From assembly GCA_965205265.1 (NCBI GenBank), contig CBDBGH010000003.1:4064001-4128000 (forward strand): a DNA stretch of 64,000 nt. The letters are read 5' to 3'. Numbering within the stretch: position 1 is the first letter of the stretch; each line of letters opens with the position of its first letter. The DNA is from Alphaproteobacteria bacterium (GTDB lineage: Bacteria > Pseudomonadota > Alphaproteobacteria > Bin95). The notes under the pieces are model-generated. The model did not search any database. It had not been told where the DNA came from and saw nothing but the letters and a program-made list of their open reading frames with translations. Both the position numbers and the translations under genes were made by a program. Shown piece by piece: positions 1-64,000 of the stretch.

Positions 1-733
1 CATCGACCCCGGCCGCGCGGACGAGTTCGTGGAGTGGGTGCGCGGCATCCTGGAGCTCGGCCAGACGCAGCCGGAAATGCGCATCAAATATCGCGGCGTC
101 ATCCGCGACTTCTTCGAGGAGATGGTGGCCGAGCGGCGCGCGAACCCCGGCGACGACCCGATCTCGACCCTGATCGAGGCCGAGGTCGAGGGCGAGAAGC
201 TGGAGGATTACAAGGTCGTCGGCGTCTGTTTCCTGCTGCTGGTGGCCGGCATCGACACCACATGGAGTTCGATTTCCTCCTCCCTGCTGCATTTCGCGAC
301 GCATCCTGAGGACCGGGCGCGGATGCGGGCCGAACCGGAACTGTGGCCTGTGGCGGTGGAGGAGCTGCTGCGCTTCTACGCACCCGTGACCATGGCCCGC
401 AAGGTGACGGAGCCGGTGGAGATCGGCGGCGTGGAAATGACGCCCGGCGACAAGGTGCTGCTGAACTTCCCCGGCGCCAACCGCGATCCGGCGGCGTTCG
501 AGAAGCCCGACGAGGTGGTCCTCGACCGCAAGCGCAACCGGCATATCGCCTTCGGCCTCGGCATCCACCGCTGCGCCGGCTCCAACCTCGCGCGGATGGA
601 GATGCAGGTGGCGCTGCGCACCTGGTTCGACCGCATCGGCGAGTTCGAGCTGGCGGACCCGGACGCGGTCACCTGGGCCGGCGGGCAGGTGCGCGGCCCC
701 CGCACGGTGCCGGTCCGCTTCGCCGCCGCCTGA
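1..733 (+). CDS. Cytochrome P450 (5' truncated by window edge)
   Basis: I-helix AGIDTT, EELLR (ExxR), heme motif FGLGIHRCAG. Confidence 0.95.
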   Translation, partial: IDPGRADEFVEWVRGILELGQTQPEMRIKYRGVIRDFFEEMVAERRANPGDDPISTLIEAEVEGEKLEDYKVVGVCFLLLVAGIDTTWSSISSSLLHFATHPEDRARMRAEPELWPVAVEELLRFYAPVTMARKVTEPVEIGGVEMTPGDKVLLNFPGANRDPAAFEKPDEVVLDRKRNRHIAFGLGIHRCAGSNLARMEMQVALRTWFDRIGEFELADPDAVTWAGGQVRGPRTVPVRFAAA

Positions 734-767
734 AACCGAACCGCCGCGCCCACGGGAGACAGCGCCC

Positions 768-2009
768 ATGACCGACAGCCCTGCACGTTGCCCGGTCGGG
801 GACTGGGCCAGCGACTACGACATCTTCGACCCCGACTATGTGCGCGACCCGGCGCCCGTCTGGGAGGAGCTGCGCGGGCGCTGCCCGATCGCGCATACGG
901 AGCGCTGGGGCGGCTCCTGGCTGCCGACGCGCTACGAGCACCTGCAGCAGATGGTGAAGATGGTGCCAGCGCTCTCCTCCGCCTCGCCGCTGGTGGTGCC
1001 GCCCTCGCCGGAGATGATGGAGATCCTGGAGGCGGAGACGGAGAAGCACGGCGAGACCAGCCGCACCCCGCCGATCACCTCCGACCCGCCGCGCCACCGG
1101 CCCTACCGGCGCCTCATCATGCCGCTGTTCAGCCCGCATGCGGTGGAGCGGCACATCCCCTATACGCGCGACCTCTGCAACCGGCTGATCGACGGCTTCA
1201 TCGCCGACGGCCGGGCCGACGCGGCGGCGGATTATGCGGAGCAGATCACGCCGCGCGTCATCGCACATATCCTCGGCATCGACCCGGCGCGGGCCGAGGA
1301 GTTCGTCGGCTGGGTGCGCGGCGTGCTGGAGATCGGGCTGACCGACCCGGACGAGGCGGTGCGCTCGCGGACCGCCATCCGGACCTTCTTCCAGGAGATG
1401 GTGGACGAGCGGCGCGAGCGGCCCTGCGGCGACGCGATCTCCATGCTGATCGAGTCCGAAGCCGAGGGCGAGAAGCTGACCGACTACCGGATTCTCGGCA
1501 TGTGCTCGCTGCTGCTGATCGCCGGCATCGACACGACCTGGAGCGCGATCTCGTCTTCGCTCTACCATTTCGCGACCCACCCGGAGGACCGGGCCAGGTT
1601 GCGCGCGGAACCCGAGCTGCTGCCGACGGCGGTGGAGGAGCTGCTGCGCTTCTATTCGCCCGTCACCATGGGCCGCATCGCGACCGAGCCGGTGGAGATC
1701 GACGGGGCCCGGATCGGGGAGGGCGACCGGGTGCTGCTCAACTTCCCCGGCGCCAACCGCGACCCGGAGGCGTTCGAGCGCGCCGACGAGGTGGTGCTGG
1801 ACCGCGAGCGCAACCGCCACATCGCCTTCGGCCTCGGCATCCACCGCTGCGCCGGCTCCAACCTCGCCCGGATGGAGATGCAGGTGGCGCTGCGCACCTG
1901 GTTCGACCGCATCGGCGAATTCGAACTGGAGGACGCGGGGGCGGTTACCTGGGCCGGCGGCCAGGTGCGCGGGCCGAGGAAAGTGCCGGTCAGGTTCGAG
2001 GCCGCCTGA
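768..2009 (+). CDS. Cytochrome P450, tandem paralog
   Basis: 413 aa; AGIDTT, EELLR, FGLGIHRCAG; RBS GGGAG. Confidence 0.95.
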   Translation: MTDSPARCPVGDWASDYDIFDPDYVRDPAPVWEELRGRCPIAHTERWGGSWLPTRYEHLQQMVKMVPALSSASPLVVPPSPEMMEILEAETEKHGETSRTPPITSDPPRHRPYRRLIMPLFSPHAVERHIPYTRDLCNRLIDGFIADGRADAAADYAEQITPRVIAHILGIDPARAEEFVGWVRGVLEIGLTDPDEAVRSRTAIRTFFQEMVDERRERPCGDAISMLIESEAEGEKLTDYRILGMCSLLLIAGIDTTWSAISSSLYHFATHPEDRARLRAEPELLPTAVEELLRFYSPVTMGRIATEPVEIDGARIGEGDRVLLNFPGANRDPEAFERADEVVLDRERNRHIAFGLGIHRCAGSNLARMEMQVALRTWFDRIGEFELEDAGAVTWAGGQVRGPRKVPVRFEAA

Positions 2010-2025
2010 GGCCGCCCGTCCCGCC

Positions 2026-2730
2026 TCAGCCGAGCGCCTTCAACGCCGCTTCGCGGGTTTCGAAATGGTCGATGACGGAGGTGAAGCCGCCCATGTCGAT
2101 GATCGAGCGGCATTCCGGCAGCAGGGCGGCAAGCACCATCCGGCCGCCCTTCTCCTGGCAGAGCTTGGCCGAGACCAGCAGGGCGCGCATCCCGCTGCTG
2201 TCCACATAGCCCATGCCCCCGCAGTCCAGCACGATGCGGGCGTTGCCGCGTCCGACGGCGGCGAAGATCCTCTCCGTCAGGATCGGCGCGTTCCTGCCCT
2301 CCAGCCGCCCGTCCACCGTGAGCAGCACCGTGCGTTCCAACTGCCGTTCCGCGATGGCGAACCCGTTGCCGTATTCCGGCTCCCGGGGGTCTTCGGCGGC
2401 GGGGGCGGCAAGCGCGGCCTCGACGGTCTCGGGGCAGTCGAGGACCATCAGCAGGCCGGTCGTGTCCAGGATCGACCGGCATTCGGGCCGGAGCCCCGCG
2501 ACGGAGAACTCGCAGCCGGTCTGGATGCATGCCCTGGCGCCGAGCAGCAGCGCCCTCAGCCCGGCGCTGCTGATATAGGCGACCTCGCGGCAATCCAGCA
2601 CCAGCCGGCCGGGGGCGGTCCTGGCGACGGCGGCGATCCTGGCTTCCAGCTCGGGCGCGCCGGCTGCGTCCAGCCGCCCGGCCGGGGAAACGATGACAGC
2701 CGGACCTTCGTTCCGCTCCTCGATCTTCAT
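2026..2730 (-). CDS. Tandem double-STAS anti-sigma-factor antagonist
   Basis: Two GRL(D/E)...LDC..(V/M)xY(I/V)(S/D)SxG(L/M)RALL repeats; start reassigned to MKIEER. Confidence 0.85.
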   Translation of the reverse strand: MKIEERNEGPAVIVSPAGRLDAAGAPELEARIAAVARTAPGRLVLDCREVAYISSAGLRALLLGARACIQTGCEFSVAGLRPECRSILDTTGLLMVLDCPETVEAALAAPAAEDPREPEYGNGFAIAERQLERTVLLTVDGRLEGRNAPILTERIFAAVGRGNARIVLDCGGMGYVDSSGMRALLVSAKLCQEKGGRMVLAALLPECRSIIDMGGFTSVIDHFETREAALKALG

Positions 2731-2954
2731 CGCGCCGCTTCCGTCATCGCCAACTCTTCGGTGCTTCCGGGACAGGCGCCGACTATACAGGGATATGCCG
2801 GAATTGACACGAGCGCCGCTGCGGGGAAGCTGCCGCGGAAACGGATTTGCGGGTTTTTCCGGAACCTGCCGCCCCGGATGGCGGGCGCATGTCTCGACCC
2901 GCGCGCGCCGCTGTTGTAGCAATGCGGGATGCAGGCGACGGGAGAGCCGACGAC

Positions 2955-3569
2955 ATGGCCCCAGATACAGGCGACAGCGCCCCCCTGATCCGACCGACCC
3001 GCGCGCAGGCCGAAGAGGCCGTGCGCACCCTGCTGCGCTGGGCGGGCGACGACCCCTCGCGCGAGGGCCTTGTCGGCACGCCGGACCGGGTGCTCCGGGC
3101 CTATGGCGAGTTCTTCGCGGGCTACGGCGAAGACCCGGTCAGCGTGCTGGAGCGCACCTTCGAGGAAACCGCCGACTATGACGAGATGATCGTGGTGCGC
3201 GACATCCGCCTGGAAAGCCATTGCGAGCACCACATCGTGCCGATCGTCGGCAAGGCCCATGTCGGCTACCTGCCGGCCGGGCGCGTGGTCGGCATCTCCA
3301 AGCTCGCGCGCGTGGTGGACATCTTCGCCAAGCGCCTGCAGATCCAGGAGAGGCTCACCACCGAGATCGCCGACGCCATCGACCATGTGCTGAGGCCGCG
3401 CGGCGTGGCGGTGGTCATCGAAGCCACGCATATGTGCATGTCCACGCGCGGCATCCACAAGACCGCGTCCTCCACCGTGACCAGCCGGATGCTCGGCGGC
3501 TTCCGCACCGACCCGACGACGCGGCGCGAGTTCCTGACCATGATCGGCAGAGGTGGCGATTCCGTCTGA
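2955..3569 (+). CDS. folE: GTP cyclohydrolase I
   Basis: [30 protein letters not shown] motifs. Confidence 0.95.
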
Positions 3570-3613
3570 GCCGCGCTAACCTTTCCCGCGACAAACCGCC
3601 GGAGGGGAACGCG

Positions 3614-4138
3614 ATGACCTATACGCTTGAGCAATTCGCCGCCGAATGCCGCGAGGCGCTGGCCGCCGACAGCGGGAGGGCCGGCAGGGAGGGCGTGCTC
3701 GCCTGCGTGAAGAAGGCGCTGGCCAGCCCGGAGTTCCTGGAAACCCATCTCGGGCCGGACGCGACGGCGGAGCGCGAGATCATCTATGAGGACCCGGATT
3801 ACGGTTTCTGCATCTGCGCCCATGTCTATCGGGGCGCGCGCACCAGCGGGCCGCACGACCACGGGCCGACCTGGGCGATCTACGGCCTGGCGTCCGGCGA
3901 GACCGAAATGACCGACTGGCGCATCGTCGAGCCGCCCCGGGACGGCAAGCCGGGCAAGGTCGCGCTCTCCCGCGTCTATGAGATGAAGCCGGGCGACGCC
4001 TTTCTCTACGACATCGGCGATGTCCACGCGCCGCGCCGGATGTCGTCGAGCCGCCTCATCCGCATCGAAGGCTGCGACACCATGAAGGTCCAGCGCACGC
4101 CGCTGATGGCGGTGGAAGAAGCGGACGCCGCGGAATGA
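3614..4138 (+). CDS. Cupin / cysteine-dioxygenase-like protein
   Basis: PHDHG..WAIYG and GDVH metal motifs; RBS GGAGG. Confidence 0.75.
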   Translation: MTYTLEQFAAECREALAADSGRAGREGVLACVKKALASPEFLETHLGPDATAEREIIYEDPDYGFCICAHVYRGARTSGPHDHGPTWAIYGLASGETEMTDWRIVEPPRDGKPGKVALSRVYEMKPGDAFLYDIGDVHAPRRMSSSRLIRIEGCDTMKVQRTPLMAVEEADAAE

Positions 4139-5022
4139 GCCTTGAGATCCGCCGGCTGACGCCGGTGTTCGCGGGCGAGGTCTCGGGCGTCGATACCACG
4201 CGCCCGCTGCCGCCGGGGGTGGCGGCGGAGATCGACGCCGGCATGGCGGAACACGGTGTGCTGGTGTTCCCGGACCAGGCGCTGACGGACGAGCAGCAGG
4301 CGGCGTTCAGCCAGAATTTCGGCCGGCTCGAAATGCCGTCGGCGGTGTCCAACATCACCAAGGACCACGAGCGCCGCCTCGGCCCCGCCATGGCGGACGT
4401 CTCCAACCTCACCAGGGAGCACCGGCCCTTCGACCGCGAGGACCGGCGGCGCATGTTCAATCTCGGCAACCGCCTCTGGCACTCGGATTCCTCCTTCCGG
4501 GCGGTGCCGGCGAAATACTCGCTGCTTTCCGGGCGCGTCCTGCCGCCCTCCGGCGGCAATACCGAGTTCGCCGACATGGCGGCGGCTTACGATGCGCTCG
4601 ACGGGGCGATGAAGGCGCGGATCGAGGACCTTGTCTGCGAGCATTCCCTGCTCTACTCGCGGGGCCGGCTCGGCTTCGAGGGCCTGACGGAGGAGGAGCG
4701 CGCCAATTTCCGCCCCGTGCGCCAGGCGCTGGTGCGCGTCCACCCGGCCAGCGGGCGCAAGTCGCTCTACCTCTCCGCCCATGCCGGCAGGATCGTCGGC
4801 TGGCCGGTGCCCGAAGGACGCCTGCTGCTGGAGGAGCTGACCGAGCACGCAACGCAGCGCGGGTTCGTCTATGCCCATGAATGGCGGGTGAACGACCTTG
4901 TGGTGTGGGACAACCGGCGCACCATGCACCGCGCCCGGCCCTTCGACGATGTCAATGAGGTCCGCGACATGCGCCGCACCACCGTGGCCGGCGAGGAAAT
5001 GACGGCCGCCCAGGCGGCCTGA
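4135..5022 (+). CDS. TauD/TfdA family 2-oxoglutarate-dependent dioxygenase
   Basis: WHSDSSF, WDNRRTMHRA, RDMRRTTV. Confidence 0.92.
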   Translation: MSLEIRRLTPVFAGEVSGVDTTRPLPPGVAAEIDAGMAEHGVLVFPDQALTDEQQAAFSQNFGRLEMPSAVSNITKDHERRLGPAMADVSNLTREHRPFDREDRRRMFNLGNRLWHSDSSFRAVPAKYSLLSGRVLPPSGGNTEFADMAAAYDALDGAMKARIEDLVCEHSLLYSRGRLGFEGLTEEERANFRPVRQALVRVHPASGRKSLYLSAHAGRIVGWPVPEGRLLLEELTEHATQRGFVYAHEWRVNDLVVWDNRRTMHRARPFDDVNEVRDMRRTTVAGEEMTAAQAA

Positions 5023-5027
5023 AGGCA

Positions 5028-6488
5028 ATGCCCGACAGCGGCGCACCGGCGCCCAACCCGGCGGCGCGGCTGGCGGCCTTCGCGGCCGGCCTGCGCGCCG
5101 GGGACGTGCCGGCGGCGGTCCGGGAGCGGGCGCGGCACCTGATTCTGGATGCGCTCGGGGTGGCGGCGGCCTCCAGCCGGCAGGAATTCGCGCGCGTCAT
5201 GCTGGACGGCTTCCGGGCGGCCGGCGGGGCGGGCGAAGCCGGTGTGGTGGCGATGGGCGCGCGGCTCTCGCTCCGCGATGCGGCGGCGCTCAACGCCGCG
5301 CTCGTCCACGGCCTCGATTTCGACGACACCCATCCGGGCGCGGTGGTGCATTGCACGGCGGTTTCGCTGCCCGCCGCGCTGGCGCTGGGCGAGGCCCGCG
5401 ATGCGCCGGGCGCCGAGATTCTGACGGCCTACATTGCAGCGATGGAATGCGCCGCGCGGATCGGCCTTGCCGCCGATTACGGCTTCCACCGGCGCGGCTT
5501 CCACGCCACCGGCATTGCCGGGCATTTCGCCTCGGCGCTCGCGGCCGGGCGGCTCATGGGCCTCGATGCGGCGGCGCTCGCCTCGGCGCAGGGCGTGTGC
5601 GTCTCGACGGCGGCGGCGAGCCGCGAGTTCTGGTCGGACGGCGCCTGGAACAAGCGCCTCCATCCCGGCTGGGCGGCGGCGGCCGGCATTACCGCCGCAG
5701 GCCTTGCCGGCGCCGGCTTCAAGGGCTGCGAGCGGCCCTATGACGGGCGTTTCGGCCTCTTCCGGATGCTGATGGGCGAGGAGGCCGAGACCGTCGATTT
5801 CCCGCTTCTGGCCGGCGGCCTCGGAGAGCGCTGGGAACTGCTCGAATCCGCCGTCAAGCCCTTCCCGACCTGCCACTACACCCATGCGATCGTCGACAGC
5901 GCCATCGCGCTCCGCCGGGAGCACGGCCTCGAGGTGGACGACATCGCCGCCGTCACCGTGCTGGTGCATGAGGACCTGATCGCGCCGCTGATGGAGCCGG
6001 AAGCCCTGAAGCGCCGCCCGCCGGAGGACTATGCCGCACGCTTCAGCGCGCCCTGGGCGGCGGCCTGCGGGCTTGCGCGCGGAAGGCTCGGCCTCGCCGA
6101 ACTGGAGCCGCCGGCGCTCTCGGACCCGCAGGTGCTGGCGCTGGCGGCCCGGGTCGGGTGCCGCCCCGACCCGGACTCGCTCTTCCCGCAATATTTCTCC
6201 GCCGGCGTCGAGGTCGAGACCCGCTCGGGGGCGCGCTTCCGGCATCACGAGCCGGTCAATCGCGGCGCCGGCGACCGGGCGCTCGCCAATGCCGAGATCG
6301 TGGAGAAATTCCACGCCAATGCCGCCCCGGCGCTGGGCGGGGCCCGGGCCGAGGCCATGGCCGCCCGTGTGCTGGATATGGAGCGCCTGTCCGGAAGGGA
6401 GCTGATGCGGGAGCTGACACCGGCGTCGGAGGGTTGCGACTTGCGATGGATACCGCCCGCCGACGCGCCGCCCGGCACTGTTGGATGA
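5028..6488 (+). CDS. MmgE/PrpD family protein
   Basis: HGLDFDDTH, GFHATG, KRLHPG, KPFPTCHYTH. Confidence 0.9.
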   Translation: MPDSGAPAPNPAARLAAFAAGLRAGDVPAAVRERARHLILDALGVAAASSRQEFARVMLDGFRAAGGAGEAGVVAMGARLSLRDAAALNAALVHGLDFDDTHPGAVVHCTAVSLPAALALGEARDAPGAEILTAYIAAMECAARIGLAADYGFHRRGFHATGIAGHFASALAAGRLMGLDAAALASAQGVCVSTAAASREFWSDGAWNKRLHPGWAAAAGITAAGLAGAGFKGCERPYDGRFGLFRMLMGEEAETVDFPLLAGGLGERWELLESAVKPFPTCHYTHAIVDSAIALRREHGLEVDDIAAVTVLVHEDLIAPLMEPEALKRRPPEDYAARFSAPWAAACGLARGRLGLAELEPPALSDPQVLALAARVGCRPDPDSLFPQYFSAGVEVETRSGARFRHHEPVNRGAGDRALANAEIVEKFHANAAPALGGARAEAMAARVLDMERLSGRELMRELTPASEGCDLRWIPPADAPPGTVG

Positions 6489-6658
6489 CGGCGCCCTAGC
6501 CAATGCGGTTCCGCCATGTTTCAATCCGGTAACGCAAAGCTCCTGTGCAACCGAACGCGCGAAAGGAAACAGCGAAGCAGGCAAGCCGGGAACGACAAGC
6601 TCTACCGTTGTGTCCATGTACGCCCGATCGGCCCGGCCATTGGCGCGGCGATCGGCAA

Positions 6659-6674
6659 TGTCGATGTATCGACA
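6659..6674. promoter_or_regulatory. Palindromic candidate operator TGTCGAT-N2-ATCGACA upstream of TRAP operon
   Basis: Perfect 7-bp inverted repeat about 90 bp upstream of the dctP start. Confidence 0.4.
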
Positions 6675-6762
6675 CGGCGGACAAGCCGCTGGCGGTCGCT
6701 GCCCGAACGAACCGCAACACCTCGAACCGACAAGCAACAGGCGACCAGGGAGGAACAACGCC

Positions 6763-7944
6763 ATGACGCTTTCTCGACGCGATTTTCTGCGCATTTCTGC
6801 AGATTACGGGACCAAGGCGGCCGTCTTCGCCGCCGTTGCCGGAACGACGTCCGCCACGCTCATCAGCCAGTTCGCGGCCAAGGATGCGCAGGCTGCCAAG
6901 AAGGCCAAATACACGATCCGCCACGGTGTCAGCGTGGTAAATCCGAAGAACGAAGAGTTCCTGCAGACCCGCGTCTATGACTTTGCCAAATGGATCGAGG
7001 AAGGATCGGACGGCGAAATCGCCATGCAGGTCCTCGACAGCGGCCAGGCCTGCGCGGAAAACCAGTGCGTGGAGCGGGTCGGGGCCGGTGTGCTCGATAT
7101 GGGCGGCTCCTCGGCGCAGAACGCCGCCGCCGTCATCTACCACGCGCAGGCGCTCGACTGGCCGTTCCTGTGGCGGGATCCGCAATCGCTGCTCAACCTG
7201 CTGCACGATCCCGCCATGAACCCGGTCTACCGGGATGTCTGGCGGGAAAAATACGGCGTCGAGTTCCTCTATTGCACCAACGAGTTGCGCGACATCTTCA
7301 TGGGGCTGAAATACAGCGACCTGCCGGAGGTCCGTCACCCGGACGGCCTGAAAGGCCGCAAGCTCCGGATCACCAACTCCACCATGATCCAGAATTTTGC
7401 CGCTTCGCTCGGCATGAGCCCGGTGCCGCTTGCCTGGACCGAGACGCTGGAAGGCATGAAGTCGGGCGTTGTCGACGGCATGGAGACCTGGGGCGGCGCG
7501 GCCGCGAGCTTCGGCATGACCAAGGTCACGGCTCAGGTGCTCGAGCTGGACTTCTGCGCCGGAACGGCCTCGTGTTTCATGAATTTGCGGGCGATGGAGC
7601 GCATGCCCGGGCGCCTGCAGGACGTGGTCCGCGAAGCCGCCCGCAGGGCGAGCGAAGAATCGTATCGCAACCTTCAGGTTGCCCTGAACACCGTCACCGG
7701 CGCCGGGCCGAACCCGACGCCGGAGAGCAACTATGTGCAGCTGAAGGACACGATGCGCCATGTCCGCCTGAGCGAGGACGAGATGGACGCGTTCCGCGAG
7801 CGCGGCTCGGTCGAGCGCAACGGGCAGATCTACAGCGGGATCCGCAAGGAACTGGACGAGCTGGCGGGCCTCGACGTGTTCGGCGCCATTGCCGAGTTCG
7901 AGGAGAAAGTCCGCGGCCAACCGCTAAATCCCCAGAAGTGGTAG
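6763..7944 (+). CDS. dctP: TRAP transporter substrate-binding protein (Tat signal)
   Basis: SRRDFL twin-arginine signal; GRKLR, GMSPVPLAWTET..G..SGVVDG. Confidence 0.88.
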   Translation: MTLSRRDFLRISADYGTKAAVFAAVAGTTSATLISQFAAKDAQAAKKAKYTIRHGVSVVNPKNEEFLQTRVYDFAKWIEEGSDGEIAMQVLDSGQACAENQCVERVGAGVLDMGGSSAQNAAAVIYHAQALDWPFLWRDPQSLLNLLHDPAMNPVYRDVWREKYGVEFLYCTNELRDIFMGLKYSDLPEVRHPDGLKGRKLRITNSTMIQNFAASLGMSPVPLAWTETLEGMKSGVVDGMETWGGAAASFGMTKVTAQVLELDFCAGTASCFMNLRAMERMPGRLQDVVREAARRASEESYRNLQVALNTVTGAGPNPTPESNYVQLKDTMRHVRLSEDEMDAFRERGSVERNGQIYSGIRKELDELAGLDVFGAIAEFEEKVRGQPLNPQKW

Positions 7945-8053
7945 CCGCGTAGCCGGACCCCGGACGCCGCCAGGCTGTCCGGGGTCCCCTTCATTCTTTT
8001 CCGGACGGAAATCCCGGACCGCCTGGCGGCGTCCGGGAAAGCGGGTGTGTCTG

Positions 8054-8560
8054 ATGGGCCAGCGATTCGACAACCTGATTACCTGGATCGAAAAGGCGGT
8101 GATGCTGCTCGCCTATCTGACGATCATCCTGGTGGTGGGGCTGGAGACGATCCGGCGGATGATCACGGGCGAGCAGGCGGCCTGGGGGCCGGAGATCGCC
8201 ATGGGCGCGTTCGTCTGGCTCTCGTGGTTCGCCATGTCCAGCGGCGTGCGCACCGGCGCGCATCTCTCTTTCACCACCGTGCGCGAACGCATGCCCGACG
8301 GGATACGCCGGGGTGCGGAAGTATTCGACTGCCTGCTCTGGTTCGTGCTGGGCGCTGTCGTCATCGTCGCGTCGTGGGATGTCGTGATGCTGAATGAGCG
8401 CTTCAACATCAAGATCTTCGGCACCGACATCCCGATCGCCGCGATCTCCATCGCCGTGCCGCTCGGCTGGGGCTTCACCATGGTGCGGGTGTTCCAACAG
8501 CTGGTCCGGGTGTTGCAGGGCAGGACCGGCCCGCATATTGCGGCGGAGGAAATCCGATGA
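8054..8560 (+). CDS. dctQ: TRAP transporter small permease
   Basis: About 4 hydrophobic segments, W.PE motif, position between dctP and dctM. Confidence 0.85.
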   Translation: MGQRFDNLITWIEKAVMLLAYLTIILVVGLETIRRMITGEQAAWGPEIAMGAFVWLSWFAMSSGVRTGAHLSFTTVRERMPDGIRRGAEVFDCLLWFVLGAVVIVASWDVVMLNERFNIKIFGTDIPIAAISIAVPLGWGFTMVRVFQQLVRVLQGRTGPHIAAEEIR

Positions 8561-9900
8561 GCGAAGGCGATCTTTCGACCCTGCAACTCCTCGTGGATTG
8601 GCTCCGCGAGGTTCTGAACGTCTGGAACATCACCGCCATCGCCGTCCTGCTGTTCTTTCTCGGAACCCCCGTCGTGCTGGTGCTGGCCGCCTGGGTGGTG
8701 GCGTCGTCCTATTTCATCGTGGAGTTCCCGCTGACCAATGTCGGCATTGCAGCGAACGACTCGATCAAGAACTTCATCTTCCTGGCCGTGCCCCTGTTCG
8801 TCATAACCGGCGACTTCCTGACGGAGGGCGGCATCAGCCGGAGGCTGATCGCGTTCTCGCGCTCCTGCGTCGGCTTCATGCATGGCGCGACGGCGGCGAC
8901 GGCGATGTTCTCCTGCGGCCTGTTTGCGGCGATTTCCGGCTCCAATGCCGCGACGGCGGCGACCATGGGGCGGCTGCTCGGGCCGGAGATGGTCGAGCGC
9001 GGCGTCAGTCCGGGCCTGTCCGGCGCGATCATTGCGGCGGGCGGCACGGTCGGCGTCATCATCCCGCCGAGCGTGATCTTCCTGATCTACGGCGTCACGA
9101 TGGAGGTGCCGAGCGTCGACCTGTTTATCGGCGGCATGATTCCGGGCCTGCTGATGGTCATAGCGTTGATCGGCAGTGCGGTGGTGCTGACCGGCAAGGT
9201 GGAGCGCGGGGTCGGCCTGCGTAACCTGAGCCCCCGGGAAATCGCCAGATCGGCGTTGACCGCCTGGGCGGGCTTCATCGCGATCGGGGTGATTTTCTTC
9301 GGCATTTACTGGGGCTATTTCAGCCCGACGGAGGCAGCCGGGGTCGTCGCCATCTACTGCTTCATCGTCGGCTCCGTGCCGGCTCTCGGCGGCCGGCTCC
9401 ACCTGCGCCAGATTCCGGGCATCATGCTGAACAGCGCACGGCTGGCCGGTCTGCTGGTGCCGCTGGTGGTATTTTCCATCCAGTTTCAACAGGTCTCCAG
9501 CGTTATGGGCCTGCCGGTGGCGATCCAGGAGTTTCTGGGCGACCTCGGCGAGAATTACGGCTCGACGGTGCTGATCGCCGTTATGATGGTGCTGATCCTG
9601 CTCGTGGGCGCGATCACGGAATCGGTTGCCGTGGTCCTCATTCTCGGTCCCATCCTCGCGCCGGTGGCGGAGAGTATCGGCATCGATCCGGTCCATTGGG
9701 GCGTGGTCTTCGTCGTCGGCACCACGATCGGGTTCATCACGCCGCCCTACGGCCTGAATCTGTTCGTGGTTTCGGGCGTGCTGAGGATCAACTACGACCT
9801 GATCATCCGGCAGATCTTCAAACTGCTGATCCCGCTGATGATCGTGTGGACCATCGTGACGGCGGTGCCCTGGCTGTCTCTGGTGCTGCTCGGCGGCTAG
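8557..9900 (+). CDS. dctM: TRAP transporter large permease
   Basis: AISGS, IIPPS, PTEAA, ITPPYGLNLFV. Confidence 0.92.
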   Translation: MSEGDLSTLQLLVDWLREVLNVWNITAIAVLLFFLGTPVVLVLAAWVVASSYFIVEFPLTNVGIAANDSIKNFIFLAVPLFVITGDFLTEGGISRRLIAFSRSCVGFMHGATAATAMFSCGLFAAISGSNAATAATMGRLLGPEMVERGVSPGLSGAIIAAGGTVGVIIPPSVIFLIYGVTMEVPSVDLFIGGMIPGLLMVIALIGSAVVLTGKVERGVGLRNLSPREIARSALTAWAGFIAIGVIFFGIYWGYFSPTEAAGVVAIYCFIVGSVPALGGRLHLRQIPGIMLNSARLAGLLVPLVVFSIQFQQVSSVMGLPVAIQEFLGDLGENYGSTVLIAVMMVLILLVGAITESVAVVLILGPILAPVAESIGIDPVHWGVVFVVGTTIGFITPPYGLNLFVVSGVLRINYDLIIRQIFKLLIPLMIVWTIVTAVPWLSLVLLGG

Positions 9901-9912
9901 GAGCAATGAGGG

Positions 9913-10281
9913 ATGAGCAAGCGCAAGGAAGCGATCGAAACGCTGTTCAAGGCGTTCGCGAAAGGCTTCGCGAAGAAGGACACGGCGCTGGTTGCGCCGA
10001 CGCTGGCCGACGATTTCGTCTGGAGCCAGCCGACAGGCGAGGACTTTGTCGGCAAGGAAGCCGCCTTGCAGGCCATGGCCGAGCGCTGGTCCGCGCCCGG
10101 CGGCGGGCCGGTGTTCGGCAATGGCGGTTTCGAGGTGGTCGGCGACACCGTCATCCAGACCTACGAGGTGACGACCGCCGCGCCGGACGGCGGCGAAAGG
10201 ACCGTGCGCGGCATGGACATTTACAAGGTCCGCGACGGCCTGCTCACCCGAAAGGACGCCTTCTGGAAGCAGCTGGGTTAG
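9913..10281 (+). CDS. SnoaL/NTF2-like protein
   Basis: 122 aa; LADDFVW, GMDIYKVRDGLLTRKDAFWK. Confidence 0.8.
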   Translation: MSKRKEAIETLFKAFAKGFAKKDTALVAPTLADDFVWSQPTGEDFVGKEAALQAMAERWSAPGGGPVFGNGGFEVVGDTVIQTYEVTTAAPDGGERTVRGMDIYKVRDGLLTRKDAFWKQLG

Positions 10282-10339
10282 CCTTGCCGGTGCCCGTTAT
10301 CCTCTCCGCCCGATCCGGAACTCCTGCGAGGCGAACCTC

Positions 10340-11128
10340 ATGACCCGCGAGACAGCCCTCTATGAACGCGACGGCGCGATCGTGACGATCACGCTCAACC
10401 GGCCCGAAAAGCTGAATGCCTTCGACGATGCCGCGGTGGAGGCGCTGTCGGAGGCGCTGGCCCGTTTCGACACCGACCCGAAGGCCAATGTCGCGATCCT
10501 GCACGGGGCGGGACGCGCCTTCTCCACCGGGGCGGATGTGCTGCGCCGGCAGCTGCGCCCGCGCGAGGAACTGGAGCGGTTCGGCGGCCCGCAGGGGCGC
10601 GGGGCGGATTCCGGGCGGCTGTTCGTCCATGCGGTCAACTGGAAGCCGATGGTCGCCGCCGTGCATGGCTATGTCATGGGGCTTGCGGTCGGCATTGCGC
10701 TCGACTGCGACCTGCTGGTGGCCGAGGCCGGCACGCGCTTCCAGATCACCGAGACCTCGCGCGGCCTCGGCGGCTCCGTCTATTGGGGGCTGATGCGGCT
10801 GAGGGGGGCGGGCGCCTTCGGCGACGAGGTGGCGCTCACCGGGCGGTGGTTCACGGCCGAGGAGGCCGCCGCGGCCGGCGTCATCAACCGCCTCGCGCCC
10901 GCCGGCGGCCATCTCGAAGCCGCCCGCGAGCTTGCGGGGACGCTGAACGCCAACCCGCCGCTCAGCGTGCGCTCCACGGTGCGGGCGCGCCGGCGCGAGA
11001 TCGCGCGCGTGCGCTCGGAACTCTCCGCGGCCGCGCAGCCGGAACGGCTCTATCTGACCGAGGATTTCCACGAGGCGGCGCTTGCCTTCAAGGAGAAGCG
11101 CCCGCCCCGCCCGTTCAGGGGCCGCTGA
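10340..11128 (+). CDS. Enoyl-CoA hydratase/isomerase family
   Basis: LNRPEKLNAF, AFSTGAD, KP.VAAVHG. Confidence 0.9.
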   Translation: MTRETALYERDGAIVTITLNRPEKLNAFDDAAVEALSEALARFDTDPKANVAILHGAGRAFSTGADVLRRQLRPREELERFGGPQGRGADSGRLFVHAVNWKPMVAAVHGYVMGLAVGIALDCDLLVAEAGTRFQITETSRGLGGSVYWGLMRLRGAGAFGDEVALTGRWFTAEEAAAAGVINRLAPAGGHLEAARELAGTLNANPPLSVRSTVRARRREIARVRSELSAAAQPERLYLTEDFHEAALAFKEKRPPRPFRGR

Positions 11129-11972
11129 GCGGGTCGAGCCCTTCCAGTACCGGGCGGAAGCCGACCAGGATGTGCTTCAGCCCGGCCGGGCGGCTGTGGC
11201 GGGCGGCCGGGCGGCAGACGCCGCAGCCGCTGTCGTCCCAGGACCCGCCCTTGACCAGGAAACGCCCGGCCCGGGCCTCGGTCGCGGTCCACTCGAAAAC
11301 CTGGCCGGCAGCGTCCAGCAGGCCGAAAGGCGAGGCGCCCCCGGGAAACCGGCCGACCGGCAGCGTGTCGAACGGCCCGCCGTCATGGCTGTTGAGCCGT
11401 TCCGGCGCATAGTCGCCGCCCCAGGGGAACCGGCGCCCGTCCGGGCCGCGCGCCGCCTTCTCCCATTCGAGCTCGGTCGGCAGCCGCCAGACGCGCCCGG
11501 TGCGCGCCGAGAGCCACGCCGTATAGGCCTGCGCGTCCTCATGCGAGACCAGCACGACGGGATGTTGCGCCCGGCCTTCCGGCGGCCGGCCCCCGGCCCA
11601 GGCATGGCGGCGCGTGCGGGGATAGGGGTGGATCAGGCCGTAGCCCTTCCAGGTTTCGGCATCGACATCGGGAGCCCGGTGTCCGGTTTCGGCGATGAAG
11701 GCCGCATATTGCGCATTGGTGACGGGCGTGCGGGCGATCCGGAAGCCCGGCAGGCTGAGCGTCCGGCGGTCGCGCTCGCCGTCGTACCAGCCCTGGCGGC
11801 GGGTGACGGAATGGCCGTAGGCGGCTTCGTCCAGCCGGTAGGCGGCCTCGCGCTCCGCGGCATCGGACCCGGCGATGAAGGCGCCCGCCGGCACCGGCAC
11901 CGTTTCCGGCAGGTCTGCGGCCGCCGCCCCGAAGGCCGCCAGAATCGATGCTCCCGCCAGCGCAACGCGCAT
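11115..11972 (-). CDS. Secreted FGE-sulfatase (SUMF1/EgtB/PvdO) fold protein
   Basis: PVTNAQY, HPVV.VS..DA, RLPTELEWEKAARG, G.VFEWT, KGGSW, GFR; N-terminal signal peptide; CGVC near C-terminus. Confidence 0.88.
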   Translation of the reverse strand: MRVALAGASILAAFGAAAADLPETVPVPAGAFIAGSDAAEREAAYRLDEAAYGHSVTRRQGWYDGERDRRTLSLPGFRIARTPVTNAQYAAFIAETGHRAPDVDAETWKGYGLIHPYPRTRRHAWAGGRPPEGRAQHPVVLVSHEDAQAYTAWLSARTGRVWRLPTELEWEKAARGPDGRRFPWGGDYAPERLNSHDGGPFDTLPVGRFPGGASPFGLLDAAGQVFEWTATEARAGRFLVKGGSWDDSGCGVCRPAARHSRPAGLKHILVGFRPVLEGLDPLSGP

Positions 11973-12153
11973 CTCTTCGCTCCCTTTTCGACGGTCAGGT
12001 GAGCCTTTCCGAAGGCCGCGCGCAAGGCCCGCTCACGCAGTTGTGACCGGCTTCCTCCGTTTTTACGGGCCGCCATATCGGTTAGCATAACGGCAGGCGA
12101 TTTCCGGATCGTCCGGTGCATTATCGGGAAAACCACCGAACGGGAGAACTGTT

Positions 12154-12489
12154 ATGAAGAGCTACAAGGCACGCCTTCTTTCCACGGCGGTCGTCAGTGT
12201 GGGCATGGCCGTCGGCGCCGTCGGCGCGGCCAGCCTCGCCGGCACCGCCTATGCCGCCTGCAAGCCCGCGGCCGCGGCCTGCAAGGCGTGCGGCGCCTGC
12301 AATCCCTGCAAGCCGAAAAAGGCCTGCGGCGCGTGCAACCCCTGCAAACCGGCCTGCGGTGCGTGCAATCCCTGCAAGCCCGCCTGCGGTGCCTGCAACC
12401 CCTGTAAGCCCGCCTGTGGCGCTTGCAATCCGTGCAAGCCCAAGAATGCCTGCGGCGCGTGCAATCCCTGCAAGCCCAAGAGCAACTGA
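12154..12489 (+). CDS. Secreted Cys-rich repeat peptide (6x [10 protein letters not shown])
   Basis: RBS GGGAG, Sec-type signal ending AYA, repeats differ only at synonymous positions, own terminator. Confidence 0.88.
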
Positions 12490-12502
12490 CGCCCGACGGG
12501 CA

Positions 12503-12532
12503 GCGGCCGGCCTTCGGGCCGGCCGCGCTTTT
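12503..12532 (+). terminator. Intrinsic terminator after the Cys-rich peptide gene
   Basis: GCGGCCGGCC-TTCG-GGCCGGCCGC 10-bp stem followed by GCTTTT. Confidence 0.75.
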
Positions 12533-12567
12533 CCGGGACCGCGGCGCCGCAAGGCGCCGCGCCCGTT

Positions 12568-13122
12568 TCAGGCGGCGTCGAGAGCCGCCTCGGCTTCCGG
12601 CTCCAGATCGAGCTGCAGGGCGTCGTTGAAGCGGTTGAAGGCGCCGCAGAGCGCGATCCGCCAGGTCAGTTCGACGATCTGCTCCTCGCTGAAATGCGCT
12701 TTCAGCCGCTCGAAGATGCCGTCCCGCATTCTCCCCGCATTGTCGTTGACCTGGACGGCGTAATCGACCACCAGGCGGTCGATCTCGTCCAGTTCCGGAT
12801 GGTTTTCCGGGTCGTCCAGCAGGCTGGCGACGCCGGCGGCGCTCATGCCCTCCACGGTCAGCATCGGCCCGTGATGGGCCACGCAATAGTCGCAGGCATT
12901 GCGCTGCGAGACCGCGACCAGCGCCAGTTCCAGATAGCGCCGCGGCAGCACCGCCTCCCGCCTCAGCGCGGTCAGCAGGCCGAATGTGTGTTCCAGGATC
13001 GGCGGCCGCCGGCCGAGCGCCCCGACAAGGCTGGCGAACGGGCCGTAGGATGCCGCGTCGTCCATGAGAGGATGCAGGGCGGGCGGCAGGTCTTCGCGGG
13101 CAGCATAGGCGATGCGGGCCAT
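12568..13122 (-). CDS. Carboxymuconolactone decarboxylase / AhpD-like protein
   Basis: ELALVAVS..NACDYCVAHH; FSEEQIVEL...FNRFNDAL. Confidence 0.88.
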   Translation of the reverse strand: MARIAYAAREDLPPALHPLMDDAASYGPFASLVGALGRRPPILEHTFGLLTALRREAVLPRRYLELALVAVSQRNACDYCVAHHGPMLTVEGMSAAGVASLLDDPENHPELDEIDRLVVDYAVQVNDNAGRMRDGIFERLKAHFSEEQIVELTWRIALCGAFNRFNDALQLDLEPEAEAALDAA

Positions 13123-13134
13123 GGGGGGTCTCCG

Positions 13135-15228
13135 TCAGCCGATTTCGACGATGATGTTGCCGTAGCCGTCCAGCCGCGCCGAATCCTGCGGCGGGACGAG
13201 GCAGGTGGCGTCGTATTCCTCGACGATCAGCGGGCCCGGCAGCGGGTCCGGGCCGAGGTCGCCGCGCGCGAGCACCGCGGCGTCCCGCCATCCGTGCTCG
13301 CGGCCGAACCAGGCGCGGCGGCTGCCGGCCGCGCCCGACGGCCGGGGCGGCGGCGGGGGCGGCGCGCTGTCGTTCGAGAGCCCGCGTCCGACCACCTGGA
13401 CGGTCATCAGCTCCACAGGCTCCTCCGGCCCGGCGCGGTGGCCGTAGGTGCGCTCATGCTCGACGCCGAAGGCCTCCTCCAGCGCGGCGACCCACGCCGC
13501 GTCCACCGGCCCCGGCGGCGCCGCGACCTGCAGCTCGAAAATCTGGCCGTGATAGTGGAGCTGCGCGCTGCGCGCGAGCGTGCGCCGGTCGGGCGGGATG
13601 CCGTCGGCCTCCAGCTGCGCGTTCGCCTCCGCTTCCAGCGCGGCCCATGCCGCTTCGAGCTCCGCCGGGTCGGCCCCGCCGAGGATGCGCCTGTGCGCAT
13701 GGGAGTAATGGTGCTCGACCTCGGCATGCAGCAGGCCGAAGGAGGAGAACAGGCCGGGCGAGGGCGGCACCAGCACCGTCCGGATCGCCAGTTCGCGCGC
13801 CATGCCGGCGGCGAAGAGCGGCCCGTTGCCGCCGAAGGCGAACAGGGCGTAGTCGCGCGGGTCGCGGCCCCGCTCGGAAGACACGGCGCGAATGGCGCGG
13901 ATCATGTTCGAGGCGGCGATGCGGTGGGCGCCGAGCGCGGCCTCTTCCGGCGCCAGGCCCATCGGCTGCGCCACGGAGCGCTCGAAGGCCTCGCGCGCCG
14001 CCTCGAAATCGAGCTTCAGTGCGCCGCCGATCAGATGGCCCGGATTGAGGTATCCGAGCAGCAGGTTGGCGTCGGTGAGCGTAGGCTCCGTGCCGCCGGC
14101 GCCGTAGCAGACGGGGCCCGGATCGGCGCCGGCGCTCTCCGGCCCCACCTGCAGGCCGCCGGCGGCGTCGAGGCGGAGCAGCGAGCCGCCGCCGGCGCCG
14201 ACCTCCGCCAGGTCGATGGCCGGCGTCTTGACCACGTAGCCTGCGCCGGTCATCAGCCGGGATCCGGCGATCACGCCGGCGCCGACGCTGAATTCGAGCG
14301 CGCGCGAAACCGTGCCGCCCTCGACGATGGACGCCTTCGCGGTCGTGCCGCCCATGTCGAAGGTGAGGACATTGTCGAGACCGGCGGATCTGGCCAGGGC
14401 CTGCGCGCCGATGACCCCGCCCGCCGGACCGGATTCGACGATGTGCATGGGCAGGTTGCGCGCCGCCTGGGACGGCATCAGCCCGCCGCTCGACTGCATC
14501 AGCAACAGCGGCGCGCGGGTGCCGATATCGGCGAAGCCCTCCTCCAGCCCGGCCAGGTAGCGTGACACGACCGGCTTCAGGCAGGCGTTCACGACTGTGG
14601 TGGAGGTGCGCTCGTATTCCTTCGCCTCGGGCAGCACGCGGTGGCTGATGCTGGTCTCGACATCCGGCGCGAGGCGCTCGACGATCCCGGCTACGATGTC
14701 CTCATGCGCGGGGTTGGCGTAGCTGTGCAGCAGCGCCACGGCGATGGCCTCCACGCCTTCGTCGAGCAGCCGCCGGACGGCCGCCTCCGCCTCTTCCGGA
14801 TCGAGCGGCGTCTGCGTCCCGCCGTCATGCGTCACGCGCTCGGCGACCGTGCGGCGCAGATAGCGCGGCACCAGCGGCGGCGGCTTCTGCCAGGCGATGT
14901 CGTAGAGGCGCGGCATGCGGAGATTGCGGATCTCCAGTATGTCGCGGAAGCCTTCGGTGGCGATCAGCCCGGTCCTGGCGCCCTTGCCTTCCAGGATGGC
15001 GTTCGAGGCGACCGTGGTGCCGTGGCGCAACTCGGCGATGTCCCCGCCCGCGAACGCGCCCTCGGCGATCAGGCCGGCGAGCGCCTCGACGATCGCGCGG
15101 GCGTAATTGTCCACCGAGGAGGAAACCTTGCGGGTGAGCAGCCGGCCGTCCCCGTCGAGGCAGACGATGTCGGTAAAGGTGCCGCCGATGTCGATCCCGA
15201 GGCGCCAGCGGGCTTCAGCATGTTCCAT
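13135..15228 (-). CDS. Hydantoinase A / 5-oxoprolinase ATP-binding subunit
   Basis: GIDIGGTFTD, HGTTVASNA, EYERTSTT, ESGPAGG, DMGGTT, GPESAGADPGPVCYG. Confidence 0.92.
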   Translation of the reverse strand: MEHAEARWRLGIDIGGTFTDIVCLDGDGRLLTRKVSSSVDNYARAIVEALAGLIAEGAFAGGDIAELRHGTTVASNAILEGKGARTGLIATEGFRDILEIRNLRMPRLYDIAWQKPPPLVPRYLRRTVAERVTHDGGTQTPLDPEEAEAAVRRLLDEGVEAIAVALLHSYANPAHEDIVAGIVERLAPDVETSISHRVLPEAKEYERTSTTVVNACLKPVVSRYLAGLEEGFADIGTRAPLLLMQSSGGLMPSQAARNLPMHIVESGPAGGVIGAQALARSAGLDNVLTFDMGGTTAKASIVEGGTVSRALEFSVGAGVIAGSRLMTGAGYVVKTPAIDLAEVGAGGGSLLRLDAAGGLQVGPESAGADPGPVCYGAGGTEPTLTDANLLLGYLNPGHLIGGALKLDFEAAREAFERSVAQPMGLAPEEAALGAHRIAASNMIRAIRAVSSERGRDPRDYALFAFGGNGPLFAAGMARELAIRTVLVPPSPGLFSSFGLLHAEVEHHYSHAHRRILGGADPAELEAAWAALEAEANAQLEADGIPPDRRTLARSAQLHYHGQIFELQVAAPPGPVDAAWVAALEEAFGVEHERTYGHRAGPEEPVELMTVQVVGRGLSNDSAPPPPPPRPSGAAGSRRAWFGREHGWRDAAVLARGDLGPDPLPGPLIVEEYDATCLVPPQDSARLDGYGNIIVEIG

Positions 15229-15349
15229 ATGTCGTCGCTCTTGTCCGGATCGGGCGGCGATCCGCCCATGGCGCACGAAAGTTAGCAACGGATAGGGAAA
15301 CCGTCACCATGACCGGCGGCCGGAGCCGGGCTCTGCTGGGAGCGGCGCG

Positions 15350-16249
15350 TTATCCGCTTCGTTCGAGAGCCGTCTCGCGCACGATCTGCAGCAGGCGGCG
15401 GAACGGGGGCAGCTCCTCGGCGGAGCGGCGCACGACACAACCCGACCGGTAGCGGGAAAGCCCGATCGGTGCCGGCAACGGCCGAATGAACTGTTCCGGA
15501 AGCCGTTCCAGAAAGGAAAACGGCAGCAGGGCGAGATAGGGGCCGCCGTTCAGGACCGACAGGCAGGCGCTGCCGGTCTGGACGACGGTTTTCGCGCGGA
15601 CATTCGTGGCCTCGTAGAGCCGGTCCAGAAGGACGGCCAGCGAGGGCTCGCGGCAAAAGTCGATCCAGGGATATCGAACGAGGTCTTCGTTGGAGACATC
15701 GCGGGAGAAGAGCGGATGGTCGCGCCAGGCGACGATGCCCGCGGTCACATCCAGAAAGCGCTCGCGCCTGAGCGATGCGTGCAGGCCTTCGCTGGCGTCG
15801 ATGCCGCCGCAATGCAGGTCGCTTTCGCCGTCGGCTAGCAGCCGCAGCCCTTCCTGGCGGCCGGCCATGTCGACCCTGACCTCGATCCCCGGACAGTCCT
15901 CGTGGAAGCGGGCCAGCGCTGCCGGCACGACCGTTTCGACCCATGTCGGGCTGGCGGTGATGCGGAAGCTGCCGGTTCGCCCCGACCGGGCCGCGTCCAG
16001 AACCTCTTCCGCAGCCTCGATCTCCCGCAGAATGCGCCTTGCGAGGCCGCTGACGGTACTGCCCAGCGCCGTCAGGCGCACGCCGTGGGGCAGGCGTTCG
16101 AACAGCCGGCCCCCGAATTGGCGCTCGAGCCGGGCGACGACGCGGGTGAGCGCCGGCTGGGTGATCGCCAGCCTGTCGGCCGCCGTGGCAATCCTGCCCG
16201 CTTCGACCACCGCAAGGAACCGGACGAGATCGCTGCGTTTCTCGAACAT
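15350..16249 (-). CDS. LysR family transcriptional regulator
   Basis: HTH AA..L.ITQPALTR....LE...G..LFER..GV.LT. Confidence 0.88.
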   Translation of the reverse strand: MFEKRSDLVRFLAVVEAGRIATAADRLAITQPALTRVVARLERQFGGRLFERLPHGVRLTALGSTVSGLARRILREIEAAEEVLDAARSGRTGSFRITASPTWVETVVPAALARFHEDCPGIEVRVDMAGRQEGLRLLADGESDLHCGGIDASEGLHASLRRERFLDVTAGIVAWRDHPLFSRDVSNEDLVRYPWIDFCREPSLAVLLDRLYEATNVRAKTVVQTGSACLSVLNGGPYLALLPFSFLERLPEQFIRPLPAPIGLSRYRSGCVVRRSAEELPPFRRLLQIVRETALERSG

Positions 16250-16688
16250 GTCGCGATTCAGCAAGTAACCGGGACCGAACAAATTCGTAGAATGCGGAAC
16301 ATGTATTGCCTGACCGTCCAGCGTCGAACCCATGCGCCGGCAGCCGGACTATGGAGCTGGCTTGTCGCCAGGAGCCCGATACGGCGCGCCCTCGAAGCGG
16401 ATTGAGTAAAGGACTGAAAACCGAAATGAAAATGCCGGGGCGGTGAAAATCCATGCCGGAAGTGCATAGCCTGCCATGCGCCTCCTCCATGCTCCCGGAT
16501 TCGGTTGTTCTTGACCTAAATCAAGTATTTTTGTCCGCCCTTGGGGACGGCGAAGGGCCGGCATGCGCTCAAATGCCGCTGTTCGAACTGCGCCCGCGGC
16601 AGGCCCGAAAAGCGGATAGAGGCAGACTCCCCGTCTTCGCGCCGCCCCGTCCGGAGGGCATTCGCCGCCGGGGCGCGGCTTCCCGGGG

Positions 16689-17450
16689 TCAGGCGCGCAT
16701 GGAGGCGAAGCCCGCCCTGGCCGCCTGGAGGAGCAGGCTCGCATCGGTGCCGTAGCAGATGAAATCCACGCCCTCGCCGATCAGGCGCCGGCCGTCTTCC
16801 GGCGATCCGACCAGGCGGCCGATGCTCTTGCCGGCGGCGCGGGCGGCCGCGGCGATGCGCCTGTGGGCGGCGATGAAGTCCGGATGGTCGAACGCGCCCG
16901 GCGCGCCCAGGCTGCAGCTCAGGTCGAAATGGCCGATCCAGAGCAGATCGACCTCGGGCAGGGCGGCGATGGCCTCGACATTCTCGACGCCTTCGGCCGT
17001 CTCGATCAGGGGAATGCAGACGGTGCGGGCATTGGCGGCGGCCAGCGCCTCTTCGGGCCGGCCTGCGGCATAACGGTCGTGCGCCACCCCCAGCGCGACG
17101 CCGCGCACGCCGTCGGGCGGATATTTCATGTATCCCGCAAGCTCCCGCACTTCCTCGGCGGAGCCGGCCATCGGCAGCAGCAGCCCCTCGGCGCCGGCGT
17201 CCAGCGCGGTCGCGATATCGGGATAGGTCTTGCCTGCCCGGCGGACGAAATGCGGCATGCCGGCGGCTTCCAGATAACGGAGAATGCGCTTCAGCCCTTC
17301 GATGCCGATGCCGCTGTGCTCGCAATCGACGAAGACGAAGTCGGCCCCGGCCGCCCGGTAGATATGGCCGATGCCGGGGCTTTCGAATTCCATGATGCAG
17401 GCTCCGAGCTTGACGTCCCGGTGTCCGGCCATTTCTTTCAGGCTCGCCAT
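16689..17450 (-). CDS. HpcH/HpaI aldolase family
   Basis: DFVFVDCEH, KYPPDGVRG, IETAEGVENVEAI, WIGHFDLS. Confidence 0.9.
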   Translation of the reverse strand: MASLKEMAGHRDVKLGACIMEFESPGIGHIYRAAGADFVFVDCEHSGIGIEGLKRILRYLEAAGMPHFVRRAGKTYPDIATALDAGAEGLLLPMAGSAEEVRELAGYMKYPPDGVRGVALGVAHDRYAAGRPEEALAAANARTVCIPLIETAEGVENVEAIAALPEVDLLWIGHFDLSCSLGAPGAFDHPDFIAAHRRIAAAARAAGKSIGRLVGSPEDGRRLIGEGVDFICYGTDASLLLQAARAGFASMRA

Positions 17451-17524
17451 AACGGCTCCCCATGTTGCAGGCTTGGGCGATACGCTATCCCGGAAGGCGG
17501 GACAGGGGAAAGGCAGGAGAAGCC

Positions 17525-18274
17525 ATGACGGCGCGATACGACTTCACGAACCAGGTTGCCATAGTCACGGGCGGCGCGCGGGGCATCGGCCTCGCCATAG
17601 CGCGGCGCCTCCACCGCGACGGCGCCGCGATTGCGGTCTGGGACCGCGATGCGGAGGCGGGCGAAGCCGCCGCGGCGGAACTCGGCGGGCGCGCGGCCGC
17701 CTTCGCCGTCGATGTGACGGACTACGCCGCCGTCGAGGCGGCGCTCGCGGCCACGGAGGCCCGGCTCGGGCCCGTTTCGATCCTCTGCAACAATGCCGGC
17801 ATCGCGGGCCCGGCCGGGCCCGCCTGGGACTATGCGCTCGAGGACTGGCACGCCGTCATCGACCTCGACCTCAACGGCGTCTATTACGGCTGCCGCGCCG
17901 CCCTGCCGGGCATGATGGCGCGCGGCTACGGGCGCATCGTCAACACGGCCTCCATCGCCGGCAAGGAGGGCAACGCCAATGCGGCCGCCTACAGTGCGGC
18001 CAAGGCGGCCGTCATCGGGCTCACCAAGTCGCTCGGCAAGGAGGCGGTCGGCACCGGCGTGCTGGTCAACTGCGTCGCGCCGGCGGCCGTCGAGACGGAC
18101 ATCTTCAAGCAGATCACCGAAGCGCATATCGAGATGATGCGCTCCAAGATCCCGATGGGCCGCTTCGGCACGGTCGAGGAAGTCGCCAATATCATCGCCT
18201 GGCTCAGCTCGTCGGAGTGCAGCTTCCAGACCGGCGCCGTCTTCGACGTGTCCGGCGGCCGCGCGACCTATTAG
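17525..18274 (+). CDS. Short-chain dehydrogenase/reductase
   Basis: TGGARGIG, NNAG, YSAAK, SGGRATY. Confidence 0.92.
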   Translation: MTARYDFTNQVAIVTGGARGIGLAIARRLHRDGAAIAVWDRDAEAGEAAAAELGGRAAAFAVDVTDYAAVEAALAATEARLGPVSILCNNAGIAGPAGPAWDYALEDWHAVIDLDLNGVYYGCRAALPGMMARGYGRIVNTASIAGKEGNANAAAYSAAKAAVIGLTKSLGKEAVGTGVLVNCVAPAAVETDIFKQITEAHIEMMRSKIPMGRFGTVEEVANIIAWLSSSECSFQTGAVFDVSGGRATY

Positions 18275-18301
18275 AGCGCGCCCCGTCCGGCCTCATTTAC
18301 C

Positions 18302-18949
18302 GTCGCCCCGGCCCCCGAGCCTTGCCGCATGCACACATCTGTCGGAGTTGGCCGAGCATCGCATTCCCCGCCGTCATGCCCGGACTTGTTCCACTGCTGT
18401 CCGGTTCAGCCGTCGGGCGAAGCCGGGCGGGCCTCGGTCGGGTTTTCGGGGGCGCGCGGCGTCCCCGGTCGGCCTCCTGTCCGTCATGCCCGAACGCCCC
18501 CCTTCGACAGGCTCAGGGCAGGCTCTTTCGTCATACCCGGACTTGTTCCGGGTATCTCTCTCAAGCGGCTCTGCCGGGCGGCCGTATGGATGCCCGGAAC
18601 AAGTCCGGGCATGACGATATGGGGGGCGGGTATGACGATGTGAGGGCCGGGCCGCCGGGCGTCGATCCGAGTCCCGATCCCGCCGAACCCCTCGAAACCC
18701 GGTTGAATCCAGGCCATGCGCCCTGCCCGCAAATCCTAAACCGGACAGCAATGGACTTGTTCCGGGCATGACGGGAAGAGGGTCCGACCTTCTCTCCACT
18801 GGCTGCGGCGGCATCGGGAATCGGGGATGGGCTCCCGCTTTCGCGGGGGCGACGAATGGGGGGGACGGAGCGCGACGTTACTCGCCCGGCAGGCGCACCG
18901 CAGGCAAACAGAAATGTGCGAATCCGGTAGGCTCGGGGGCCGGGGCGAC
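18302..18949. repeat. Nested REP/MITE composite, copy 1
   Basis: Outer inverted pair GTCGCCCCGGCCCCCGAGC (18302-18320 / 18931-18949); Tn5-like 19-bp ends (18322-18340, 18912-18930); inner MITE; several GTCATRCCCGGACTTGTTCCGGG palindromes. Confidence 0.8.
18392..18753. mobile_element. MITE inserted in a REP palindrome
   Basis: Terminal inverted repeats CACTGCTGTCCGGTT / AACCGGACAGCAATG (14/15); direct repeat GACTTGTTC on both sides; removal restores GTCATGCCCGGACTTGTTCCGGGCATGAC. Confidence 0.7.
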
Positions 18950-18987
18950 GCCGGTCGGGAGCCGTTTCAACCCGAACGGAGCGTGCG

Positions 18988-19767
18988 CTAGCGGTGCTGC
19001 CAGACGGGCTCGCGCTTGGCGATGAAGGCATCGACGCCTTCCTCGGCGTCGCGCATCTCCATGTTCGCCGCGATGACGCCGCTGGTATAGTCGTAGGCTT
19101 CGTCCAGCCCCATTTCGAGCTGGCGGTAGAAGGCTTCCTTGCCGATCTTCACCACCGCGCCCGACTTGCCGGCGATCTTCGCGGCAAGCGCCTGCGTCTC
19201 GGCCCTGAGCCCGGCCGCGGGCACGACCCGGTTGACGAGGCCGAAACGCCGCGCCGTCTCCGCGTCCATGAGCTCGCCCGTCAGCAGCATCTCCATGGCG
19301 TGCTTGCGCGACACCGCGCGCGACAGCGCCACCATCGGCGTGGAGCAGAACAGCCCGATATTGACGCCGGGCGTGGCGAAGCGGGCGTCCTCGCTCGCCA
19401 CGGCAAGGTCGCAGCTTGCGACGAGCTGGCAGCCGGCGGCGGTCGCGATGCCGTGGACGCAGGCGATCACGGGCTGGGGCTGGCGCACGATGCGCGTCAT
19501 CAATGCGCTGCATTCGGCGAACAGCAGGTCGTAGAAGGCGCGGTCGGGCGTGCCGCGGATTTCCTTCAGGTCGTGCCCGGCGCAATAGCCGGGGCCGTTG
19601 GCGGCGATCACCACGGCGCGCACCGAGCGGTCCTGGCCGATCTCCTCCAGCGCCGAGGACAGCGCCGCGATCATCGGGCGGGACAGCGCATTGCGCTGCG
19701 CCGGCCGGTTCAGGGTCAGCGTGGCGACGGCGTCCGCATCGTCGCGCAACAGGATCGGTTCGCCCAT
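18988..19767 (-). CDS. Enoyl-CoA hydratase (ECHDC3-like)
   Basis: CAGHDLKE, GIATAAGCQLVASCDLA, FATPGVNIGLFCSTP. Confidence 0.92.
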   Translation of the reverse strand: MGEPILLRDDADAVATLTLNRPAQRNALSRPMIAALSSALEEIGQDRSVRAVVIAANGPGYCAGHDLKEIRGTPDRAFYDLLFAECSALMTRIVRQPQPVIACVHGIATAAGCQLVASCDLAVASEDARFATPGVNIGLFCSTPMVALSRAVSRKHAMEMLLTGELMDAETARRFGLVNRVVPAAGLRAETQALAAKIAGKSGAVVKIGKEAFYRQLEMGLDEAYDYTSGVIAANMEMRDAEEGVDAFIAKREPVWQHR

Positions 19768-19805
19768 CGGTTCGGTCTCCCGTGCTGCAAACGGGCCGCG
19801 GCTCG

Positions 19806-19833
19806 TTGACAGGCGCGCGCATGCCGCTATGTT
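19806..19833 (+). promoter_or_regulatory. sigma70-type promoter of rplM-rpsI
   Basis: TTGACA-N16-TATGTT upstream of rplM. Confidence 0.55.
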
Positions 19834-19867
19834 GCGCCGCCCAAGCCGCTCCAGGGAAGAGTGACGG

Positions 19868-20329
19868 ATGAACACATACTCCGCCAAGCCGGCCGAGGTC
19901 GAGCGGAATTGGTGGCTGATCGACGCCGACGGTCTGGTGCTCGGCCGGCTCGCCTCCATCGTCGCCATGCGGCTGCGCGGCAAGCACAAGGCGCTTTACA
20001 CGCCTCACATCGATTGCGGCGACCATGTCGTCGTCGTCAATGCGGACAAGGTGGCGCTGACCGGCGCGAAGGAAGACGACAAGGTCTATTACCGGCACAC
20101 CGGCTATCCGGGCGGCATCCGCTCGCGGACGGTGCGCGAGCAGCGCGCCCGGCGCCCGGAGCAGATTGTCGTCAAGGCCGTCGAGCGGATGCTGCCCAAG
20201 ACGAAGCTCGGCCGGCAGGTCATCACGAAATTGCATGTCTATGCAGGCCCCGAGCACCGCCACGCCGGCCAGAAGCCCGCGCCGCTCGACATCGCCGCCA
20301 TGAACCCCAAGAACGCCAGGAGGGCCTGA
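19868..20329 (+). CDS. rplM: 50S ribosomal protein L13
   Basis: [31 protein letters not shown]. Confidence 0.98.
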
Positions 20330-20334
20330 AGGCC

Positions 20335-20829
20335 ATGGCCGAGGACACCCGCACGCTTGCCGACCTGAAGCAGGTCCTCGAAGGCGAGGAGGCGCCCGAG
20401 CGCCCGGCCCCGGCCGCCCCGGCGGCGCCGGAGATCGACAATTTCGGGCGGGCCTATGCCACAGGCAAGCGCAAGGAGTCGGTGGCGCGCGTCTGGATCC
20501 GCCCCGGCGCCGGCCGGGTGACGGTGAACGGCAGGCCGGAGGACACCTATTTCCCGCGGCCGACCCACCGGATGCTGATCGCCCAGCCCTTCGCAGCGGT
20601 CAACCGCACGAACCAGTACGATGTCATCTGCACGGTGCGCGGCGGCGGCCAGTCCGGCCAGGCCGGCGCGGTGCGCCACGGCATCGCCAAGGCGCTCACC
20701 TGCTTCGAGCCGGGCCTGCGCCCGGCGCTCAAGCAGGGCGGGTTCCTGACCCGCGATGCGCGCCGCGTCGAGCGCAAGAAATACGGCAAGCCGAAAGCGC
20801 GGCGCAGCTTCCAGTTCTCGAAGCGCTAG
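20335..20829 (+). CDS. rpsI: 30S ribosomal protein S9
   Basis: [31 protein letters not shown]. Confidence 0.98.
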
Positions 20830-20877
20830 CGCGCGGCCCGTTCGGGTTGCAGCGAGGCCGAGTGCGCAACCCCGAAT

Positions 20878-20980
20878 GTCACCCCGGACGGAGCGAAGCG
20901 GAGATCCGGGGTCCAGGTGATCGAGGTCTCCGCCGGGTTGCGCCGGCGGCGCTGGGCCCCGGCTCGGGGGCCGGGGCGAC
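20878..20980. repeat. REP doublet between rpsI and argC
   Basis: GTCACCCCGGACGGAGCGAAGCGGAGATCCGGGGTCCA ... TGGGCCCCGGCTCGGGGGCCGGGGCGAC; last 20 bp identical to 18930-18949. Confidence 0.7.
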
Positions 20981-21031
20981 AATAAACGAGGCCGGCGCGG
21001 GGGGCCGCGCCGAAGGCAAGGGAGAGCTCCC

Positions 21032-22081
21032 ATGCCCCAGATGGGAAACCGGGCCCGGGCGGCGATCCTGGGCGCGAGCGGCTATACCGGCGCGGAGCTG
21101 ATCCGCCTGCTGGCCCGCCATCCGCATATCGAGATCCGCACGCTGACCGCCGACCGGCGCGCGGGCGAGCCCTTCGGCCGGGTGTTCCCGCATCTGGCCG
21201 CGCTCGGCCTGCCGGACCTGGTGCGCATCGAGGATGTGGATTTCGGCGCCCATGACATCGTGTTCTGCTGCCTGCCGCACGGCACGACGCAGGAAACGGT
21301 GGCGGCGCTGCCGGAGCATCTGAAGGTGGTGGACCTGTCGGCGGATTTCCGCCTGGCCGACATCGGGACCTATGCGGAATGGTACGGCCATGCCCACCGG
21401 GCGCCGGAGCTGCAGAAGAGCGCGGTTTACGGGCTGACCGAGATCAAGCGCGGGCAGGTGGCGCGCGCGCGGCTGGTCGCCAATCCGGGCTGCTACCCGA
21501 CAAGCGCGCAGCTGCCGCTGGTCCCGCTCATCGAGGCGGGCGCGGTCGAGGCCCGCAACATCATCGTGGACGCGAAGTCGGGCGTCACCGGCGCCGGGCG
21601 GTCGCTCCGCGAGGACATCCTGTTTCCCGAGGTGCAGGACGGCATCCACGCCTATGGCATCGGCAGGCACCGCCATGCGCCGGAGATCGAGCAGGGGCTC
21701 GGCGAGGCGGCCGGCGCGCCCGTCACGGTCAGCTTCACGCCGCATCTGGCGCCGATGAACCGGGGCATCCTCTCCACCATCTATGTCGAGCTTGCCAATG
21801 GCGAGACGGCGGACGGGCTGAGGGACCGGCTCCGGGCGCGCTATGCGGATGAGCCCTTCGTGCATGTGCTGCCCTCCGGCGCGCCGGCGACCCGCCATGT
21901 GCGCGGCACCAACCGCTGCGATATCGGCGTGGCGGCGGACCGCGCGCCGGGCCGGGCGATCCTGGTTTCGGCCATCGACAACCTCGTCAAGGGCGCATCC
22001 GGCCAGGCCGTGCAGAACATGAACGCCATGCAGGGCTGGGAGGAGACGACGGGGCTCGAGCTGGAAGCCATGTATCCGTGA
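21032..22081 (+). CDS. argC: N-acetyl-gamma-glutamyl-phosphate reductase
   Basis: GASGYTGAEL, DLSADFRL, ANPGCYPT, DNLVKGASGQA. Confidence 0.97.
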   Translation: MPQMGNRARAAILGASGYTGAELIRLLARHPHIEIRTLTADRRAGEPFGRVFPHLAALGLPDLVRIEDVDFGAHDIVFCCLPHGTTQETVAALPEHLKVVDLSADFRLADIGTYAEWYGHAHRAPELQKSAVYGLTEIKRGQVARARLVANPGCYPTSAQLPLVPLIEAGAVEARNIIVDAKSGVTGAGRSLREDILFPEVQDGIHAYGIGRHRHAPEIEQGLGEAAGAPVTVSFTPHLAPMNRGILSTIYVELANGETADGLRDRLRARYADEPFVHVLPSGAPATRHVRGTNRCDIGVAADRAPGRAILVSAIDNLVKGASGQAVQNMNAMQGWEETTGLELEAMYP

Positions 22082-22608
22082 GGGGCAGGGTTCTGCCCTA
22101 TCGGGGCATCTGGCCGAAGCTCGGCGAGGATGTTTTCGTGGCGCCGGGCGCGGTGGTGGTCGGCGATGTCGAGATCGGGGCGGGCGCCAGCATCTGGTAC
22201 AACGCCGTGGTGCGCGGCGATGTCGGCCGCATCCGCATCGGCGCGGGCACGAATATCCAGGACGGGACGGTGGTGCATGTCACCGGCGGCGCCTTCGACA
22301 CGGTAATCGGCGAGGAGGTGCTGGTCGGCCACCGCTGCATGATCCATGGCTGCCGGCTGGAGGACCGCGCCTTCATCGGCATGAGCGCGACGGTGCTGGA
22401 CGGCTGCGTGGTGGAAGGCGATGCGATGCTCGCGGCCGGCTCCCTGCTCGCGCCCGGCAAGCGCATTCCGGCCGGCGAGCTCTGGGCCGGCATGCCCGCG
22501 AAGAAGATGCGCGACCTCGACCCCGCGGCGCTGGAAGGCTTCCGCCGCCAGGTCGCCCACTACGCCCGCAACGCCCAGCTCCACCGCGAGTCGCTGAAGG
22601 ACCTGTAA
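22078..22608 (+). CDS. Gamma carbonic anhydrase family protein
   Basis: Hexapeptide repeats, RGD, NIQD, GH...HGC. Confidence 0.92.
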   Translation: MRGRVLPYRGIWPKLGEDVFVAPGAVVVGDVEIGAGASIWYNAVVRGDVGRIRIGAGTNIQDGTVVHVTGGAFDTVIGEEVLVGHRCMIHGCRLEDRAFIGMSATVLDGCVVEGDAMLAAGSLLAPGKRIPAGELWAGMPAKKMRDLDPAALEGFRRQVAHYARNAQLHRESLKDL

Positions 22609-22730
22609 ACAGCGTCCCGCCTCATGGCGTCGGCGAGGAACGCCTCCTCGTCCAGGCCCGCGGTGTAGCTCGCGATCGCCTCAGCCGATTCCGCTATATC
22701 CTGCAGCGCGAACAGCGGGTCACGCGGCAT
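22602..22730 (-). pseudogene. Truncated HEPN (DUF86/HepT) toxin
   Basis: MPRDPLFALQDIAESAEAIASYTAGLDEEAFLADAMRRDAVY, then runs into the antisense of gamma-CA; overlaps MNT stop; no RxxxxH motif. Confidence 0.8.
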
Positions 22731-23031
22731 ACACGGTCTCCCGCGACAGGTCGATATAGGCCTGCATGCGCGGACGCCGGACCGTCCCCATCCGGACCAG
22801 ATCGACCCTGCGCCCAAGGGTTTCGGCCAGGTCGGCCCGGAGACCCATGAAACGGTCGAACAGACCCGGCTGGAGCGGCGGCTGGAACTCGACGAGGAAG
22901 TCGGCGTCGCTTGTTTCCGGGTCGAAATCCGTCCCTCTGGCGGCCGAGCCGAACAGGTCGAGCCGCTGCACGCCGTAGCGGCGGCAGATGCGCGCGATCT
23001 CGTCTTTCCTGTCTGCGATCTCGGCGTGCAT
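22720..23031 (-). CDS. Minimal nucleotidyltransferase (MNT) antitoxin
   Basis: LFGSAARG.DF....SDADFLV, LGRRVDLV. Confidence 0.9.
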   Translation of the reverse strand: MHAEIADRKDEIARICRRYGVQRLDLFGSAARGTDFDPETSDADFLVEFQPPLQPGLFDRFMGLRADLAETLGRRVDLVRMGTVRRPRMQAYIDLSRETVYAA

Positions 23032-23392
23032 GGTCCCAGCTTTTCGGTTGCCTGCGCCGCCCCGGGGTGGAGCCGTCAGCTTAACACGGATGGCAGGCCC
23101 GCAGCACGCATTTCCCCGGGAAGACCGCATGTCCAAAGCCAGCCGACTCCCTGTCCGTGCCCGGCAGGCACATCCCGAAAGGCGAGCTCCGGGCCGGCAT
23201 GCCCGCGAAGAAAATGCGCGACCTCGACGCGGCCGCGCTGGAAGGCTTCCGCCGCCAGGTCGCCCACTACGCCCGCAACGCCCAGGTCCACCGCCAGTCG
23301 CTGAAGGACCTGTAGGCGGCCATTGCCTTCCGGCCGGCGCTGATTCATGCTGCCGCGGTCCCGACAGACGAGGCGGTGCGGCGGTGGCGGAC

Positions 23393-24064
23393 ATGCTGAG
23401 ACCGGAGGATATCAGAGACCGGCCGGCCTATACGGTTCCGGAAGCGGCGGGCTATCTGAAAATGCCTGCGCCGACACTCCGGTCGTGGGTGCAGGTTGTC
23501 GACCGCCCCGATGTGCGCCGAAACACTGGCCCGGACCTGCTGATCGAGCCCGCTTGCGACAGCCCCTTGCGCCTTTCCTTCAACAATCTTGTCGAGTGCT
23601 ATACGCTTCGCGCACTTAGAACAAAGCACGGAGTATCGATACGGTCTGCAGTTATCGCCAAGGAAACGGCAAAAAAAGCGTGCAGGGAGGAAAGGCTGTT
23701 TCTGAGCGATCGATTGACGACAGACGCTGGCGAAATCTTTCTTGAAAAATATGGAGAACTTACCAATGTCACCAAGTCCGGCCAGCTTGCCATGAAGGCG
23801 ATATTGCAGGAATTGTTGAAATCGATCGATCGGGATGAGTTTCGCCTTCCCAAAAGATTGTATCCCGTCGATGGAGAAAACAGGATCATTGCTATCGATC
23901 CATACGTAGCGTTCGGCCGACCGGTTATTTCCTGCCGTGGAATTTCAACCGGCACAATTGTTGCGCGTTTGGATACAAATGAGACGGAAGAGGAAATTGC
24001 CGATGATTACGATTTGACATTGGAGGATGTCAGGCAAGCGGCAATTTACGAAAGAGCCGCCTGA
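23393..24064 (+). CDS. HTH + DUF433 protein (VapB45-like antitoxin)
   Basis: AYTVPEAAGYL..P.PTLRSW, LSFNNLVE, IDP.VAFGRPVI...IADDYDL; AT-richer than flanks. Confidence 0.85.
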   Translation: MLRPEDIRDRPAYTVPEAAGYLKMPAPTLRSWVQVVDRPDVRRNTGPDLLIEPACDSPLRLSFNNLVECYTLRALRTKHGVSIRSAVIAKETAKKACREERLFLSDRLTTDAGEIFLEKYGELTNVTKSGQLAMKAILQELLKSIDRDEFRLPKRLYPVDGENRIIAIDPYVAFGRPVISCRGISTGTIVARLDTNETEEEIADDYDLTLEDVRQAAIYERAA

Positions 24065-24157
24065 GTGTGATATTCTTTGGGACTTATGTGGACAGATGGA
24101 CGATAGGCTTGCGAGGCTTTGCGTTTTCTCTCCAGCTTCATGCCCGGCCCCCATATC

Positions 24158-24243
24158 GTCATACCCGGACTTGTTCCGGGTATCTCCTGCCACCGCGGCC
24201 GCCGGACGGCCGCATGGATACCCGGAACAAGTCCGGGTATGAC
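24158..24243. repeat. REP doublet (GTCATACCCGGACTTGTTCCGGGTAT...ATACCCGGAACAAGTCCGGGTATGAC)
   Basis: Same family as 18530-18615 and 32286-32371. Confidence 0.85.
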
Positions 24244-24411
24244 GGAAGGGGTGAGGTGCGACGGAAGAAATGTCGTTGATTCCCCGTCAACTATCTTTGT
24301 AATCCCCTATCCGGACAGCAGGTGATCGCCTCCTGCGTCTTTGACCGCGGCGGATGACGCGCCTTATCGTGTGCGGACCGAAATCCCCCGAACCGGAGGA
24401 AGGGACGCCCC

Positions 24412-25107
24412 ATGCCCGCCACCACGCCCGAAGTGAAGGCCGCCCTGGAGACCATTTTCGCAACGGACTCCGAGATCTACCGGGAGCGCGGCTTCCAGCG
24501 CCGCATCGGCTACGGCACGCGCCCCGCGCTGCTGGTCATCGACATGGCCAATGCCTGGACCCGGCCGGGCTATCCCTTCACCTGCGACAACATGGAGGAG
24601 ATCGTCCCCGCCAACCGGGCGCTGCTGGCCGCGGCGCGGGAGAAGCGGATTCCCGTCGTCTTCACCTCCACCGCCTACCGCAACCCGGCCGGGCCGCACC
24701 CGGACACGGGCCTCTGGCACCTGAAGATCCCGACCGAAACCCTGCTCGAAGGCTCGGAGGCCGCCGCCATCGACGACCGCCTTGCGCCCGAACCCGGCGA
24801 GCAGGTGATCCTGAAGAAGCGGGCGAGCGCCTTCCACGGCACCTGGCTCGCCGGCTATCTGCGCGCGCAGCGGGTGGACACGGTCATCGTCACGGGCGTC
24901 ACCATGGCGGGCTGCGTGCGCCACAGCGTCGAGGACGCCATCGCCGACGGCTTCCGCCCCATCGTGGTGCGCGAGGCGGTGGGCGACCGGGTGCCGGGCG
25001 CGGTGGAGTGGAACCTCTTCGACATCGACGCCAAATTCGGGGATGTGGAGCCGCTGGAAGCCGTGCTCGCCTATCTGAACGACCTGCCGGCGCTCGCCAA
25101 CGACTGA
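24412..25107 (+). CDS. Isochorismatase-family cysteine hydrolase (maleamate / N-carbamoylsarcosine amidase-like)
   Basis: PALLVID, KKRASAFHGT, GVTMAGCVR. Confidence 0.9.
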   Translation: MPATTPEVKAALETIFATDSEIYRERGFQRRIGYGTRPALLVIDMANAWTRPGYPFTCDNMEEIVPANRALLAAAREKRIPVVFTSTAYRNPAGPHPDTGLWHLKIPTETLLEGSEAAAIDDRLAPEPGEQVILKKRASAFHGTWLAGYLRAQRVDTVIVTGVTMAGCVRHSVEDAIADGFRPIVVREAVGDRVPGAVEWNLFDIDAKFGDVEPLEAVLAYLNDLPALAND

Positions 25108-25119
25108 GCCCGGCGCGGC

Positions 25120-25518
25120 ATGGGCGCGGGGGCTGCGATGACCGGCGTGCGCTGGGCCGGCTTCCTTCCGGCAGCGCTGCTGTGGCTGCCCCTCGGCGTT
25201 GCGGCGTTGCTGCTGGCGCGGATATTCCCGCTGCCGGTCGATGCCGGGCAATGGTGGGTGCCGGTCGCCGCCATGCCCTGCGGCCTGCCGCTGGCCGGGG
25301 CGTGGCTGGCGCTCCGCCGCGCCGGGTGGCGGGGCACGGCATGGGCGGTCGCAATACCGCTCGGCGCGCTCACCGCCCCGGCCGCGCTCGCCGGCAGCGT
25401 GTCGGGGCCCTGGAGCATGGCCTGCTACGCCGTCCTGCTCAGCCTGCCGGCCTGGTCGGCCTACGGCGCGCTCCGCCGCCTGGACGCGGTCCGGCAGGCC
25501 GCCCCTCATCCCGAGTAG
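25120..25518 (+). CDS. Small hypothetical membrane protein
   Basis: About 4 hydrophobic segments, directly follows the hydrolase. Confidence 0.55.
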   Translation: MGAGAAMTGVRWAGFLPAALLWLPLGVAALLLARIFPLPVDAGQWWVPVAAMPCGLPLAGAWLALRRAGWRGTAWAVAIPLGALTAPAALAGSVSGPWSMACYAVLLSLPAWSAYGALRRLDAVRQAAPHPE

Positions 25519-25964
25519 CGGCGCCTGCCCTGGCCCCTGGCGTGGAGGCGGGCGAGGCGGCGGTCGCGTTCCAGGCCGTGGCGCTTCAGGAAGCGTTGCA
25601 CGGTGACGGCGTGGAACGGGACCCCCTCCGCGGCGAGCGCATCGCGCAACTCGTACATGGTCAACAGCGGGCGCGCCTCGAGGATGCGGAAGATGCGCTC
25701 CCGCTCGCGCTCGATCCGCGAGGCGCTGTCGCCCTGCCTGCCGGGCCGCACATGGCCGCGCTCGCGGAACTGCTGCACCCAGCGGCGGACGCTGACCGGC
25801 CCCAGTCCGAAATGCCGGGCCGCGGCGGCGGCGCTCCAACCGCGCTCGACCACGGCCGCCACCGCCATGCCCCGCAGGTGCTCGCCGACCGCGCGGCCCT
25901 GCTTCAGTTCCGGCAGCCCGCCCGCCGGGCCGCGCTGCGTTCCGCCTGCCGACCGTTTCGTCAT
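25506..25964 (-). CDS. IS630-like N-terminal HTH protein without DDE domain
   Basis: SAAAAARHFGLG..SVRRWV; P.LT..ELRDAL..EGV.....TV.RFL.RHGL; RBS GGAGGA. Confidence 0.7.
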   Translation of the reverse strand: MTKRSAGGTQRGPAGGLPELKQGRAVGEHLRGMAVAAVVERGWSAAAAARHFGLGPVSVRRWVQQFRERGHVRPGRQGDSASRIERERERIFRILEARPLLTMYELRDALAAEGVPFHAVTVQRFLKRHGLERDRRLARLHARGQGRRRYSG

Positions 25965-26317
25965 CGTTCCTCCTTGCCGCCGCGCCGACGCGGCTTTCGT
26001 AAACACCCGCGCCGACGCCGCAACGCCGAAGCCGAATGCAACCGTCCGGCCCGCCCGCCCCCGCGCCGCGCTCTCCGCAGGGAACAGGCCGGATGCAACC
26101 TGCCGCCCTGTCCGCCACCGCCGCGCCGCCCTTCCAGCGCAGAAGCCGTACGCCGCAAAACGCCGCGCGGGCGCACTTCCCCCGTTCGCTGCCCGGAGGA
26201 CAGCCGGCCCGCATTCGCCAGGGCGCGACCGGTGCGGGGGCTTGCGCGCGCCGCAGCGGTCCGCCGGATTGTCAGGTCCAGATCATGCCTTCCCTGGTTT
26301 CCCCGAAGAGAGAATGG

Positions 26318-26350
26318 AAACATATATAGAACAATCGCGGACAATGTCAA
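26318..26350 (-). promoter_or_regulatory. sigma70-like promoter overlapped by an alphaproteobacterial LexA-like box
   Basis: Minus strand TTGACA-N16-TATATA; GTTC-N7-GTTT (one mismatch from GTTC-N7-GTTC) covers the -10. Confidence 0.5.
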
Positions 26351-26444
26351 GCCCGGAACGGGGCCGTCTTCCAGGCGATTGACCGCCCGTGAAACGCCGC
26401 TACGCTGATCCCGGCCCAAGAGCATCATGGGGAGGACGCCGCTC

Positions 26445-27554
26445 ATGCAGACCCGCGCCGCCGTAGCCCTGGAAGCCGGCAAGCCGCTCAGCATCGAAAC
26501 CGTGGAACTCGACGGCCCGCGCGAGGGCGAGATCCTGGTGGAGATCAGGGCGACCGGCGTTTGCCACACCGACGCCTACACGCTCTCCGGCGCCGACCCG
26601 GAGGGGCTGTTCCCCGCCATTCTCGGCCATGAGGGGGCGGGCGTGGTCGTCGATACCGGACCCGGCGTCACCTCGCTCAAGCCGGGCGACCATGTGATCC
26701 CGCTCTACACGCCGGAATGCCGCCAGTGCAAATTCTGCCTCTCCGGCAAGACCAATCTCTGCGTCGCGATCCGCGAGACCCAGGGCCAGGGCCTGATGCC
26801 GGACGGCACCAGCCGCTTCTCCATCGGCGGGGAGAAGCTGTTCCACTATATGGGCACCTCGACCTTCTCCAACCACACCGTCATGCCGGAGATCGCGGCG
26901 GCGAAGATCCGCGGGGACGCGCCCTTCGACAAGGTGTGCCTGATCGGCTGCGGCGTCACCACGGGCCTGGGTGCGGTGCTGAACACGGCGAAGGTGGAGC
27001 CGGGCGCCAATGTCGTCGTGTTCGGGCTCGGCGGCGTCGGGCTTTCCGTCATCCAGGGGGCGAGGCTCGCCGGCGCCAACATGATCGTCGGCGTCGACAT
27101 CAACCCTGCCAAGGCCCCGCGCGCCGAGCGTTTCGGCATGACCCATTTCGTCAACCCGAAGGAGGTCGAGGGCGACCTCGTGCCCTATCTGGTGGACCTC
27201 ACCGGCGGCGGCGCGGACTATTCCTTCGAGTGCATCGGCCTGGTCGAGACCATGCGCCAGGCGCTGGAATGCGCCCATCGAGGCTGGGGCGAAAGCATCA
27301 TCATCGGCGTGGCGGGCGCGGGCCAGGAAATCTCCACCCGCCCGTTCCAGCTCGTGACCGGGCGGGTCTGGCGCGGCACCGCCTTCGGCGGCTTCAAGGG
27401 CCGGCGCGACGTGCCGAAGATCGTGGACTGGTACATGGACGGCAAGGTCGAGATCGACGACATGGTGACCCACACCATGGGCCTCGACGCGATCAACGAC
27501 GCCTTCGACCTCATGCATGAAGGCAAGTCGATCCGCAGCGTCATCCATTTCTGA
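26445..27554 (+). CDS. frmA: S-(hydroxymethyl)glutathione dehydrogenase / class III alcohol dehydrogenase
   Basis: [23 protein letters not shown], four Zn Cys, RPFQLVTGR. Confidence 0.96.
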
Positions 27555-27582
27555 GGCGCGGGCGGGCGGAGGGCGGAATGCG

Positions 27583-28089
27583 ATGAAGACGCTGCTGCTG
27601 CTCCGCCATTCCAAGGCGGGCGTCGGCGCGCCGGACCGGGACCGGGGGCTGACCGGACGGGGCCGCCGCCAGGCCGCCGCCGCCGGGCGCTATCTCGCCG
27701 CCGAGGACCTCCTGCCCGATCTGGTGATCTGCTCGGACGCAAGGCGCACGCGCGAAACGCTGGACGGCCTCGCGCTAAGGCACGGCCCGGCGGTGCAGTT
27801 CGCGCCGGAGCTCTATGACGGCCATGTGCCGCAATTGCTGGACCTCGTTCGCGGGATCGAAGACGCCGGCGTCGCGCGGGTGCTGGTGGTCGGCCACAAC
27901 CCGACGATCTCCGATGCCGGCCGCTGGCTCGCGCGCGAGGGCGATCCGGCGGCGCTCTCCCGGCTCGGGCTCGGCATGCCGACTTCCGGGCTCGCCGTGC
28001 TGAAATTCGCGGCCGCGGACTGGCGCGCGGTCGGCGCGGGCACGCTCGCCCGGCTGCTGCGCCCGGCGGATTATCCTGAGGCCGGCTGA
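27583..28089 (+). CDS. SixA-type histidine phosphatase
   Basis: LLLLRHSKA, DR.LT.RG, VVGHNP. Confidence 0.88.
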   Translation: MKTLLLLRHSKAGVGAPDRDRGLTGRGRRQAAAAGRYLAAEDLLPDLVICSDARRTRETLDGLALRHGPAVQFAPELYDGHVPQLLDLVRGIEDAGVARVLVVGHNPTISDAGRWLAREGDPAALSRLGLGMPTSGLAVLKFAAADWRAVGAGTLARLLRPADYPEAG

Positions 28090-28190
28090 AGGCGGCGGGG
28101 GGCGGGCGGTCGCCGCCTATCGCACAGGTCTTTCGCCGGCGCCGCAAAGCCTCTAAGGTCCCGGCAGCTGTAAACCGAGGGAGGCTCTAC

Positions 28191-29315
28191 ATGCTCATCC
28201 GCACTGCACTCGCCGGCCTGACGGTCGCAGCGGTCGCCGTCGCAGGCGCCCTGCCCGCCGCGTCGGCCCCGGACCCCGTCAAGATTCGCATCGCGTCCGA
28301 CCACACCCCGCCGCCGCATCCGGCCGCGCTCGCGGAAATCCTGTTCCAGGAGCGCCTCGCGGAGGAAATCCCGGGCTCCGAGGTGCTGCTCTTCCCGGCC
28401 AAGGCGCTCTATTCGGTGCCGGAGGCCGTCGAGGCGATGACCGAAGGCAATCTGGAGATGACCTGGGGCCAGTTCGGCAAGACCGCCCAGATCGATCCCT
28501 TCATGGCCGTGGTGGTGGGCCCGATGCTGCTGACCACGCCCGGGGCCATTGACGCCATCGAGGGCTTCGACACCTACAAGATGCTGGTGAAGCGCTTCGA
28601 GGAGCTGCACGACATCAAGATCTTCGGCCACGCCCATCTCAGCTTCTACATGGGCGCGGGCTCGGGCTCCCGCCTGCTGAAGCCGGAGGATTTCGCCGGG
28701 CGCAAGATCCGCTCCATGAGCCCGGTCGAGAACGCGGCGCTGTCGGCCTGGGGCGCGAACCCCACCACCATGGCCTTCGGCGACGTGCCGCCGGCGCTCG
28801 AAACCGGCGTCATCGACGGCCTGCTGACCAGCCTCGGCGGCTTCAACGTCGTCAAGGACCAGGCGCCCTTCTTCACCGTCGCCGGCATCAACGGCATCGT
28901 CGGCGACTATTACTGGATCGGGGCCAGCATGAGCTGGTGGAACTCGCTCGATTCGGAGCAGCAGGCGATCATCGAGAGGCTGATCGTCGAGGAGATGCTG
29001 CCGTTCGCGAAGAAGGCCAACTGGTGCAACGACAAGCGCATGATCGACAAATACGGCACCGAGGACCCCTCCAAGCCCGGCATCTACATCATGACCGCCG
29101 ATGAAGCGGGCGTGCTGGCCGATGCGCTGGGCTCCGGCACGGCCGACCATATCAAGAAGAGCACGCCGGGCGGCGCCGACGAGTGGGTGGACCGGTTCGC
29201 CGAGGAAGCGAAGATGGCGGTCGCCGCCAACCCGATGGGCTCGCACTGGCTCGAGGAGACCGACTGCTCCGAGATCGAGCCCTGGTTCGAGCGCTTCGCC
29301 AAGAAGAAGAAATAG
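28191..29315 (+). CDS. dctP: TRAP transporter substrate-binding protein
   Basis: Signal peptide; GRKIR, GANPTTMAFGDV..ALETGVIDG. Confidence 0.88.
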   Translation: MLIRTALAGLTVAAVAVAGALPAASAPDPVKIRIASDHTPPPHPAALAEILFQERLAEEIPGSEVLLFPAKALYSVPEAVEAMTEGNLEMTWGQFGKTAQIDPFMAVVVGPMLLTTPGAIDAIEGFDTYKMLVKRFEELHDIKIFGHAHLSFYMGAGSGSRLLKPEDFAGRKIRSMSPVENAALSAWGANPTTMAFGDVPPALETGVIDGLLTSLGGFNVVKDQAPFFTVAGINGIVGDYYWIGASMSWWNSLDSEQQAIIERLIVEEMLPFAKKANWCNDKRMIDKYGTEDPSKPGIYIMTADEAGVLADALGSGTADHIKKSTPGGADEWVDRFAEEAKMAVAANPMGSHWLEETDCSEIEPWFERFAKKKK

Positions 29316-29388
29316 CCGGCCCGTTGCTGCGGGGGGCCGGAAGGCTCCCCGCAGTCCCTTTCCCCGCGTGAGCCGGAGGGCGGCCCGG

Positions 29389-29985
29389 ATGAACGGGAGT
29401 TCCCCAGAGGCGACCGAACCGGTCGGCGTCGAGCTGGCGCTAGACCGCGCCTACCGCGCGCTGCATTTCCTGCTCGACAGGGTCGTGGCCCGCATCGCCG
29501 CCGTCATCCTGCTCTCCGGCACGCTGCTCGCCTGCATCGAGATCGTGCGCCGCTACATACTGGGCGTGGTGTTCGACTGGGGGCAGGACGCGGTCACCTA
29601 TGTGTCCATCGCGGCGGTCTTCATCTATTTCGCCGTCACGCAGGCCTCGCGCTCGCATCTGGCCGTGCTGGCGCTGCTTGACCTGCTGCGCCGCCGGGGT
29701 TTTGTCCGCACCGTGCTGGCCATCCGGGTGCTCGTGTCCTCCATCTCGCTCACCCTGTTCACGGCGCTTGCATATTGGGGCATCCCGGCCGTGGAGCGCG
29801 CGGAGAAGCTCGGCCGCACCACCCAGAGCATGGTGATCTATATCTGGCCGTTCCAGGCCTGCCTCGTCATCGCGTTCGGGCTGATGGCGCTCGTCACGCT
29901 CTTCCACCTCTACCAGGACGTGCAGGCGGTGCGCGGCCGGACCGTGTTCCCCTGGGCCCCGGTCGAGGAAGGGATCGAGATCTGA
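29389..29985 (+). CDS. dctQ: TRAP transporter small permease
   Basis: RY......W motif, 4 TM, operon position. Confidence 0.85.
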   Translation: MNGSSPEATEPVGVELALDRAYRALHFLLDRVVARIAAVILLSGTLLACIEIVRRYILGVVFDWGQDAVTYVSIAAVFIYFAVTQASRSHLAVLALLDLLRRRGFVRTVLAIRVLVSSISLTLFTALAYWGIPAVERAEKLGRTTQSMVIYIWPFQACLVIAFGLMALVTLFHLYQDVQAVRGRTVFPWAPVEEGIEI

Positions 29986-29986
29986 C

Positions 29987-31270
29987 ATGGGCGCGCTCGG
30001 CACAGGCCTGATCGCCCTTCTCGCCCTCGGCGCGCCCATCGGCGTGGCGCTCGGCGGGGCGGCGGTCGCCTTCATCCTCTACGACCCGGTGCTGTCGGCG
30101 AACACCGCGTTTCGCGCCTTCTTCAGCTTCGTCAACAAATACACGCTCATGGCGATCCCGTTCTTCATCTATGCGGGCTTCCTCATGGAGCGTACGGGGC
30201 TGATCTCCAAGCTGTTCAAATTCGCCGACGCCATCATCGGCTGGCTGCCGGGCGGCTTCGCCTACGCCACCCTGATCGCGGCCGTGCTGTTCGGCGCCAT
30301 TTCCGGCTCCAGCACCGCCATGGCGGCGGCGATGGGCGTCATCGCCTATCCGGAGATGATCCGGCGCGGCTATCCGGTCTGGATGGCGGCGGGCGTCATC
30401 GCCTGCGGCGGCGGCATCGCCATCCTGATCCCGCCCTCGATCACGCTCATCCTGTTCGGCATCATCACCGAGGAGTCCATCGTCAAGCTGTTCTTCGCGG
30501 GCTTCGTGCCCGGCATCCTGCTGGCGATCTCGGATGCGGTCATCATCGTCTTCATCGCCTGGAGGCTGAAGCTGCCCGCCGGCGAGTTCAGCTTCGGAAA
30601 CCTCTGGCATTCCACCGTCGAGGCGCTGCCGGCGATCCTGATGCCGGTCTTCGTGCTGGGCGGTCTATACGGCGGCGTGTTCACGCCGACGGAGGCGGGC
30701 GCGGCCTCCTGCGCCTATGCGCTGATCTACGGCCTGGCGGCCCGGCGCGGGGCGTTCCTGCGCGAGCTGCTGCCGACGACCATGCGCGCGGCCAACCTCA
30801 CCGCCATCGTCTTCTTCCTGCTCGGCTGCGTCGGCGTCTTCCAGTTCCTGCTCGCCAACAAGGGCTGGCCGCAGGATGTCGCCAACTGGGTGGGGATGCA
30901 GGGCCTCTCCGCCATGGGCTTCCTCATCGTGCTGCTGGCCGTGCTGCTGGTCCTGTCCATGTTCCTGACCGGCGTGGCGATCCTGGCGCTGACGGTGCCG
31001 ATCATCTACCCGGTCTCGCTGACGCTCGGCATCGACCCGATCCATCTCGGCATATTGTTCGCGCTCGCGGTCGAGATGGGCGGCGTAATCCCGCCGGTCG
31101 GGCTCAACCTGTTCGCTGTGAGCGGCACCACCGGGGTGCCGGTGACGAGGGTGATGAAGGGCGCGATCCCGTTCCTGTGTACGGACGGCATCGTGCTCGT
31201 CCTCGTGCTGCTCTTCCCCATCCTCGCCCTCTGGCTGCCCAACTCTATCGTCCAGTCGGTGTTCAACTAG
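29987..31270 (+). CDS. dctM: TRAP transporter large permease
   Basis: AISGSS, LIPPS, FTPTEA, PPVGLNLF. Confidence 0.92.
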   Translation: MGALGTGLIALLALGAPIGVALGGAAVAFILYDPVLSANTAFRAFFSFVNKYTLMAIPFFIYAGFLMERTGLISKLFKFADAIIGWLPGGFAYATLIAAVLFGAISGSSTAMAAAMGVIAYPEMIRRGYPVWMAAGVIACGGGIAILIPPSITLILFGIITEESIVKLFFAGFVPGILLAISDAVIIVFIAWRLKLPAGEFSFGNLWHSTVEALPAILMPVFVLGGLYGGVFTPTEAGAASCAYALIYGLAARRGAFLRELLPTTMRAANLTAIVFFLLGCVGVFQFLLANKGWPQDVANWVGMQGLSAMGFLIVLLAVLLVLSMFLTGVAILALTVPIIYPVSLTLGIDPIHLGILFALAVEMGGVIPPVGLNLFAVSGTTGVPVTRVMKGAIPFLCTDGIVLVLVLLFPILALWLPNSIVQSVFN

Positions 31271-31304
31271 CGCGCATCGCCGGCTGCAAAGGGAGGACCG
31301 CCGG

Positions 31305-31745
31305 ATGTCCAAGTCCAGGACCGAAGCCGCCGCCACCCACCACGCGCCCGTTGTCCGGCGGCCGGCGGACCATCCGGGGCACCGGGGCCGGTTCGCGAAT
31401 GTGACGCGGATGGTTTTCCACCCGACGCCGGAGCGCCCGAACACGCCCAATGCCGGCCTCGTCACCTACGAGCCGGGCGCGGGCTTTCCGCTGCACCGGC
31501 ACGAATTCGCCCAGCTCTGGTATGTGGCGGAAGGCGAATGCCGCTTCGGCGATCGGACGCTGAGCGCCGGCGACATGGTCTATATGGAAGACCCGCATTT
31601 CGAGCACGAGATGCACACCGAGACGGGCTGCACCATCGTCTTCATGCAATATCCCGGCCCGACGACGGGCGCGCGGCCGATCTACGAAGGCCGCTTCGAC
31701 GGCAGGGAAGCGGCGGAGGGCAGGGAGCCGGACCTGGAGCGGTGA
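31305..31745 (+). CDS. Cupin domain protein
   Basis: FPLHRH...Q.WYVAEG; PHFEH. Confidence 0.8.
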   Translation: MSKSRTEAAATHHAPVVRRPADHPGHRGRFANVTRMVFHPTPERPNTPNAGLVTYEPGAGFPLHRHEFAQLWYVAEGECRFGDRTLSAGDMVYMEDPHFEHEMHTETGCTIVFMQYPGPTTGARPIYEGRFDGREAAEGREPDLER

Positions 31746-31814
31746 GAATCGGGCCGGAGGCCGGTCGGTGGCGGAAATTCGTTCGCATTTCATGAAATAT
31801 TTCTGGTTTGATAC

Positions 31815-31841
31815 TTGACATCTGGCGGAGTGTGCTACAAT
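31815..31841 (+). promoter_or_regulatory. Near-consensus sigma70 promoter with no downstream CDS
   Basis: TTGACA-N15-TACAAT with extended TGn; AT-rich upstream; spacer is short. Confidence 0.5.
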
Positions 31842-31846
31842 GCCCC

Positions 31847-31911
31847 CAAGGGAAGCGGACTCCGGAGCCGCCTCCCCGGGTGCTGCGCGGCCGGGCGGCA
31901 CCAGTTTTTTG
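31847..31911 (+). ncRNA. Candidate small RNA (two hairpins + U-tract)
   Basis: Follows the promoter; GGGAAGCGG/CCGCCTCCC stem, GGTGCTGC/GCGGCACC stem, then AGTTTTTT. Confidence 0.35.
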
Positions 31912-32188
31912 AAAACCCGTGAGAAGCCGACAGGAGAGGTGCGCCCTCCGCCTCGCGCGCGCAATCAGGCGCGCGAACCGCGCCGCCGCGAAACGCGCGC
32001 CGGCGCGCGCAGGGGCGCCCGCGCAGGATACGCGCGGAAAAGGGACCCGCTCCCGGTCCGCGAAGGAGGAAGGATGGCTGCAATCGACCCTCGCCCCGCA
32101 CTGGCGGCGATGCCGGCCGCAAGGCTCGCTCCGGCCGAAGGCGCTCTCCTGCCAGGCCGCTCGGTCCTTCCTCCCCTCCCACCGGGCG

Positions 32189-32662
32189 CTGCTGCATGCA
32201 TACATCTCGCGCCGGCTTGTGGAACCCCGGACCCGGATCGACGCCCGGCGGCCCGGCCCTCACATCGTCATACCCGCCCCATATCGTCATACCCGGACTT
32301 GTTCCGGGTATCTCTCTCAAGCGGCTCAGCCGGGCGGCCGTATGGATACCCGGAACAAGTCCGGGCATGACGAAAGAGCCTGCCCTGATCCTGCCGAAGA
32401 GGGGCGTTCGAGCCTCACGGGCAAGAGGCGGATCGCAGACGCGGTGCGCTCCCGACACCCCGTTCGGCTCCCCCCGGTGGCTGAACCGGACAGCCGTGGA
32501 CTTGTTCCGGGCATCTCTCTCAACCGTCTCCACCGGGCGGCCGTGTGGATACCCGGAACAAGTCCGGGCATGACGATATGGGGCGGGCATGACAATATGG
32601 GCGCATGATGGAGGGGGCTGTGCAATGCTCAGCCAACGCCGGCGGATGGGTGAATCCGGTAG
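32189..32662. mobile_element. Non-autonomous element with Tn5/IS50-like 19-bp ends (nested REP/MITE composite, copy 2)
   Basis: Ends CTGCTGCATGCATACATCT and (rc) CTACCGGATTCACCCATCC; 9-bp flanks CACCGGGCG / CGCCGGGCG; interior homologous (inverted) to 18.3-18.7 kb. Confidence 0.7.
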
Positions 32663-32849
32663 CGCCGGGCGGGCCGGGAAGCCGGTGGCCGGAACGATAT
32701 GCCCGGATGGATCATGGAACATGCATCATACACATGCAGAACATGACACATGGCGGGGCAGACCATGACGAAACATGACATATCATGACGCGCCCGCCGG
32801 TCCTTCCGTCGGGCCCCGCTCGCCCGGCCGTGCCAGCGAAGGAGCGCGC

Positions 32850-33731
32850 ATGACCCCGCCCACGGAATTCGCCCATGCCTTCGCCGAGCTCGGCGCGGTG
32901 ACGATCCACTACGTCTCGGCGGGCGCGGACCCCGGGAGCGCGCCGCCCGTGGTGCTGCTGCACGGCTGGCCGGAGACCTGGTTCGAGTGGCGCCATGTCA
33001 TCCCCCCCATCGCCGCGCGCCATCCGGTGATCGCGCCGGACCTGCGGGGCCTCGGCGACTCCTCGCGGCCCGCGGACGGCTATGACAAGCGGAGCGTCGC
33101 GGAGGACATATACCGGCTGCTCTCCGAGCGGCTCGGCCTCGAACGCTGGCACATTGTCGGCCATGACTGGGGCGGGCCGACCGCGTTTGCGCTCGCCGCA
33201 AGGCAGCCGGAGGCCGCGGCGAGCCTGACGGTGATCGACGTGGTGATCCCCGGCGACGGCGAGGACTTCTCGCAGGCCGGGCGGCGCTGGCACCATGCCT
33301 TCCACCGCACGGCCGACCTGCCGGAGGCGCTGGTGGGCGGGCGCGAGGACATCTATCTCGGCTGGTTCTACCGGGCCTATTCGGCGCGGCCGGACGCCAT
33401 CGACGGGGAGGCGCGGGCGGAGTATCTGCGCACCTACAGCGACCCCGAGGCGCTCCGCGCGGGCTTCGCTTATTACCGCAACCTGCCGCAGGACGCGGCC
33501 GACAACGCCGCGCTGCTGGCGACCGGTTTCCGCCTGCCCATGCCCGTGCTCGCCATCGGCGGCGGCAGGACGGACGCCTTCGGGCGCGCCGGCGAGGTCG
33601 AGGCGTCGATGCGCCGGGTCGCGCGCGACGTGCGGGGCCTGGTCGCGGAGGAATGCGGGCATTTCGTGCCGGAGGAGGACCCGGAGTTCACCGCCCGCGC
33701 CATCCTCGACCACATCGCGCGGTCGCCATGA
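32850..33731 (+). CDS. Alpha/beta hydrolase (epoxide hydrolase / haloacetate dehalogenase-like)
   Basis: LLHGWP, PDLRG.G.S, GHDWGG, GHFVPEE. Confidence 0.9.
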   Translation: MTPPTEFAHAFAELGAVTIHYVSAGADPGSAPPVVLLHGWPETWFEWRHVIPPIAARHPVIAPDLRGLGDSSRPADGYDKRSVAEDIYRLLSERLGLERWHIVGHDWGGPTAFALAARQPEAAASLTVIDVVIPGDGEDFSQAGRRWHHAFHRTADLPEALVGGREDIYLGWFYRAYSARPDAIDGEARAEYLRTYSDPEALRAGFAYYRNLPQDAADNAALLATGFRLPMPVLAIGGGRTDAFGRAGEVEASMRRVARDVRGLVAEECGHFVPEEDPEFTARAILDHIARSP

Positions 33732-33790
33732 CCGGGCAGCGTTCAATGCGGGGGTCGTGCTCCCCCTCCGCTTCGGGAAGCGGCCTCTTT

Positions 33791-33970
33791 TCTCCCCTCC
33801 CGCTGGGCGGGAGGGGTTGGGGGAGGGCCTCTCCGCGCGACGGGCCGCTGCCGGGCGTTGCCCGCCGTCGCGCTGGACGCGGCGAACGTTACGAATGGCG
33901 GCGCCCGCGCCGCCGCTTCCGCTGGCGCGCAAGCGGCCCCCCACCCGGCTCCCCCGCAAGCGGGGGAGGA
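33791..33970. repeat. REP-like palindromic doublet
   Basis: CCCCTCCCGC-TGG-GCGGGAGGGG and CTCCCCCGC-AA-GCGGGGGAG hairpins in an intergenic gap. Confidence 0.55.
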
Positions 33971-34004
33971 GTTATCCGGCAGCAGTCGGGCGAGGTCCGA
34001 GGCA

Positions 34005-34619
34005 ATGACTGTTGACACGAGCGGGCGGGCAGAGGGCGCCTGGATATTCGGCTACGGCTCGCTCATCTGGCGGCCGGACATTCCGTTCCGCGAGAAGCGG
34101 GTCGCGCATGTGCGGGGCTGGACGCGCCGCTTCTGGCAGGGCTCGCACGACCATCGCGGGCTGCCGCATGCGCCCGGCCGGGTGGTGACCTTGGTGCCCG
34201 AGGCGGGCGCGCGCTGCGGGGGCATGGCCTATTTCGTCGAGGCGGCGGCGATGGGCGAGACCTGGGACGAGCTCGACTACCGGGAGAAGAACGGCTACCG
34301 GCGCGAGACCGTGCGCCTCGAGTTCCGCGAGGGCGCGGCCGAAGGCGCCGTCTATGTGGCGCCGGTCGGCAACCATGCCTTTCTGGGCCCGGCGCCCTTT
34401 CCGGAGATGGCGGCGCAGATCCTGCGCTCGGCCGGCCCGAGCGGCGCCAATATCGACTATCTTCGCCGGCTCGCGGGCGCATTGCGGCGGCTCGAAATCG
34501 ACGACCCGCATGTCTTCGAGGTGGAGCGCCATGTCGAGGACCTCGCCCGGCAGGACGGGCCCGGCTGCGGGGCGGACCGGGGAAACAGGGGAGAAACGGG
34601 AGGCGACCATGTGCAATGA
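34005..34619 (+). CDS. chaC: ChaC-type gamma-glutamylcyclotransferase
   Basis: WIFGYGSLIW, R.FWQGS.DHRG....PGRV, LDYRE, GPSG.N.DY. Confidence 0.9.
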   Translation: MTVDTSGRAEGAWIFGYGSLIWRPDIPFREKRVAHVRGWTRRFWQGSHDHRGLPHAPGRVVTLVPEAGARCGGMAYFVEAAAMGETWDELDYREKNGYRRETVRLEFREGAAEGAVYVAPVGNHAFLGPAPFPEMAAQILRSAGPSGANIDYLRRLAGALRRLEIDDPHVFEVERHVEDLARQDGPGCGADRGNRGETGGDHVQ

Positions 34620-35484
34620 AAGAACGATCCGCGAGGCGGAGGAGCATCTGCGCCGGTCCGGGCGGCTCACCCGGCGCGCCTTCGGGGCGCTGTCGGTCGG
34701 GGCCGGCATGGCGATGCTGCTGCCCCGGGCCGCAGACGCGCGGGAGGTGGCGGCGGCGGATGTCGAGGTGCCGACGCCCGACGGCGTGGCCGACTGCCAT
34801 TTCGTGCATCCCGCAAGCGGCGCCCATCCGGGCGTGCTGATCTGGCCGGATGCGCTCGGCCTCAGGCCCGCCTTCCGGCAGATGGCGCGGCGGCTCGCCG
34901 AATCGGGCTATGCGGTGCTGGCCGTCAATCCCTATTACCGGACCGAGCGGGCGCCGGTCTTTCCGGAGGGCGCCTCTTTCCGGGACGAGGCGGTGCGCAG
35001 CAAGGTCTTTCCCCTGATGCGCTCGCTGACGCCCGAGAGGACGGTGGCGGACGCCGGGGCCTTTGTCGGCTTCCTCGACGGCCGCGAGGCCGTGGCGAAA
35101 GACCGCAAAATGGGCACGACGGGCTACTGCATGGGCGGCTCCATGACCATGCGCACCGCGGCCGCCTTCCCGGACCGGATCGGCGCGGGCGCCTCCTTCC
35201 ACGGCGGCAGGCTCGTGACCGACAGGCCGGACAGCCCGCACCTGCTCGTCCCCGGCATGCGCGCGCACTACCTGTTCGCGATCGCCGAGAACGACGACGC
35301 GAAGCAGCCGGAAGCGAAGACCGCGCTCCGCCGGGCCTTCGATGCGGCGGGGCTGCCGGCGGAGATCGAGGTCTATGCGGGCGCCCTGCACGGCTGGTGC
35401 CCGCCGGATTCCGCCGTCTATAACGAAGCGCAGGCGGAGCGGGCCTGGAGCCGGATGCTGGCGCTGTTCGAGGCCGCGCTATAG
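34609..35484 (+). CDS. Dienelactone hydrolase family (Tat-like signal)
   Basis: TRRAF, WPDALGLRP, GYCMGG, ASFHGG, HGW. Confidence 0.9.
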   Translation: MCNERTIREAEEHLRRSGRLTRRAFGALSVGAGMAMLLPRAADAREVAAADVEVPTPDGVADCHFVHPASGAHPGVLIWPDALGLRPAFRQMARRLAESGYAVLAVNPYYRTERAPVFPEGASFRDEAVRSKVFPLMRSLTPERTVADAGAFVGFLDGREAVAKDRKMGTTGYCMGGSMTMRTAAAFPDRIGAGASFHGGRLVTDRPDSPHLLVPGMRAHYLFAIAENDDAKQPEAKTALRRAFDAAGLPAEIEVYAGALHGWCPPDSAVYNEAQAERAWSRMLALFEAAL

Positions 35485-36984
35485 GGCGGCGCCGGCGTCC
35501 TCCGCCTCCGCCGATTGCGCCCTTCGGGCGAGGAGGGCGCGGTCCACCTTGTTGGTGCTGGCGAGCGGCAGTTCGGCAAGGAAATGCACCCGGCGGGGGT
35601 GCATGTAGGCGGGCGCCTCGGCCAGCGCATGGGCCTTGACCGCGTCCGCGTCGAGCCGCGCGCCCGGGCGGGCCGCCACGAAGGCGACCGGCATGTTGCC
35701 GCGCACCGGGTCCGGCACCGGCACGAGGCAGGCCTGGGCGATGTCGGGATGGCCCTCCAGCACCTTCTCGACTTCGCCCGGCCAGACATTCTCGCCATTG
35801 ACGGTGAACATGTCGTCCACGCGGCCGACGAAATAGTAGAAGCCGTCCCCGTCGCGGCGCATGACGTCGCCGGTGCGGTAGAAGCCGTCCGCGGTCACGG
35901 CCTCGGCGGTCTTCGCCGGCAGGTTGAGATAGCCCGGCATGTTGGCCGGGCAGCGCATCTGGAGCTCGCCCTCCTCGGCGCCGGGACCGCCGTCCAGGCG
36001 GATATCCACCCCGTCGAGGCGTGCGCCGAGCGCCAGGTCGGGCGTCGGCAGGCCGTCCGGATGCGCGCCGAACACGACCGGCCCTGCCTCCGTGGTGCCG
36101 TAGGAATAGGCGATGCGGGCATTGGGGAAGGCGCGGCGGGTCTCGGCGAACAGCGCAGCCGTGGCGGGCGCCGAGCCCATCGTCACCACCTCGACGGAGG
36201 ACAGGTCGAGCCGCGCGATCGTCTCCCGCTCCTGCATCGCGAGCGCGATCATGGTCGGCACGGAGGTGAGCCAGGTGCAGCCGAAGCGCGGCACCGCCTC
36301 CAGGTAGCGCCGGGCGGTGAACTGCCCGAGCAGCGCCATGCCCGCATGGCCGGCGACAACGAATTTGGAGCTGGCGAGCGCGTTCATGTGGTAGAGCGGC
36401 GCGGCGACTAGATAGCGGTGGCGGCCGATCTCCGGGTTCGCGCGGAAGCGCATGTCGAGCACCCAGAGATGGCCCGCATGGGTGAGCGGCACGCCCTTCG
36501 GCATGCCCGTCGAGCCCGAGGTGTAGAGGATCTGCGCGACCTCGCCCGCTTCCGGGACGACGGTCTCGAACGCGCCCGGATCGAGGAAGGCCTCGAAGTC
36601 CGGGCCGAATTCGACCGCGGGCAGGCCGTCCGGGACGCGGTCCCGGCAGGCCCCGTCCGCGAACACCAGCCGGGAGCCGCTGTCGCGCAGCACATGGGCC
36701 ACGGTTTCGTCCGGGAAGCGCCAGTTGACCGGCACGGCGACCAGGCCCGCGCGCATGGCGCCGAAATAGACGGCCAGCCAGTCGGCGCTGTTGGCGGCGA
36801 AGACGGCGATGCGCTCGCCGCGCTCGAGCCCCCGGGCGAGCATCGCGCGGGCGGCGGCGCGGGCGCGCTCGTCCAGCCAGCGGTGCGAGCGCACGGGTGC
36901 GGCCTCCCAATCCGCCGCGTCGATGATCGCGGGCCGGTCCGGGTCCTTGCTCCGGTCCGCCAGGTCGCCGAGATTTGTGCGCAT
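35479..36984 (-). CDS. Acyl-CoA synthetase (adenylate-forming)
   Basis: YTSGSTGMPKG, YGTTE, RTGD, GRVDD. Confidence 0.9.
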   Translation of the reverse strand: MRTNLGDLADRSKDPDRPAIIDAADWEAAPVRSHRWLDERARAAARAMLARGLERGERIAVFAANSADWLAVYFGAMRAGLVAVPVNWRFPDETVAHVLRDSGSRLVFADGACRDRVPDGLPAVEFGPDFEAFLDPGAFETVVPEAGEVAQILYTSGSTGMPKGVPLTHAGHLWVLDMRFRANPEIGRHRYLVAAPLYHMNALASSKFVVAGHAGMALLGQFTARRYLEAVPRFGCTWLTSVPTMIALAMQERETIARLDLSSVEVVTMGSAPATAALFAETRRAFPNARIAYSYGTTEAGPVVFGAHPDGLPTPDLALGARLDGVDIRLDGGPGAEEGELQMRCPANMPGYLNLPAKTAEAVTADGFYRTGDVMRRDGDGFYYFVGRVDDMFTVNGENVWPGEVEKVLEGHPDIAQACLVPVPDPVRGNMPVAFVAARPGARLDADAVKAHALAEAPAYMHPRRVHFLAELPLASTNKVDRALLARRAQSAEAEDAGAAL

Positions 36985-37107
36985 CGAGGCGGGTCCCCCT
37001 GTTGCGGGCGCTGCGAGAATAGCCGCTGGCGGCAGGCCTGTCCCCGCCTGCGCAGGACTGCCGCACCCGCTGGCGCGCGCCCGGCCGCCTGTGCTATTCG
37101 CGGCCCC

Positions 37108-37533
37108 ATGACCGATGCGCTTCCGCTCACCGTCGCCGCCCTGCAGGCGAAGATCGACGCCTCGCCCTTCAATGCCGGCATGGGGATTACCGTCACCCAC
37201 GCCGACGCGGAGGCCGAGGAGGTCACCATGCGCCTGGAGATGCGCCCGGAATTCGAGCGCGCCCGCGGCACGGGCCAGTATCACGGCGGCGTCATCTCCG
37301 CCTTCATCGACACGGTCGGCGACTATGCGCTGGTAATCAACCGGGGCGGCGGCGTGCCGACCATCAACTACCGCACGGACTTCCTGCGTCCCGCCTCGAA
37401 CACCGCGCTGACCGGCAAGGCGAAGGTGCGCCGGGCGGGGCGGACGGTCGCGGTCGTGGATATCGACGTTTACGACGACCGGGGCCAGCTGGTCGCGGTC
37501 GGACGCGGCACTTACGGCACCCAGGTCGGATGA
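37108..37533 (+). CDS. PaaI family thioesterase
   Basis: [22 protein letters not shown]. Confidence 0.88.
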
Positions 37534-38087
37534 GGACGCCTTCGATGCTGAGACGCCTCCTTTCCCTTTTCGCTTTCCTCGGAGCACTCATCGCGATGGA
37601 CGCCCAGGCCCAGAACCCGAAGGTCTTTTTCGATATCGAGCTCGACGGCCGGCCGGCGGGCCGCATCGTGCTGGAACTGCGCAGGGACGTGGCGCCGAAA
37701 ACGGCGGAGAACTTCCGCCAGCTCGCGACCGGCGAGCCCGGCTTCGGCTATGCCGGCTCGCGTTTCCACCGCGTCATCCCCGACTTCATGATCCAGGGCG
37801 GGGATTTCACCCGCGGCGACGGGCGCGGCGGCAAGTCGATCTACGGCGACCGCTTCGAGGACGAGAACTTCACCCTCGTCCACGACCGGCCGGGCCTGCT
37901 CTCCATGGCCAATGCCGGGCCGGACACCAACGGCTCGCAATTCTTCATCACCACCGTGCCGACGCCCTGGCTCGACGGCAAGCATGTCGTCTTCGGCCAT
38001 GTGGCGGACGGCATGGACGTGGTCCGGAAGATCGAGCAGGCGCCCAACAACGCCGCCCGGATCGCGGCCTCGGGCGAGGTGGAGTAG
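37530..38087 (+). CDS. Cyclophilin-type peptidyl-prolyl isomerase
   Basis: [48 protein letters not shown]. Confidence 0.95.
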
Positions 38088-38101
38088 GGGGCGGCGCGGC
38101 T

Positions 38102-39688
38102 TCAGGAGCCGAACACGACTTTCGGCAGCCAGGTGGTGAGCTCCGGGACGGCCGCCACCACGCCGAGCGCCAGCACCTGGATTGCGACGAAGGGTGCCAC
38201 GCCCCTGTAGATCTGGACCGTCGTCACCTCGGGCGGCGCCACGCCGCGCAGGTAGAACAGCGCGAAGCCGAAGGGCGGCGTCAGGAACGAGGTCTGCAGG
38301 TTGAGCGCGATCATGATCCCGAGCCAGACCGGGTTCAGGTCCATCAGCAGCAGGATCGGCGCCACGATGGGCACGACGACGAAGGTGATCTCGATGAAGT
38401 CGAGCACGAAGCCCAGCAGGAACATAAGCGCCATGACGAAGAACATCGCGCCCACCACGCCGCCGGGCAGCGAGGTCAGGAACCCGTGCACGAGGTCGTC
38501 GCCGCCGAGCCCCCGGAAGACGGAGGAGAACAGCTGCGCGCCGATGACGATGCCGAACACCATGGCGCTGACCCGGGTCGTGCTGCGCATGACCTCGTGC
38601 AGGCCGCCGCTGCCGTAAACGCGCGCGAGAGAGACCCAGATGCCCCACGCCAGCGCGATGCAGCAGACGATGGCGACGAGGATGCCGGCCCCGTCCATCG
38701 CGGGAATGTCGTCCCGCGAGACCCGCAGATCCATCATGCCGGTCAGGAACAGCACGACCACCAGACCGATGGCGGCGGCATAGATCGGCCGGCCCTTGTC
38801 GGGGTCCAGCCTGAGTCCTCCCAGCAGCGTCGCGCCGATGGCGCCGACCGCGGCTGCTTCCGTCGGCGTCGCGATGCCGGCGAGGATGGAGCCCAGCACC
38901 GCGACGATCAGCACCACGGGCGCGACCAGCGCGCGGGCGACCTGCATGGCGATCTCGCGGTTCGTCCGGCCCTCGACCAGTTCGTCGCGCGGGATCGGCG
39001 GCGAGGATTCGGGCCGGAGCCACGCGATGAACATCTGGTAGAGGATATACATGCCGACCAGGGCGAGGCCGGGGAGCAGCGCGCCTGCGAACAGGTCGCC
39101 GACCGACACCGGGTCCGGGGCGAAATTGCCGAGCTTGCGCTGCGCCTCCTGGTAGGCGTCGGAGATCTGGTCGCCCAGCACGACGAGGACGAGCGAGGGC
39201 GGGATGATCTGGCCGAGCGTGCCGGAGGCGCAGATCGACCCGCAGGCGAGCGAGGCGCTGTAGCCGCGCCGGAGCATGGTCGGCAGCGAGAGCAGCCCCA
39301 TGGTCACGACGGTCGCGCCGACGATGCCGGTCGAGGCGGCGAGCAGCGCGCCGACCACGCAGACGGAAATGCCGAGGCCGCCGCGCATTGCGCCGAACAG
39401 CATGCCCATCGTGTCGAGCAGCTCCTCGGCGACCTTGGACCGCTCCAGCATGACGCCCATGAACACGAACAGCGGCACCGCGACCAGGATCTCGCTGATC
39501 ATGGCGTTGCCGTACACGCGGTTCGGGAAGATGCCGAGGAAGGCGAAATCGAACACGCCCAGCAGCGCGCTGATACCGGCGAAAAGCAGCGCGACGCCCG
39601 CGAGCGTGAAGGCGACGGGGAAGCCCGCCATCAGGAAGCCGCACACGCTGACAAACATGAAGCAGACGAGATATTCGTTGATCGTCAT
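38102..39688 (-). CDS. dctM: TRAP transporter large permease
   Basis: ASTGIVGA, TLGQIIPPS, NLQTSFLTPPFG. Confidence 0.92.
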   Translation of the reverse strand: MTINEYLVCFMFVSVCGFLMAGFPVAFTLAGVALLFAGISALLGVFDFAFLGIFPNRVYGNAMISEILVAVPLFVFMGVMLERSKVAEELLDTMGMLFGAMRGGLGISVCVVGALLAASTGIVGATVVTMGLLSLPTMLRRGYSASLACGSICASGTLGQIIPPSLVLVVLGDQISDAYQEAQRKLGNFAPDPVSVGDLFAGALLPGLALVGMYILYQMFIAWLRPESSPPIPRDELVEGRTNREIAMQVARALVAPVVLIVAVLGSILAGIATPTEAAAVGAIGATLLGGLRLDPDKGRPIYAAAIGLVVVLFLTGMMDLRVSRDDIPAMDGAGILVAIVCCIALAWGIWVSLARVYGSGGLHEVMRSTTRVSAMVFGIVIGAQLFSSVFRGLGGDDLVHGFLTSLPGGVVGAMFFVMALMFLLGFVLDFIEITFVVVPIVAPILLLMDLNPVWLGIMIALNLQTSFLTPPFGFALFYLRGVAPPEVTTVQIYRGVAPFVAIQVLALGVVAAVPELTTWLPKVVFGS

Positions 39689-40239
39689 ACGCCGGGCCCC
39701 CGGTCTTCGGCGGCCGCACCGGCCGGGCGTTCGAGGCCGCGCATGACGAACAGCGCATGCACGAGCATGGAAAACCCCTGCAGCGACAGCACGAACGGAA
39801 AGACGAGAAGCAGCGATTTCAGCAGCCAGAACGGCATGAAGGTGCCTTCGGGCGAGCCTTCCAGCACGCGCACGGAGGCGCCGACATAGGTGAGGCCCTT
39901 CCAGGTCATCACGGCGCAGAGCGGCCACAGGAAGACGAGCACGCCGATGAAGTCGATCAGCGCCTTGCGCTCCGGCGTGGCCGCTCCGTAGAAGATGTCC
40001 ACCCGGACATGGCCGTCATGCAGCAGCGTGTAGCCGGCGCCGACCAGGAACAGGATGGAGTGCATGAACAGCACGGATTCCTGCATCGGGATGAAACCGA
40101 GCCCGAACACATAGCGCAGCAGGACGACGGCGAATTGCATCAGCACCATGAAGAGGGCGAACCAGGACACGGCCCGGCCCAGATGCTCGTTCGCGGTATC
40201 GATCGCCCGGACGAATTGCTTCAATGCGCTCACCGGCAT
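39685..40239 (-). CDS. dctQ: TRAP transporter small permease
   Basis: LRYVF, HVRVDIFY. Confidence 0.9.
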   Translation of the reverse strand: MPVSALKQFVRAIDTANEHLGRAVSWFALFMVLMQFAVVLLRYVFGLGFIPMQESVLFMHSILFLVGAGYTLLHDGHVRVDIFYGAATPERKALIDFIGVLVFLWPLCAVMTWKGLTYVGASVRVLEGSPEGTFMPFWLLKSLLLVFPFVLSLQGFSMLVHALFVMRGLERPAGAAAEDRGPGV

Positions 40240-40334
40240 TCCCCGCTGGCTTCAGGGCAGGGGCAGACAGCCCGCGCCGGGGTGGCGCGGGCGTCTCGCC
40301 CGGCGCATGACGGCCTTGTCGGCCGCCCGGCGCC

Positions 40335-41429
40335 TTAACCGTAGTTGAACGGCAGGACCCGCGCGTTCATGTAGCCCTGCTCGCCGATCTTGGCCCAGTC
40401 TATGGCCTGTTTGCGATAGGCGATGAAGCTGTCATAGATGCGCTTGGTCATGTCGTCGGTGTTGCCGATGTCGCGCACGACTTCGCCGGCGACATTGCCG
40501 ATGGCGATCAGCATGTCCTCCGGATACTGGTGCAGTTGCACGCCGTGCTCGTTGAGAAGCTTGTTCAGCGACCCCAGGTTGCGGGCGTTGAACTCGGCGA
40601 ACTGGATGTAGGACTCCGCCTCGACCACCGTCGTCACCAGGGCCTGTTCCTCGGCGGTCAGGCTGTCCCACAGCGTCTTGTTCATCACGACGCTGGCGGA
40701 GGTGCCCGGCTCGTGGAAGCCCGGATAGAAGTAATGCTTGGTGATCTTGTGGAAGCCGAAGGCGAGGTCGTGCCAGGGGCCGACCCATTCGGCGGCGTCG
40801 ATGGCGCCCGATGCGAGCGACGGGTAGATCTCCGCCACCGGCAGGTTGACGACCGTGACGCCGAGCGCCCGCAGCACCTCGCCGCCGATGCCCGGCATGC
40901 GGAATTTCAGGCCCTTGAAGTCGTCGAGCTTCTGGATCGGCTCGCGGTACCAGCCGCCCATCTGCGTGCCGGTGCTGGAGCCCTGGAAGCCCTTGAGGTT
41001 GAAGCCGGCCGCGAGCTCGTCCCACAACTTCTGCCCGCCGCCGTATTTCATCCAGGCGGCGTGCTCGATGCCGGTCAGCCCGTAGGGCACGGCGGTGAAG
41101 AAGTTGAAGCCCTTGTGCTTGCCCTGCCAGTAGTATTCCGCCGAGTGATACATGTCGGCGTCGCCGGCGCTGACGGCGTCGAAGACGCCGAAGGCCGGCA
41201 CCAGCTCGCCGCCGCCATAGACCTTGACGGAGATCTTGCCGCCGGACAGCTGCGTGATACGCTGGGCGACCCGTTGCCCGGACGTGCCCAGGCCCGGCGA
41301 GTTGAGCGGCCAGGACATGGCCAGCTTCCATTCCTTGAGGCCCTGCGAGATGGCGGGGGCCGCCAGCGTCGATGCGGCGGCGGCGACACCGGCGGTCGCG
41401 GCACCCTGAACGAATTTACGGCGTTTCAT
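40335..41429 (-). CDS. dctP: TRAP substrate-binding protein, TakP (keto-acid)-like, Tat signal
   Basis: KRRKF, QMGGWY, GAIDAAEWVGP..D, YPGFHEPG. Confidence 0.9.
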   Translation of the reverse strand: MKRRKFVQGAATAGVAAAASTLAAPAISQGLKEWKLAMSWPLNSPGLGTSGQRVAQRITQLSGGKISVKVYGGGELVPAFGVFDAVSAGDADMYHSAEYYWQGKHKGFNFFTAVPYGLTGIEHAAWMKYGGGQKLWDELAAGFNLKGFQGSSTGTQMGGWYREPIQKLDDFKGLKFRMPGIGGEVLRALGVTVVNLPVAEIYPSLASGAIDAAEWVGPWHDLAFGFHKITKHYFYPGFHEPGTSASVVMNKTLWDSLTAEEQALVTTVVEAESYIQFAEFNARNLGSLNKLLNEHGVQLHQYPEDMLIAIGNVAGEVVRDIGNTDDMTKRIYDSFIAYRKQAIDWAKIGEQGYMNARVLPFNYG

Positions 41430-41660
41430 GGAGTGTCCTCGCTGTTGCGCCGCGAGCCTACCCCGGCCGAGCCGCCTGCCTCCGCTGCCGGAGCGCTGGC
41501 GGACCCGCACGGCTCGCAGCGTTCGGTCGCAAGAGCGTAAAACACCGTCCGGGGGGAATCAATTGCCATGGTCGCGCGCGGCCGCCCCGGAGGAGCCGCG
41601 CCGCGCAGGCCATGACACCGGCGGGACATGCGGGCTAATCTGGCGGAGCGCGAAGGAGCC

Positions 41661-42761
41661 ATGCCGCCCATGTCCGCCCAAGCATCCGCCGAGACGGCCG
41701 CCGAGCCTGCGGTCACGACAACCGCCCGGGCCGCGCCCGTGCTGGACCAGCACCGCTTTCCCGAAGACCGGCTCGCCGGCTTCATGGCGCGGGAGGTCGA
41801 GGGCTTCCGGCCGCCGCTCCGGGTCTCGCAGTTCCGGGGCGGCATGTCGAACCCGACCTTCCTCTTGGAGGACGGCGGCGGGCGGCGCTACGTCATGCGC
41901 AAGAAGCCGCCGGGCCTGCTGCTGCCGTCGGCCCATGCGGTGGACCGCGAATACCGGGTGATCTCGGCGCTCGCGGAGACAGAGGTGCCGGTGGCGCGCG
42001 CTCTCGCGCTCTGCGAGGACGAGGCGGTGATCGGCCGCGCCTTCTACATCATGGAGCATGTCGAGGGGCGGGTGGCGCGCAACCTCATGCTGCCGGACAT
42101 GGCGCCGCCCGAGCGCGCCGCCATCTACGACGCCATGAATGCGGCGCTGGCGGCGCTCCACAATGTCGATTTCCGTGTCGTCGGGCTGGAGGGCTACGGG
42201 CGCGAGGGCGGCTACATGGCCCGGCAGGTGCGCCGCTGGTCCGGCCAGTACGAGATGAGCAAGACCGACGAGATCCCGGAGATGGACAATCTCGCCGCCT
42301 GGCTCGGCGCGAACATGCCGGCGGACGACGAGACCACGGTGGTGCATGGCGACTACCGGCTGGAGAACACGATCCTCCACCCGACCGAGCCGCGCGTGCT
42401 GGCCGTGGTGGACTGGGAGCTCGGCACGCTCGGCAACCCGCTCTCGGACCTCGCCTACAACTGCCTGCCTTACCATTCGGGCGACGATCTGCGCGGTTTC
42501 CTCGGCGCCATGGACCATGCGGAGACCGGCATCCCCTCCGAGGAGGACTATGTCGCCGCCTATTGCGCGCGCACCGGGCGCGGCGGCATCCCCGACTGGC
42601 CCTTCTACCTCGCCTTCTCCCTCTTCCGCCTCGCCGCCATCAGCCAGGGGGTCTACAAGCGCGGCCTCGACGGCAACGCCAGCTCCCCCGACGCCGTCCA
42701 GCGCGGCGCCAAGGCCCGGCAGCTGGCGGAGACGGGCTGGGCGATCGCGCAGCGGGGGTGA
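41661..42761 (+). CDS. Phosphotransferase family protein (ACAD10/11 kinase-domain-like)
   Basis: GGMSNPT, RKKPPG..LPSAHAVDREYR, HGDYRLEN, DWEL. Confidence 0.9.
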   Translation: MPPMSAQASAETAAEPAVTTTARAAPVLDQHRFPEDRLAGFMAREVEGFRPPLRVSQFRGGMSNPTFLLEDGGGRRYVMRKKPPGLLLPSAHAVDREYRVISALAETEVPVARALALCEDEAVIGRAFYIMEHVEGRVARNLMLPDMAPPERAAIYDAMNAALAALHNVDFRVVGLEGYGREGGYMARQVRRWSGQYEMSKTDEIPEMDNLAAWLGANMPADDETTVVHGDYRLENTILHPTEPRVLAVVDWELGTLGNPLSDLAYNCLPYHSGDDLRGFLGAMDHAETGIPSEEDYVAAYCARTGRGGIPDWPFYLAFSLFRLAAISQGVYKRGLDGNASSPDAVQRGAKARQLAETGWAIAQRG

Positions 42762-42970
42762 GGGGCGGCCTTGCCGGAGACGGCAGGCGAAGCCCGGCGG
42801 AGCCCCGGTGTTCCGCCCCAGATCGTTATGCTCCGACTTGTTCCATTGCTATCCGGCTGACGCCTTTTCTCGTCGCCCCGGCCGAAGAGGGCGTGACGAG
42901 CAGGGAGTGTCCGGGTATGACGGAAGGGGCCGGGGCGGCGATTGCAGGAACGAATGAGGCAGGCAAGGCG

Positions 42971-43129
42971 ATGACGAAGCTTGAGGACCTGAAGGCCCGT
43001 TTCATGGAGGACCCGGAGTTCCGCAGGGAATATGCGCAGGCCGACGAGGAATATACGCTGGTCGAGACCAAGTGCGACCAGCCTTCGCCACGCTGCGCCG
43101 CTACGCCGAAGCGGCTGGCACGAGGCTGA
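42971..43129 (+). pseudogene. Truncated HigA/XRE-type antitoxin N-terminus
   Basis: MTKLEDLKARFMEDPEFRREY...EEY; similarity ends before an HTH. Confidence 0.55.
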
Positions 43130-43180
43130 TGGCGAGTCTTGAGAGGGTCGCCGGCTGAGGCGCCGGAGCGGCATCCGCCT

Positions 43181-45280
43181 TCAATTGTCTCTCGCCTCTC
43201 CTTTCCGCACATAAAGCGTGCGTGTATCGGGGCGCCTGAATGTGTGCCAGCCCTTGTCCCTCTCCCCGAAAAGTTCCGTCATCGTGCCTTGGACAAGCCA
43301 GTAGGCCTTGTCTTTCCGGTCATCGAGCGTCTCCGGGAGCGCTTCTGCTATCGCCCCGACCAGATAACCCCATGCAACGCCGTCGCCCTCCAGCCGTTTC
43401 ATGATGCTTCGGTGTTCCCTCACGGCCTCCACGGCACGCTGCCGATAGTGAACTTCAAGATCCGGGCGATCCCCGTTACCGCTATCGTCGCCGGCGTCCG
43501 GTGCATTACCGGGCTGTGGTTCGCCGTCTTCTCCTCCGCCTATCCTCGTAGCCTTCCGCAGCGTTCCGGCGAATGTCGGCACCGGGCCCCGGGAGTGGTC
43601 GGGATCGGCCGGGCTGTAGCGCTCCTCGAATGACAGGGCGCGCATGGGCACCGGATAGGGCCTGCCGCCGACCGAGCTCCAGAACACGCCCTGGCCCACT
43701 ATCGGCTCGTTCAGCAGGGAGCTGAGAAGGTCGTCGCTGAAATGCGCGTTCGCCCGTTTCGCGCTTGCAAGGTCGCCGGCGGAAAGCAGGTGGAAAAGGA
43801 ACCAGTTGTCGCCCTGGCTCAATATCTCGTTCGGGATCGAGCCGGGCTGCTGGGTTATCAATAGCGCCCCAAGGTCGTATTTGCGCCCCTCCTTGACCCA
43901 CGCGATATAGGGCTCGGCCGCGGTCGAGCGGTTATTGAGAACCGATTGCGCCTCCTCGATCACCGCAATTGTGGGGATGGTGCGCGGCTCGGCCTTTGTG
44001 AACTCTTCCTGGTTGCGGTCGAATATCCGCCTGAGGACGATGCCCGCCAGGATGAAGGACTGCTCGCCGCGCATCTGCGAGACATCGACGACGCAGATTT
44101 TCCCCGCCTTGAGCGCCTTCATCAGGAGCCCCATGAATTGGCTGCTCCTGTCATGCAGCATGCCCACCACCCTCGCCATGTTGGACCGGGCCGCGATGGC
44201 TTCGACCTCCTGATTGGGCATGGTCAGGTTCAGGATTTCGCCGATCTCGTTCGGGTCGGCCCCGCCCTTGTCGCGGTCGATGAGATCGACCAGGCGCGTC
44301 CACCTTTCCCCGGACAGCGCCCGCAGCTTGGCGACGTTCTGCTGGTCCTGCCGTTCGGGCGGCAGGGCAATGGAAATGACGTCGGCCGGGCGCAATTGCC
44401 GGATATCGAGCTTGATGCCGCCGGCGACAAACGACCCATAATAGCCGCTCTCGGTCGAGCGCTCGGTGAAGACGACGAGCCTGTCCTGGAGGTGTGGCAC
44501 ATCGCAGAGGCCGGGCCTGCCCTTGTCGTCCGGCCAGAAATACTCGCCGTCGGGGTCGAAGATCACCGTGCCTACGGGGACCCGGCGCCCGCCGCGCTTC
44601 TCGACCGTGGGCGTTTCCTCGTAGAGCATGCTGAAAAGCAGCTTGTTCAGGTTCGACTTGCCGAAGCCTGCGCGGGCGAAAATGAAGCTGCGCCGGGACA
44701 CCAGGCTCGATATGGGGAAGCGGACCTCGATTTCCGGCGATTCGACGCGCATCCAGTCGTCCGCCGGCCTGTCCGGCGCATCGCCCGTATAGATATACTC
44801 GCCGAGCGCGAAATGGCCAATCGCCGCGCCGTCGTCATGATGCCCGCACACTTCCCGCAGCACCTCGCCGGAAGGGAACGCCACGGGGCTGCCGACATGC
44901 GGAAGGCGCCGGTGCGACGGCACGAAGACCGGGCGGCCGCCGCCGCTGTTCCGCAACACGCCGAGCACGCGGATATGCAGCCGGTACCTCAGATATTGCT
45001 CCCTGATATCCTCCGGAACCGGGCGCGCTTCCTGGACCGCGCGTATGTTGTATTCCTCGCCCGTGCCGAAGGACAGCTTGCCCTCCGAAGAGAAGGACGC
45101 GATGCGGCCCAATACCGCCTCGTCCGGCGTTTCGAGCTGGACAAGCACGAACTGGCCGTGCATCGGGCCGCGCTGAAGGTCGTTGCGGTAAGGCACCACC
45201 AGGTCGGCCTGAAACTCCAGCCCGCCCTCTCGGAAGCCGCGAAAGACCCCGGCGACCTGCTGCTCCGGAAACAACTCCAT
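43181..45280 (-). CDS. HerA/FtsK-family ATPase (DUF87)
   Basis: N-terminal HAS-barrel-like region; Walker A ARAGFGKS; FDPDGEY; Walker B IEEAQ; EGRKY...ITQQP. Confidence 0.88.
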   Translation of the reverse strand: MELFPEQQVAGVFRGFREGGLEFQADLVVPYRNDLQRGPMHGQFVLVQLETPDEAVLGRIASFSSEGKLSFGTGEEYNIRAVQEARPVPEDIREQYLRYRLHIRVLGVLRNSGGGRPVFVPSHRRLPHVGSPVAFPSGEVLREVCGHHDDGAAIGHFALGEYIYTGDAPDRPADDWMRVESPEIEVRFPISSLVSRRSFIFARAGFGKSNLNKLLFSMLYEETPTVEKRGGRRVPVGTVIFDPDGEYFWPDDKGRPGLCDVPHLQDRLVVFTERSTESGYYGSFVAGGIKLDIRQLRPADVISIALPPERQDQQNVAKLRALSGERWTRLVDLIDRDKGGADPNEIGEILNLTMPNQEVEAIAARSNMARVVGMLHDRSSQFMGLLMKALKAGKICVVDVSQMRGEQSFILAGIVLRRIFDRNQEEFTKAEPRTIPTIAVIEEAQSVLNNRSTAAEPYIAWVKEGRKYDLGALLITQQPGSIPNEILSQGDNWFLFHLLSAGDLASAKRANAHFSDDLLSSLLNEPIVGQGVFWSSVGGRPYPVPMRALSFEERYSPADPDHSRGPVPTFAGTLRKATRIGGGEDGEPQPGNAPDAGDDSGNGDRPDLEVHYRQRAVEAVREHRSIMKRLEGDGVAWGYLVGAIAEALPETLDDRKDKAYWLVQGTMTELFGERDKGWHTFRRPDTRTLYVRKGEARDN

Positions 45281-45297
45281 GATTATCCTTCCGGCTG

Positions 45298-46434
45298 TTA
45301 CCGGCGCGACACCGGGTCGGCGTCCTGCAATTGAATCACATCGAGTGCCGGCGCCTCGGCTCCCAGCGCCTGGCGCAGGCCGGCGAAAACCATGTCTTGC
45401 AGAATGTCCATGTCGAAACCCGCGAGCGCCGCATTTTCATGCGCCTTTTGCAGCGACCGGGGATAGAACGGCACCGGGAAGCCGTCCATCGCGTCGTCCA
45501 GCAGGGTGCCGAAAACCCTCGAATGGTCGGAGGATTGCGGCAGGAATATATCGACCGGCCATATCGGATCGTGCGGGCTGTTGCCGAATTTGACGAAAAA
45601 CATCTTCCCGGCAACGAACCTGTTGATCTCGCCGCCAGCGCCCAGATTGTCGTCTCCCCTGGCATAGTCGGTCCAGATATATGCCTGCTCCTCCAGCGCC
45701 CGCGGGATTTCCAGGTAACAGGGAAAGGACGACTGCATCACCTTTTCCAGCGCCATGGCGAGGCGGTACCGGTCGAGGACCTTGCTGCGCTTGGCGACGC
45801 CGACGAGATAGATGCGGCGCCTGTAGGCCTCGAATTGGCGCTCGATGCCTTCCTGGAGTCCTTCGCGGTATTTCCGGAACAGGTCCCCCGCGAAGGCATA
45901 GCTGCGCAGGAACCCGTCGAACACGATCAGCGTGTCGGTGGCGAAGTCCTTTTCCCGGACGATGGCGAAGAGCGTCGCCCATTCGACCAATTCGCGATAG
46001 ACCTCAACCCAGCGCGGCGAATTCGGCCTGCCGGAGCCGACCGGGCGAATCATGTGGCTGAGTTCGGACAGGTTCCCGACGCCGAGATATTGCATCATCC
46101 GCCCGAGCGCCGTCGGTCCTTCCGGGCCGGAAAACTGGCCGGCGGACAGGCCGGCGACGCTCATGGTCGGCGAAACCGCCTCCAAGCAATGCTCATTGTT
46201 GGCGCTATCGACGACGCGGACGAGTTGAACGAGAAAGGGATCGAAACGGAGCTGGTTGTTGCCGCCGTCCGCTGCGACGATCGAGACCGATGCCGCGGTT
46301 CGCGGGAAAATCCGCACTATCCGGGAAGCCAGCGGCCGCACATCGGCACGCAGCCGGTCGAGAACCGCGCAGTCTTCACCGATCTGGCGGGCGATCCCGT
46401 CCCGCAAGGCGCTTTGGCTGGCAGGCTCCAGCAT
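45298..46434 (-). CDS. NurA-like nuclease
   Basis: AADGG, E..EW, IVFDG.L, LVGVAK.S, FYP.SL..AH; directly upstream of HerA. Confidence 0.75.
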   Translation of the reverse strand: MLEPASQSALRDGIARQIGEDCAVLDRLRADVRPLASRIVRIFPRTAASVSIVAADGGNNQLRFDPFLVQLVRVVDSANNEHCLEAVSPTMSVAGLSAGQFSGPEGPTALGRMMQYLGVGNLSELSHMIRPVGSGRPNSPRWVEVYRELVEWATLFAIVREKDFATDTLIVFDGFLRSYAFAGDLFRKYREGLQEGIERQFEAYRRRIYLVGVAKRSKVLDRYRLAMALEKVMQSSFPCYLEIPRALEEQAYIWTDYARGDDNLGAGGEINRFVAGKMFFVKFGNSPHDPIWPVDIFLPQSSDHSRVFGTLLDDAMDGFPVPFYPRSLQKAHENAALAGFDMDILQDMVFAGLRQALGAEAPALDVIQLQDADPVSRR

Positions 46435-46556
46435 TTCCCCGATATGCCGCTTTGTTTCTTCCCCCTAGAGTTCGCAGCATACCAAGGAAAGGCGCGGGAT
46501 CAAAAACGCGGCTCCGGTCTTCGGTCCTGCCGCTGATTGGGGAACGGGGGCGGCCG

Positions 46557-46622
46557 CTACCGTCGGGCGGCCTTGCGCCTGCGGTAGAGGCGGGCGAAGC
46601 GGCGGCCGCGCTCCAGGCCGCT
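46557..46622 (-). pseudogene. 3' remnant of a second copy of the HTH gene at 25506-25964
   Basis: SGLERGRRFARLYRRRKAARR* versus HGLERDRRLARLHARGQG; DNA alignable with 25530-25578. Confidence 0.6.
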
Positions 46623-46629
46623 CTTCCGT

Positions 46630-47823
46630 TCAGATCACCCCTTCTTCCCTGAGCCGCGCGGCGGTATTGCTATCGATGCCGCAATGCTCCGCCAGCACCT
46701 CTTCGGAATGCTCGCCCAGCGTCGGCGGGCGGCGGATGTCGGCGGGGGAGGCGGAGAGCTTGATCGGGCAGCCGACCGTCTTGTAGGCCCCGCGGCCGGG
46801 GTAATCGACTTCCACGATCATCTCCCGCTCGCGCAGATGCGGGTCGGCCAGCACCTCGCCCGTGTCCTGGCAGGCCCCGCAGGGCACCCCGGCGGCGCCG
46901 AGCAGCTTCATCACCTCGAACTTGGTCCGCTGGCGAGTCCAGCTTTCCACCAGCGCATTGTATTCCTCGCGGTGCTCCCAGCGGCCCTGGGGCGTCTCGA
47001 AGCGCGGGTCGTCGAGCTCCGGTATGTCCACGACGCGCCGGAAGCCCTCATACATCTGCGGCTGGCAGAAGATATAGACATAGTCGTTCGGGCCGCCCGG
47101 CGCGCAGGGATAGGTGGTGCCGGGCACGGTCTGGCCGAGCTGGTTGCCGCGCCGGGGCTGCACCATGCCCTGGCGCTGGTGGTCGCGCAGGCTGACGCGC
47201 AATATGTTGACCACCGCCTCCTGCATCGCGACCTCGACCTTCTGGCCCCGGCCCGTGGCGTGGCGCTGCTGGAGCGCGGCGAGCAGGCCGATGGCGAGAT
47301 GCATGCCGGTGCCCGAATCGCCGATGGCGGGCCAGGTGTAGGTCGGCGGGTTCTCCGGGAAGCCGGTGACGCTCATCGCCCCGCCCATGGCCTGGGCGAT
47401 GGGCTCGAACGCCTTGTAGCCGGAATTGGGCCCGTAGCTGCCGAAGCCCTTGATGGTGCCGTAGATGAGGCGGGGATTGATCTCCGAGAGCACGTCGTAG
47501 CCGAGGCCGAGCCGGTCGAGCGCGCCCGGCGAGAAGTTCTCGACCAGCATGTCCACCTCGGCGATCAGCTTTTTGAACAGCGCCTTGCCGTCCTCCGTCT
47601 TGAGGTTCAGCGTCAGGCTCTTCTTGTTGGCGTTCAGCACCAGGAAGAACAGCCCGTCCTGGCCCGGAATGTCCGGCATCGCCCGGCGGGCGGCCTCGCC
47701 CCGTCCCGGCTCCTCCAGCTTGATGACCTCGGCGCCGAGCCACGCCAGCACCTGCGTGCAGGCGGGGCCCGCCTGGTTGTGGGTCATGTCGATGATTCTG
47801 ACGCCGTTCAGGGCCGCGCTCAT
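46630..47823 (-). CDS. CaiB/BaiF (formyl-CoA transferase-like) CoA transferase
   Basis: HNQAGP, N.NKKS.TLNLK, ENFSPG, IGDSGTG. Confidence 0.92.
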   Translation of the reverse strand: MSAALNGVRIIDMTHNQAGPACTQVLAWLGAEVIKLEEPGRGEAARRAMPDIPGQDGLFFLVLNANKKSLTLNLKTEDGKALFKKLIAEVDMLVENFSPGALDRLGLGYDVLSEINPRLIYGTIKGFGSYGPNSGYKAFEPIAQAMGGAMSVTGFPENPPTYTWPAIGDSGTGMHLAIGLLAALQQRHATGRGQKVEVAMQEAVVNILRVSLRDHQRQGMVQPRRGNQLGQTVPGTTYPCAPGGPNDYVYIFCQPQMYEGFRRVVDIPELDDPRFETPQGRWEHREEYNALVESWTRQRTKFEVMKLLGAAGVPCGACQDTGEVLADPHLREREMIVEVDYPGRGAYKTVGCPIKLSASPADIRRPPTLGEHSEEVLAEHCGIDSNTAARLREEGVI

Positions 47824-47873
47824 GGGCACCGCTCCTCCTTGTCCTTGCCGCCGGGCCGGCTATGCTCGCCGCC

Positions 47874-48683
47874 ATGACGCAGCAAATTCCGGGGGCGGTC
47901 AACGGGTCGGCGTTCGGCGCCGGCGGCTGGGAGATCGACATCCTCGTCACCGGCTTCCCCGGCAAATCGGTCCGTCACGGCTCGCTCGGCTGGAGCACCG
48001 TCGCGCTGATCCGGCGCGGAGAGCGGCTGGCGCTGGTGGATTGCGGCGCCTTTGGCCACCGCAAGCTGCTCATGGCGGAGCTTGCCGCGCGCGGCCTCGG
48101 GCCGTCGGACATCACCGACCTGCTGCTGACCCACACGCACTACGACCATGCGGTCAACTGGGTGCTGTTCCCGAAGGCGCGGGTGGCGGTGGGCGCGGTC
48201 GAGCTCGACTGGGCGCTCGGAGAGCCCTGGGGCGAAACGGTGGTGCCGGAGCTCTATGTGCGCGAGCTCGGCCTCTTCCCGAAGACGGAGCGGGTTGCCG
48301 ACGGCGGCGAGGTGTTCCCCGGCATCGCGGCGCATCTGGCGCCGGGGCACACGCCGGGCTGCCTGGTGTTCCGCCTCGCCGGGGCGGAGCGCGACGTCGT
48401 GTTCACGGGCGACGCCGCCAAGAACCGCGCCGAGCTCGTCTCCGGCGATGTGGACATGACCTACGACGCCGCCGTCTCGCGCGCCTCCATCGAGATGATC
48501 CACGGGCTCTGGCGCGCCAGGCCGGGCACGGTGCTGATTCCGGGCCACGACCTGCCGATGGTGCTGGGCGCGGACGGCAGGCCCGCCTATCTCGGCCGGC
48601 GCGAGGCGGCCATCGACGCCTGGTTCGGCGACGGCATGGGCGAGGTGACCCGTTTCCAACTGACCCTGGAGGGGCGCGCATGA
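47874..48683 (+). CDS. MBL-fold metallo-hydrolase
   Basis: THTHYDH, PGHTPG, TGDA, PGHD. Confidence 0.88.
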   Translation: MTQQIPGAVNGSAFGAGGWEIDILVTGFPGKSVRHGSLGWSTVALIRRGERLALVDCGAFGHRKLLMAELAARGLGPSDITDLLLTHTHYDHAVNWVLFPKARVAVGAVELDWALGEPWGETVVPELYVRELGLFPKTERVADGGEVFPGIAAHLAPGHTPGCLVFRLAGAERDVVFTGDAAKNRAELVSGDVDMTYDAAVSRASIEMIHGLWRARPGTVLIPGHDLPMVLGADGRPAYLGRREAAIDAWFGDGMGEVTRFQLTLEGRA

Positions 48684-49522
48684 CCCCGCTTCACCCCGAA
48701 TTCGGCGTGCGGCTCGAAAGCCGGCCTATCTCCGGCCTCGACATGGAGGCGGTGCGGGCCGCCATCGACCGCTATTCCTTCGTGCATGTGCCGGGCGCGG
48801 CGGAAGGGGACGAGGCGCATCTCGCCTTCACCCGCAAGCTGGGCGAGCCCGAGGCGAACCACGTCGCGCTCGGTCGCGAAGGGCGGATCGAGTATTTCGG
48901 CACCATCGGCAATGTGCTCGACGACGGCACGGTGGCGGGCAACGCCCACAAGCGCACGATCTTCCAGACCGGCAACAATATGTGGCACTCGGATTCCTCC
49001 TTCCGCGCCGTGCCGTCCTTCGTGTCGATCATGTGCGCCTACGAGACGCCGGAGGAGGGCGGGGAGACGCTGTTCGTCAGCCAGCGCGCGGCCTGGGACC
49101 GGCTGGAGGAGGACGAGCAGGAGCGGCTCCGCCCGCTGGTCTGCATCCACGACTATGTGTTCTCGCGCTCCAAGGTGGCGCCCGACGCGGTGACGCCCTC
49201 GCATGCCGCCTCGCTGCCGCCGGTGCGCCAGCGGCTGGTGCGCCGCAATCCGGGGACCGGGGCGGAAAACCTCTATGTCGGCTCGCATGCCCGCGAGATC
49301 GAGGGCTGGGCGTTCGAGGACAGCCGCGCGCTGCTGGACGGGCTGGTGGAGGAGATGACGGCGGAAGACCATGTGCTGAGCCACCGCTGGCAGCCGGGCG
49401 ACCTCGTCATCTGGGACAATCGCTGCCTGCTGCACCGGGGCGCGGGCTACGACGCCGACCGCTTCCGCCGCCGCATGCGCCAGACCCGCGTCACCGGCGC
49501 CGGCCCGACGCTGGAGGAATAG
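48680..49522 (+). CDS. TauD/TfdA family dioxygenase
   Basis: WHSDSSF, WDNRCLLHRG. Confidence 0.9.
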   Translation: MTPLHPEFGVRLESRPISGLDMEAVRAAIDRYSFVHVPGAAEGDEAHLAFTRKLGEPEANHVALGREGRIEYFGTIGNVLDDGTVAGNAHKRTIFQTGNNMWHSDSSFRAVPSFVSIMCAYETPEEGGETLFVSQRAAWDRLEEDEQERLRPLVCIHDYVFSRSKVAPDAVTPSHAASLPPVRQRLVRRNPGTGAENLYVGSHAREIEGWAFEDSRALLDGLVEEMTAEDHVLSHRWQPGDLVIWDNRCLLHRGAGYDADRFRRRMRQTRVTGAGPTLEE

Positions 49523-49603
49523 CGCCGGGCCGAATCAGCGACCGCCCGAATTCTATTCGGTTGACGCCTGTGGTAGTGTAACTACATATTTGTTGTTATG
49601 ATT
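49522..49603 (+). repeat. 82-bp target duplication, left copy
   Basis: Identical to 51520-51601. Confidence 0.92.
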
Positions 49604-51519
49604 CCTGACTTCGACGGTTGGGCTGACTTCTGACCGATCTCGCGTCTGGAGTTTTCAGTAAAGCCAATGAGTTGGCAGTTGCGGTGCGGTCAAGCTGCGT
49701 TGTAGTGCCTAGTAAATCTTTGAGACTGTCAATGCCTCCGCCACGCGCTACACTCCCCCCATGTTCGTGCGCATCAAGACCTCCCCCAACAGCCCGCGAC
49801 GCTCGGTCCAGATCGTCGAGGCCGTGCGCGACGGCGGCAAGGTCCGACAGCGCATCGTCCGCCATGTCGGCGTGGCCATGGACGAGGACGAGCTCGAGCG
49901 CCTGAGGCAGCTCGGCGAGTACGTCAAGGCGAAGCTGGAGGACGAGCGTCAGCCGGCATTGTTTGCGCCCGAGAAGATCGCTGAGCAGGCGATCCGTGTC
50001 GGCCGCCGGGGGGACGGCAAGGAGGAACTCCCGGTCGACCTCAAGCAGCTTGAAGAGGAGCAGCGCCTGATCACAGGCATCCACGAGGTCTATGGCGAGA
50101 TCTACCGGCTGCTGGGCCTCGACGCGCTGCTGCCGCGCTCGCGCTACCGGGCCTCCCATGACGCGCTGTTCCATGTGGTGATGGCGCGGGTAGCCAACCC
50201 CGACAGCAAGCGGGGCAGCGTGCGCCGGCTCGAGGAGGACTTCGGCGTGAGTCTTCCGCTCGAGAAGGTCTACCGGATGATGGATCAGCTCGACGCGACG
50301 GTGATCGAGCGACTGCGCACGCGCGTCGGCGAGGCGAGCCGGTCGCTGCTGCCGGAGCCGGTCGCGATCCTCTTCTTCGATTGCACCACGCTCTACTTCG
50401 AGACGGCCGCCGAGGACGAGCTTCGCCAGCACGGCTTCAGCAAGGACGGCAAACACAAGGACTCGCAGGTTCTGCTGGCGCTGATGGTGACGCGCGAAGG
50501 GCTGCCGATCAGCTACGAGGTCTTCCCCGGCGCCACCTACGAGGGACACAGCATGGTCCCGGTCCTGCAGGACATGCAGCGCCGCCACCAGGTGGAGCGC
50601 ACGGTATGCGTGGCCGACCGGGGCATGCTGAGCGCCGACAACCTCGACGCCATGGACGCCATCGGCGGCGAGTATGTCGTCGGCGCGCGGCTGCGCAAGC
50701 TGCCGCTCGCGCTGCTGGGGCAGGTTCTCGACCCCGGGACCTATGCCCCGCTGGAGGGCTCACAGGACCGCCGGGTCGGCGAGTGGGAGTACAAGGGCCG
50801 TCGCCTGATCGTCGTCTTCTGCCCCCAGCGCGCACGCAAGGACGCGCACGAGCGCCGCCATCAGGTGGAACGCCTGCTCGACAGGCTGGCCCGCAGCGAC
50901 AATCCCAGGGAACTGCTCTCCAATCACGGGGCGAAGCGCTTCATCGCCGTCGAGGGCGACGCACGGCTCACGGTGAACCCGGAGAAGATCGCCGAGGCCG
51001 CACGATGGGACGGGCTCACCGGCGTCATCACCAATCTGCGCGACGCGCGCGTCACCGAAGTGATGGCTCACTACCAGGGGCTCTGGCAGGTCGAGGAGAG
51101 CTTCCGGATCACCAAACACGACCTGAAGATACGTCCCATCTGGCACTGGAACCCGGACCGGATCCGCGCTCACATCGCCATCGCCTTCCTGGCCTTCGCC
51201 TGCGTTCGACACCTTGCGTACCGCGTCGCCATCCAGAAGCGGCGGATGTCCCCGGAGGTCATCCGCTCCGCCCTCGTCCACCGCCAGTGCTCCCTGCTGC
51301 GCTGTCGGCAATCGGGCAACCGCTACGTCATCCCCTCGAAGCCGACACCGGCGGCGGAGCAGATTTACGCAACCATGGGGCTGCCCCTGACGATCACCCC
51401 GTATCAACTCGCCTGACCGTCGACGAAGCACGGCTCGAAGAAATGCCGGATGTAGTGCCTAGCCGAAATGAGAACCAGGCAATATCAACTACTTATGCGA
51501 ATCAACCGTCGAAGTCAGG
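49604..51519 (+). mobile_element. IS1634-family insertion sequence (1916 bp)
   Basis: Perfect 17-bp terminal inverted repeats CCTGACTTCGACGGTTG / CAACCGTCGAAGTCAGG, single transposase, long flanking direct repeat. Confidence 0.92.
49761..51416 (+). CDS. IS1634-family DDE transposase
   Basis: FFDCTTLYFE, GFSKD, VADRGM, Y..LWQVEESFRITK..L.IRPIWH, RIRAH. Confidence 0.93.
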   Translation: MFVRIKTSPNSPRRSVQIVEAVRDGGKVRQRIVRHVGVAMDEDELERLRQLGEYVKAKLEDERQPALFAPEKIAEQAIRVGRRGDGKEELPVDLKQLEEEQRLITGIHEVYGEIYRLLGLDALLPRSRYRASHDALFHVVMARVANPDSKRGSVRRLEEDFGVSLPLEKVYRMMDQLDATVIERLRTRVGEASRSLLPEPVAILFFDCTTLYFETAAEDELRQHGFSKDGKHKDSQVLLALMVTREGLPISYEVFPGATYEGHSMVPVLQDMQRRHQVERTVCVADRGMLSADNLDAMDAIGGEYVVGARLRKLPLALLGQVLDPGTYAPLEGSQDRRVGEWEYKGRRLIVVFCPQRARKDAHERRHQVERLLDRLARSDNPRELLSNHGAKRFIAVEGDARLTVNPEKIAEAARWDGLTGVITNLRDARVTEVMAHYQGLWQVEESFRITKHDLKIRPIWHWNPDRIRAHIAIAFLAFACVRHLAYRVAIQKRRMSPEVIRSALVHRQCSLLRCRQSGNRYVIPSKPTPAAEQIYATMGLPLTITPYQLA

Positions 51520-51601
51520 GCGCCGGGCCGAATCAGCGACCGCCCGAATTCTATTCGGTTGACGCCTGTGGTAGTGTAACTACATATTTGTTGTTATGAT
51601 T
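51520..51601 (+). repeat. 82-bp target duplication, right copy; contains the probable brnTA promoter/operator
   Basis: TTGACG, GTAGT-GTA-ACTAC palindrome, TGnTATGAT. Confidence 0.9.
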
Positions 51602-51896
51602 GGTTCGATTTGTGTATTGGGAGTGGGACGAAAACAAGGATCGCGCCAACAGGCGCAAGCATGGCCTCAGCTTTGAGACGGCAAGCCTGGTGTTCCGTGA
51701 CCCGGCGGCAGTTTCATTTCCCGATCCGAATGCGGAGGAGGAGAGATGGCGTACCGTCGGCATGGTGGGAAGTGTGGTGGTGATGATCGTCCATACTGAG
51801 CCCGAATTGAAGGATGGAGTCGAAGCAGGACGAATTATCAGTGCCCGAAAGGCAACCCGGCGTGAGAGAAAAAACTATGAGGAAGAGGGTTTCTGA
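51600..51896 (+). CDS. brnT: BrnT family toxin (start TTG 51600 or GTG 51612)
   Basis: EWDENK...N..KHG.SF, EERW..VG, RIISARKATRRE. Confidence 0.92.
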   Translation: MVRFVYWEWDENKDRANRRKHGLSFETASLVFRDPAAVSFPDPNAEEERWRTVGMVGSVVVMIVHTEPELKDGVEAGRIISARKATRRERKNYEEEGF

Positions 51897-52164
51897 GAGG
51901 CTAACCGATAAGCAACAGGCTGAGATAGAAGCGCTGGCCGCTCTCTCCGACGAGGAGATCGACACGAGCGATGCGCCCGAGGCACTTGATTGGCCGGACG
52001 CCCGACGCGGGCGCTTCTACAGGCCCGTCAAGCAGCAGATTACACTGCGGCTCGACGCCGATGTCGTGGCCTGGTTCAAGGCAGCCGCTCCCGGCGGCCG
52101 GGGCTATCAGACCGAAATCAACCGTGTGCTGCGGGACCACGCCCGCAAGGCCGCGAACGGGTAA
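51877..52164 (+). CDS. brnA: BrnA family antitoxin
   Basis: IDTSDAPE, KQQITLRLDADVVAWFK....GYQTEIN.VLR; overlaps brnT. Confidence 0.92.
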   Translation: MRKRVSERLTDKQQAEIEALAALSDEEIDTSDAPEALDWPDARRGRFYRPVKQQITLRLDADVVAWFKAAAPGGRGYQTEINRVLRDHARKAANG

Positions 52165-52197
52165 CGGCCGCTTCGCCCGGTTCCGGTACCGGCTGGC

Positions 52198-52701
52198 TCA
52201 GGACGTTCCGTTCCCGTCCCGCCGGGCTCTCGCGAGCCGCTTGGCGACCTGCCGTTTCTCCCAGCGGTCGCCGAACAGGTTGACGATTTCGAACACGCCG
52301 AGGCCGTGGACGGCGAGCCCGACGCCCCAGCCGAACGCGGCCCAGAGGAACCAGAGATAGTCCGGGCCGGTGAAGAGGTTGACGACGGCCAGGCCCGTTA
52401 TGACGACGGCATACTGGATGGCGTGGATGTAGAAGGACCGGATGTCGCGGACATATTCCATGGCCTTCTGCTCGTTTTCGGAGAGGTCCGGGAGGGGGGT
52501 GTCGGTCGCGCTTGTCATGTCTTGCCCGTTCCTGAGTGCGGAGAAGTCGGTTTCCAGAACGGCGGCAAGGCATTTGAGCGTCTCGGCGCTCGCATTCGCG
52601 CCGCGCTCGATGCGCTGCAGGGTGCGCACGCTGACGCCCGCCATGGACGCCAGCTGCTCCTGGGAGAGTCCCCGTTCGATGCGCAGCTTCCGGACGATCA
52701 T
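52198..52701 (-). CDS. XRE HTH fused to a 2TM domain
   Basis: LSQEQLA..AGVSVRTLQRIE; FYIH...Y...VNL....W..W....WG.GLAVH, WEKR. Confidence 0.85.
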   Translation of the reverse strand: MIVRKLRIERGLSQEQLASMAGVSVRTLQRIERGANASAETLKCLAAVLETDFSALRNGQDMTSATDTPLPDLSENEQKAMEYVRDIRSFYIHAIQYAVVITGLAVVNLFTGPDYLWFLWAAFGWGVGLAVHGLGVFEIVNLFGDRWEKRQVAKRLARARRDGNGTS

Positions 52702-52818
52702 GGCGGCCCCTCCTGCCGTTCGTGCCAACGGCTATGGCCTGTCTGCGCGCCGATTGCCACGACAGGAACCCGACATTTCCGCGACAGGCAGGCCCGCGCG
52801 CTCGAAACCTGGAGTGGG

Positions 52819-53652
52819 CTATGCCGGCGCGGCAGCCCAGGCGACGGCTTCGTGGCCCGGCACGAAGGCGTTGTTGGTGACCGCCGGATTGCGGTTGACC
52901 AGCGGGCGCCCGTAGATCGGGTGGGTCATCGAGCGCACCTCGTGCTCGATGCGGAACACCGGCTCGGCCGTGCCGGGATCGACGATGTCGAGGAAGCGGT
53001 ATTGCCACCGGTTGCTTTCCTCCGAGACGAGACCGCGTTCGTCGAGCCAGCGGTGCGGGCCGGAAAAGTCCGCGACATAGATCGCGATATGGTGGCCGTC
53101 ATAGTCGGGCTGCGCCTCGGAGGTCTCCACGAAGCGCAGCTCCTGTCCGCGCCCGACCGAGGCATGGGCCACGCCGTCCCCGTCCACCCAGGCTGGCGTT
53201 CTCCAGACCTCGCGGTAGAAGGCAGCTGCCGCCTCGGCCGCACCCTCGGGCACGTCGAAGGCGACATAGTCCATGGCGAGCGTGCGCCCGCCGCTCGGCC
53301 CGTGCGCGCGGATGCGGTTGCCCCAGGGGCAGGCCGTGTCGATATGGTCGCCGCCGCGCTCCGAGGGCACCCCGGCGGCGTCGAGACGGGCCTCCAGCGC
53401 GTCCAGATCGGGCATGACGAGGCCGGTCCGGCCCCGAAGGCATTGCGGCTCGCCGACCGGCAGGTGGAACTGGCTCTGGCCGACATTGATCCACATATTG
53501 TTCGTGCCGGTCACCAGATAGGGGTCGCGCGTCAGCCCGAGCGCGGTGACGTAGAAGTCCGTCGCGCGCACCTGGTCCGGCACCCGGACATTGACATGCT
53601 CCAGCGCGACGATATTGCCGACATCCTCGCCGGCGCGGTCGAATTGCCCCAT
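52819..53652 (-). CDS. VOC/glyoxalase-like protein
   Basis: LEHVN, FY...LGL, QFHL, HHIAIY. Confidence 0.65.
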   Translation of the reverse strand: MGQFDRAGEDVGNIVALEHVNVRVPDQVRATDFYVTALGLTRDPYLVTGTNNMWINVGQSQFHLPVGEPQCLRGRTGLVMPDLDALEARLDAAGVPSERGGDHIDTACPWGNRIRAHGPSGGRTLAMDYVAFDVPEGAAEAAAAFYREVWRTPAWVDGDGVAHASVGRGQELRFVETSEAQPDYDGHHIAIYVADFSGPHRWLDERGLVSEESNRWQYRFLDIVDPGTAEPVFRIEHEVRSMTHPIYGRPLVNRNPAVTNNAFVPGHEAVAWAAAPA

Positions 53653-53749
53653 GGCGCGGCCTCCCTTCCCGCAGGCTGCTACAGGGCCGCCAGCCTACAC
53701 CGGCGGGACGGCCTTAGCGAGGCGCAAGGGCTGCCGTCCGCCGCTGCGC

Positions 53750-55309
53750 TCAGGCCCTTGCTGTCGGCAGGGGCGAGCGGTCCACGGCGGCGATCTCCTC
53801 CCTGAGGAGGCGTTCCATCAGCCGGGCCTTTTCCGCGGCGGCGCCCGGATCGTCCCAGAGGTTGCGGAACTCGCCGGGGTCGGCTTCGAGGTCGTAGAGT
53901 TCGCCCTGGTCCTGTCCGTCGAAGACGCTGAGGCGCCAGCGTCGGTCCACCAGCGAGTGCACCCTTGGCGGACCGCCGAGGCCGGGATGGGGCCGCTGGT
54001 GGTCGTACTGGATGAAGGCGGCGTCGCGAACGGGGCCGCCGAGCAGGCTCAGGCCCTGCATGCCGTGGAACGGCTCGACCCGCGCCCGTTCGAGGATGGT
54101 GGCCGGAATGTCGATGGTCTGCGCCATGTCTTCCCGGCGCACGCCCGAGGGGCCGTCGGGGTCCGCCCAGATCAGGGGCACGCGGGTGATCTCCCGGTAG
54201 GGCTCGGCGCCCTTGAGCAGGAGGCCGTGGTCGCCCAGATGGTCGCCATGGTCGCTGGTGAAGGCGAGCACCGTGCGCCCGGCCGCGCCGCCCCGCTCCA
54301 GCGCGGCCAGCACGCGTGCTATCGCGTCGTCGATCATTTCGATCATGCCGCAGGTAAGCGCCCTCGCCTCCAGCGCTTCGCGGAGCGTGCAGCCGATGCT
54401 GTTCATGCCCTGGAGTGCGGCCTTGCCCTGCTGCCGTTCCCGATGGAGGGCCGCAACATGCGGCGGCGGCGTCCAGTCGTTCGGCTCGAAGGCGGCGGGC
54501 ACCGGCATGTCCTCGGGGCGGTAGGCGCTCCAATAGCGTCCCGGCGGGTTGAACGGATGGTGCGGGTCGGGGAAGGAGACCATGAGGAAGAACGGCTCGC
54601 TGTCCGCCGCATCGAGCCAGGACACCGCCTGCCCGGCAATGTAGTTCGTCGAATAGAGCGCCTCCGGCAGCGCCGTGCGCACGGCCTGCGGGCAGACATA
54701 GTCATGGGCAAGCTGGTTCTCCGGACCCAGCATCCTCTCCGCAGCCGGCTCCCGCTCGGCGAGCCACCGCGCATAGTCGCCGCCGCAGGCGTCCCCGTGC
54801 CCGGTGACGAGGTCCACATGGTCGAAGCCGTAGAAGGGCAGCGCCACGCCGGATCCGGAGGACGGGGCTTCCTGCCCGTAGGCTGGCGCGCGGTAGTCGT
54901 GCCGGCTGGCCTCGGCCAGAGCGCCGCCCGCGCGGTGGAAGCCGCTCCGGTCGGGGCGCGGCCCGCCATAGGCCGGCTGCCCGGTGAAGTTCTGCAGGTG
55001 GCTCTTGCCGATGAGCGCCGTCAGATAGCCGGCATCGCGCAGGAGATCCGTGAAGGTCACCGCCTCGGTCGATAGCGGGATGCCGTTCATGCGCACGCCG
55101 TGCAGCGAAGGCATGCGCCCGGTCATCAGGCTCGCCCGGTTGGGCATGCAGACAGGGCTCGCCACATGGCAGTTGTCGAACGCGACGCCCCGGCGCGCAA
55201 GACCGTCGATCGCCGGTGTCCTCAGCACGGGATGGCCGTAGCAGCCAAGATGGTCAGCGCGCTGCTGGTCGGTCACGAACAGGATGAAATTCGGGCGTCG
55301 TCCGTTCAT
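53750..55309 (-). CDS. Sulfatase (Cys-type)
   Basis: RPNFILFVTDQQR, CMPNRASLMTG, GKSH, PHHP, TSDHG. Confidence 0.93.
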   Translation of the reverse strand: MNGRRPNFILFVTDQQRADHLGCYGHPVLRTPAIDGLARRGVAFDNCHVASPVCMPNRASLMTGRMPSLHGVRMNGIPLSTEAVTFTDLLRDAGYLTALIGKSHLQNFTGQPAYGGPRPDRSGFHRAGGALAEASRHDYRAPAYGQEAPSSGSGVALPFYGFDHVDLVTGHGDACGGDYARWLAEREPAAERMLGPENQLAHDYVCPQAVRTALPEALYSTNYIAGQAVSWLDAADSEPFFLMVSFPDPHHPFNPPGRYWSAYRPEDMPVPAAFEPNDWTPPPHVAALHRERQQGKAALQGMNSIGCTLREALEARALTCGMIEMIDDAIARVLAALERGGAAGRTVLAFTSDHGDHLGDHGLLLKGAEPYREITRVPLIWADPDGPSGVRREDMAQTIDIPATILERARVEPFHGMQGLSLLGGPVRDAAFIQYDHQRPHPGLGGPPRVHSLVDRRWRLSVFDGQDQGELYDLEADPGEFRNLWDDPGAAAEKARLMERLLREEIAAVDRSPLPTARA

Positions 55310-55352
55310 GGCTGCGCCCGTCGCGCCTTCATGGCCGGCGCCGCCCGGAGCC

Positions 55353-57053
55353 TTACCCGGATGCCGTTTGCGCCGCTTCGCGCTTCGCCGCTTCTTCGGC
55401 GACCAGCTCCTTCTTGGAGAGCTTGCCGATCATGGTCTTGGGCAGCTCGTCGCGGAACTCGATATGCTTGGGCTGCTCATGGCGGCCTAGCTTGTCGGCG
55501 AGGAATGCGCGCAGCCCGTCCGCGTCCAGCGCCTGGCCCTCGCCGAGCTTGACGAAGGCCTTGACCGCCTCGCCGGTATAATCGTCCGGCACGCCGATGA
55601 CGGTGACCTCCTCGACCGCGGGATGGCGGTAGATCGCCTCCTCGACATTGCGCGGGAAGACGTTGTAGCCGCTCACCAGAACGAGGTCTTTCTTGCGGTC
55701 GATGATGAACAGGTAGCCGTCCTCGTCGAGATGCCCGACATCGCCCGTGCGCAGCCGGCCCTCGACGATGGTCTCGGCGGTTGCGTCTTCGCGGCGCCAG
55801 TAGCCCTTCATCACCTGCGGGCCGGAGATGCAGATTTCCCCGTCCTCGCCCTGCGGCAGGACCTTGCGGGGGTCCTCCTTGTCCACGATGGTGATCGTGG
55901 TGCCGGGGACGGGCAGGCCGACCGAGCTTTCCTTGTTGACGCCCTCGAAGGGGTTGGAGGCGGCGATGGGCGCGGATTCGGTGAGCCCGTAGCCCTCGAC
56001 CAGCTTGCAGCCGGAAAGCTCCTCGAAGCGCCGCTTGATCTCGACCGGCAGCGGCGCGCCGCCCGACATGCAGGTCTTGATGGAGGTGAGGTCGAAACTC
56101 GCGAGCTTCGGGTGGTTGACGATGGCCGTGTACATCGTCGGCACGCCGGGGAAGAGCGTGGGCTTCTTCTTCGTGATGTCCTGCAGCACCGGGTCGAGCT
56201 CGAAGCGCGGCCGCATGACGATGGACCCGCCGATGGCGATGGTGAAGTTCATCACCACAGACATCGCGAACACATGGAAGAAGGGCAGCACGCCCATCAT
56301 CCGCTCCCGGCCCGGCTCCAGCGAGGGATTCCAGAGCAGCGCCTGGTGGATATTCGCGTGGAGGTTCGCATGGGTCAGCATCGCGCCCTTCGGCACGCCG
56401 GTCGTGCCGCCGGTATATTGGAATACGGCGACATCCTCGCGCGGGTCGATTGCCGCCGGCTCATATCCGCCGTCATTGTCGATGAGGCGGCTGAAGGGCA
56501 CATGGCTCCCGTCGTCCGGCGCCTTCGCGATCTCGCTGCGCTTCAGGAGCCCGAAGAGCAGGTTCTTCGGGAAGGGCAGCACCTCCTGGAGAGTGCCCAC
56601 CACCAGCTTGCGGATGCGCGTCTTCTTCAGCAGCGCCGCCATCTTGGGATAGAGCGCGGCCAGGCCGAGCGTCACCATGATGTCGGTCTCGGAATCCTCG
56701 ATCTGGTAGGCGAGTTCCTCCTCCGAATAAAGCGGGCTGTAGTTCACCACCGTGCCGCCGGCCTTGAGGACGCCGAAGAAGGAGACGACGAATTGCGGGC
56801 AGTTGGGCAGGAAGAGCCCGACCTTGACGCCCTTGTCCACGCCGAGGGCGCGGAAGCCGGCGGCGGCGCGGTCCACCATCGCCCCGAGTTCGCCGTAGCT
56901 GTATGTCCTGCCGAGGAAGTCCATCGCCTCATTGTCGGGGAAGCGGCGGAGGGACTCGTCCAGGATGGCGAAGAGCGGGCCCTCGGGAATCTCCGCGTCC
57001 CAGTTGACATGGCCGGGGTAGCCCGCGAGCCAAGGATGCCGGTCATCTGCCAT
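55353..57053 (-). CDS. Long-chain fatty acid--CoA ligase
   Basis: QYTGGTTGVPKGA, EGYGLTE, GPQVMKGYW, LRTGD. Confidence 0.93.
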   Translation of the reverse strand: MADDRHPWLAGYPGHVNWDAEIPEGPLFAILDESLRRFPDNEAMDFLGRTYSYGELGAMVDRAAAGFRALGVDKGVKVGLFLPNCPQFVVSFFGVLKAGGTVVNYSPLYSEEELAYQIEDSETDIMVTLGLAALYPKMAALLKKTRIRKLVVGTLQEVLPFPKNLLFGLLKRSEIAKAPDDGSHVPFSRLIDNDGGYEPAAIDPREDVAVFQYTGGTTGVPKGAMLTHANLHANIHQALLWNPSLEPGRERMMGVLPFFHVFAMSVVMNFTIAIGGSIVMRPRFELDPVLQDITKKKPTLFPGVPTMYTAIVNHPKLASFDLTSIKTCMSGGAPLPVEIKRRFEELSGCKLVEGYGLTESAPIAASNPFEGVNKESSVGLPVPGTTITIVDKEDPRKVLPQGEDGEICISGPQVMKGYWRREDATAETIVEGRLRTGDVGHLDEDGYLFIIDRKKDLVLVSGYNVFPRNVEEAIYRHPAVEEVTVIGVPDDYTGEAVKAFVKLGEGQALDADGLRAFLADKLGRHEQPKHIEFRDELPKTMIGKLSKKELVAEEAAKREAAQTASG

Positions 57054-57135
57054 TTTTCTCTCCCCGGCGGCTCATGGAAAACACGGGCGCGATGTTAGCC
57101 CGGATGCCGTCCGCTTGTCATGCCGGGGGCCGCGA

Positions 57136-57969
57136 TCACCGCCGCATGTAGCCGGCGATCTCCGGGGAAGACATCACGCTGTCGACATAGGAGAAGGTGC
57201 CCTTCTCCGTCACCTCGGCAACCGCCGCGGCGACGCCGCTCATCGCCGCCCGGTACAAGGATGTCGCGAGGCTGATGCGCCTGACGCCCGCCGCTGCGAG
57301 ATCGGCTGCGGGGAAGGACCGGCCCGCCACGCCCACCATGAAATTGACCGGCTTCGACACGGCGCGGCACACCGCCTCGACCGCCGCGATGTCCGGCAGC
57401 GCCGGCGCCATCAGCACATCGGCCCCGGCGGCCTCATAGGCCTGCAGTCGGGCTATGACCTCGTCGAGGTCGGGAAGGCCGCGGATGAAGCATTCGCTCC
57501 GCGCCGTCAGCGTGAAGCGAAAGCCGGCCGACCGGGCGGCCCCGGCCGCCGCAGCGATGCGTTCCGCGGCCAGATCGCGGTCATAGAAGGGGTTGTCCAT
57601 GTCGCCGGTGAAGTCCTCGATCGTGCAGCCGACCAGCCCGGCTTCGGCCGCCAGCGCCACGGTCTTCGCCGCCTTCTCCGGTTCGTGGCCGAACCCGTTC
57701 TCCAGATCGGCCGAAACCGGCAGGTCCACCGCGTCCACGACGGCGCGCGCATGGTCCAGCGCCTCCTCGCGCGTCACCTCGCCGTCGCACCGGCCGAGCG
57801 TGCCGGCAAAGCCGCCGCTCGTCGTTCCCAGCGCCTCGAATCCCAGGCCGGCCAGAATGCGGGCGGAGCCGGCATCGAACGCGTTTGCAAGGATGAAGGG
57901 CGCCGCGCCCCGATGCAGGGCGTGGAAGCGCTCGGCCTTTTCGGCCTGGGTGGGCGGGGCGTCGGGCAT
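57136..57969 (-). CDS. Isocitrate lyase / PEP mutase family protein
   Basis: NAFDAGSA, PVSADLENGF, GCTIED, AYEAAGADV. Confidence 0.88.
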   Translation of the reverse strand: MPDAPPTQAEKAERFHALHRGAAPFILANAFDAGSARILAGLGFEALGTTSGGFAGTLGRCDGEVTREEALDHARAVVDAVDLPVSADLENGFGHEPEKAAKTVALAAEAGLVGCTIEDFTGDMDNPFYDRDLAAERIAAAAGAARSAGFRFTLTARSECFIRGLPDLDEVIARLQAYEAAGADVLMAPALPDIAAVEAVCRAVSKPVNFMVGVAGRSFPAADLAAAGVRRISLATSLYRAAMSGVAAAVAEVTEKGTFSYVDSVMSSPEIAGYMRR

Positions 57970-58058
57970 GGATGCGGCACTCCCGGCAGAAAACCAGCCC
58001 GGGCGATGCTGAGGGCACGCTACCCCGCTGTCAACGGACCGCGCGCCGGGGCGCCGCT

Positions 58059-59744
58059 TCAGCCCAGGAAGGGAAGATCGAGGCCGTGCCGGCGCGCGCA
58101 GGCGACGGCGTCGTCATAGCCGGCATCGGCATGGCGCATGACGCCGCTTGCCGGATCGTTCCAGAGCACCCGCGCGATCCGCGCGGCCGCCTCGTCCGTG
58201 CCGTCGCACACGACCACCATGCCGGCATGCTGCGAGAAGCCGATGCCGACGCCGCCGCCGTGATGGAGGCTGACCCAGGTGGCTCCCGACGCCGTGTTGA
58301 GCAGTGCATTGAGCATCGGCCAGTCGGAAACCGCATCCGAACCGTCGATCATGCCTTCGGTCTCGCGGTTCGGGCTCGCTACGGAGCCGCTGTCCAGATG
58401 GTCCCGGCCGATTACCACCGGCGCCTTCAACTCGCCCCTGGCCACCATCCCGTTGAAGGCGAGGCCGAGCCGGTGCCGGTCGCCGAGACCGACCCAGCAG
58501 ATGCGCGAGGGCAGGCCCTGGAAGCGGATGCGCCGGCGGGCCATGTCGAGCCAGTTGTGAAGAGGCGCGTCGTCGGGCATCAGCTCCTTCACTTTTTCGT
58601 CGGTGCGGTAGATGTCCTCCGGGTCGCCCGACAGCGCCGCCCAGCGGAACGGCCCGACGCCGCGGCAGAACAGCGGCCGGATATAGGCCGGCACGAAACC
58701 CGGAAAGTCGAAGGCGTTGTCCACGCCCGTCTCCCGGGCCATCTGGCGGATATTGTTGCCGTAGTCGAGGGTCGGCACGCCCCGGGCCCAGAAGTCCAGC
58801 ATGGCGCGGACCTGGACCGCCATCGACTCCTTCGCCGCCTTTACGGTGCCCGCCGGGTCGCGCTCGCGCCGCTCGTCCCACTCGGCAAGCGACCAGCCGG
58901 CCGGCAGATAGCCGTTCAGCGGATCGTGGGCGCTTGTCTGGTCGGTCACGGCGTCCGGGCGCACGCCGCGCGCCACCAGTTCCGGATAGATTTCGGCTGC
59001 GTTGCCGAGCAGGCCGACCGAGACAGGCGTCCGGTTCGCACAAGCCTCGTCGATCATCGCCAGCGCTTCGTCCAGATCGCTCGACCGGCGATCCAGATAG
59101 CCGGACCTGAGCCGCATCTCTATCCGGCTCGGCCGGCACTCGACCGCGAGCAGGGAGGCGCCTGCCATGGTCGCCGCCAGCGGCTGGGCGCCGCCCATGC
59201 CGCCGAGCCCGCCGGTCAGGATCCAGCGCCCCGCGAGGTCGCCGCCATAGTGCTGCCGGCCCATCTCGACGAAGGTTTCGTAGGTGCCCTGGACGATGCC
59301 CTGGCTGCCGATATAGATCCACGAACCGGCCGTCATCTGGCCGAACATCGTCAGCCCCTGCCGGTCGAGTTCGTTGAATGTCTCGAGCGTGGCCCAGTGC
59401 GGCACGATGTTGGAATTCGCGATCAGCACGCGGGGCGCGTCGGCATGAGTGCGAAAGACGCCGACCGGCTTGCCCGACTGGACCAGCAGGGTCTCGTCCG
59501 CCTCCAACGCCTGCAGGGCCGCCACGATCCGGTCGTAGCTTTCCCAGTTGCGCGCCGCTCGGCCGATACCGCCATAGACCACCAGCTCCTGCGGCCTTTC
59601 CGCGACCTCGGGGTCCAGATTGTTCATCAGCATGCGCAGCGGCGCTTCGGTCAGCCAGCTCTTGCAGCTGAGTTCGCCGCCCTGCGGCGCGCGGATATCG
59701 CGCGTGTTGTCGAGGCGGCTCAGGTCGGTCGGGCGTCGGCTCAC
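58059..59744 (-). CDS. hutU: Urocanate hydratase
   Basis: [34 protein letters not shown]. Confidence 0.97.
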
Positions 59745-59800
59745 GTCATGCGCTCCGGTCCAGGGGCCGAATGCCCGGCGAGGAGGGCCGCCGCCGGCCG

Positions 59801-60796
59801 TCAGAAGCGGTAGAAGAGGGCCTGCAGCTCTTCGGGGTCCTTCGTGCGGGCGAGGCCGAGCATGAGGAGGACGCGAGCCTTCTGGACGGTGAGGTTGTCG
59901 GCCAGCACCGTGCCCTTCGGCCGGCGGCGCTCCAGCGGCACCAGGCGCCCGGCGCCGGCGCGCGTGCCCATGACGAAGACCACGCCGCGCGCCATCACCT
60001 CTTCCATCACCTCGTGCTCCTCCGGCGTCGGGTTGCCGGGGGCGAGCGCCGCCATGACGATGCCCTCCGCGCCGAGATCGGCCATGGCGCGCAGCACCGC
60101 GCCGTCCGAGCCGCCGTAGGAATAGGCGATCTCGACGCGCGGGAAGCGCGCCGGCAGGCCGAGCTCGCGCGCGGCCGCCGGCGCATGGACGCGCACCGGC
60201 CGGCGGTAGATCGCGACCCAGTCCTCGTCCGCATGGCCGAGCACGCCGAAATCGGGCGCCCTGAAGGTCTGTGCGCGGGCGCTGTGCGTCTTGGTGACCT
60301 CGCGCGCGGCGTGGATCTCGTCGTTCAGCAGCGTCAGCACGCCCATGCCGCGCGCTTCCCGCGCGCCGGCGACGCGCACCGCGTTGAGGAGGTTGAGGAA
60401 GGCGTCGGTGGAGAGCCCCGACGCCGGGCGCTGGGCGCCCACCAGCACGACCGTCTTGTCCGTCTCGACCGTGAGGTTGAGGAAATAGGCGGTCTCCTCC
60501 AAGGTCGCCGTGCCGTGCGTGATGGCGATGCCGTCGATCTCGGGGCGGGCGGCGGTCTCATGGACGCGGGCGAGCAGTTCCGGCCAGACGGCCGGGCCCA
60601 TCGCGGTCGAGGGAATGGCGCGGAACGGCACCGGCACGACGTCCGCCACCCGGTCGAGCTCCGGCACTTTCGCGATCAGATCGCCGACCTCCATCACCGT
60701 GGCATGGTCCACATAGGTGGCGAGCTCGAGGCTGTGGTGCCCCAGCGAGGAAATCGTGCCGCCGGTGCCGATCACCGCGACGGTCGGGCGCGCCAT
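59801..60796 (-). CDS. Asparaginase
   Basis: [29 protein letters not shown]. Confidence 0.9.
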
Positions 60797-60817
60797 GTGC
60801 TTGTCTCCCCTGTCAGG

Positions 60818-63487
60818 TCAGGCCGCTTCGGCCAGCATGTTGCGCAGGACGTAGGGCAGGATGCCGCCGTGGCGGAAATAGTCGAGCTCGTTCTCGGTGT
60901 CGATGCGGCAGCGGACCTCGAATTCCTGCATCGTCCCGTCCGTCCGGCGCACCCGGCAGGTGAGCGTCGAGCGCGGCTCGAGGCCGTCGGCCACGCCCAG
61001 CACATCGACCGTCTCGCTGCCGTCCAGCGCGAGCGCCTTGCGCGTCATGCCGCCGGTGAACTCCAGCGGCAGCACGCCCATGCCGATCAGGTTGGAGCGG
61101 TGGATGCGCTCGAAGCTCTCCACGATCACCGCCCGGATGCCGAGCAGGGCCGAACCCTTGGCCGCCCAGTCGCGCGAGGAGCCGGTGCCGTATTCCTTGC
61201 CGCCGAACACCACCAGCGGCACGCCTTCCTCGCGGTAGCGCATGGCGGCGTCATAGACGGACATGACCTCGCCGGAGGGCCGGTGCGTGGTAAAGCCGCC
61301 CTCGGTGCCGGGGGCGAGCTCGTTGCGGATGCGGATATTGGCGAAGGTGCCGCGCATCATCACTTCATGGTTGCCGCGCCGGGCGCCGTAGGAGTTGAAC
61401 TCCACCGGCCGCACCTGGTGGCCGATCAGGTAGTCCCCCGCCGGCCCGTCGCGCTTGATCGCGCCCGCCGGCGAGATGTGGTCGGTGGTGATGCTGTCCG
61501 CGAGCGAGAGCAGCACCTTCGCCCCTGAGATGTCCGAGACCGGCGCCGGCTCGCGCTCCATGTCCTGGAAATAGGGCGCATGGCGGACATAGGTGGAGCC
61601 GTCGTTCCAGCGGTAGGTCTCGTCCGCCGGCACGCGGATCTCGCGCCATTCCGCCGGCCCCTCGGAAACATTGCCGTAGCGCGCCCGGAACATGTCCGGC
61701 GAGAGCGCGCTCGCAAGCGTCTCGCGAATCTGTTCGTCGCCCGGCCAGATGTCGCTGAGATAGACGGGATTGCCCTCGCCGTCCTCTCCCAGCGGGTCGC
61801 GGGCGAGATCGACGGTGAGCGAGCCCGCCAGCGCATAGGCGACCACGAGCGGCGGCGAAGCGAGGTAGTTCGCCTTCACCTGGGCGTGGACGCGGCCCTC
61901 GAAATTGCGGTTGCCGGAGAGCACCGCGCCGACGGTGATGTCGCCCGTCTCGACCGCCTCGGCGATCGGCTCCGCCAGCGGGCCGGAATTGCCGATGCAG
62001 GTGGTGCATCCGTAGCCGACGAGGTTGAAGCCGAGCGCGTCCAGCGAGTCCTGCAGGCCGGCGGCCTCAAGATAGTCGGTCACCACCTGGCTGCCCGGCG
62101 CGAGCGAGGTCTTGACCCAGGGCTTGACCCTGAGGCCGCGCTCCAGCGCGTTGCGGGCCAGCAGCCCGGCGGCGACCAGCACGCTCGGGTTGGAGGTATT
62201 GGTGCAGCTCGTGATGGCGGCGATCACCACATGGCCGGGCTCGATGGAATAGTCCGCGCCCTCGACCGTCTGTGCAGCGCCGCCGCCGATCTCGGCCACG
62301 GCCCGCTCGAAGCTCGCCGGCACGCCCGACAGCGCGACCCGGTCCTGCGGGCGTTTCGGCCCGGCAAGCGCCGGCTCGACCGAGGAGAGGTCGAGCGAGA
62401 GCGTGTCGGAGAAGACGGGCGCAGCCATGCCGGCCTCGCGCCAGAGGCCCTGCGCCTTCGCATAGGCCTCGACCAGCGCCACCTGCTCCTCCTCGCGGCC
62501 GGTAAAGCGCAGATAGTTGAGCGTCTCGCCGTCCACGGGGAAGAAGCCGCAGGTGGCGCCGTATTCGGGCGCCATATTGGCGATGGTGGCCCGGTCCGCG
62601 AGCGCGAGCGCATCGAGGCCGGCCCCGTGGAACTCCACGAACTTGCCGACTACGCCCTTGGCCCTCAGCATCTCGACCACGCGCAGCACGAGGTCTGTGG
62701 CGGTCGCGCCTTCGGGCATGCGGCCGGTGAGCTCGAAGCCCACCACTTCGGGGATCAGCATGGAAATCGGCTGGCCCAGCATCGCAGCCTCCGCCTCGAT
62801 GCCGCCCACACCCCAGCCGAGCACGCCGAGCCCGTTCACCATCGTCGTGTGGCTGTCGGTGCCGACGACCGTGTCGGGCATGGCGACCGTGCGGCCTTCC
62901 TGCTCCTCGGTCCAGACCGTGCGGGCCAGATATTCCAGATTGACCTGGTGGCAGATGCCGGTGCCGGGCGGCACGACGCGGAAATTGCGGAAGGCCGACT
63001 GGCCCCAGCGCAGGAACTCGTAGCGCTCGCGGTTGCGCTCGAACTCGCGCCCGACATTGGCGTGGAAGGCGTCCGCGCTGCCGTAGGAATCCACCATGAC
63101 GGAGTGGTCGATGACGAGGTCCACGGCATTGAGCGGGTTGATCTTCTGCGGGTCGCCGCCGAGCTCGGCCATGGCGTGGCGCATGGCGGCCAGATCGACC
63201 ACGGCCGGCACGCCGGTGAAGTCCTGCATCAGCACGCGCGCCGGGCGAAACGCGATCTCGGCCCCTGCCTTGCGGTCCTTCAGCCAGGCGCCGAAGCTCG
63301 CGATGTCCTCGACGGTGACGGTGCGCCCGTCCTCGTGCCTCAGCAGGTTCTCCGCCAGAATGCGCAGCGAAACCGGCAGGCGCGAGAGGTCGCCCGCGGC
63401 CGCCTCCGCCGCTTCCAGCGCAAAGTAGTCGTATTCCCTGCCGCCGACCCGAAGGGTCCGGCGCGCGCCCAGGGTGTCGCGTCCCAT
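60818..63487 (-). CDS. acnA: Aconitate hydratase A
   Basis: QDFTGVP, DHS, GTDSHT, ITSCTNTSNP, GCTTCIGNSG, GSSRDWAAKG. Confidence 0.97.
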   Translation of the reverse strand: MGRDTLGARRTLRVGGREYDYFALEAAEAAAGDLSRLPVSLRILAENLLRHEDGRTVTVEDIASFGAWLKDRKAGAEIAFRPARVLMQDFTGVPAVVDLAAMRHAMAELGGDPQKINPLNAVDLVIDHSVMVDSYGSADAFHANVGREFERNRERYEFLRWGQSAFRNFRVVPPGTGICHQVNLEYLARTVWTEEQEGRTVAMPDTVVGTDSHTTMVNGLGVLGWGVGGIEAEAAMLGQPISMLIPEVVGFELTGRMPEGATATDLVLRVVEMLRAKGVVGKFVEFHGAGLDALALADRATIANMAPEYGATCGFFPVDGETLNYLRFTGREEEQVALVEAYAKAQGLWREAGMAAPVFSDTLSLDLSSVEPALAGPKRPQDRVALSGVPASFERAVAEIGGGAAQTVEGADYSIEPGHVVIAAITSCTNTSNPSVLVAAGLLARNALERGLRVKPWVKTSLAPGSQVVTDYLEAAGLQDSLDALGFNLVGYGCTTCIGNSGPLAEPIAEAVETGDITVGAVLSGNRNFEGRVHAQVKANYLASPPLVVAYALAGSLTVDLARDPLGEDGEGNPVYLSDIWPGDEQIRETLASALSPDMFRARYGNVSEGPAEWREIRVPADETYRWNDGSTYVRHAPYFQDMEREPAPVSDISGAKVLLSLADSITTDHISPAGAIKRDGPAGDYLIGHQVRPVEFNSYGARRGNHEVMMRGTFANIRIRNELAPGTEGGFTTHRPSGEVMSVYDAAMRYREEGVPLVVFGGKEYGTGSSRDWAAKGSALLGIRAVIVESFERIHRSNLIGMGVLPLEFTGGMTRKALALDGSETVDVLGVADGLEPRSTLTCRVRRTDGTMQEFEVRCRIDTENELDYFRHGGILPYVLRNMLAEAA

Positions 63488-63735
63488 GATGCGAAAGCCT
63501 CCAGAGTCCCGAATTCCACGCAGGCCGGGGTTTACACCCGAACGGGGCGGAGGCAAAGGGTTGGGGGCAGTTCGGACGGTCTGTCGTTTCGATGATGGAC
63601 GGTCGCCGCAACAATTGCGGTCGACACGTCCGGAACCACAACCTCCGGGCGCGGCCATCCTCTCTCCGCCAGGCCCGCATTTGCGGCGAAGGCGCCGCCT
63701 TGCTATCTCCGAGGCGCATCCGGGGGAGCGAATTC

Positions 63736-64000
63736 TTGCGCATTGAAGTCATCTGCACCGGCGACGAGGTGCTGACCGGCAAGACCGTCAACACCAATTT
63801 CAGCCGCTTGAGCCGGCGCCTGACCGAACTCGGCCTGCCGGTGGTGCGCGAGACCACGGTGGGCGACGACCGGGCGGAGTTGCGCGCCGCCTTCGACGCC
63901 GCCGCCGAACGCGCGGACGCGGTGATCGTGAACGGCGGGCTCGGGCCGACGGTGGACGATCTCAGCCAGGAGGTGGCGGCGGAGGCGGCGGGCGTGGCGC
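63736..64000 (+). CDS. cinA: CinA / molybdopterin-binding domain protein (3' truncated by window edge)
   Basis: TTG start; (M)RIEVICTGDEVLTG...NTN...VGDD...NGGLGPTVDD. Confidence 0.85.
   Translation, partial: MRIEVICTGDEVLTGKTVNTNFSRLSRRLTELGLPVVRETTVGDDRAELRAAFDAAAERADAVIVNGGLGPTVDDLSQEVAAEAAGVA

Follow-up and report, generated by a model that had tools for sequence, protein, structure and literature searches.

The presence of a Cys-repeat peptide, DUF6969 and an FGE-fold protein is nested in alphaproteobacterial genomes, FGE within repeats within DUF6969, and the constant partner of the repeats is DUF6969, not the FGE-fold protein. The divergent gene pair that encodes the peptide and the FGE-fold protein lies in a stretch of 64,000 nt (hereafter the window), positions 4,064,001–4,128,000 on the forward strand of contig CBDBGH010000003.1 in the 5.7-Mb genome of an Alphaproteobacteria bacterium (GCA_965205265.1). 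In the explanation that we tentatively prefer, which is plausible and still well short of assured, the pair represents a local, reduced portion of an envelope module, namely a CenR-controlled periplasmic thiol buffer with maturation by DUF6969 and an FGE-fold accessory.

The divergent pair and its products

Both genes of the pair are real. The FGE-fold gene (11115..11972, minus strand) encodes 285 aa and the peptide gene (12154..12489, plus strand) 111 aa. The ORF coordinates bear out the originally predicted divergent arrangement around a shared intergenic region of 181 bp (11973–12153), and the ORF translation confirms the six exact ten-residue units of the peptide. The peptide has 20 Cys, and a predicted signal peptide of about residues 1–34 would leave a mature part of 77 residues. 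All 60 pairwise base differences among the six units fall at third codon positions; therefore, the repeat is maintained at the protein level. The peptide gene is the only NPC-repeat ORF of the genome; two ribonucleotide-reductase-like frames contain two scattered NPC. No Pfam or NCBIfam family scored above cut-off for the peptide or four of its relatives. The GC-rich hairpin 3′ of the peptide gene (12503..12532, plus strand), with a 10-bp stem, a UUCG loop and a short T run, is probably a terminator; its folding z is only −2.0, and neither a sigma-70 scan nor a consensus terminator scan gave a match, at the hairpin or elsewhere. In one sponge metatranscriptome, contigs of a relative (85–95% alike) cover the FGE gene as well as the 5′ portion of that for the peptide; they are contigs only, make up a small share and do not prove transcription. 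The AhpD/CMD gene adjoining the pair is found only in the clade to which the window belongs and in a few further loci, being within 4 kb in 7 of 131, and was rejected as a part of the module.

The N-termini suggest that both products are exported. Hydrophobic windows of 2.19 for the FGE-fold protein and 2.26 for the peptide, each with an A-x-A site, were scored with Kyte-Doolittle values. Of 31 FGE relatives, 28 have such a window, as have 24 of the 25 peptides compared, and it is absent from all 70 DUF6969 proteins.

The FGE/SUMF1 fold assigned to the larger protein at the outset stood: it belongs to the Pfam family FGE-sulfatase (PF03781, 150.9 bits, cut-off 23.3), and its model gave Foldseek TM values of about 0.6–0.7 to FGE-fold structures, with E 7e-14 to the S. 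coelicolor FGE. The nearest solved structures are ToxD and CalU17, non-FGly members of the fold. None of the NCBIfam equivalogs of the fold (PvdO, EgtB, SenA, OvoA, GldK/GldJ) was reached, the best score being 71 bits against cut-offs of 350–500. The protein has only two Cys and contains KGGSWDDSGCGVCRPAAR, followed by 27 further residues; contrary to the original prediction, it does not end in the Cys motif. C250 and C253 (codons of C-G-V-C at 11214..11225, minus strand) lie in the loop after GGS, at +6 and +9 from the serine S244, with Asp at +3, and are invariant in 31 rows. For the T. curvata FGE, the part of PMC6676471 used here gives Cys269 and Cys274, 3 and 8 residues past Ser266, as copper ligands. 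The fold, the GGS serine and two cysteines in the same loop are thus common to FGE/SUMF1 and the present protein, whereas here the spacing is CxxC at +6/+9 instead of CxxxxC at +3/+8, the loop is two residues shorter, a signal peptide is predicted, no sulfatase is adjacent and the partner has no CxPxR. GCGxCR was found in 119 of 120 top homologues and in 158 of 160 loci, and the idea that the CxxC spacing marks a distinct subfamily of the fold has held. In 119 of the 120 homologues QVFEW or QVYEW replaces the NVWEW word of the fold, the Trp of which we take to be the O2-pocket Trp228 of FGE. The pLDDT of the model is below 50 at residues 244–253, and because the model is poor exactly at this CxxC loop, no active-site geometry is claimed. 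The linkage recurs on many separate branches in the tree of the FGE subfamily, a quick tree with weak deep support that serves only to show spread.

Distribution of the repeats and DUF6969

As had been anticipated, NPC-repeat genes lie near GCGVCR homologues: they were found in 92 of 160 loci of the CGxC FGE-fold subfamily, all within 1.4 kb, the farthest at 1358 bp. When the loci were dereplicated at 90% and considered with 3-kb flanks, 71 remained, of which 45 had repeats, 56 had DUF6969 and 36 a P460-like gene. In a set of 301 alphaproteobacterial genomes the FGE subfamily occurs in 25, the repeats in 40 and DUF6969 in 69. Both repeats and DUF6969 accompany the FGE subfamily in 24 of the 25, and DUF6969 is present in 40 of the 40 repeat-positive genomes; related genomes are not independent and these counts therefore overstate significance. 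The FGE subfamily is missing from 16 of those 40, and the earlier view of the FGE-fold protein as an essential, obligatory maturase was rejected on this ground.

An independent DNA pattern for the repeats matched 51 of the 301 genomes, 43 of them with DUF6969. Among the eight matches without DUF6969, five were out of frame or contained stops, two were undecided and one, in an assembly of 810 contigs, was real. A pattern with a single CNPC was discarded as unspecific (294/301 genomes). When ten genomes with a repeat-less FGE locus were tested, repeats were found elsewhere in all ten and DUF6969 in five of five.

In the window's genome, the DUF6969 gene is intact and is located outside the window, elsewhere on the same chromosome. 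The family comprises 1295 representatives at 50% identity. H52, H70, H72, H84, H86, H118, D57, D60 and E81 are invariant in 70 sequences, which together with the N-termini points to a cytoplasmic His-cluster protein. The model is of high pLDDT (95.6). Foldseek gave no PDB match at E ≤ 0.001 and sequence searches were also empty, which is no proof of a new fold; the best VIA alignment had Z 3.3 and superposed 73 residues with an rmsd of 3.0. As DUF6969 has no solved relative, we infer metal binding and catalysis from the conserved residues. DUF6969 lies directly 3′ of diverse Cys peptides, including those of loci without P460, and it adjoins unrelated Cys repeats (GCCAAE, CGGS and APCKG) too; therefore, it is the cysteine that is conserved and not the NPC word. 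In two genomes (G266 and G268), both without the peptide and FGE genes, DUF6969 is split over two frames. Some 20 of the 69 genomes with DUF6969 gave no Cys-repeat gene, the search for divergent repeats being confined to the vicinity of DUF6969; a small cytochrome c often adjoins DUF6969 in genomes without detected repeats, and there it may serve cytochromes rather than a peptide.

The operator and the haem-domain fusions

A TCAC-N6-GTGA palindrome (12033..12046, unstranded) is situated 61 bp from the start codon of the FGE-fold gene and 107 bp before that of the peptide gene. It is invariant in nine of nine aligned close relatives, the window counted in. Of 121 upstream regions, 57 contain TCAC-N7-TGA, where 0.6 would be expected, and a refined operator matrix, trained on the same regions, found 103 of 134 regions against 3 of 134 shuffled ones. 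The site of the window matches the CenR box published for genes of the envelope and peroxide-stress response. In S. meliloti, the CenR site AGTCAC-N6-GTGACT upstream of srlA was bound in shift assays, and the srlA product is a signal-peptide thioredoxin-fold protein required for peroxide and salt tolerance (PMC9561847, PMC11328730, in the parts used). With the CenKR regulon, including that of Rhodobacter (PMC9275681), the module shares the upstream TCAC-N6-GTGA and exported thiol proteins as targets; it differs in that its genes are not named as CenR targets in the portions of these papers considered and in that many module promoters have a third half-site 10 bp downstream, which is degenerate in the window's genome. 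Homologues of srlA carry the site in four of five other module-bearing genomes and not in the window's, where neither the srlA homologue nor DUF6969 has a CenR-like site upstream. Further sites lie ahead of genes for TlpA-like redoxins, YHS proteins and P460 paralogues. Most gammaproteobacterial loci are devoid of the site, one of 19 regions scoring above 11. When the window's genome was scanned by motif for OmpR-type regulators, there was no match. The promoter sequence suggests that the module is under CenR control; lying behind a CenR box, the alphaproteobacterial genes are thus most likely induced together with the regulon for envelope and peroxide stress.

Fusions of the repeats with haem domains occur as well, the partner being a cytochrome P460-type haem protein in alphaproteobacteria and a SoxA/TsdA-like one in gammaproteobacteria. 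A P460-like gene is present in 34 of 69 DUF6969 genomes and in 6 of 79 controls. The fused P460-like domain scores with PF16694, and K84, C143, C146 and H147 (CxxCH) are invariant in 18 rows. The invariant Lys aligns with the position of the cross-linking Lys of cytochrome P460 in a weak alignment (E 0.08), and two c′-beta chains have Met or Phe at this position. Relative to cytochrome P460 and c′-beta, as treated in the consulted part of PMC11928373, the CxxCH and a Lys at the predicted cross-link position are retained; the long poly-cysteine arms and the non-nitrifying marine alphaproteobacterial hosts are different. P460-like genes without arms also exist, and neither a P460-like nor a c10 gene was found in the window's genome.

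The proposed thiol buffer and competing explanations

The core of the proposed module would consist of Sec-exported poly-cysteine chains, free or as arms on periplasmic c-type cytochromes, and of DUF6969. The periplasmic cysteines would act as a thiol buffer that absorbs oxidants, soft metal ions or reactive sulfur. DUF6969 would bind metal via its six invariant histidines and may process or modify the cysteines ahead of export, in the way that MNIO enzymes act on bufferins. The FGE-fold protein would be an optional periplasmic partner that makes no formylglycine; its CxxC may exchange with, recycle or unload the cysteine arms.

It is far less credible that the FGE-fold protein is a copper oxidase converting the Cys of CNPCK to formylglycine, as the original prediction of a CxPxK substrate had it, or else the sulfatase maturase of the genome; we regard this as very improbable. 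The fold, the GGS serine and two nearby cysteines are indeed kept, and the genome has Cys-type sulfatase-like genes, another FGE-fold protein without the cysteines and no anaerobic sulfatase maturase that could be found. However, the placement of the cysteines and of Asp after S244 departs from the T. curvata arrangement (PMC6676471, same part), NVWEW is replaced almost throughout, no sulfatase motif was found in the 160 loci and 16 of the 40 repeat-positive genomes do without the protein. Moreover, residue 5, after C-x-P-x, is A in 1354, N in 974, G in 248, K in 75 and R in 4 of 2760 cases (159 family proteins), K/R amounting to 79, so that the substrate Arg is practically missing, and the relatives' repeats CGACGAKK, GCCAAE or CGGS have no C-x-P. 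Formylglycine formation on CxPxK was rejected on these residue counts and on the cysteine spacing. A bufferin-like metallophore, the cysteines of which DUF6969 irreversibly converts in the cytoplasm (to a heterocycle, thioamide or similar) and which, once exported, chelates copper or another soft metal loaded or unloaded by the FGE-fold CxxC, is a rather unlikely joint reading. Bufferins and oxazolin are MNIO/DUF692-modified, Sec-exported Cys RiPP metallophores (bioRxiv 10.1101/2024.03.18.585515 and PMC11252979, in the parts used), and the module resembles them in signal peptide, repeated Cys core, candidate cytoplasmic multi-His maturase and alphaproteobacterial envelope stress setting; a near-match of the operator precedes bufA in the window's genome, and sequence-diverse precursors lie directly upstream of DUF6969. 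Unlike them, the module loci have no MNIO, DUF2063 or DoxX, DUF6969 matches no solved fold, the repeats are CNPC/CGAC/NPCAAK and not EGKCG, and haem-enzyme fusions, which fit redox better than sequestration, and an FGE-fold accessory occur. The peptide is no DUF2282 member and has no EGKCG repeats. The claim that no MNIO is nearby stands for the locus, with no MNIO motif in 160 loci, and fails genome-wide, as the window's genome has a separate, complete bufferin operon with MNIO and its own DUF2282 precursor; MNIO is absent from two of five module genomes examined. The pair fits no described class of Cys-rich precursor system, as first supposed, and NPC, DUF6969, SUMF1 and P460 are not mentioned in the main text of the MNIO survey PMC12452194, as far as that text was covered. 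A copper role for the pair finds little support in the neighbourhood: SCO is present in 6 and a cupredoxin-like protein, of weak likeness (E 1.4), in 28 of 131 loci. Motif scans of the 160 loci gave no P-type ATPase or multicopper-oxidase motif, and Pfam found no copper efflux genes in 29, 47 and 103 neighbour representatives, the last set being drawn from 126 remaining clusters with proteins above 700 aa left out.

A periplasmic sulfur carrier, the cysteines of which hold persulfide or thiosulfate-derived sulfur loaded by haem domains or rhodanese and passed on by a YeeE channel, with DUF6969 as a cytoplasmic persulfide-handling metalloenzyme, is unlikely. The logic of a periplasmic Cys carrier is that of Sox (SoxYZ, SoxXA/TsdA) and of YeeE/rhodanese relays, and part of the module family has SoxA/TsdA-like domains (PF21342) and such neighbours: within 4 kb of 131 loci YeeE was found 17, exported rhodanese 10 and DUF302 14 times, YeeE or rhodanese being near 27, which suggests that some members of the family handle sulfur. 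The remaining 104 have neither nearby, the PF21342 score is just over the cut-off (30.1 vs. 27) for a domain with no PDB relative found, and the operator is CenR-like and not that of any described sulfur repressor. The module also differs from Sox in its many cysteines against one GGCGG arm and in its DUF6969 core; soxB does not co-occur, as 12 of the 69 genomes with DUF6969 have it, compared with 15 of 79 controls, and the window's genome does not, and the link to Sox was rejected. That the peptide is an unmodified metallothionein-like or structural disulfide protein, linked by shared regulation to a DUF6969 and an FGE-fold protein that serve cytochromes (e.g., in P460 maturation), is quite improbable. 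The DUF6969 genomes without detected repeats, often with cytochrome c beside DUF6969, and the arm-less P460-like genes would agree with it, whereas the window's genome retains the peptide, the FGE-fold gene and an intact DUF6969 with no P460-like gene, and DUF6969 follows diverse Cys peptides directly in P460-less loci.

Coming back to the proposed thiol-buffer module, it is possible, though we consider it doubtful, that DUF6969 founds a new class of multi-histidine metalloenzymes of unsolved fold that modify the cysteines of Sec-exported repeats, these being used as free buffers and as P460/SoxA/TsdA-type arms serviced by the CxxC FGE-fold protein, in an unrecognised redox branch of the CenKR envelope-stress regulon of marine alphaproteobacteria. 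If DUF6969 does modify the cysteines, this would be a new peptide-modifying chemistry parallel to MNIO. No paper on DUF6969, the repeat strings or the module was found in the literature outside subscription journals and supplements. The module is an unstudied gene set of marine proteobacteria with core parts of no solved fold. It suggests roles that can be tested for a non-canonical subfamily of the FGE fold, for further CenKR targets and for the P460-type cytochromes of organisms other than nitrifiers. It is common, since 69 of the 301 genomes sampled have DUF6969 and at least 40 have repeat genes, and its cultured carriers include Pelagibius litoralis and Denitrobaculum tricleocarpae.

The divergent gene pair

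Both ORFs of the original prediction were recovered on checking the sequence: the FGE-fold gene at 11115..11972 (-), encoding 285 aa, and the Cys-repeat ORF at 12154..12489 (+), encoding a 111-aa peptide, together with the divergent 181-bp gap, the six 10-residue units and the GGSWDDSGCGVCRPAAR motif. The fold assigned to the larger protein was borne out by a PF03781 match, and no named NCBIfam member was reached; the closest solved structures are ToxD and CalU17, followed by true FGEs. For the peptide, no Pfam or NCBIfam family came over the cut-off and the Atlas returned unnamed clusters only, all under 0.9. Between the six units there are 60 base differences, every one at a third codon position, which shows selection acting on the peptide. 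Since both proteins have hydrophobic N-termini and A-x-A sites, both are probably exported. An AhpD/CMD-family peroxidase-like gene with CxxC, at 12568-13122 (-), is convergent with the peptide gene; it is linked to the module in the clade of the window and in few loci besides.

In T. curvata FGE, as described in PMC6676471, Cys269 and Cys274 are the Cu(I) ligands, Ser266, Trp228 and Arg276 surround the site, and Pro3 and Arg5 serve to recognise the substrate; the core substrate motif is given as CX[P/A]XR (PMC2459300). The departure from canonical cysteine spacing is evident in the comparison: the cysteines lie at +6/+9 from the serine in the FGE-fold protein against +3/+8 in FGE, and QVFEW replaces the NVWEW word of the fold. 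It is not classed as an FGE; at most, it would act like a metal or redox site made by two cysteines on an FGE scaffold. Its structure model is unreliable in the cysteine loop. The window's genome carries several Cys-type sulfatase-like genes, one at 53753-55429 (-), and a search of it gave no canonical FGE and no anaerobic sulfatase maturase match. Two points speak against the protein being the missing sulfatase maturase: its signal peptide, and the lack of a sulfatase motif in all 160 FGE loci.

Linkage of FGE-fold gene, repeats and DUF6969

The 120 top homologues of the FGE-fold protein show 64-94% identity and 119 of them keep GCGxCR; judged by sequence, it is a member of a tight subfamily. 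Loci were examined for 160 relatives: the best 80 of at least 439 from genomes and the best 80 of at least 490 from metagenomes. An NPC-repeat ORF, which the original prediction had proposed to seek near GCGVCR homologues, was present in 92 of the 160 loci, never more than 1358 bp from the FGE gene, and DUF6969, a signal-less six-His protein, in 119. Dereplication at 90% identity left 131 loci, 71 of them with 3-kb flanks; these 71 contain repeats in 45 cases, DUF6969 in 56, a cytochrome P460-like haem gene in 36, of which 33 carry fused repeats, and an unnamed secreted four-Cys protein in 16. In the window's clade, the FGE gene and the peptide stand side by side with nothing else of the module retained locally. 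The window's genome has an intact DUF6969 at C3:551853, and a search of it found no P460-like gene.

A single sample of 301 alphaproteobacterial genomes, each at least 90% complete, had the FGE subfamily in 25, the repeat profile in 40 and DUF6969 in 69; all co-occurrence counts are inflated by kinship. DUF6969 accompanied the repeats in 40/40 genomes, 16 of which lack the FGE subfamily, and 24/25 FGE genomes had both partners; the exception, G034, has the weakest full-length FGE match and neither repeats nor DUF6969. Inspection of 30 repeat-profile matches gave 29 NPC repeats and one set of CGACGAKK repeats. An independent DNA pattern (three NPC codon sets) matched 51 genomes, 43 with DUF6969, and failed to pick three FGE genomes (G040, G042 and G063); the eight positives without DUF6969 comprise five out-of-frame or stop-containing DNA repeats, two ambiguous cases and one real case in an 810-contig assembly. 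Ten genomes with a repeat-less FGE locus all have repeats elsewhere, and DUF6969 was present in all five of these tested, adjoining the repeats in four. By contrast, in about 20 DUF6969 genomes, two of them with the gene split over two frames, our searches found no Cys repeat. A phylum-wide sample had DUF6969 in 5/151 genomes, two of them outside Alphaproteobacteria.

Longer relatives of the repeat (best 120 of 877 at E ≤ 0.001) mostly combine the same repeats with a P460-like or SoxA/TsdA-like cytochrome domain, and a few are fused to other domains. Where the FGE substrate motif has its Arg, the repeats show A, N or G at 2576/2760 positions, K at 75 and R at 4, so the CxPxK substrate motif originally proposed did not hold; the conserved element is a dense low-complexity cysteine array. 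Other neighbours of DUF6969 are GCCAAE- or CGGS-repeat peptides that are secreted and an APCKG peptide that lacks a signal. A lipoprotein-like GCCAAE-repeat peptide lies immediately upstream of DUF6969 at L249:6682-7020 (-) in genome G424.

Six His, two Asp, one Glu, one Gln and an NRWVT word are invariant in 70 DUF6969 sequences, which have no hydrophobic N-terminus. In the confident model (pLDDT 95.6), which gave no match in the PDB, the His residues fall on or next to adjacent strands of a single sheet. DUF6969 is probably a metal-dependent cytoplasmic enzyme; no paper naming the family was found in the literature searched. In two proteins, P0302 and P0350, the domain is fused to a coiled coil, a membrane anchor and an SH3-like end, and several of the invariant His are gone from P0350.

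A CenR-like operator

The intergenic TCACGCAGTTGTGA at 12033-12046 is invariant in nine close relatives, the window included, and its left flank is variable. When words in the regions upstream of repeat genes were counted without bias, TCAC-N7-TGA came out in 57/121 against 0.6 expected, and a refined matrix, scored on the training regions themselves, gave 103/134 against 3/134 shuffled; a third half-site often lies 10 bp downstream. The site precedes other genes of the loci in 50/1052 cases. In S. meliloti, according to PMC9561847 and PMC11328730, CenR binds AGTCAC-N6-GTGACT at -42 of srlA in shift assays, and the srlA product is a signal-peptide thioredoxin-fold protein required to tolerate H2O2, cumene hydroperoxide and salt; in R. 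sphaeroides, envelope proteins make up 29/31 direct CenR targets (PMC9275681). The module operator, TCAC-N6-GTGA, has the motif of the S. meliloti site, and CenR is predicted to bind it. As a control, DUF1223 genes, which we take to be srlA homologues, score >11 in 4/5 other module genomes and not in the window's genome. Twenty extended sites were found across 8/10 genomes, against 3 with the reversed control. They lie upstream of repeat genes, P460 paralogues, TlpA-like redoxins, a YHS protein and a porin, and several have no clear target. Gammaproteobacterial loci are mostly without the site.

In two genomes (L281, L289), argH and a TlpA-like redoxin gene flank an extended site. In the window's genome, a secreted YHS-like protein at G000:C3:1660454-1660906 (-) has a strong TCAC-N6-GTGA site ~60 bp upstream, and an extended site precedes the YHS protein in another genome (L299).

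Possible roles and neighbouring genes

The P460-like gene is strongly associated with DUF6969 (34/69 vs 6/79 controls) and its protein retains Lys at the cross-link position; for the matching proteins, Lys70, Met79 and Phe61 are given in PMC11928373, which describes cross-link formation as peroxide-dependent. This association, the kept Lys and the CenR box favour a general envelope thiol/redox buffer, joined in a subset of the module by sulfur handling; metal binding by the peptide is likely a by-product of its 20 thiols. In the most likely reading, which we hold tentatively, CenR would turn on genes for exported poly-cysteine chains, cytoplasmic DUF6969 would process them, and in the periplasm the chains would serve as a buffer for oxidants, reactive sulfur or metal and would supply or protect haem enzymes bearing the same cysteine arms, with the FGE-fold CxxC protein as an optional recycler.

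A bufferin-like metallophore is a minor possibility, as copper ATPase and multicopper oxidase motifs are missing from the 160 loci and the window's genome has its own complete bufferin operon (DUF2282 precursor, MNIO, DUF2063; C3:3668785 onward, L278:1090-3064); a sequence close to the CenR-like site lies 127 bp ahead of this operon, before bufA. YeeE (17) or an exported rhodanese (10) within 4 kb in 27/131 loci and DUF302 in 14/131 speak for a sulfur carrier, but soxB is not associated with DUF6969 (12/69 vs 15/79 controls) and we consider such a carrier unlikely. SCO occurs in 6/131 loci. That the peptide is passive appears very unlikely; these three alternatives overlap. Formylglycine formation is scarcely credible given the cysteine spacing and the near absence of the substrate Arg from the repeats. 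The module belongs to no family whose defining features could be tested and was not found in the main texts of the freely available literature searched.

At L203:5324-7567 (G070), a P460-like gene and DUF6969 stand in one row with another, generic FGE-fold protein, and NPC repeats are absent; here the FGE fold was recruited a second time. An unnamed secreted family (L055:6928-7422 and relatives, alignment A4) of 150-175 aa, marked by a CPLN word and three invariant cysteines, occurs in 28/131 module loci; it shows weak likeness to plastocyanin and gave no match in Pfam or NCBIfam. A cytochrome c and two unnamed secreted Cys-triad proteins (clusters c55 and c54) are encoded in the window's genome at G000:C3:2903504-2904848 (-); c55 and c54 proteins adjoin the module together with SCO in other genomes, and P0231, one of the repeat proteins, carries a fused c55-like domain. 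A repeated palindromic element at window 18300-18800, with such words as CCGGACTTGTTCCGGGCATC, recurs near C3:2903000 and resembles a REP-type repeat family.
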